NCBI GenBank assembly: GCA_002721695.1
Contig: PBLI01000084.1
Coordinates: 38,912-61,755 of the forward strand
Origin: Roseibacillus sp.
GTDB taxonomy: Bacteria > Verrucomicrobiota > Verrucomicrobiia > Verrucomicrobiales > Akkermansiaceae
Length of the DNA: 22,844 nt
Reading direction: 5' to 3'
Shown one piece after another: positions 1 to 22,844 of the stretch; the first letter of the stretch is position 1; the number at the start of each line of letters is the position of its first letter. Both the position numbers and the translations under genes were made by a program. The notes under the pieces are model-generated. The model worked only from the letters and a program-made list of their open reading frames with translations. It did no database searches and was not told the origin of the DNA.

Positions 1-35
1 AGGAAGAACGGGGCGAGCAGGTTGAGCAATCGCAT
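1..35 (-). CDS. 5' end of an unidentified CDS running off the window; N-terminus MRLLNLLAPFF, hydrophobic and signal-peptide-like
   Basis: The minus strand has ATG at 35..33, 52 nt downstream of the leuC stop. Only 11 codons are visible. It does not resemble a LeuD N-terminus. Confidence 0.2.
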   Translation of the reverse strand, partial: MRLLNLLAPFF

Positions 36-87
36 GGAAACTCGCGGTTGTGGGTGAATTCGTGTTTAAGCAGCCCCGCCCCTCGCC

Positions 88-1515
<1,428 letters not shown>

Positions 1516-1660
1516 GTCGGCCCCGCTTCGCCCGGGGGGGCAAGAACGTGCTCCGAAATGGGAAAGTGGGCAAGTCACAAGTGGAGGGCCCCCATTGGGC
1601 CGGGAGGGAGAATAATCAGCTAAGGATCTCCTTGCCGGTATTTTGGCGTGAACCGGGGCG

Positions 1661-2983
1661 ATGGGGGCGTATGCTCGCCTCGGCATGTTTGAGGTGCGCG
1701 ACAGACCGCAAATGGTTGAGCGGGCTCTTCTCGTTCGTATCTGTTTCGACAAGCGAGAAGAGGATGAGTCGCGGAGTCTGCTGGCTGAACTGGGCGAGCT
1801 GGTTACCACGCTGGGGATCGGAGTGGTGGATACGGAGCTGGTGCGCGCGCGTGATATGCAGAAGAAGTTCCTCTGTGGAACCGGCAAGGCGGCCGAGGTC
1901 TCCTCCCGGGCCCGGGAGCTCCAGTGCGACTGCATCGTTTTCGACAACGAGCTTGCTCCAAACCAGCAGCGGGAATGGGAAGAGGCCGCCGACATGACGG
2001 TGATCGATCGCGAGGAAGTGATCCTCGATATTTTCGCCCGGCGGGCGCAGACCAAGGAGGCGCGCCTGCAGGTGGAGCTGGCCCGCATGGAATACGCCCT
2101 GCCACGCATGGCCCGCATGTGGGGGCACCTCGACCGGGAAGGGGGAGGTGGATCTGGTGGATCGGCCGCGGCCCGCGGCATGGGGGAACAGCAGATCGAG
2201 GTCGACCGGCGTCTTGCGCGCCGGCGCATCGACCGGATCAAGGCGGACCTTCAGCTGGTGCGCAAGCAGCGGGCCACCCAGCGCAAGGAGCGACAGAAGG
2301 CGGCGGCTCCACATGCTGCAATCGTAGGTTATACCAACGCCGGGAAGTCGACCCTGCTCAACCGTCTGGCGGGGTCGGAGGTTCTGGAAGCTGACATGCT
2401 CTTTGCCACCCTTGACCCCACTACGCGACGAATCGAATTGCCGGATGGCCAGGACCTGCTTCTGACCGACACGGTGGGATTCGTTCGTAATCTCCCTCAC
2501 CGCCTGGTGGAGGCATTCAAGGCGACTCTGGAAGAGGCCGTCCTCGCCGACTTCCTGGTGCACGTCCTTGATGCGGGTGAGCCGGAGCTCGACCGCCTGT
2601 GCGGAACCACCCTTGAGGTTATGGCGGAGCTGGGTGCGGCGGAGAAACCGGTTCTCACCGTCTTGAACAAGGTGGACCTGGTGGAGAATAAGCAGCAGCG
2701 GAGTGCCTTGCAGGCGAGGTTTCCTGATGCGGTCTGTATCTCCGCGCAGAGCGGTGAGGGGCTTGAGGCCCTGCAGCACACTTTTGTGGATTATCTCTCC
2801 AAGGCGGTGACGCGCCGGCGCTACCGCATTCCCCAGCACCGTGGGGATCTGGTGTCCCTCCTCCATGCGGAGGCGAAAGTCCTCGAGACGGAATACGACG
2901 GGAACGATGTCGTGGTGGAAGCACTGGTCAGCAGCGAACTGGAAGGTCGCCTGCGTGGGATGGGCGAGGTTGAGACAGCCTGA
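1661..2983 (+). CDS. hflX: GTPase HflX
   Basis: HflX N-domain (ERALLVRI..., glycine-rich linker GGGGSGGS), then the G-domain with G1 [10 protein letters not shown]3 DTVGF and G4 NKVD. The start may be ATG 1661, 1685 (MFEV..., which matches the E. coli spacing best) or 1712. Confidence 0.9.
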
Positions 2984-3174
2984 GGGCGGGGATCTTGTTC
3001 CGCAAACTACGGAAGAATCCTCCCGTTGCGTACACCGCCGGGTAGTGGCATGAATTTTATTTGATCAAATTGCTGCTCTGGCGGTCTCATGAAGGACGGC
3101 GGCTTGGCAAAAAACAGGATTACGACTAAACTGGCGTCCGGGAGTCCCGGTTCGAATCGGCATCTCCGCTGCAT

Positions 3175-4461
3175 ATGATGACCCAGGTTGACCCTTTCCG
3201 GGGAGTGGTTCACGCCTTTCCCCTTCTCTTGATGTTGCTTGCCGCGCCGGCGGGAGCCCAGAATGTGCTTCCCGCCGAACCAGTCGAGGTTCTTCCCGCG
3301 GAGCCTGTTCCCGGGGAACGGGAGGAACCCGCTCCCACTGGTGAGCTCGAACGTGCGCTGGTTCCGAAGCCTGAAGCGGAGCAGGCCCCCGATGCCCCGG
3401 TCGTGATTGAAGCTGAAATTTCCGATGAAAAGGATCTTGCGAGCGCGAGGGCCCGCGACGCGAAGGCGGATGCAGCGGTGGAGACCGTCCGGGACCGTGC
3501 CACCAAGCCGAGGGACACGGAGATGTCGGTGCGTCTCCAGATCTATCTCGATCAGAAGGGCTTTGGTCCCGGGTTCATCGACGGGAAACCCGGGAAATTT
3601 ACCACCAAGGCGGTACACGCATACAACCGGAGCGTGGGACGGGTCGCCGATGACTGGACCGCTCTGCTCACGGAGGTGAATGATAGCCTGCGGGAGACCT
3701 ATGCCACGGCCGTCGTCCCCGAGGCGGCAGCCGCCTGGGTGAATCCCCGGCTCCCCTTCGAGTATTCCCGGCAGGCAAAGGAAAAGCGCATTGCCTACCG
3801 CAGCTACCTCGAGTTCATGGCAGAGCGCTACCATACCTCGGAAACATTCCTCACTGAGCTCAACGGCGCAAAGAAGGCATATGCGCTCAAGCCTCGGAGT
3901 GCCCTCAGGGTTCCTAATGTCGACCCCTTCCTGATCGAAAAGCTGAAGGAGGGGCGCACCCACCAGCAGGACGAAACTTTGAGTGCACGCACGGTGGTGA
4001 TCGACACCGTGGGCCGCAACCTTTTCATCTACGAGAGGGGAAAAGCTCCGGGGGCACCCGGCGCCGCGGTAGTGGTTTCGGAAAAGCACGAGGGTTTCGA
4101 ACCGCAGAAACTGATCGCCATGTTTCCGATTACTCCCGGCAAGGTGCAGTATATCCACCGTGGTGAATGGGCGGTGGCCAATTGCTTCGAGCTTCCGGGC
4201 TGGGGTTACGACAAGCAATTCCTTGAGACCGGGAAGCGCAGTGAGGACCGCAGCAAGGTCCTGCAGATTCCCCCGGGGCCCAACCTTCCGGTGGGCATTC
4301 TCTGGTCCGGTCTTACCAAGTCGGGTATCGGGATCCATGGAAGCTCCAGCCCGCGGACGATAGGCCGGTCTCTCAGTGCCGGCTGCATCCGGCTCTCCAA
4401 CTGGGACGCTGCCCGCTTTCCCACCCTGGTCCGGCCCGGGGCCAAGGTGGTGATTCGTTGA
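3175..4461 (+). CDS. L,D-transpeptidase (YkuD/ErfK family) with N-terminal signal peptide and PG_binding_1-like domain
   Basis: Signal peptide FPLLLMLLAAPAGAQN. Peptidoglycan-binding-like segment LQIYLDQKGFGPGFIDGKPGKFTTKAVHAYN. C-terminal catalytic motif IHGSSSPRTIGRSLSAGCIRLSNWD (His/Cys of YkuD). The overlapping minus ORF 3007..4602 is a shadow ORF. Confidence 0.85.
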   Translation: MMTQVDPFRGVVHAFPLLLMLLAAPAGAQNVLPAEPVEVLPAEPVPGEREEPAPTGELERALVPKPEAEQAPDAPVVIEAEISDEKDLASARARDAKADAAVETVRDRATKPRDTEMSVRLQIYLDQKGFGPGFIDGKPGKFTTKAVHAYNRSVGRVADDWTALLTEVNDSLRETYATAVVPEAAAAWVNPRLPFEYSRQAKEKRIAYRSYLEFMAERYHTSETFLTELNGAKKAYALKPRSALRVPNVDPFLIEKLKEGRTHQQDETLSARTVVIDTVGRNLFIYERGKAPGAPGAAVVVSEKHEGFEPQKLIAMFPITPGKVQYIHRGEWAVANCFELPGWGYDKQFLETGKRSEDRSKVLQIPPGPNLPVGILWSGLTKSGIGIHGSSSPRTIGRSLSAGCIRLSNWDAARFPTLVRPGAKVVIR

Positions 4462-4558
4462 GAGTGGGGAGTCTGAGAGATTCCGGTGGTCCCGGAGCCC
4501 TGTCACACTGGAGAATTGACGCTCGGCAACCCGGATCCCATCGGAGAGAATCGGGTCC

Positions 4559-5656
4559 ATGCCTGATCTCCCCACCGACGCCACACGCCCCATGGTGGAC
4601 AAAGGTGCGGTTGTGCGGGTGGTGGTTTATTCGATCGTCATTCTCTACCTTGTGGTTGACCTCTTCTTGGTGGGAGGACCACTGCGCAAGTCGTTTGCGC
4701 GCAAATCGCCCTCCAGCCCTGACGTCATTGAGGCGGCCAAGGATGCCGGGGTGGTTGCGCGCATTCATTACCAGCCTATCCTTCTCACTCAGGTGGATCG
4801 CCGGGTGGAGGAGAATCTGTGGCGGGCGGGTCGCAGCGGGGAGGGACTTCCCAGGGAGGAACGAATCCTCCTGCGCAGGGCTGCCCTGAACGAGTTGATC
4901 GACCTGCACCTGCTGCGCCTCAAGGTTCGCTTCAGTCAGTCCGAGGTACCTGTCGGGGACGAGGAAATCGAAGATGAGCTTGCCCGCTTCACGAGGCGGT
5001 TCGCCACCGAGAGTGCTTACCTGGCTTCCCTGCAGGAGCTGGGCTGGAGCGAGAAGGAACTGCGTTTCCGGATCGCGGCGCGCATCCAGCAGGAAAACTA
5101 CCTTGCGAAGATGATCGCAGTCGAGGTCAGCGAGGAGGAAGCCCGGGAGTGGTTCGAAGCCAACAGTGAGAGGCTCGCTTACCCGGAGAGGGTTCGCGCA
5201 CGCCACATCTTCCGATCCACGGTGGGCCTGGACAAGGACGCTGCCCGGGCGGAGGGGGCACGTCTGCGTGAAGTTGTTGGCGAGCTGGCAGGGGGGGCGG
5301 ATTTCGGGGAGCTGGCTCGCGCCCAGAGTGAGGATTCCCGGAGCAAGGGGGAGGGTGGCGATTTGGGCTGGTTGCAGCGGGAACGCGTTCCCGAGGACTT
5401 GCGTGAGGGGCTCTTTGCGGCACGCCCAAAAGAGCCCTTTCTCCTGCAAAGCAGGATCGGTTGGCACGTGATCGAGGTGCTTGAGAAGAAGCCGGGGCGC
5501 GAGCGCAGTTTCGAGGAGGCACGGACCGAAGTCCTGGCGGCCCTCGAAACGGTGAAGCGGAGGGATGGCCTGCGGGACTATCGCAAGCAGCTGCGGGAGC
5601 GGGATCGGAAATACATCGAGATCTTTTTTGACGTGCTGGAGCGGGGCTTGGAATAG
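4559..5656 (+). CDS. Membrane-anchored parvulin-type peptidyl-prolyl cis-trans isomerase (SurA/PpiD/PrsA-like)
   Basis: N-terminal TM helix VVRVVVYSIVILYLVVDLFLV, then a parvulin rotamase core RARHIFRS...GADFGELARAQSEDSRSKGEGGDLGWL...GWHVIEV. The overlapping minus ORF 4373..5776 is a shadow ORF. Confidence 0.75.
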   Translation: MPDLPTDATRPMVDKGAVVRVVVYSIVILYLVVDLFLVGGPLRKSFARKSPSSPDVIEAAKDAGVVARIHYQPILLTQVDRRVEENLWRAGRSGEGLPREERILLRRAALNELIDLHLLRLKVRFSQSEVPVGDEEIEDELARFTRRFATESAYLASLQELGWSEKELRFRIAARIQQENYLAKMIAVEVSEEEAREWFEANSERLAYPERVRARHIFRSTVGLDKDAARAEGARLREVVGELAGGADFGELARAQSEDSRSKGEGGDLGWLQRERVPEDLREGLFAARPKEPFLLQSRIGWHVIEVLEKKPGRERSFEEARTEVLAALETVKRRDGLRDYRKQLRERDRKYIEIFFDVLERGLE

Positions 5657-5771
5657 GAGGGGGCTGGGGCTGTGAAGCCTGCCCGTTCGCCGGAATCGTT
5701 TCGTCGCGTCATCCCGAGGGGCCTCTTGCCCCTGCGATGAGAGTCCTGTTTCCCGGGCGGCCAGGATGACG

Positions 5772-5808
5772 CACATAGTTGAAAAAAAGGCCGGCGCCTG
5801 CGCGCCGG
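5772..5808 (-). terminator. Rho-independent terminator of the pseudopilin-like gene (bidirectional hairpin)
   Basis: Perfect 9-bp GC stem ggccggcgc / gcgccggcc (5779-5787 / 5792-5800) with loop ctgc. The A7 run at 5772-5778 gives a U7 tail on the minus strand, 42 nt past the stop at 5843. On the plus strand the hairpin is followed by ttcctttc and lies about 120 nt after the PPIase stop. Confidence 0.6.
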
Positions 5809-5842
5809 CCTTCCTTTCAAAGGCTACGAGAAGCAGCAGGCC

Positions 5843-6547
5843 TTACTTGTCGCGGGGCTCGGGTTGCTTCAGGATATCCTGGGTGCTTTCACCGTCCCAG
5901 GCGTCTGCCGAGGAGGAAAGAATGTCCTTGTTGGAACCGTCGAGCACCTTGTTGTCCGTGACGCGCATGCGCATGGGCTTGGCGGCCCCATCGATACGAA
6001 CCACGATCACCTTGTTGTCCCAGGTATCGGGATCGAACTCGGCCTCGTTCTTGGGATATCCGTCCAGGATTAGAGGACGGCTGCCCGTGCTCAGGTTGGT
6101 CTGGTCGTTGATGTAGGCCCAGTGGACGTCACCTTGTTCCAGAATCAGCTCAGCCTGCATTTTGCCGCTCTCCTTGATTTTGTCGTCGGGGGCACCCTTG
6201 GAGGCCACCGCGGAGTTTTTGACCCAGAAGATACTTTCCGACTCGGTTGCTCCGGAGAGAAACAACTGCCGGAAGTAGTCGTTGGAGTAAGTGGTTCCGG
6301 TTCCGCCTGACACGACACCTTCGCCGGTATCGTCATTGGGGAACTGGCCGTCGAAGTCCGTGGCGAAGGTATCCAACGCCAGCTTGACCTGCCGTGCATT
6401 ACTTACGGCTTCTGCGAGGGCAGCGCGCTTCAGAGCCTTGAAGATCTGAGGCGTCGCCAACGCGGCGAGTGCGACAATGATCGCAATCACCACAAGAAGC
6501 TCCACGAGGGTGAAGCCCTTGCGCCTGCTGCTTTTTGCAATGTTCAT
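5843..6547 (-). CDS. Prepilin-type N-terminal cleavage/methylation domain protein (type IV pilin / T2SS pseudopilin-like)
   Basis: The internal ATG at 6547..6545 gives MNIAKSSRRKG|FTLVELLVVIAIIVALAALA, a class-III signal with G-1, F+1, E+5 and a hydrophobic helix. The 32 codons upstream in the ORF track belong to the 5' leader. No H-X9-DG motif was found in the C-terminal part. Confidence 0.85.
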   Translation of the reverse strand: MNIAKSSRRKGFTLVELLVVIAIIVALAALATPQIFKALKRAALAEAVSNARQVKLALDTFATDFDGQFPNDDTGEGVVSGGTGTTYSNDYFRQLFLSGATESESIFWVKNSAVASKGAPDDKIKESGKMQAELILEQGDVHWAYINDQTNLSTGSRPLILDGYPKNEAEFDPDTWDNKVIVVRIDGAAKPMRMRVTDNKVLDGSNKDILSSSADAWDGESTQDILKQPEPRDK

Positions 6548-6625
6548 TTTTGAGTTCGGGTCTACTTGTTTGTGTTTGTTTATATATGCCACGCCCCAGA
6601 GGCGCGGATTTATACGAGGGGGGTG
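6548..6625 (-). promoter_or_regulatory. Putative promoter and A/C-rich, SD-less 5' leader of the pseudopilin-like gene
   Basis: On the minus strand: ...ctcgTATAAATccgcg...ggcaTATATAaacaaacacaaacaagtagacccgaactcaaaaATG. There are two -10-like elements and a CA-repeat unstructured leader. This is the only clearly AT-rich stretch in the window. Confidence 0.3.
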
Positions 6626-6687
6626 TATGACACGTCCCTTCATTGAACGCTACCTTCAAGCGCCCCTCGGCAACAAGGGCAAAAAGG

Positions 6688-7470
6688 TCAGGAAGTCTTA
6701 AGTGAGCTACCCAAAGAGGGTAAGGTTTCCTCACTTGGTTTGTCCGCTGCGAGAATGGCTTCCCGCTGCTTTCCGACGAGCGTTTCAATCCCCTCCCGGG
6801 AGAGGCCCAGCATGGCCTCCATCTCGGCGGAGCTGAACACATTCTCCTCGCCGCTGCCCTGCACCTCGACGAAATTTCCATCCTCGGTCATGACCACGTT
6901 GAAGTCTACTGCAGCATCGCGATCCTCCGGGTAATTGAGATCGAGGATGGGGGTGTCCTCCCACACCCCGGCGCTCACCGCGGCGACCAGCTGGGTGAGG
7001 GGGAGCTCGGAGAGCCCCCCGGTTCCTAACAACCCGTTGAGTGCGATGGCGAGGGCCACGCAGCCACCCGTGATGGATGCAGTCCGGGTACCCCCGTCCG
7101 CCTGCAGGACGTCGCAGTCAACCCACACCGTGCGGGAGCCAAGTTTCCTGAGGTCAGTCACCGCCCGCAGGGCACGTCCGACCAGGCGCTGGATTTCGGA
7201 GGAGCGGCCGTCGAGCCGCCCGCGGGAAATGTCGCGGGCCTTCCGGCCGTGGGTGGAGTAGGGGAGCATGCTGTACTCGGCAGTCACCCAGCCCCCGGGG
7301 ACGCCCTGGGCCTTCATCCAGCGGGGAACATCCTCCTGCACGGTGGCGGCACAGATGACCCGGGTGTTTCCGAAGCTGACGAGGACGGACCCGGCGGCGT
7401 TTGGCGCCACATTTGGAACAAAGGATATGGGGCGGAGCTGGTTGTTTTCGCGGCCGTCGGAGCGTGGCAT
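6688..7470 (-). CDS. rph: Ribonuclease PH
   Basis: [17 protein letters not shown]...AEYSMLPYSTHGR...DCDVLQADGGTRTASITGG matches the RNase PH fold motifs. At 260 aa it has a C-terminal tail about 20 aa longer than E. coli Rph. Confidence 0.9.
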   Translation of the reverse strand: MPRSDGRENNQLRPISFVPNVAPNAAGSVLVSFGNTRVICAATVQEDVPRWMKAQGVPGGWVTAEYSMLPYSTHGRKARDISRGRLDGRSSEIQRLVGRALRAVTDLRKLGSRTVWVDCDVLQADGGTRTASITGGCVALAIALNGLLGTGGLSELPLTQLVAAVSAGVWEDTPILDLNYPEDRDAAVDFNVVMTEDGNFVEVQGSGEENVFSSAEMEAMLGLSREGIETLVGKQREAILAADKPSEETLPSLGSSLKTS

Positions 7471-7497
7471 GGGGCGATCGTAGGGAGAGATTCAGGG

Positions 7498-7566
7498 ATG
7501 TGGAATTCGCGAGTTCGGGAATTTCATGGAGCGCTGGTCCGCCCCCGCAATTATCCAATTCCACAT
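7498..7566. promoter_or_regulatory. Candidate operator in the rph/lpxK divergent spacer: 10-bp perfect inverted repeat atgtggaatt (7498-7507) / aattccacat (7557-7566) with additional GGAATT/GAATTTC half-sites
   Basis: Seen directly in the sequence. ggaatt occurs at 7502-7507 and 7517-7522, and aattcc at 7557-7562. attcgc is repeated at 7505-7510 and 7565-7570. Confidence 0.3.
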
Positions 7567-7593
7567 TCGCCAATCTCGGCGTAAAATTCCTTC

Positions 7594-8817
7594 GTGGGTC
7601 AGGTGGCGGACGACGTCGAAAAGTGGGCGGCCGATGTGATCTTCGGCCGGGCCCGGGGTTTTGGCGCGTCGGTGACGCGCATTGTCTTCCGGGTGCTTTC
7701 CCATATCTACGGGCTGGTGGTGCGCCTGCGCCTGAAGGCCTACCGCCAGCACTGGAAGGAGCAGGTTCAGCTCGGTACCAGGATCATCAGTGTGGGCAAT
7801 CTCACGGTGGGCGGAACAGGGAAGACCCCGGTGGTGGAACTTCTGGCCCGTGCCCTGCACAAGCGGGGACGCCGGGTGGCAATCCTGAGCCGCGGCTACA
7901 AGAGCCGGAAACTCGACGAGCCCCAGCAATGGAAAGACCTCGACGCGGCCGATTGCGAAGCGTTGCCCAAGATCGTTAGCGATGGTAGCGAGGTGCGTCT
8001 GGCCGCGGCCTACGCCGGGGACGAGCCCTACATGCTTGCCAAGAACCTCGAGGGGGTGCGGGTGGTGGTGGACAAGGACCGCGTGAATGGCGGGCGCTTT
8101 GCGGTTGGGGAACTGGGGGCCGATACCCTGGTGCTCGACGATGGGCTGCAGTATCTGTCGCTCGATCATGAATACGATCTTGTCCTGGTGGACCAGAACG
8201 CGCCCTTCGGAACGGAGGCCCGTGCACTTCTGCCGCGGGGCACTCTCCGGGAGCCTGCCCGCAACCTGTGCCGGGCCAGCCACATCATGATCACCAAGTG
8301 CCGCAAGCCTTCCGACAGCGAGCTGCTGGAACTCCTGCGCAAATACAATCCGACCGCGGAGATCATGCAGGCTACCCATGCGCCGAAGTACCTCGAGCGC
8401 GTCTTCGGGAGCGGACGGCTGCCGCTCGAGAAACTTCGCGGGAAGTATGTGGCCGCCATCAGCGCAATCGCGGTCCCCGAGAGCTTTGAGAATCTTCTCA
8501 AGGATCTCGGGGCGCAGGTCGAGTTTCACCGCACCTTCGTGGACCACCACCCGTTTACCCGTCGGGAAGTGGACCGCTTCATGACCCGCTGCATCGAACG
8601 TGACATTGAATTGATCGTGACCACTGAAAAGGATGCGGTGCGCTTCCCTCAGCCCGGCGAACTGGGTGTGGATGTCTACTTTCTCCGCATTGAAGTAGAG
8701 CTGATCGAGGGACAGGATGCCTGGGACCGTTTCATCGACCAGATCGTTCAGCCCCGCGAGAGTCAGCCTTCCGACCTGGCGGAAGAGAGACTTTTACTCA
8801 ACCCCATAGGTTCTTGA
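7594..8817 (+). CDS. lpxK: Tetraacyldisaccharide 4'-kinase (lipid A biosynthesis)
   Basis: GTG start. P-loop [15 protein letters not shown], then ...ILSRGY... and DDGLQ, the LpxK signatures. The minus ORF 7492..8550 is an antisense shadow. Confidence 0.88.
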
Positions 8818-8871
8818 GCCCTGCGCGGCCCGGCCCTAGGCTTCCTGCACGGCGAGGGCCACGGTGAGAAG

Positions 8872-10563
8872 ATGCAGGCGACGGAATGGATTGTACGCGG
8901 TATTCCCGAGGGCGTGAGGTCCGGGCCGGGGGATGGCCTGCCGTTCATCCTCCGGGTCCTTCTTGCCCAGCGGGGCATCACCGCGGAGGATGAGCTGGAT
9001 TCGTTCCTGCGTCCCCGGCTTCAGGACCTGTGCGACCCCTTCGAGATTCCCGAGATGGAGGCGGCGGTCCAACGCCTCCTTCGGGCCGTGGATGAGGGGG
9101 AGCCTGTGTGCATTTTTGGTGATTACGATGTGGATGGAATCACCTCGGTGACGATCCTGCGAGCGGTCCTGAGCTCCTACGGGCTTGATCCGCAGACCTT
9201 CATCCCGGTCAGGGGAGAAGAAGGCTACGGGTTGAGTGATGCCGCTGTTGAGCGTTGTCTGGCGGGCGGGGTAAAGCCTTCCCTCCTGATCACGGTTGAT
9301 TGTGGGACGGCCTCCGGGCCCCAGATCGAGCGCCTGAGCGGGCGGGGCATTGATGTAATCGTGGTCGACCACCACGAACCCGGAGAGGCGGGGCGCCCGC
9401 CTGCGGTCGCCGTGGTCAATCCCAAACTTGGAGAGGACTACGGCTACCTGTGTTCTGCGGGGGTGGTCTTCAAACTCGCGCACGCGCTCCTCAAGACCCG
9501 GCGCCTTGAGGAAGTCGATCTCCGTGATTTTCTGGACCTGGTGGCGGTGGCCACCATCGCTGATATTGTGCCTCTGGTGGGAGAAAACCGCCTGCTTGTC
9601 CGGCACGGCCTGCGGCGCCTGCCGGGAACTTCAAATCTCGGGCTGCGCGCCCTCATGGAGGTGAGCGGAATGAACGGTCGGGCCACAAGTGCGGACGTCG
9701 GCTTCCGGATAGGTCCCCGGATCAATGCCGCGGGCCGGATGGACTCCCCGGAGGATGCGCTGGCAATCCTCATGACCGATTCCGAGAAGACGGCGGGCAG
9801 CCTTGCGGCGCAGTTGGACGACTACAACCGACAGCGGCAGAAGCACGAGCAGGAGATGTACGAGGAAGCCCTGGCACAGCTGGAGGAGGAATTCGATGAA
9901 GACAAGGACGCAGTCATCGTAGTGGGCTCACGTGGGTGGCACCCCGGGGTGGTCGGAATCGCCGCGTCCAGGCTCATGCGCTACTACCACAAGCCGGCTT
10001 TCGTTGTTTCCTTTGACGAAGGGGGCCTCGGGAAGGGGAGTGGGCGGAGTATTGAAGGGGTCTCGCTTGTCGAGGCCATCGACGCCTGCCGGCCGGTGCT
10101 CGTGGCTGGGGGGGGACACCACATGGCCGCGGGCATCAGTCTTCATGAAGACAGGCTTGGGGAATTCCGGAAGGCCTTCTCGGAGTTTGTGCTCACCCGG
10201 ACTTCGGCGGAGGAGCGCAGGCCGCGCATCCATGTCGATGCGGAAGTGTCGTTTGGGGAACTCTCGCTCGATTTTCTGCGCAGTTACGAACTGCTTCAGC
10301 CTTTCGGGTCCGGGAATCCGCAGCCCGTCTTCATGTCGCGGGAGGTCTGGCTGACTGAATCTCCACGGCGCCTGAAGAACCGGCATCTGAGGCTGTCTCT
10401 GCGGCAGGGAGTTCAGGAACGGGATGCGATGTACTTCGGGGCCGCCGACCGGGAGTTGCCCGACCCCCCCTGGGACGTGGCTTTCACCATCGACCGGAAT
10501 TTCTTCCGTGGGCGCACCTCCCTGCAGGTGAGCGTGCGTGACATCCGCTCGGCGGAGCGGTGA
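8872..10563 (+). CDS. recJ: Single-stranded-DNA-specific exonuclease RecJ
   Basis: DHH motifs (IFGDYDVDGITS, VDCGT, VVDHH) and DHHA1 (GGGHHMAAG), followed by a C-terminal OB-like region. Confidence 0.92.
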   Translation: MQATEWIVRGIPEGVRSGPGDGLPFILRVLLAQRGITAEDELDSFLRPRLQDLCDPFEIPEMEAAVQRLLRAVDEGEPVCIFGDYDVDGITSVTILRAVLSSYGLDPQTFIPVRGEEGYGLSDAAVERCLAGGVKPSLLITVDCGTASGPQIERLSGRGIDVIVVDHHEPGEAGRPPAVAVVNPKLGEDYGYLCSAGVVFKLAHALLKTRRLEEVDLRDFLDLVAVATIADIVPLVGENRLLVRHGLRRLPGTSNLGLRALMEVSGMNGRATSADVGFRIGPRINAAGRMDSPEDALAILMTDSEKTAGSLAAQLDDYNRQRQKHEQEMYEEALAQLEEEFDEDKDAVIVVGSRGWHPGVVGIAASRLMRYYHKPAFVVSFDEGGLGKGSGRSIEGVSLVEAIDACRPVLVAGGGHHMAAGISLHEDRLGEFRKAFSEFVLTRTSAEERRPRIHVDAEVSFGELSLDFLRSYELLQPFGSGNPQPVFMSREVWLTESPRRLKNRHLRLSLRQGVQERDAMYFGAADRELPDPPWDVAFTIDRNFFRGRTSLQVSVRDIRSAER

Positions 10564-10579
10564 GTAGCAGGCAGGACTC

Positions 10580-12601
10580 ATGAGCGCCGGGAAGTCCAGT
10601 CAATCCCTCTCCATTCTGGAGGCCTGTTCCGAAAAGGACCTCGAGGCGCTGAGCGGCGCCGGGATAGATACGCTGGGCGATCTCCTGGACTGGTTTCCGA
10701 GGCGCTATGAGGACCGAAGACGCTTCGATGCCTTTCCCGTGCAGGCCGGTGGGGAACCAGTCTGCCTGCGGGGGCTCGTGGTCGATTCCGCGCGGAAGCG
10801 CTTCGGTGGCCGACGCCAGTTTTACGAGATCGTGATCGAGGAGGGTGGCGACAATGTCCTCTCCACGAGCAAGGTGACCTGTCGATGGTTCAACATGCCC
10901 TACCTGCACCGCATGGTCGCGGTCGGCCACGAAGTGGTGGTTTACGGCAAACCCAAGGAGCAGGGCGGGCGCCTTCTCATCGACCACCCGGAGTTCGAGG
11001 TGGTGCAGGAGTCAGTCGGGCTCTCCATTCATCTTGAACGGATCGTTCCGATATATCGCAACGTGAGCGGAATTCCTCAGAGACGGCTGAGAGAGATGAT
11101 CTACGAGGCCTCGGAGAAGATGGACCCGGCCGAGGTGGAAGCACCCTATGAGATCGACCCCGGATTTCCCCGGGAAGAGGCTTTGCGCGCGGTCCACTTT
11201 CCCGCGGAACTGGAGCGTGCGCGGGAGGCCCGCCGCTACTTTGCGAAGGAAGAATTCTTCCTGCTGCAGGTCCATGTCCTGCGGCGGCGCCAGCAGCATC
11301 TCGAGCACCCCGGGCGGGTGCAGGGCCGCAAGACCGGATTACTGAGCGCCTTCCATGAGAGCCTGCCCTTCGAGCTGACCGCAGCGCAGAAGCGTAGCGT
11401 GCACGAGATCGCGGTCGACCTGCGGAGCGAGCGTCCCATGAACCGTCTCCTCCAGGGCGACGTGGGGTCGGGAAAGACCTTCGTGGCAATGTGTGCGATG
11501 CTGCTCGCGGTGGAGTCCGGGGGCCAGGCGGCTCTGATGGCTCCCACCCAGATCCTGGCCGAGCAGCATTACCTCACCTTCCGCAAGTGGCTGGCTCCGC
11601 TGGGCCTGCGCCTCTCACTGGTGACAGGATCGAAGCGGGAGAGCGATCACCTGGACCTTGCGGGTGACCCCCAGATCGTGATCGGCACCCATGCTCTCCT
11701 CTACGACAGCGTTGAGTTCAGCGATCTTGGACTGGTGGTCATTGACGAGCAGCACAAGTTCGGCGTGGCTCAGCGGGGGCAGCTCATTCAGCAGGGGATC
11801 ATGCCGGATGTCCTCGTCATGACCGCCACGCCGATTCCCCGGACCTTGACTCTGACGATTTACGGGGATCTCGATGTTTCCGTCCTCGATGAACTTCCGG
11901 CGGGCCGCGGCAAGATCGTGACCGGAGTGCGGGTGAAGCCCAAGGTGACGGATGTGACGAGGTTCGTGAAGGAGCAGCTGGTGGAGGGGCGGCAGGCCTA
12001 TCTCGTCTACCCGCTGGTGGAGGAGAGCGGAGCGGTGAAGGCCGGGTCGGTGACCGGCGAGATCGAGAAGTGGCGGAAGCGCTGCAAGGGGTATGAGGTC
12101 GGGCTCCTGCACGGGCAGTTGAAGCCGGAGGAGAAGGAAGACGTCATGAACCGGTTTCGCGACAATGAGATCCAGGTCCTCGTGGCCACCACGGTGGTCG
12201 AAGTGGGCGTGGATGTTCCGAACGCCAACCTGATGGTGATTTACAACGCGGAGCGCTTCGGGCTGGCCCAGCTCCACCAGCTGCGGGGCCGAATCGGAAG
12301 GGGTAAGCACAGGAGTTACTGCGTTCTGGTCACCGACGGGAAGAGCGAGGACGGGCTGAGAAAACTACGGGTGCTTGAGGACACCGGGGACGGATTCAAG
12401 ATAGCGGAGGAGGACCTTGTCCTGCGGGGACCGGGGGAGGTCCTGGGCACCGCGCAGAGTGGCTTGAGCGACCTGCGCTTTGCGGACTTTCTCGCCGATA
12501 CCGCGCTCGTGCGCGAAGCCCGCGCCCTCGCAGAAGAGCTTCTCGAGCGTGATCCGGACCTCGAGGATTATCCGGAACTGCGGGAACGGATACGGGAGTA
12601 G
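10580..12601 (+). CDS. recG: ATP-dependent DNA helicase RecG
   Basis: Wedge domain followed by SF2 helicase motifs: I LLQGDVGSGKT, II VIDEQHKFGV, VI QLRGRIGRG. It starts 16 nt after the recJ stop, so the two genes are probably co-transcribed. Confidence 0.92.
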   Translation: MSAGKSSQSLSILEACSEKDLEALSGAGIDTLGDLLDWFPRRYEDRRRFDAFPVQAGGEPVCLRGLVVDSARKRFGGRRQFYEIVIEEGGDNVLSTSKVTCRWFNMPYLHRMVAVGHEVVVYGKPKEQGGRLLIDHPEFEVVQESVGLSIHLERIVPIYRNVSGIPQRRLREMIYEASEKMDPAEVEAPYEIDPGFPREEALRAVHFPAELERAREARRYFAKEEFFLLQVHVLRRRQQHLEHPGRVQGRKTGLLSAFHESLPFELTAAQKRSVHEIAVDLRSERPMNRLLQGDVGSGKTFVAMCAMLLAVESGGQAALMAPTQILAEQHYLTFRKWLAPLGLRLSLVTGSKRESDHLDLAGDPQIVIGTHALLYDSVEFSDLGLVVIDEQHKFGVAQRGQLIQQGIMPDVLVMTATPIPRTLTLTIYGDLDVSVLDELPAGRGKIVTGVRVKPKVTDVTRFVKEQLVEGRQAYLVYPLVEESGAVKAGSVTGEIEKWRKRCKGYEVGLLHGQLKPEEKEDVMNRFRDNEIQVLVATTVVEVGVDVPNANLMVIYNAERFGLAQLHQLRGRIGRGKHRSYCVLVTDGKSEDGLRKLRVLEDTGDGFKIAEEDLVLRGPGEVLGTAQSGLSDLRFADFLADTALVREARALAEELLERDPDLEDYPELRERIRE

Positions 12602-12624
12602 GAAATGGGAACCGGGGATGCAGC

Positions 12625-12999
12625 CTAACGCTCGAGGATTTCCACCTCGTAGCCATCCGGATCAGTCACGAAAGCCATCTTACGCTCTCCCGAGGAGAAT
12701 TTCTCGCGCCAGCCGCCAGGCCAGATTTCGATCCCGGTGTTCTCCAGCCGGTCGCAGTAGGCAATGATGTCGGGGACCCCCACGCAGGTGTGCATGAGGT
12801 CCTCGGGGAACTCGACCTTGAACTCGGGGGAGTAGGTGAGCTCAAGGAAATGCTCATTGCCGGGAAGGTGAAGGAAGGCGAGTTTGTTCCCCTGGGGAGA
12901 GTCCTTGCGCTCGCCCACCTCGAAGCCAAGCTTCTGGTAGAAGGCGATGGAAGCTTCGGGATCCGAGACCCGGATCCGGGTGTGGAGAAACTTGATCAT
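12625..12999 (-). CDS. gloA: Glyoxalase I / VOC-family protein (lactoylglutathione lyase-like)
   Basis: The internal ATG at 12999..12997 gives MIKFLHTRIRVSDPEASIAFYQKLGFEV...LELTYSPEF...AFVTDPDGYEVEILER (124 aa), which aligns with E. coli GloA. The 72 upstream P/R-rich codons in the ORF track are read-through. Confidence 0.75.
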   Translation of the reverse strand: MIKFLHTRIRVSDPEASIAFYQKLGFEVGERKDSPQGNKLAFLHLPGNEHFLELTYSPEFKVEFPEDLMHTCVGVPDIIAYCDRLENTGIEIWPGGWREKFSSGERKMAFVTDPDGYEVEILER

Positions 13000-13308
13000 G
13001 GAGGGAGTAGCAGGCAGGGCGCAGCGGGTGGCAAGGATAGAATCAAGTCCTTTGTGTCCATCGCGCAGTCCCGCGTGTCCCGGTGATCTGGAAGACGGGC
13101 AATGGCGCGCTGCGCTCGATGGACCGGGGCGAGGACGGGGAGGGGGCATCCTGCAGGCAGGAATGAGGCTCGGGTTCCGCGGGGATTGTCTCTTGCTACC
13201 CCGGGCAACTGGCATTAGTTAAATTTCATCGCTCTTCGGTCCTTCAGCCTGACGCTTGCGCTCCGCTATCTCAATCCGAAGCGGACCTACTTCTCACTGA
13301 TCACCCTG

Positions 13309-14841
13309 GTGTGCCTCCTGGGGGTTGCGGTGGGCGTGATGGTTTTGATCGTGGTGCTGGCGGTGATGGCGGGCTTCGAGCGGGAAGTGAAGAGCCGACT
13401 GCTGGGATTCTCTCCCCATGTGCAGCTTGAATTGATGGGCGTGCAAGGCCCCGAGCTGATCTTCGACTGGCGGGAGATCAAGGAGCAGGTTGAAGCGGTT
13501 GAAGGCGTGGAGGAAGCTTATGCCCAGCTGCGGGATTTCACGATCCTGGAAATGTCGGACCTCTTTTATCCGGTCGAGTACCGCGCGATTGATACGACCA
13601 ACGAGAGCCAGATGAAGGGCCTCGAGGAGCTCATCCTCAAGGAGAAGTACGGTGGGACAGCCGACATGGGCCTCGACGACCGGGCGGTGGTTGCGGAGTC
13701 GACTGCCAGGCAGTTCGGAATCGCCGTTGGAGATCGGATCCTGCTCCACTCTGCGCGTAACCTGCAGCAACTGGCAGAGGCCTGGAAAACCACGGATCGC
13801 CCGCTCGTTGCGGTGGAGCATGCCGAGATGCTTGCCCAGGTGCGCAAGGACCTGCGGAACGAGATGACGGTTGAGAATACCAGGGAAGCTTTCGATATCG
13901 CGATATTGTCCGGAATTTTCGATGCGCTTGATGCAATCCGCCAGGAGAACATCCGGGAGAGTGAGCGGGGGATTCTCATCAATATCCTGAGCACGTTCCA
14001 GTCCGGCAAGCCGAATGAAGAGGATACCCGCTTCCTGCTGGAGCCCGGCTCGGTGGAGAGCGTTCTTGATCAACTCGACATCCTCGAAGCGATGGACCGC
14101 GAGGTGGAAGATGGGCGCCTCCTGCGAGGCATGCGGGAAGTGGCTCTGCCCCGGGAGCTGGAAGTGGTGGGGATCTTCCGGACGAGCCAGCATGTGCTGC
14201 ACCCTGCCGTCTTTGTTCCGCTCTCGATCGGGCAGGAGCTCAAGAACCTTGAGGGGGGAGTGGAAGCAATCGGGGTTCGGGTGGACGACCCCTACAAAGT
14301 TGAGCTTGTCCAGGAGCAGCTCAATGAGGCCCTCGGCTCGAGGTGGTCCGTGCAGAGCTGGAAGGACCAGAACCGGTCCTGGGTGGAACTGATCGCGAGG
14401 GAGCGGATGATGATGTATTTCGCCCTCTCCTTCATCGTGCTGGTTTCGGCCTTCTGCATCATGGCCGTGATTTTCACCATCACCATCATGAAGAAGCAGG
14501 AGATCGGGGTTATGAAAGCGCTGGGGGCCACGCCTTTCCAGGTGGTGAGGGTCTTTACCTTCCAGGGGTCGATCGTGGGATTTCTGGGGGCTGCGCTGGG
14601 GGTGGGCCTCGGCCTTCTGGTGGTGCGGTTCCGGGACCCGATTTACGGGGTGCTCAAGAATGTAGGCTTTGACGTGTTCCCGGCGGACTTTCACGGCATC
14701 GATGGTTTGCCGGCTCACGTGAATCCTCCGGAGGTGGTCATCGTGGGAGTGGGCGCCTTTGTGCTCTGTGCGATCGCGGCCTTCATCCCGGCCTTCCTTA
14801 CCTCCCGGCGTGATCCCGCGAGCTGTCTTCGCAACTTCTGA
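13309..14841 (+). CDS. LolC/LolE-family (FtsX-like) ABC transporter permease; true start probably upstream, about 13219-13308
   Basis: LGVAVGVMVLIVVLAVMAGFERE (LolC/E TM1 plus the conserved GFERE), a large periplasmic loop, and a C-terminal 3-TM FtsX domain. The in-frame upstream codons encode FIALRSFSLTLALRYLNPKRTYFSLITLV, which matches the LolC/E N-terminus, but there is no ATG/GTG/TTG between the TAG at 13216 and the GTG at 13309. Confidence 0.85.
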   Translation: MCLLGVAVGVMVLIVVLAVMAGFEREVKSRLLGFSPHVQLELMGVQGPELIFDWREIKEQVEAVEGVEEAYAQLRDFTILEMSDLFYPVEYRAIDTTNESQMKGLEELILKEKYGGTADMGLDDRAVVAESTARQFGIAVGDRILLHSARNLQQLAEAWKTTDRPLVAVEHAEMLAQVRKDLRNEMTVENTREAFDIAILSGIFDALDAIRQENIRESERGILINILSTFQSGKPNEEDTRFLLEPGSVESVLDQLDILEAMDREVEDGRLLRGMREVALPRELEVVGIFRTSQHVLHPAVFVPLSIGQELKNLEGGVEAIGVRVDDPYKVELVQEQLNEALGSRWSVQSWKDQNRSWVELIARERMMMYFALSFIVLVSAFCIMAVIFTITIMKKQEIGVMKALGATPFQVVRVFTFQGSIVGFLGAALGVGLGLLVVRFRDPIYGVLKNVGFDVFPADFHGIDGLPAHVNPPEVVIVGVGAFVLCAIAAFIPAFLTSRRDPASCLRNF

Positions 14842-14851
14842 GGGGGGCGTC

Positions 14852-15616
14852 ATGGAAGTCTGGATTGTCGAGGAGGGAGAGAAACGGGGCCCCTACCAGG
14901 CCTACGAAATCCGCGACCGGATCGAGAGGAAAGAACTCGCGGGTAATGAGCTTGCGTGGCACAGGGACCGGGAAGGCTGGATCGAGCTGAGGGAGATGGA
15001 TGCTTTCCGGGCGGAGTTCGACAAGTCACCGCAGGAGCTGGCGAGATCCCATCCGCCTCCGTTGCCGCCTCAGCCCTATCCCTTTCTCCGCTTCTTCGCG
15101 CGCTGGTTTGATGTCTGCCTCTACCTGCTCTTTATTTTCGGGCTGGTGCAGCTCGTGGGGCTCAACCTCTACAACGCCATGGGAGGATCGTTCCGGGCTC
15201 TTTACTTCCTGCCCTTTGTCTGCGTGGAGGCGGCTTTCATCCACCTGACCAAGACAACACCCGGCAAGTTCTTACTCGGAATCCGGGTGGTGACCCCGGA
15301 AGAGAACGCCCTCTCCCTGCAGGCCTCGCTGGTGCGTTCCCTGCGTGCCTACATCGTCGGGCTCGGACTTATGTTCGCGCCGCTCCTTACCGTGATGTGC
15401 CACACCTTCTGCATCTGGTATCTCATGCGTTTCAGCGAGGCACCGTGGGACACCACGGCAAAAACCAGGATCCGGGTAACGGGCCCCCTTCTCTTTCCGG
15501 TCATTCTCTTCATCATGTTTTTTGTCATCATTGTCGCGCTGCTTTCCCTCGTCCTAATGCCCGCCGTATTCCAAGCCTGGGAGGAGCTCAGCGGGCAGAT
15601 GACGGGACTTGGTTGA
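14852..15616 (+). CDS. DUF4339 (GYF-like) + RDD-family integral membrane protein
   Basis: ATG 10 nt after the lolC-like stop, preceded by gagggggg. N-terminus MEVWIVEEGEKRGPYQAYEIRDRIERKELAGNELAWHRDREGWIEL (a DUF4339-type small domain), then a proline-rich linker and 3-4 TM helices with RDD-like residues. Confidence 0.7.
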   Translation: MEVWIVEEGEKRGPYQAYEIRDRIERKELAGNELAWHRDREGWIELREMDAFRAEFDKSPQELARSHPPPLPPQPYPFLRFFARWFDVCLYLLFIFGLVQLVGLNLYNAMGGSFRALYFLPFVCVEAAFIHLTKTTPGKFLLGIRVVTPEENALSLQASLVRSLRAYIVGLGLMFAPLLTVMCHTFCIWYLMRFSEAPWDTTAKTRIRVTGPLLFPVILFIMFFVIIVALLSLVLMPAVFQAWEELSGQMTGLG

Positions 15617-15653
15617 CTCTATCTGTAGCAGCACCATACTCCGGGCAACGCAC

Positions 15654-16241
15654 ATGCCTGGGACGGTCTACTTCGATCTGGAAACACAGCGCAGCTTCAA
15701 CGACGTTGGCGGGTCGTCCAATCTGAGCAAAATGGGTGTCTCGGTGGGGTGCTCCTTCTGCACGGATTCGGGGGAGTACCGGGTTTACCCGGAAGAAGAG
15801 CTGGAAGACCTCGTCCAGCTTCTCACGAGGGCAGAGCTGGTGGTGGGCTACAATCACCTCCACTTTGATTACGGTGTGCTTGAAGGCTACACCGTGCTGG
15901 ATCTCGAATCCCAGACGGTGAACCTCGATCTCATGGTGGACCTGAAGGAGATCCTGGGCCGGAGGATCGGGCTGGGACAGGTCGCGGCGTCCACCCTCGG
16001 AACTGGCAAGACGGCAGTGGGTGTCGATGCCCTCAAGTGGTGGAGAGAGCACAAGGCCGTGGTGGGAGAGCAGGCCCGGAAGCCCGTCACCGCATACAGC
16101 GAGCCGCTCATGAAGATTGCCGAATACTGTGCCTACGACGTGAAGGTGACAAAGTGCCTGCACGAGTACGGACGTCAGCATGGACACGTCAAGTACGACG
16201 ATGGATCGGGGTCGCAGCAGGAGGTTGAGGTGAACTGGTAA
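15654..16241 (+). CDS. DnaQ-like (DEDDy) 3'-5' exonuclease, YprB / RNase_H_2-like
   Basis: ExoI VYFDLET, ExoII VVGYNHLHFDYGVL, ExoIII YCAYDV. A possible TTG start at 15609 would overlap the upstream stop by 8 nt. Confidence 0.65.
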   Translation: MPGTVYFDLETQRSFNDVGGSSNLSKMGVSVGCSFCTDSGEYRVYPEEELEDLVQLLTRAELVVGYNHLHFDYGVLEGYTVLDLESQTVNLDLMVDLKEILGRRIGLGQVAASTLGTGKTAVGVDALKWWREHKAVVGEQARKPVTAYSEPLMKIAEYCAYDVKVTKCLHEYGRQHGHVKYDDGSGSQQEVEVNW

Positions 16242-16453
16242 GGGCCGCATCCCTGTTCGCTTCAAGCAGGCCGGGCGCAGGGTGCCGTTGCCATCCATCC
16301 TATTCCAGTCGGCTCGCCCGAATCTGCTCGAAGCAAGAATTCAGGAACTTCAAACCATCCGGAGATCCCCTGATCGTAGGGGGTTGGTGCGTTGTTCCAG
16401 CGGGTTCCGAAATTCAGGCTTGTTTGTAATGGCATTCTGCCCGCGTTCGCTGC

Positions 16454-17158
16454 TTGTATGCCGGAGCCGTGAAGGAAATATGGGACCTTGCGACCAACGG
16501 ACAGGTGCTTCCGTTTACGCTCCTGTTGATTCCGGTCGCGCTCTACTGGCTCCTGGCGCTGCTGGGGACGCTGGATCTTGACTTTCTGGATGTGGACCTG
16601 GACCAGGATGTCGACGTGAGCGCCAGTGCCACTGTGGACGCGGGTGGGCAGGGGAACGGGCACGGAGACGTCCCCGGCCAGGGCGTGGTGATGAATGTGT
16701 TCCATGGTGCACTCAGGGCGATCAATGCCACCGACGTGCCCGTCATGGTCGTATTTTCCATTCTCATGATCATGATGTGGTTGTGCGCCATGCTTGGAAA
16801 CCTGTGGTTCAATGCGGGTGGAGGGGATGGATTGGGAACGATTATTGGTCTTAGTGCGGTGGCGGGAGGCTTGCTCCTGACCCGCGTGCTTACGGAGCCG
16901 CTGAAGCCGGTCTTCCGGGCCATGAGGGGTGCCGGAACCCCCAATCGCCCGGTGGTGGGCCGCAGCGGCAAGGTTCGCTCGCATGAACTGGACGAGCAGA
17001 GCGGGCAGGTGGAGATCGAGGAAAAGGGAGAGGTTATTTTAATCAACGCGCGTCTGGCGGAGGGGTCCGAGCCCCTGAGCCAGGGGGCGGAGGTGATTGT
17101 CTACGATTACAACGACGAGAGAGGAATTTACTACGTCAGGCACCTGACACCCAGCTAA
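16454..17158 (+). CDS. NfeD-like / YqiJ-family membrane protein with C-terminal OB-fold
   Basis: TM helices (LPFTLLLIPVALYWLLALLG; VMVVFSILMIMMWLCAMLGNLWF; LGTIIGLSAVAGGLLL), then GRSGKVRSHELDEQSGQVEIEEKGEVILINARLAEGSEPLSQGAEVIVYDYNDERGIYYVRHL, a short-NfeD beta-barrel. The start is TTG 16454 or GTG 16469. It lies 30 nt upstream of the flotillin gene. Confidence 0.7.
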   Translation: MYAGAVKEIWDLATNGQVLPFTLLLIPVALYWLLALLGTLDLDFLDVDLDQDVDVSASATVDAGGQGNGHGDVPGQGVVMNVFHGALRAINATDVPVMVVFSILMIMMWLCAMLGNLWFNAGGGDGLGTIIGLSAVAGGLLLTRVLTEPLKPVFRAMRGAGTPNRPVVGRSGKVRSHELDEQSGQVEIEEKGEVILINARLAEGSEPLSQGAEVIVYDYNDERGIYYVRHLTPS

Positions 17159-17188
17159 CCAAACCACGCAAAGACAACTGTTCGACCC

Positions 17189-19219
17189 ATGACTGCACTA
17201 CTACCGAGCCTGCCTCTGGCAAACCAGACCTTGATCATCGTTGGCCTTTCGATAGGGGGCCTCGTGGCGCTCTTCGTCGTCATGGCGATGACCTACGCCG
17301 CGCTCTATCGCAAGGTGAAGAAGGGGACCGCCCTGATCCGGACCGGATTCGGCGGAACCAAGATCGAGTTCAACGGAATCCTGGTCTGGCCCGTCTTCCA
17401 CCGGGTGGAGACCATGGACATCTCCCTCAAGCGGATCGAAATCGACCGGACGGGGAACAATGGCCTGATCTGTCAGGACAACATGCGGGCGGACATCAAG
17501 GTGGCCTTCTTTGTCCGGGTTAACAACGTGGAGGAAGATGTTCTCCGGGTTGCCCAGTCAGTGGGTTGCGAGCGCGCGTCGAGTGAGCCCGAAATCCGCA
17601 ATCTGTTCGACGCAAAGTTTTCCGAGGCCCTCAAGACAGTGGGCAAACGCTTCGATTTCATTGCCCTCTACGAGGACCGGGACAAATTCCGTGACGAGAT
17701 CCTGAAGGTGATTGGAACGGACCTGAATGGCTTTGTTCTTGATGACGCGGCCATTGACTACCTCGAGCAGACCCCGCTCGAGTCCCTCGACCCGGACAAC
17801 ATCCTTGACTCGGAGGGGATCAAGAAGATTACCGATCTGACCGCGGAACAGGCTAAACTTGCCAACAACATCCAGAGGGACAAGGAGAAGGTCATCAAGC
17901 AGCAGGACGTCGAGGCCCGGGAAGCAATTCTCGAGCTGGAACGCCAGCTGGCGGAGACCGAGGCCAAGCAGCAGCGCGAGGTGGAAACGGTGCAGGCCCG
18001 CGAAAAGGCGGAGGCCCTCAAGGTTCAGGAGGAGCAGCGCCAGAAGGCTGAGCACGCGCGCATTGCGGCCGAGGAGGAGATTCAGGTCGCTTCTCAGAAT
18101 CAGGAGCGCCAGGTTCTCGTGGCCCAGCGAAACAAGGAGCGTACCGACGGTGTGGAGCTTGAGCGGGTGGAGCGAGAGCGTATGCTTGAGCAGATTGAAC
18201 GCGAGCGGGTGACCGAGCTTAAGGCCATCGAGAAGGAAAAGGCCGTGGAAGTTCAGAAGAAGGAAATCCAGGACGTGATTCGTGAACGGGTGGCGGTGGA
18301 AAAGACCGTGGTGGAGGAGCAGCAGCGGATCAAGGACACGGAGGAATTCGCCACCGCGGACCGCCAGAAACAGGTCACCGTGACTCTGGCGGAGGCATCG
18401 GCCCAGGAGAAGCTCATCACGGAGGTCAAGGAGGCGGAAGCCAGCAAGCAGGCCGTGCAGCTTGAGGCTGACCAGAAAGCCTACGAGGTTCTCAAGGCTG
18501 CGGAAGCCGCGCGCCAGGCCGCGGAAATGGAGGCTGAAGAGCGGGTTATCACGGCCGAGGCTGAGGAGACTGCCTCGGAGAAGGAGGCGGCGGCCAAGAA
18601 GCTGATCGCCGATGCGGTGGCCAAGGAGGCCGCCGCGGTGGGACTGGGCGAGGCGGACGTCCTCCGCGCCAAGGGCGAGGCGGACGCTCAGGCGATCACG
18701 CAGAAGGCTGAAGCAATGAAGCTCTTCGAAGAGGCCGGCCAGGGCCACGAGGAATTCAAGCTTAAGCTGGAGAAGGATCTCGACGTGGAGCTCGCCGAGA
18801 TTGACGTGCAGCGCCAGATCGCGGAGCAGCAGGCCCAGGTGGTCGGGGAGGCCCTCAAGTCGGCAAACATCGACATTGTCGGTGGCGAGACTGAGTTTTT
18901 CGACCGCATTACCAACGCGATCACCACCGGTAAGGTGGTCGACCGCACGTTGAACAACAGTGAAGTCCTTGAGGACGTAAAAGACACCTTCTTCAATGGC
19001 GATCCCGACTACTTCAAGTCTCAGTTGGCCAGCTGGCTGGGCGATTTTGGGGTTAAGAGCGAGGATCTGAAGAACCTCAGTGTGACAGCGCTCCTTGCGA
19101 GTCTTGTTTCCAAGGCTCGCGGTGAAGACCGGACGCGTCTCGTCGGGCTCATGGGCGCTGCCGAGCGCTTCGGCCTTGGTGAGGCGAGGGCCGCGGACTT
19201 GCTCGAGAAACTTGGGTAG
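17189..19219 (+). CDS. Flotillin / SPFH (band 7) family protein, YqiK-like, with extended E/A/K/Q-rich coiled-coil
   Basis: N-terminal TM, then an SPFH core (LIRTGFGGTKIEFNGILVWPVFHRVETMDISLKRIEIDR...DIKVAFFVRV) and about 350 aa of EA-rich heptad-like repeats. The minus ORF 17558..18748 is an L-rich antisense shadow. Confidence 0.9.
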   Translation: MTALLPSLPLANQTLIIVGLSIGGLVALFVVMAMTYAALYRKVKKGTALIRTGFGGTKIEFNGILVWPVFHRVETMDISLKRIEIDRTGNNGLICQDNMRADIKVAFFVRVNNVEEDVLRVAQSVGCERASSEPEIRNLFDAKFSEALKTVGKRFDFIALYEDRDKFRDEILKVIGTDLNGFVLDDAAIDYLEQTPLESLDPDNILDSEGIKKITDLTAEQAKLANNIQRDKEKVIKQQDVEAREAILELERQLAETEAKQQREVETVQAREKAEALKVQEEQRQKAEHARIAAEEEIQVASQNQERQVLVAQRNKERTDGVELERVERERMLEQIERERVTELKAIEKEKAVEVQKKEIQDVIRERVAVEKTVVEEQQRIKDTEEFATADRQKQVTVTLAEASAQEKLITEVKEAEASKQAVQLEADQKAYEVLKAAEAARQAAEMEAEERVITAEAEETASEKEAAAKKLIADAVAKEAAAVGLGEADVLRAKGEADAQAITQKAEAMKLFEEAGQGHEEFKLKLEKDLDVELAEIDVQRQIAEQQAQVVGEALKSANIDIVGGETEFFDRITNAITTGKVVDRTLNNSEVLEDVKDTFFNGDPDYFKSQLASWLGDFGVKSEDLKNLSVTALLASLVSKARGEDRTRLVGLMGAAERFGLGEARAADLLEKLG

Positions 19220-19302
19220 CCCGGGGGAACTGTGCAGGAGGATAACCCATGAGGTTGCATCACAGGGGCTGGCCTGTCTCCGAAGGGGGCTCCTGATTCA
19301 TC

Positions 19303-22300
19303 ATGCCTGAAGAAACACAGCAGCTTGAAGGCGGTTCCTATGAGGTCATCCGGGACCGTCTGGCGCGGCACGGGAGTGACTTGCGGGGCCGCCTGGACGG
19401 GCTGAACGAGGACCGTAAGGAGCTCTTCGGGGTTGTTGAGAACGAGCTGGTCTCGACCTCGCGGATCGCTACCCAGTTCAATTGCGTGCCGCGGGACATG
19501 ATCGCGGTGGGGGCGAACCGGTTTCTGTTCGGCTACAACATCCAGTTCGGCCTCAAGCAGACGACCAGTGTGTCGGACGTCTTTGCGGCCTACCGGTATG
19601 ACCCGGAAGGTCATGAATTCCATCAGCTCCCGGTTGCGGAGATGCTGAGCGATGCCACCTTCGTGGAGGATTTCCAGTACCTGTACCGCTACTACAAGCA
19701 GACAGTCTTCGTGAAGTTCATGGTCATCGGTCCCAGCCTCTACATGGGGATGCGGATCGGCAAGGCGGTGGAGGATCTCAAGACCTTCAAGTGGCTCATC
19801 AAGGGGGATGGGACGCTGGACTACCTCGGGAACCGCTTTGATCATGAATACGCTTTTCCGTCCCAGCAGGAATTCGAGTGGACCCGTGCCCATCGCGATA
19901 TGCACCGGGGTGGAGAGCATCCCCATATCTCGATCGATGATCGCGTGTTCGTTGAGACGCTTGGTGGCGACTTGACGGTCAAGGTCGAGGACAATACCTC
20001 ATCGGGAGAGGGGATTTACTCCGAACCGGTCACGGACCAGGACCAGACCCTCGACGACGCGGAAATCTTCTACGCCTCGGTCGGTCCGCTGGTCCTGATG
20101 AAGGTCCTTCCCTACCGGGAGGAACTTCATCGCTACCTCGTCTATAACGAAAAGACACGGGTTGTGCACCGCCTTGATGCGATCGGGCACTCCTGCGTGC
20201 TGCTCCCGGACGAGCAGGGACTGATCTTTGCCAATGGATACCTGTTGCTCACGGGAGAGGTGAAGGTGTTCGAGACGGATCTCACGGACATGCGTTTCGA
20301 GCGGCGGATCGCCTCTGCCAACGGAGAGGACTACCTGTTTGTCTTCTACAACCGGCTCAGCGGCGACTATGTCCTGCTCTCCTACAATATCATATCGCAG
20401 ACGGTTGAGACGCCGGTCATCTGCAACGGCTACTCCCTGTTCCCGGACGGCAAGCTGATCTGTTTCAAGGCCGAGGCCGAGGCCCAGAAGCATCACTCCC
20501 TGCAGGTGTGGCAGACCTCCTATCTCAGCGAGGAAGCCCTGAGTGCGGATGCCGAGAGCCAGGATTCCATGCTCTTCAAGATCGGCAACGCCGCATTGGT
20601 CCGCGGAATGGCGGAGTGTCGGGAAGTGCTTGTCCTCCTCGGCAAGGAAGACAGTTACGCCGGACTCTACCTCGACCTCGTCAAGAAGACTGGGGACATC
20701 CTTGATGGCTACTTCTGGATTGCGAAGGAAGAGGCGCACGATCTTGCCGATCCTGTTCGTGAAATCCAGCGCGCCGCCGCCTCGGCAATCGACGAATTTG
20801 ACAAGGTGAAGCGTCTGCGGGAGGGCACGAGGCAGCAGACCACCGCCGTCCGCGGCGCGGTTGAGGAGGTCCTCAAGCAGGTCGCTTATGCGGCGCCCGA
20901 TGACATCTTCGGATTTGTGCATCATCTCACTGAGCTTCGGCGCCGCCGCGGGGAGGTGATCGGGCTGCGTGAATTACGCTATGTCGACACGAGGCTGGTG
21001 GAGGAACTCGAGGAGCAGGTGGTCGAGGCAACCGATAAGTGCTCCAGCCAGACGGTGGCCTTTCTCCTGAAAGAGGAGGCGCTGGACCCCTACCGCGGTG
21101 CGGTGGACGAACAGAAGACCGCGATCGGAAAGCTGAAGAAGGTGACCGAGGCGGACGGGGTGGGCGAAGCCCTCGACACGGCGGGCTCGGAATTGGAGAT
21201 GTTGATTGACGTGGTGAGCAACCTCAAGATCGAGGATGCGACCCAGACCACCGCAATCATCGATGGGATCTCGAGTATCTATGCGACTCTGAATGGAGTG
21301 CGGGCCGAGCTCAAGCAGGTGCGCAGGGATCTCGCGAAGTCGGAGGGGATGGCCCAGTTCAGCGCGCAGATGAAACTCCTGAGCCAGGCGGTGGTGAATT
21401 ACCTGGATCTCTGTGACACGCCTGAGCGCTGTGATGAATACCTCACCAGGCTCATGGTGCAGGTAGAGGAGCTGGAGGGGCGTTTCGCGGAATTTGACGA
21501 GGACATCGAGGAACTCGGAGCCAAGCGGGAAGAGATTTACGAGGCCTTTGAGGGGCGGAAGCAGGCGCTGCTTGAGCAGCGGAACCGTCGAGCCAGTACA
21601 TTGGTCAAGTCGGCGGAACGCATCCTCAGCGGAGTCCAGCACCGAGTGTCCAAGCTGGAAGACCTTAACGATATCAACGGCTACTTCGCGGGGGATCTCA
21701 TGATTGACAAGTTGCGCGACATCATCGCGCAGCTCGGTGCCCTGGGTGACTCGGTGAAGGCCGCTGACGTGCAGACCAAGCTCAATACACTGCGCGACGA
21801 TGCAGTGCGGCAGCTCAAGGACCGCAAGGAGCTCTTCGTGGATGGGGAAGCCGTGCTCCAGTTCGGGCGGCACAGGTTTTCGGTGAACGAGCAGGAGCTT
21901 GAGCTGTCGATCATTCCTCACGACGGGGAGATGTGCTTCCACCTCTCGGGGACGGATTTCTTTGAGCCCGTCCGGGACGAGGGATTCCTGGCTACGAGCG
22001 AAATCTGGGGGCAGGAGATCCTGAGTGAGAACGATGAGGTCTATCGGGTGGAGTGGCTGGTCTACCAGATGCTTCAGGGGAACGATTTCGGAGAGGGAAC
22101 GCTGGAGGACGTGCAGCGCTTCATGCAACCGCGCTATGCCGAGGGTTACACGAAAGGGGTGCATGACGAGGATGCGGTCAAACTGCTGGATGCCCTCCTG
22201 CCGGTCCACCAGGAGGTCGGCCTGCTGCGGTTTGCCCCGCACACCCGGGGAGCGGCCCTGGTGGCGTGGCATGCGGGTGAAGGGGAAGCCCGCGCGAGCC

Positions 22301-22844
22301 TGGCGGCCAAGCTGGCTGCCCATGCCGGGCGTCGCAAATACCTGGGGGAAAAGAACGGCGTGCACGAGTTCACGATGGAGCTCGCGGACTTTCTCGCTCC
22401 CATCCTGGAGCGGAGTTTCCCGGAGGTGGCGGTGGACCGGGCGGCCGAATACCTGTTTGGCGAACTGACCGGGGGACCCGGATTCGTGGTTTCGCGGGAG
22501 GCGGGGGCCCTCTTGCAGCAATTCAGCCACGTGCTGACTGCCAAGCGGGCCCGGAAGTCCTACGACGAGGCACTGGCGCCTTTTGCTGACGACGCCCTGG
22601 GGCGCTACCACGTCGCGAGGGACTGGTTGCAGGGCGTGGAGTCAATGCCTGCTCAGACAGGGTCGGAGGAGAAAGTCGAGCGGGTCCTTCCCACGGATAA
22701 TCTCCGGGAGTGGTATGTTTGCGAGGCAGCCGCTCAACTGGCTCGTGGAGGCCAGATGCATCCGGAGGCCCAAGGAGTCAACCTCGAGGTCGAGGTGCCG
22801 GAACTGGCGGGATCTCATTCCCGCATCGAGCAGCGGACCCTGGT
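19303..22844 (+). CDS. Very large uncharacterized protein, 3'-truncated by the window end (more than 1,180 aa visible); beta-rich N-terminal region followed by a long alpha-helical region; no Walker A seen
   Basis: The open frame runs from ATG 19303 (stop TGA at 19294-19296 just upstream; a G-rich tract aagggggc lies about 12 nt upstream) to the last base with no stop codon. It has strong GC3 codon bias. It is absent from the supplied ORF track only because it lacks a stop in the window. The three minus ORFs covering it (19021..19926, 19999..20925, 20974..22611) are low-complexity antisense shadows. Confidence 0.8.
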   Translation, partial: MPEETQQLEGGSYEVIRDRLARHGSDLRGRLDGLNEDRKELFGVVENELVSTSRIATQFNCVPRDMIAVGANRFLFGYNIQFGLKQTTSVSDVFAAYRYDPEGHEFHQLPVAEMLSDATFVEDFQYLYRYYKQTVFVKFMVIGPSLYMGMRIGKAVEDLKTFKWLIKGDGTLDYLGNRFDHEYAFPSQQEFEWTRAHRDMHRGGEHPHISIDDRVFVETLGGDLTVKVEDNTSSGEGIYSEPVTDQDQTLDDAEIFYASVGPLVLMKVLPYREELHRYLVYNEKTRVVHRLDAIGHSCVLLPDEQGLIFANGYLLLTGEVKVFETDLTDMRFERRIASANGEDYLFVFYNRLSGDYVLLSYNIISQTVETPVICNGYSLFPDGKLICFKAEAEAQKHHSLQVWQTSYLSEEALSADAESQDSMLFKIGNAALVRGMAECREVLVLLGKEDSYAGLYLDLVKKTGDILDGYFWIAKEEAHDLADPVREIQRAAASAIDEFDKVKRLREGTRQQTTAVRGAVEEVLKQVAYAAPDDIFGFVHHLTELRRRRGEVIGLRELRYVDTRLVEELEEQVVEATDKCSSQTVAFLLKEEALDPYRGAVDEQKTAIGKLKKVTEADGVGEALDTAGSELEMLIDVVSNLKIEDATQTTAIIDGISSIYATLNGVRAELKQVRRDLAKSEGMAQFSAQMKLLSQAVVNYLDLCDTPERCDEYLTRLMVQVEELEGRFAEFDEDIEELGAKREEIYEAFEGRKQALLEQRNRRASTLVKSAERILSGVQHRVSKLEDLNDINGYFAGDLMIDKLRDIIAQLGALGDSVKAADVQTKLNTLRDDAVRQLKDRKELFVDGEAVLQFGRHRFSVNEQELELSIIPHDGEMCFHLSGTDFFEPVRDEGFLATSEIWGQEILSENDEVYRVEWLVYQMLQGNDFGEGTLEDVQRFMQPRYAEGYTKGVHDEDAVKLLDALLPVHQEVGLLRFAPHTRGAALVAWHAGEGEARASLAAKLAAHAGRRKYLGEKNGVHEFTMELADFLAPILERSFPEVAVDRAAEYLFGELTGGPGFVVSREAGALLQQFSHVLTAKRARKSYDEALAPFADDALGRYHVARDWLQGVESMPAQTGSEEKVERVLPTDNLREWYVCEAAAQLARGGQMHPEAQGVNLEVEVPELAGSHSRIEQRTL

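Follow-up and report, generated by a model that had tools for sequence, protein, structure and literature searches.

The three genes at the end of the window (the whole analysed stretch of 22,844 nucleotides from Roseibacillus sp.) are a Verrucomicrobial copy of a widespread and already described module of a YqiJ/NfeD-like membrane protein, a YqiK-type flotillin and a giant AAA+ ATPase. A previous reading made from the sequence only could not match the trio to a described system; the same trio has, however, been described by Ravi et al. 2024, often with CesT/Tir-PspA (PMC11237479), and the bac operon of Pseudomonas aeruginosa is a studied instance of it. The existence and the synteny of the trio are thus already known from that catalogue and that operon. 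What we add is a quantification of the module synteny, a confident model of a propeller-like domain in the ATPase, a middle domain of the ATPase without a solved relative that carries an invariant motif, and the finding that DD is invariant as the Walker B pair. Based on sequence comparison, we moderately favour the view that the module is an envelope or membrane-stress system, in which the ATPase would remodel flotillin or PspA assemblies with ATP.

Gene layout, synteny and transcription

All three open reading frames lie on the + strand. The features of the module are:

16242..16468, + strand: 227-nt spacer between the preceding gene (end at 16241) and the YqiJ-like gene, presumed to hold the promoter of the module
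16469..17158, + strand: YqiJ/NfeD-like (BacC-like) inner-membrane protein, 229 aa, by family-profile homology
17159-17188: spacer of 30 nt between the YqiJ-like gene and the flotillin gene
17189..19219, + strand: YqiK-type flotillin (BacD-like), 676 aa, by family-profile homology
19220-19302: spacer of 83 nt between the flotillin gene and the giant ORF
19303..22844, + strand: DUF3686-family AAA+ ATPase (BacE-like), first 1,180 of 1,710 codons, by Pfam domains
19378..20715, + strand: DUF3686 domain (aa 26-471), N-terminal helix followed by a predicted beta-propeller-like all-beta domain
20725..21792, + strand: long helical, coiled-coil-like region (aa ~475-830), by composition and periodicity
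21076-21327, + strand: DUF7902 (aa 592-675), by Pfam, inside the helical region
21793..22842, + strand: middle domain (aa 831-1180), small beta sheet and helical bundle, without a solved relative

The first gene had been placed at 16454..17158. Its reading frame can indeed open at TTG 16454, but GTG 16469 is favoured by the alignment of homologues and by the publicly available gene call (229 aa), so that the spacer in front of it measures 227 nt and not 212 nt as had been proposed. The 30-nt and 83-nt spacers between the genes agree with the previous reading. For the giant ORF, ATG 19303 is the earliest possible start because of an in-frame TGA at 19294-19296.

The flotillin gene is located directly upstream of the ATPase gene and on the same strand in 60 of the 63 loci that contained enough upstream DNA to be counted. 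The YqiJ-like gene, which here lies directly 5' of the flotillin gene on the same strand, does so in 52 of these 60 flotillin-bearing loci. Thus, the neighbourhood check that had been suggested for homologues of the giant gene gave a clear positive result, and this synteny indicates clustering beyond chance. In the remaining loci (L043, L044 and L050), no flotillin gene lies within 8 kb of the ATPase gene. PspA and CesT/Tir are present besides flotillin in 15 of the 63 loci. The same gene order is found in Hymenobacter, Streptomyces, the plasmid pQBR103, Deinococcus, Pseudomonas, Vibrio and Proteus, and it holds in 5 of 5 distant taxa.

We conclude that the three genes form one module and are probably expressed as one transcript. 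The synteny argues for a single transcription unit, as had been supposed, and so does an RT-PCR in P. aeruginosa that detected co-transcription over the equivalent flotillin-ATPase (bacD-bacE) junction (PMC10948618). The previous reading had seen no hairpin or U-tract between the genes, which is consistent with our results: a terminator search found no terminator-like site in the 30-nt or the 83-nt spacer, and the latter contains no U-tract and folds no better than its shuffles (z = +1.12). We therefore discarded the idea that the 83-nt spacer holds a terminator or another structured element.

Within the 227-nt upstream spacer, no sigma-70-like site was found. A sigma-54-like TGGCAT-N6-CGC sequence, TGGCATTCTGCCCGC, is present at 16430-16444 with the correct GG-N10-GC spacing. 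We considered it as a promoter by analogy with bacA and rejected it as a chance match, since the relaxed motif occurs upstream in just 9 of 52 relatives, with a background of 0.24 per region. The short direct repeat that had been noted in front of the first gene does exist: the copies of AATTCAGG at 16338 and 16411 are the only ones in the window. About 0.4 occurrences of an 8-mer repeated once in ~227 nt are expected by chance; with two copies only, the repeat carries no weight and was discarded as a functional element.

The membrane protein pair and the giant ATPase

Direct searches of Pfam, NCBIfam and the PDB with the flotillin and the NfeD-like protein of the window returned nothing significant, and family profiles were thus needed to assign them to the YqiK and YqiJ families. 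The profile of the YqiJ-like family (A3) aligns to Escherichia coli YqiJ over 184 columns (hhalign probability 96.6%, E 5.9e-10) and to P. aeruginosa BacC (99.6%, E 3.8e-24). Pfam YqiJ_N (PF21001) is matched by 14 of 38 family members, with the window protein itself below the threshold. In the PDB, the sole match of this profile is the YuaF OB domain (2k14), which is weak (E 0.33) and lies at the expected position (146-202). The protein has three predicted transmembrane segments (residues 13-31, 92-110 and 122-140), a loop that is acidic and rich in D, and a putative OB-like domain at its C-terminus.

The flotillin consists of an N-terminal transmembrane segment (predicted at residues 15-33, the only one), an SPFH/band-7 domain, a long coiled coil rich in E/A/K and a C-terminal region that is conserved. 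Its family profile (A2) aligns to residues 11-422 of E. coli YqiK, which cover the transmembrane segment, the SPFH domain and the coiled coil (hhalign probability 100%, E 3.9e-43), and the protein shares 45% identity with P. aeruginosa BacD (E 6e-164). Pfam Band_7 is matched by 5 of 39 flotillin relatives and not by the window protein, and the NCBIfam FloT match is weak. The E/A-rich coiled coil (residues ~220-520) lies in a region that aligns to YqiK; weaker alignments link it to QmcA (E 5e-4) and human flotillin-1 (9l3g, E 0.13). Profile comparison and predicted topology thus show that the three-TM YqiJ-like protein and the single-TM YqiK-type flotillin are a conserved NfeD-SPFH pair, as had been read from the sequence.

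The giant ORF leaves the window after 1,180 codons. The full gene, of 1,710 codons, is located on contig ena:ERZ27287912:k119_1279319 (12115-17247), and the first 1,180 residues of this copy are 100% identical to the window protein. Pfam detects DUF3686 (E 4.6e-184) and DUF7902 (E 2.6e-27), each of which exceeds its cut-off by a wide margin, and the protein is 43% identical to P. aeruginosa BacE over the full length. We regard the protein as soluble, with no predicted transmembrane segment. Beyond the window, an AAA+ ATPase module is found at residues ~1225-1600, where Pfam AAA, AAA_5 and RuvB_N match. The idea of a membrane-associated stress module whose enzymatic domain lies downstream of the window is borne out by this finding.

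The DUF3686 domain is confidently modelled as beta-propeller-like. The helical region that follows is low in Pro/Gly (0.03-0.06), has an amphipathic periodicity of 3.5-3.6 in the family alignment and cross-matches to coiled-coil profiles only (LmuB, JetC, MscK and TrlF). In the middle domain, the motif KGVHDxDA (aa 951-958) is invariant. The previous reading had described a beta-rich N-terminus and a helical C-terminus; in the full protein, the propeller-like and the helical regions are followed by the middle domain and the C-terminal AAA+ ATPase. From this architecture, a partnership of flotillin with a membrane-coat-like protein of PVC bacteria, built from a beta-propeller and an alpha-solenoid, had been suggested. 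That explanation is almost certainly wrong, as the family is spread far beyond PVC bacteria, the helical part has no solenoid match and a C-terminal AAA+ ATPase is foreign to membrane-coat architecture.

The AAA+ motifs SPPGYGKTT, VDDIQH, AGNP and PDMLANR (Walker A, Walker B and sensor 1/Arg) are invariant in 44 sequences, and the Walker B pair is DD and not DE across the whole DUF3686 ATPase family. PDB matches place the Walker A region and the segment before it nearest to the classical AAA proteins NVL, Rix7, p97/Cdc48 and NSF, with a likeness that is limited to ~35-70 residues. The classical AAA clade also includes Vps4 and FtsH. By eye, we saw no canonical aromatic pore loop in the sequence that follows Walker A. 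Together with the Walker B pair DD, the missing canonical pore loop makes a threading unfoldase mechanism uncertain.

Distribution and function of the module

The third gene had been regarded as lineage-specific. On the contrary, relatives of the ATPase are encoded by at least 585 species from Verrucomicrobiota, Planctomycetota, Bacteroidota, Desulfobacterota, Clostridia, Actinomycetota, Deinococcota and Pseudomonadota. The nearest of them come from the phylum of the window organism, which fits mostly vertical inheritance. Here, the neighbours of the module are the housekeeping genes lpxK, recJ, recG and RNase PH, and the genes upstream of the trio are RNase H-like, RDD-family and MacB/FtsX genes.

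At NCBI, the family of the giant protein is named 'DNA repair ATPase', and Pfam labels it likewise. A role in DNA repair could also be read from recJ and recG, which lie 3.9-7.6 kb upstream of the module in the window, and from recJ near the P. aeruginosa operon. We rejected this linkage as the reason for the name, as it is found at just 2 of 90 loci. Furthermore, searches with Pfam, NCBIfam and profiles detected no DNA-binding, nuclease or helicase domain in the ATPase, and its gene is almost invariably linked to two genes for membrane proteins. A DNA repair function is thus very improbable, and the database name has no support in the papers searched and is probably misleading. Literature searches on DUF3686, on 'DNA repair ATPase' with flotillin and on YqiK with YqiJ and ATPase returned nothing, and papers that name PA3728 appear, mostly from their titles and abstracts, to be genomic, transcriptomic or unrelated studies.

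In P. aeruginosa, PA3728-PA3732 are induced in all phage-infected samples. Copies of the module on plasmids (the megaplasmid pQBR103 and plasmids of Hymenobacter, Deinococcus and Streptomyces) and a PLD-family gene in some operons would likewise suit anti-phage defence or abortive infection, in which the module would sense infection at the membrane. We consider this quite unlikely, since the induction is equally expected of a general phage-shock or envelope-stress response, and the housekeeping neighbours do not form a defence island. An inheritance that seems mostly vertical also speaks against it. PADLOC gave no real match: its defence models do not match the YqiJ-like protein or the flotillin, and in the ATPase there are only coiled-coil cross-matches to LmuB and JetC (best E 3e-05).

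Membrane-protein quality control is an unlikely function as well, albeit one with a precedent. The flotillin and the YqiJ-like protein would corral damaged or misassembled membrane proteins, and the ATPase would extract or unfold them as a protease-less analogue of HflK/C-FtsH, of Cdc48 or of Msp1. An SPFH protein is paired with an AAA+ partner in HflK/C-FtsH, the Walker A region is nearest to Cdc48, NVL and NSF, and the predicted beta-propeller could recognise a substrate or an adaptor. However, the module has no linked protease gene, and the DD pair and the lack of a visible canonical pore loop weigh against extraction. Moreover, the module is repeatedly fused to PspA-CesT/Tir (PMC11237479), which points to remodelling of polymers or membranes rather than to client extraction.

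For the membrane-stress system that we favour, the following mechanism can be proposed. The flotillin and YqiJ-like proteins would form an SPFH scaffold at the inner membrane, on its cytoplasmic side. The ATPase would dock on this scaffold, probably via its propeller and coiled coil, and oligomerise through its AAA+ module. ATP would then drive it to remodel or disassemble a membrane-bound assembly. Candidates for this assembly are the flotillin cage and polymers of the ESCRT-III-type protein PspA, which in the window organism would need to be encoded elsewhere. The pairing of ATPase and scaffold would be analogous to that of HflK/C with FtsH or of ESCRT-III with Vps4. According to a 2025 review, bacterial PspA has no known Vps4-like ATPase (PMC7619361). 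It is conceivable, though still doubtful, that the DUF3686 ATPase is this missing counterpart and that its recruitment by flotillin/YqiJ serves the disassembly and recycling of PspA polymers and/or flotillin cages during membrane repair. The family deserves attention as a very large and highly conserved ATPase that almost always adjoins a flotillin gene. Should it remodel PspA polymers or SPFH cages, bacterial ESCRT-III-like and flotillin-based membrane repair would gain its missing ATP-dependent step.

Comparison with known systems

Among the closest known systems are the 'abbreviated operons' without PspA that were also described by Ravi et al. 2024 (PMC11237479). They contain the same trio with no adjacent PspA and differ in nothing essential from the locus studied here, which comes from a marine Verrucomicrobium. 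Like the present analysis, that study gives no biochemical mechanism (PMC11237479).

In P. aeruginosa, bacABCDEF (PA3732-PA3727) are co-transcribed and co-regulated (PMC10948618), and the operon ties the module to biofilm formation, virulence and a phage-induced stress response. BacC, BacD and BacE are encoded in the same order and orientation as the YqiJ-like, flotillin and DUF3686-AAA+ genes of the window. The P. aeruginosa locus that we compared encodes, in order, DUF2170, PspA, a 213-aa protein, a 688-aa protein, a 1,746-aa DUF3686 protein, PLD, YaeQ, recJ and an M4 peptidase. We take recJ to be PA3725 and the M4 peptidase to be lasB (PA3724), in which case the locus matches PA3732-PA3724. 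Unlike the trio of the window, the bac operon includes DUF2170 (the CesT/Tir-like BacA), PspA (BacB) and PLD (BacF). No PspA, CesT/Tir (DUF2170) or PLD gene was found in the window by tblastn, and none is called on 22 kb of the 27-kb contig that carries the full ATPase gene; the link to Psp is thus one of module homology only. With the order of the core trio present and PspA/DUF2170 absent, the locus matches the 'abbreviated' form of the Psp-type bac operon. A sigma-54 promoter has been proposed for the bac operon, whereas a conserved counterpart is missing here.

The first two genes are homologous to yqiJ-yqiK of E. coli and yuaF-floT of Bacillus subtilis, where the NfeD-like gene also lies directly 5' of the flotillin gene. 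As had been stated before, yqiK is not followed by a giant gene in E. coli: K-12 has no ATPase gene at this position, whereas the window trio has one. Furthermore, the window flotillin is longer than E. coli YqiK (676 aa vs 553 aa), and both window proteins have diverged too far to pass the Pfam thresholds.

HflK/C-FtsH and ESCRT-III-Vps4 are functional analogues only, in which a membrane-bound SPFH or ESCRT-III-type scaffold is combined with a ring-forming AAA+ machine. Homology of FtsH and Vps4 to the window ATPase is limited to the AAA+ core. Unlike these proteins, the window ATPase has no protease domain, transmembrane segment or MIT domain, and its Walker B pair is DD; compared to FtsH and Vps4, the propeller, the coiled coil and the middle domain are unique to the DUF3686 ATPase family.

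Conservation of the gene trio

The three genes are co-directional and located where the sequence-only reading had placed them:

16454/16469-17158, + strand: ORF of the YqiJ-like gene
17189-19219, + strand: ORF of the flotillin gene
19303 (ATG) to window end, + strand: ORF of the ATPase gene, partial (1,180 codons)

GTG 16469 is the most likely start of the YqiJ-like gene, since homologue alignments begin there and the publicly called gene on the same contig encodes 229 aa. An in-frame stop precedes ATG 19303 of the ATPase ORF. Neither the 30-nt spacer between the YqiJ-like gene and flotillin nor the 83-nt spacer between flotillin and ATPase contains a terminator-like site, and the latter lacks a U-tract and folds no more strongly than shuffled sequence (z +1.12). 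In the upstream spacer, the repeat pair AATTCAGG at 16338 and 16411 is no more than chance would give for an 8-mer within 227 nt. A sigma-54-like element, TGGCATTCTGCCCGC, is found at 16430-16444, 25 nt 5' of the GTG start and with the correct GG-N10-GC spacing. It recalls the proposed sigma-54 promoter of P. aeruginosa bacA; among relatives, such an element occurs upstream of the module in 9/52, which is background level, and is thus not conserved.

The ATPase family comprises 720 representatives at 50% identity and is present in at least 585 species genomes among those scanned. We examined synteny in the best 80 loci, which include Verrucomicrobiota, Planctomycetota, Bacteroidota, Desulfobacterota and Clostridia; 63 of these have at least 2.5 kb of upstream DNA. 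The sequence-only reading had inferred a single module and suggested checking the gene neighbourhood. ATPase homologues sit downstream of a co-oriented flotillin homologue in 60 of the 63 loci, and a tblastn-detectable YqiJ-like gene precedes flotillin in 52 of the 60, so that the inference is strongly supported; the trio is very strongly conserved. PspA is also present in 15 of these loci, mostly accompanied by a CesT/Tir-like gene. The same gene order occurs in the more distant Hymenobacter, Streptomyces, P. fluorescens pQBR103, Deinococcus, Vibrio and Proteus. The third gene, previously considered lineage-specific, is therefore not so, given its wide phyletic spread and synteny. E. coli K-12, where nothing comparable lies 3' of yqiK, is simply one genome without the ATPase gene.

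The sole exceptions among the 63 loci are L043, L044 and L050 (Desulfobacteraceae, Cytophagaceae and a Bacteroidia MAG), which have the ATPase without flotillin or a YqiJ-like gene within ~8 kb upstream. In some Bacteroidota (L068 6519-7943; L069 5838-7738), three to four small predicted membrane-protein genes lie between flotillin and ATPase.

Membrane proteins and ATPase

When searched singly, the window flotillin and YqiJ-like protein both remained under Pfam thresholds, and their identity was decided with profiles made from syntenic relatives. In hhalign, the flotillin-family profile matches E. coli YqiK with 100% probability (E 3.9e-43) over its TM, SPFH and coiled-coil parts, and the small-protein-family profile matches YqiJ (96.6%, E 5.9e-10). 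Among individual relatives, 14/38 of the small protein match YqiJ_N and 5/39 of flotillin match Band_7. Three TM segments were found in the small protein and one in flotillin.

Several contigs from marine metagenomes, TARA samples among them, carry a flotillin of identical sequence. The longest contig, L001 (ena:ERZ27287912:k119_1279319), has the complete ATPase gene of 1,710 codons, and the first 1,180 residues of its product are identical to the part that the window encodes. The features of the ATPase are (aa positions):

26-471: DUF3686 (E 4.6e-184)
592-675: DUF7902 (Pfam match)
long helical region: low Pro/Gly content and amphipathic periodicity; coiled-coil profiles are the sole matches, as cross-hits
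about 831-1180: conserved middle domain
about 1225-1600: single AAA+ module with SPPGYGKTT (Walker A), VDDIQH (Walker B), AGNP and PDMLANR

Inspecting the region beyond the window thus revealed a single AAA+ module, and the earlier suggestion of a stress module with its enzymatic domain past the window was right. The four motifs are invariant across 44 diverse relatives. The nearest solved relatives by sequence are the classical AAA proteins NVL, Rix7, p97/Cdc48 and NSF, with the likeness limited to the Walker A region plus the stretch preceding it. No TM segments were found in the ATPase, and no canonical pore loop was seen on inspection. A membrane coat as in PVC bacteria, which the sequence-only reading had favoured from a resemblance in architecture, is contradicted by the domain architecture and the phyletic spread.

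In place of the usual DE, Walker B carries the acidic pair DD (L001 16138-16143, aa 1342-1343), which is invariant in the 44 family members. The last 25 residues form a polybasic tail, KASRKKTAKKKAAKKKALPP (L001 17155-17230), in a region without conservation in the family consensus; anionic lipids or nucleic acid are possible ligands of the tail.

Possible function and genomic neighbourhood

The module combines an NfeD-SPFH membrane pair with a soluble AAA+ protein of several domains. Its three genes are kept together in inheritance and arrangement, and fusion of the module to PspA is frequent. We infer that the flotillin/YqiJ scaffold recruits the ATPase, which may spend ATP on remodelling a membrane-bound assembly under envelope stress, either a flotillin cage or PspA polymers. 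HflK/C-FtsH or ESCRT-III-Vps4 would be analogous pairings; according to a 2025 review (PMC7619361), bacterial PspA has no known Vps4-like ATPase. The Walker B DD, the lack of a visible canonical pore loop and the lack of a PspA gene in the window and on the 22-kb stretch covered of the 27-kb contig L001 temper this mechanism. A quality-control machine that extracts clients is a plausible variant, weaker than assembly remodelling.

Further rivals are also weaker. PADLOC gave no support for a defence system, and the module's neighbours in the window are housekeeping genes. A role in DNA repair has its sole basis in the database name 'DNA repair ATPase'. The window has recJ and recG upstream of the module (8872-12601), and in P. 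aeruginosa recJ (L089 14642-16357) is found two genes downstream of the bac operon; this linkage is found in just 2/90 loci, and is therefore coincidental and lends no support to the name. Just upstream of the module (13309-16241) are a MacB/FtsX-like gene, an RDD-family gene with a weak GYF_2 match and a weakly RNase_H_2-like gene. These are syntenic with Rubritalea spongiae (L018 1770-4778), which fits a Verrucomicrobial origin of the window (Rubritalea/Akkermansiaceae group).

Known counterparts

Around the P. aeruginosa family member P0273, the genes in order are those for DUF2170, PspA, proteins of 213, 688 and 1,746 aa, PLD, YaeQ, recJ and an M4 peptidase. From this order and the PAO1 numbering, we take the run to be bacABCDEF (PA3732-PA3727), which lies upstream of recJ and lasB. 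The window YqiJ-like protein matches BacC (hhalign 99.6%), flotillin shares 45% identity with BacD, and the ATPase 43% with BacE over the full length. RT-PCR showed co-transcription across every junction of bacABCDEF, and all six Bac proteins go up together in a bacA mutant (PMC10948618).

A PLD-family (BacF-like) gene is present 3' of the ATPase in P. aeruginosa (L089 13260-13952), two Verrucomicrobial MAGs (L056 14586-15248; L061 9436-10098) and Vibrio campbellii (L092 10891-11547). On the window's contig such a PLD-family gene is absent downstream, and the ATPase is followed by a small convergent gene instead.

The trio itself has also been described. Ravi et al. (mSystems 2024, PMC11237479) report an operon that joins CesT/Tir-PspA to three more genes, one of which encodes a 3-TM protein exemplified by YqiJ and YuaF. 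They also report widely distributed abbreviated operons limited to flotillin and the YqiJ/YuaF protein, in some cases with the ATPase; such operons may act with PspA encoded elsewhere. These operons and the bac operon contradict the earlier view that the system has no described counterpart. Our literature search found no paper on the biochemistry of the DUF3686 ATPase, and the chief remaining interest of the locus is the ATPase itself. The window locus has the abbreviated form of Ravi et al. and is a marine Verrucomicrobium copy of a known module that has been described computationally and studied in part.

Follow-up and report, generated by a model that had tools for sequence, protein, structure and literature searches.

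The plus-strand open reading frame (ORF) that begins at position 19303 is a real gene. It encodes the N-terminal part of a giant ATPase and stands last in a same-strand cluster of three genes, behind a membrane protein and a flotillin. The window (the whole 22,844-nucleotide stretch of DNA analyzed here) derives from a Roseibacillus-like verrucomicrobium, and the family to which the gene belongs has entries in Pfam and RefSeq and has been treated in one comparative-genomics paper. We consider it probable (roughly 60%) that the product, in which a predicted propeller, a helical rod, and an AAA+ module are combined, acts as an ATP-driven remodeller of the flotillin scaffold in membrane stress.

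Results

Frame +1 is free of stop codons from ATG 19303 to the end of the window at 22844 (1,180 codons by translation). Because the closest in-frame stop on the 5′ side is at position 19294, this ATG is the first possible start, and the N-terminus that it specifies (MPEETQQLEGGSYEVIR) lines up with the N-terminal ends of 84 homologues. The first-pass annotation had put the chance of so long an open frame at e^-30; with ~0.032 stops expected per codon at ~60% GC, we calculate ~e^-38, so the earlier estimate was conservative. The length of the open frame says little by itself, because antisense frames are likewise open for 301–545 codons. The GC content at codon position 3 (GC3) is 0.78, within the range of the neighboring genes (0.75–0.80). 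Two near-identical metagenome contigs, L001 and L002, encode the full-length, 100% identical protein of 1,710 residues (P0001). They supply the extension of the contig that had been proposed as a check and place the stop codon 1,590 nt past the window end, giving a complete gene of 5,133 nt, of which the window holds the 5′ 69%. The ORF differs from these two contigs at 26–27 sites. Against L001, 23 of 27 differences fall at codon position 3, and in the plus frame 22 are synonymous and 5 non-synonymous, whereas the three minus-strand ORFs of the region (Table 1) sum to 2 synonymous and 20 non-synonymous. The plus frame alone is under purifying selection. Together with 3,944 homologues and a Pfam match over the whole DUF3686 profile, this pattern confirms the plus-strand gene.

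The ORF is indeed missing from the ORF track, as had been pointed out, although this is an artefact of the track's own rule and not a biological oddity: the lister leaves out ORFs that run off the source end. The minus-strand ORFs that it gives instead had been called antisense shadows masking the gene. The three do exist, and their substitution counts bear this out, as does a GC peak at codon position 1, the mirror of the sense GC3. The 301-residue ORF overlaps the conserved sense gene, and the product of the 545-residue ORF is abundant in L, V, R, and P. The alternative, in which these three are the true genes and chance alone keeps the plus frame open, can appeal to their length and their start codons, but the thousands of homologues of the plus-frame product and the substitution pattern refute it, and we regard it as virtually impossible.

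Table 1. Features of the ATPase locus, in window coordinates
Feature	Position	Strand	Remarks
YqiJ/YuaF-like (NfeD-type) membrane protein, 229 aa	16469..17158	+	three TM segments
YqiK-type flotillin, 676 aa	17189..19219	+	SPFH domain and long Glu/Ala-rich coiled coil; one N-terminal TM segment
5′ part of giant ATPase gene	19303..22844	+	codons 1–1,180 of 1,710; continues past window edge
DUF3686 (PF12458), aa 26–471	19378..20715	+	E 4.6e-184, 612 bits, profile positions 1–448 of 448
Helical rod, aa 423–844 (~420 residues)	20569..21834	+	resembles spectrin-repeat three-helix bundles; includes DUF7902
DUF7902 (PF25472), aa 592–675	21076-21327	+	E 2.6e-27
Orphan module, aa 845–1180, on to ~aa 1185	21835..22842	+	AF2 model; invariant columns
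Antisense shadow ORF, 301 aa	19021..19926	-	0 synonymous, 3 non-synonymous; GC peak at codon position 1
Antisense shadow ORF, 308 aa	19999..20925	-	1 synonymous, 10 non-synonymous; GC1 0.78
Antisense shadow ORF, 545 aa	20974..22611	-	1 synonymous, 7 non-synonymous; GC1 0.80

Pfam and structure searches, proposed when the product could not be named from its sequence alone, identify the family as DUF3686 plus DUF7902 plus a C-terminal AAA+ module. From the N- to the C-terminus, the predicted order is a helix, a ~7-bladed β-propeller, a helical rod, an orphan module, and the AAA+ ATPase. The AF2 model (pLDDT 81) gives propeller and spectrin-like structural matches. Within the DUF3686 region, an N-terminal helix (residues 11–42) is followed by ~28 β-strands (residues 48–404), an arrangement consistent with a seven-bladed β-propeller. 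The first-pass description of the product as β-rich to residue ~430 and helical from there agrees with the modeled strands and with helices at 423–844 and 915–1148; the later part is predominantly helical, yet it also holds a small β unit at residues 852–889. This unit and ~10 helices make up the orphan module in the model, and the module (residues 845 to ~1185) has no match in Pfam and none in the PDB by profile. It contains a GxHDxD motif (G952-x-H954-D955-x-D957; nt 22156–22173) that is invariant in 59 homologues of 32–51% identity and also in a 15-sequence sub-alignment. The module could have an activity of another kind, perhaps an enzymatic one; the remodelling view does not explain it, which counts against that view. 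No TM segment was found in the full-length ATPase, which is predicted to be cytosolic.

An enzymatic domain had been expected beyond the window, and the AAA+ module starts ~75 residues past its end, with AAA and AAA_5 Pfam matches at residues 1255–1394 of P0001; residues 1–1180 hold no P-loop, as had also been noted. Invariant among the same 59 homologues are SPPGYGKT (1274–1281; Walker A), D1342-D1343, G-N-P (1389–1391), and PxMLxNR (1402–1408). In the AF2 model, these motifs sit on the expected strands and a β-hairpin lies between Walker B and sensor 1; as modeled, the module belongs to the pre-sensor-1 β-hairpin superclade. The module does not fit the classical AAA clade (Cdc48/VCP, Vps4, FtsH), since Walker B is D-D and the pre-sensor-1 hairpin is modeled, and sequence matches to VCP are limited to the P-loop (residues 1268–1326). 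Walker B reads D-D and not D-E in all homologues, and hydrolysis may therefore be slow or switch-like rather than motor-like, a point that counts against remodelling. The invariance of Walker A, sensor 1, and the finger-position arginine argues for real nucleotide turnover.

These features bear on a reading in which the protein is mainly a spectrin-like sub-membrane scaffold that tethers flotillin domains, with the ATPase as a slow assembly switch. The ~420 spectrin-repeat-like residues of the model and the family-wide D-D Walker B would suit such a scaffold, and the propeller-plus-helical layout weakly matches coat and scaffold proteins (IFT-A, nucleoporins, clathrin), but the TM-scores of the coat-protein matches are only ~0.1 and the catalytic residues are invariant. 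We consider this reading unlikely.

By Foldseek, the AAA+ fold matches RuvB, ClpA, MCM, NorQ/CbbQ, and Lon, with RuvB the best (E ~4e-6); the presence of a DNA motor among the best structural matches counts against the remodelling view. A MoxR-type chaperone ATPase, which would mature or insert a client or cofactor and use flotillin as a membrane platform only, is suggested by a weak end-to-end AAA_5 match (22.7 bits; cut-off 22), the N-P of sensor 1, and structural matches to NorQ, CbbQ, and RavA (MoxR/RavA/NorQ, AAA_5). This similarity is, however, no stronger than that to RuvB, ClpA, MCM, or other AAA+ clades. The ATPase is also far larger, with a 1,250-residue N-terminal extension that lacks a MoxR counterpart, and the usual MoxR companion, a VWA-domain partner, is absent among the conserved neighbors; a MoxR-type role seems improbable to us.

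The gene order of the cluster is YqiJ/NfeD-like gene, YqiK-type flotillin gene, ATPase gene, with intergenic gaps of 30 and 83 nt and no terminator-like site between 15500 and 19500. The flotillin is 100% identical to the NCBI entry "flotillin [Roseibacillus sp.]" and has its TM segment at residues 8–40; its family aligns with E. coli YqiK at a probability of 100% (hhalign, E 2.2e-41), and Pfam Band_7 gave no match on it. The family of the 229-residue protein aligns with E. coli YqiJ at 96.5% (hhalign, E 1e-9), and the best PDB profile match of the protein itself, the YuaF soluble domain 2k14, is weak (E 0.27). Of 63 related loci, 60 have a flotillin gene on the same strand ahead of the ATPase gene, the flotillin-linked loci spanning Verrucomicrobiota, Planctomycetota, Bacteroidota, Clostridia, and Desulfobacterota. 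In 36 of 42 loci, the flotillin gene is itself directly preceded by a YqiJ-like gene. The three loci that lack an upstream flotillin gene count against the remodelling view. The trio also occurs on the Pseudomonas plasmid pQBR103 and on a Streptomyces plasmid. PspA and CesT_Tir_1 genes join the cluster in 14–16 Bacteroidota loci, PspA is found in the same operon on pQBR103 too, and the full operon (divergent HTH-protease, CesT_Tir, PspA, and the trio) was recovered in related Flavobacteriia loci. In the window and in 22.5 kb of the 29.6-kb contig L001, the CesT/Tir-PspA pair is absent, which makes this locus the "abbreviated" form of the operon of Ravi et al. 2024 (PMC11237479), and no divergent HTH-S24 regulator lies near it. 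The lack of a PspA gene in the window and on the longer contig is a further point against remodelling.

The family is widespread. Its members are ~1,600–1,900 residues long, occur in at least 589 species genomes from many phyla, and fall into 1,370 clusters when grouped at 50% identity. Across the visible region as a whole, identity is 57–88% to verrucomicrobial orthologues and 28–51% across phyla, and single matched stretches cover residues 5–1115 or more in representatives down to 28–30% identity. Since the gene is almost always found behind the flotillin pair, we take the window copy as an ordinary member of a catalogued family and not as something new.

NCBI calls the family "DNA repair ATPase," and Pfam and NCBI also use "ATPase involved in DNA repair." Read literally, the name would make the protein a RuvB-like or SbcC/SMC-like DNA motor, and several observations could be marshalled for this: the Foldseek rank of RuvB, recJ and recG 7–10 kb upstream in the window, the weak similarity of the coiled-coil region to SMC-like LmuB in PADLOC, and a divergent HTH plus S24-peptidase (LexA/CI-like) regulator in 14 Bacteroidota loci. 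Yet RuvB matches no better than ClpA, MCM, NorQ, or Lon, and the recJ/recG neighbors recur only in the same-organism contig L001 and in none of the 79 other loci examined, so that no DNA-repair link is conserved across loci. The ATPase matches no family of nucleases, helicases, or DNA-binding proteins, no SbcC, Rad50, or SMC chain was matched in the PDB by sequence, the N-terminal P-loop head is absent (residues 1–1180), and the conserved partners are all membrane proteins. We conclude that a DNA motor is highly unlikely and that the name is probably misleading; its likely origin is a coiled-coil resemblance to SbcC-type COGs.

The defence-island angle raised by the first-pass annotation found no support either. 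Large proteins that combine a propeller with an NTPase are frequent in defence systems, and the protein might by analogy be an anti-phage or conflict sensor-NTPase, in which detection of an invader by the propeller would lead the ATPase, acting through flotillin or PspA, to set off abortive infection directed at the membrane. The family is present on some megaplasmids, PspA is a phage-shock protein, and the flotillin and ATPase genes of some loci are separated by small inserted genes that vary, a PD-(D/E)XK_3 gene among them. Against this, PADLOC returned only the LmuB match (E 3e-5, coiled-coil stretch only) and none for the flotillin, phage records gave 0 matches in 50,697 and plasmid records 13 in 72,556, and no effector domain is recognizable. 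The other genes of the window are housekeeping genes (aconitase, HflX, LpxK, RNase PH, RecJ, RecG), and the gene order is steady across at least five phyla, unlike that of varying defence islands. A role in defence thus appears quite improbable.

Discussion

Ravi et al. 2024 (mSystems, PMC11237479) described the operon from computational analysis, with Dokdonia donghaensis as the example; in it, a "Betapropeller+Coiled-coil+AAA-ATPase" follows a protein of the YqiJ/YuaF type and one of the Band-7/flotillin type. Those authors propose membrane-complex assembly and remodelling. The propeller/coiled-coil/AAA+ ATPase, the flotillin, and the 3-TM YqiJ/YuaF gene are all present here, whereas the CesT/Tir-PspA pair of the full operon is not. 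Orthologues in Roseibacillus ishigakijimensis and Rubritalea and the Pseudomonas fluorescens pQBR103 protein PQBR_RS00470 have the same domains, domain order, length class, and upstream flotillin; there is no structural difference between this DUF3686-DUF7902-AAA+ family and the window copy, which is merely cut by the window edge. The literature that we searched contained no experimental study of any family member.

The analysis shows that the gene is real and establishes its domain architecture, its ATPase motifs, and its conserved gene order. We infer that the product, in the cytosol, most likely uses ATP to remodel flotillin/PspA scaffolds at the membrane. The AAA+ modules would oligomerize, probably as a hexamer, and the propeller-tipped rods would reach a membrane-anchored flotillin assembly built with the NfeD-like partner and, where it is encoded, PspA as well. 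ATP hydrolysis could then assemble, open, or dismantle the scaffold, or pull clients out of it, during membrane stress, by analogy with FtsH and its HflK/C cage or with Vps4 and ESCRT-III. HflK/C-FtsH, which likewise pairs an SPFH membrane scaffold with an AAA+ ATPase, is the closest functional analogy, although FtsH is a membrane-anchored protease of the classical clade, whereas the window ATPase is predicted to be cytosolic, has no protease domain, is assigned to another AAA+ superclade, and is extended by 1,250 residues at its N-terminus. Vps4/ESCRT-III and PspA/IM30 are similar in that an AAA+ ATPase is genetically linked to a membrane-remodelling polymer, here PspA in 16 related loci. Unlike Vps4, the window ATPase has no MIT domain and is of a non-classical clade with a pre-sensor-1 hairpin and a D-D Walker B, and its locus has no PspA.

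A bolder and more tentative version of the remodelling view, which we think possible but doubtful, is that the family has the dedicated task of remodelling or disassembling YqiK-type flotillin domes and co-encoded PspA polymers, in which spectrin-like arms tipped by propellers would grip the dome and the GxHDxD module would add an enzymatic or metal-binding step not recognized until now. To our knowledge, no organism has an ATPase that is known at present to act on flotillin assemblies; if this version is true, the family would be a bacterial "Vps4 for SPFH scaffolds."

For the window itself, the result is the correct call of a gene that a mechanical list had dropped, which matters little. The family deserves attention: it is a 1,700-residue ATPase encoded nearly always directly after a flotillin/NfeD pair, and a conserved ATPase partner offers a handle on the role, assembly, and disassembly of bacterial SPFH/flotillin scaffolds.

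The long plus-strand frame is a gene and the opposing frames are its shadows

From the ATG at 19303, frame +1 runs through 1,180 sense codons to the window end without meeting a stop. The nearest in-frame stop upstream lies at 19294, making this ATG the earliest available start, and the resulting N terminus lines up with those of 84 homologues. The ORF list instead places three minus-strand ORFs here, and the long frame is missing from it because the lister omits ORFs that run off the end of the source. At ~60% GC we estimate a stop frequency of about 0.032 per random codon, which puts the chance of 1,180 codons staying open at about e^-38; the figure of e^-30 in the first-pass annotation was conservative. 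Length alone nevertheless carries little weight in this genome, as even the antisense frames are open for 301 to 545 codons. Long antisense shadow ORFs lie beside most genes of the window (a 426-aa ORF, for example, faces the aconitase gene), so ORF length by itself is unreliable here.

Homology and the substitution pattern are decisive. The frame matches Pfam DUF3686 with E 4.6e-184 and has 3,944 homologues, one of them a 100% identical full-length protein (P0001, 1,710 aa) encoded on two ENA metagenome contigs. The first of these, L001, covers 22.5 kb of a contig of 29.6 kb; over its 13,542-base overlap with the window, 94 bases differ. Of the 27 differences that lie within the ORF, 23 affect codon position 3; read in the plus frame, the 27 comprise 22 synonymous and 5 nonsynonymous changes. 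The three minus-strand ORFs show 2 synonymous and 20 nonsynonymous differences, which refutes the reading that they are the real genes. The second contig, L002, gave a near-identical result. GC3 is 0.78 in the plus frame, compared with 0.75 to 0.80 in neighboring genes, while the antisense ORFs have their GC peak at codon position 1, the signature of a shadow frame. We conclude, as the first-pass annotation had proposed, that a plus-strand gene runs from 19303 to the window end and that the minus-strand ORFs are its antisense shadows.

The protein combines a strand-rich domain, a helical rod, and an AAA+ module

The stop codon of the gene lies 1,590 nt past the window end, and Pfam finds AAA-type matches in P0001 beginning at aa 1255, outside the 1,180 residues visible in the window, where the first-pass annotation had expected any enzymatic domain to be. 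Two AlphaFold2 models cover the protein. The model of aa 1–1180 (85-sequence alignment, mean pLDDT 81.2, pTM 0.43) contains the elements listed in the table; its propeller and long helical rod are suited to protein binding. The protein has no TM segment and is cytosolic. The model of aa 1151–1710 (pLDDT 76, pTM 0.61) shows an AAA+ module, then a helical tail, and finally a C terminus that is disordered and Lys-rich. This terminus is not constant among homologues and could bind acidic lipid or nucleic acid.

Positions of features discussed in the text (nt, window nucleotides unless another record is named; aa, residues of P0001)
Feature	Position	Strand	Remarks
Aconitase gene	88–2241 nt	-
ORF facing aconitase gene	343–1623 nt	+	426 aa
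recJ and recG, side by side	8872–12601 nt		563 and 673 aa; 7–10 kb upstream of ATPase gene
GYF_2 + RDD membrane protein and RNase_H_2-superfamily protein genes	14852–16241 nt	same as cluster	254 and 195 aa; directly 5' of cluster
YqiJ/NfeD-like gene	16469–17158 nt		229 aa
YqiK-type flotillin gene	17189–19219 nt		676 aa
ATPase gene, visible part	19303–22844 nt	+
Antisense ORF	19021–19926 nt	-	in ORF list
Antisense ORF	19999–20925 nt	-	in ORF list
Antisense ORF	20974–22611 nt	-	in ORF list
Helix	aa 11–42		AlphaFold2
DUF3686	aa 26–471		Pfam
~28 strands	aa 48–404		AlphaFold2
Long helices	aa 423–844		AlphaFold2
DUF7902	aa 592–675		Pfam
Small beta unit	aa 852–889		AlphaFold2
~Ten helices	aa 915–1148		AlphaFold2
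GxHDxD motif (G952, H954, D955, D957)	aa 952–957; 22156–22173 nt		invariant
AAA, RuvB_N, AAA_5, AAA_22 matches	from aa 1255		Pfam
SPPGYGKT (Walker A, first position Ser)	aa 1274–1281		invariant in 59 homologues
D1342-D1343 (Walker B, hhhhD-D rather than hhhhD-E)	L001 14024–14029, past window		invariant in 59 homologues
Beta-hairpin between Walker B and sensor 1	aa 1364–1377		AlphaFold2
G-N-P	aa 1389–1391		invariant in 59 homologues
PxMLxNR	aa 1402–1408		invariant in 59 homologues
Lys-rich tail, RKKTAKKKAAKKKA	aa ~1680–1697; L001 15038–15090, past window

Four motifs of the AAA+ module are invariant in 59 homologues of 32 to 51% identity and fall on the expected strands of the model. The nucleotide site of the module is intact and strongly conserved, and its family-wide D-D Walker B may make for slow or switch-like hydrolysis. 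The structural matches of the module, with E values between 1e-5 and 4e-6, are to RuvB, ClpA, MCM, NorQ/CbbQ, and Lon and favor no clade clearly. By the usual division of AAA+ clades, the hairpin between Walker B and sensor 1 assigns it to the pre-sensor-1-hairpin superclade and not to the classical AAA clade. A MoxR-type chaperone is a less likely reading: the AAA_5 match is borderline, and no VWA partner occurs among the conserved neighbors.

Between the rod and the AAA+ module, residues 845–1185 carry the invariant GxHDxD motif, accompanied by E909, R982, and E1141. Tested for an HD-type or other known domain, this region matched no Pfam family and, by PDB profile search, no solved structure. 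The GxHDxD site may be metal-binding or catalytic.

The ATPase gene is linked to flotillin and NfeD-type genes

Two genes precede the ATPase gene. The 676-aa protein matches an NCBI MAG entry, 'flotillin [Roseibacillus sp.]', at 100% identity. Close homologues of the window proteins all come from Verrucomicrobiota, so the window derives from a Roseibacillus-like organism. Neither the 676-aa nor the 229-aa protein matched Pfam (Band_7/Flot and DUF1449 models) even at E 10; a NCBIfam scan of the former gave only a weak FloT match, and PDB profile searches of the two were weak (QmcA, E 5e-4; YuaF, E 0.27). Profile–profile comparison aligned the 676-aa family with Escherichia coli YqiK (probability 100%, E 2.2e-41, 400 aligned columns) and the 229-aa family with E. 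coli YqiJ (probability 96.5%, E 1e-9). This comparison alone recovers the two proteins, although they are clear YqiK and YqiJ homologues, so Pfam under-annotates the clade. Hydropathy indicates one TM segment in the flotillin and three in the YqiJ-like protein.

To survey neighborhoods, we called ORFs in all loci encoding the ATPase and ran iterated profiles of the window neighbors against them. Upstream sequence of at least 2.3 kb was available for 63 loci, and in 60 of these a flotillin homologue lies upstream on the same strand (~550 bp away or less in 44, up to 2.4 kb in the others); the YqiJ-like gene lies directly 5' of the flotillin gene in 36 of 42 loci. The linkage of the ATPase to a membrane-anchored flotillin and an NfeD-type partner is near-obligatory. 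The exceptions are three loci from Desulfobacteraceae, Cytophagaceae, and Bacteroidia MAGs (L037, L038, and L044), where neither a flotillin nor a YqiJ-like gene could be detected over 7 kb or more of upstream sequence. Unbiased clustering of all ORFs in the loci revealed no other widely conserved neighbor. In the window, the three genes are separated by 30 and 83 nt, with no terminator-like site found by scan inside the cluster and one promoter-like site, within chance expectation; these scans fit co-transcription but are not evidence of it.

The only recurrent additions are a PspA/IM30 protein of 234 aa, seen in 16 loci, and, in 14 loci each, a CesT_Tir_1 protein of 131 aa and a divergent HTH_3 + Peptidase_S24 regulator; the Pfam-checked loci with these additions are Flavobacteriia. 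The regulator, which is LexA/CI-like and absent from the window, stands ahead of a CesT-PspA-YqiJ-flotillin-ATPase series at L062 (4163–4918, minus strand) and 13 other Bacteroidota loci, which suggests cleavage-controlled induction in those lineages. Small same-strand genes sit between the flotillin and ATPase genes in at least 16 loci and are not conserved between them. Five loci, including L004 (9516–9935, plus strand), L007, L008, and L011, have a PD-(D/E)XK_3 protein there (139 aa, E 5e-33), and L029, L031, L060, and L064 have other insertions. We considered a fourth conserved component in this gap and rejected it, the inserted ORFs being variable and unrelated.

The family is large and widespread

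At 50% identity the family forms 1,370 clusters under a cutoff of E <= 1e-3 and 436 under E <= 1e-30. Its full-length members span 1,600 to 1,930 aa and are collinear with the query across aa 5–1115. Scanning a single genome for each species turned up at least 589 loci that encode it, the best 80 of which include about 24 from Verrucomicrobiota, 15 from Planctomycetota, 32 from Bacteroidota, 5 from Clostridia, and 3 from Desulfobacterota. The window ATPase is 57 to 88% identical to the other verrucomicrobial proteins found and 62 to 64% identical to its counterparts in cultured Roseibacillus species.

Further members occur in plasmid records from Pseudomonas, Proteus, Vibrio, Halomonas, Streptomyces, and Deinococcus, and RefSeq annotation shows the same trio in two distant examples. 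On a Streptomyces plasmid, the order is hypothetical protein, flotillin, 'DNA repair ATPase'. On Pseudomonas fluorescens SBW25 plasmid pQBR103 (record 85112–97641), the trio is joined to a longer same-strand cluster and the order is PspA, rhomboid protease, DUF2491, DUF350, DUF1190, glutathionylspermidine synthase, hypothetical, SPFH, 'DNA repair ATPase'. We also considered a defence or mobile-element system and rejected it: the family is rare on plasmids, phage records held no matches, PADLOC gave no support, the surroundings are housekeeping genes, and the gene order is stable. Apart from the trio, the window carries ordinary chromosomal genes (aconitase, HflX, YkuD transpeptidase, PpiC rotamase, a pilin-like protein, RNase PH, LpxK, RecJ, RecG, glyoxalase, an FtsX/MacB permease, and the GYF/RDD and RNase_H_2-family proteins). 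The last two are not conserved as neighbors: each occurs in the two same-organism contigs alone.

The database name 'DNA repair ATPase' would make this a repair protein, and recJ and recG do lie nearby. Their adjacency, however, is confined to the same-organism contig and appears in none of the other 79 loci, and the proximity looks coincidental; we reject the neighborhood link. The protein has no DNA-related domain and no SbcC/SMC match, and its RuvB match is no better than those to ClpA, MCM, or NorQ. The name probably derives from coiled-coil similarity to SbcC-type COGs, echoed by a weak LmuB match.

The literature searched contained no mention of DUF3686 or DUF7902 by name and no experimental work on the ATPase family ('DNA repair ATPase' with flotillin, SPFH, or PspA). 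The one description found, by Ravi et al. 2024 (PMC11237479), concerns operons joining CesT/Tir-PspA with three further genes, of which abbreviated forms lacking PspA are more widely distributed. The layout of that operon core matches our Flavobacteriia loci, and the window holds the abbreviated form of this published operon, which was defined computationally. A Shewanella SO1376/SO1377 study and an SPFH-evolution paper cover the YqiJ/YqiK pair only, and the ATPase goes unmentioned in the ESCRT and Psp phyletic papers.

Discussion

We regard it as nearly certain (probability roughly 0.97) that both gene and operon are correctly identified. The first-pass annotation was right in both observation and interpretation, and the feature itself is not unusual: the window ORF is a truncated view of an orthologue from a catalogued family, in its usual operon.

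On membranes, SPFH proteins assemble into large oligomers shaped like cages or domes, as in QmcA-YbbJ and human flotillin, reportedly a 44-mer dome. The AAA+ protease FtsH works together with HflK/C cages, and AAA+ ATPases remodel ESCRT-III/PspA polymers. We propose that the ATPase would oligomerize through its AAA+ module and that its propeller-tipped arms would reach the flotillin/NfeD assembly, and also PspA. ATP would then power assembly, opening, or dismantling of the scaffold, or client extraction, in envelope stress. We put the odds of such a remodeling role at about even. It is weakened by the family-wide D-D Walker B, by the unexplained GxHDxD module, and by the three loci that lack an upstream flotillin gene. 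A structural scaffold with a switch ATPase is a possible alternative, and the D-D Walker B is compatible with it.

The family name 'DNA repair ATPase' is probably misleading. The well-studied megaplasmid pQBR103 offers a tractable system for testing the function of the trio. What remains of interest is the family rather than the window: a very large and very widespread flotillin-tied ATPase with an orphan invariant motif.
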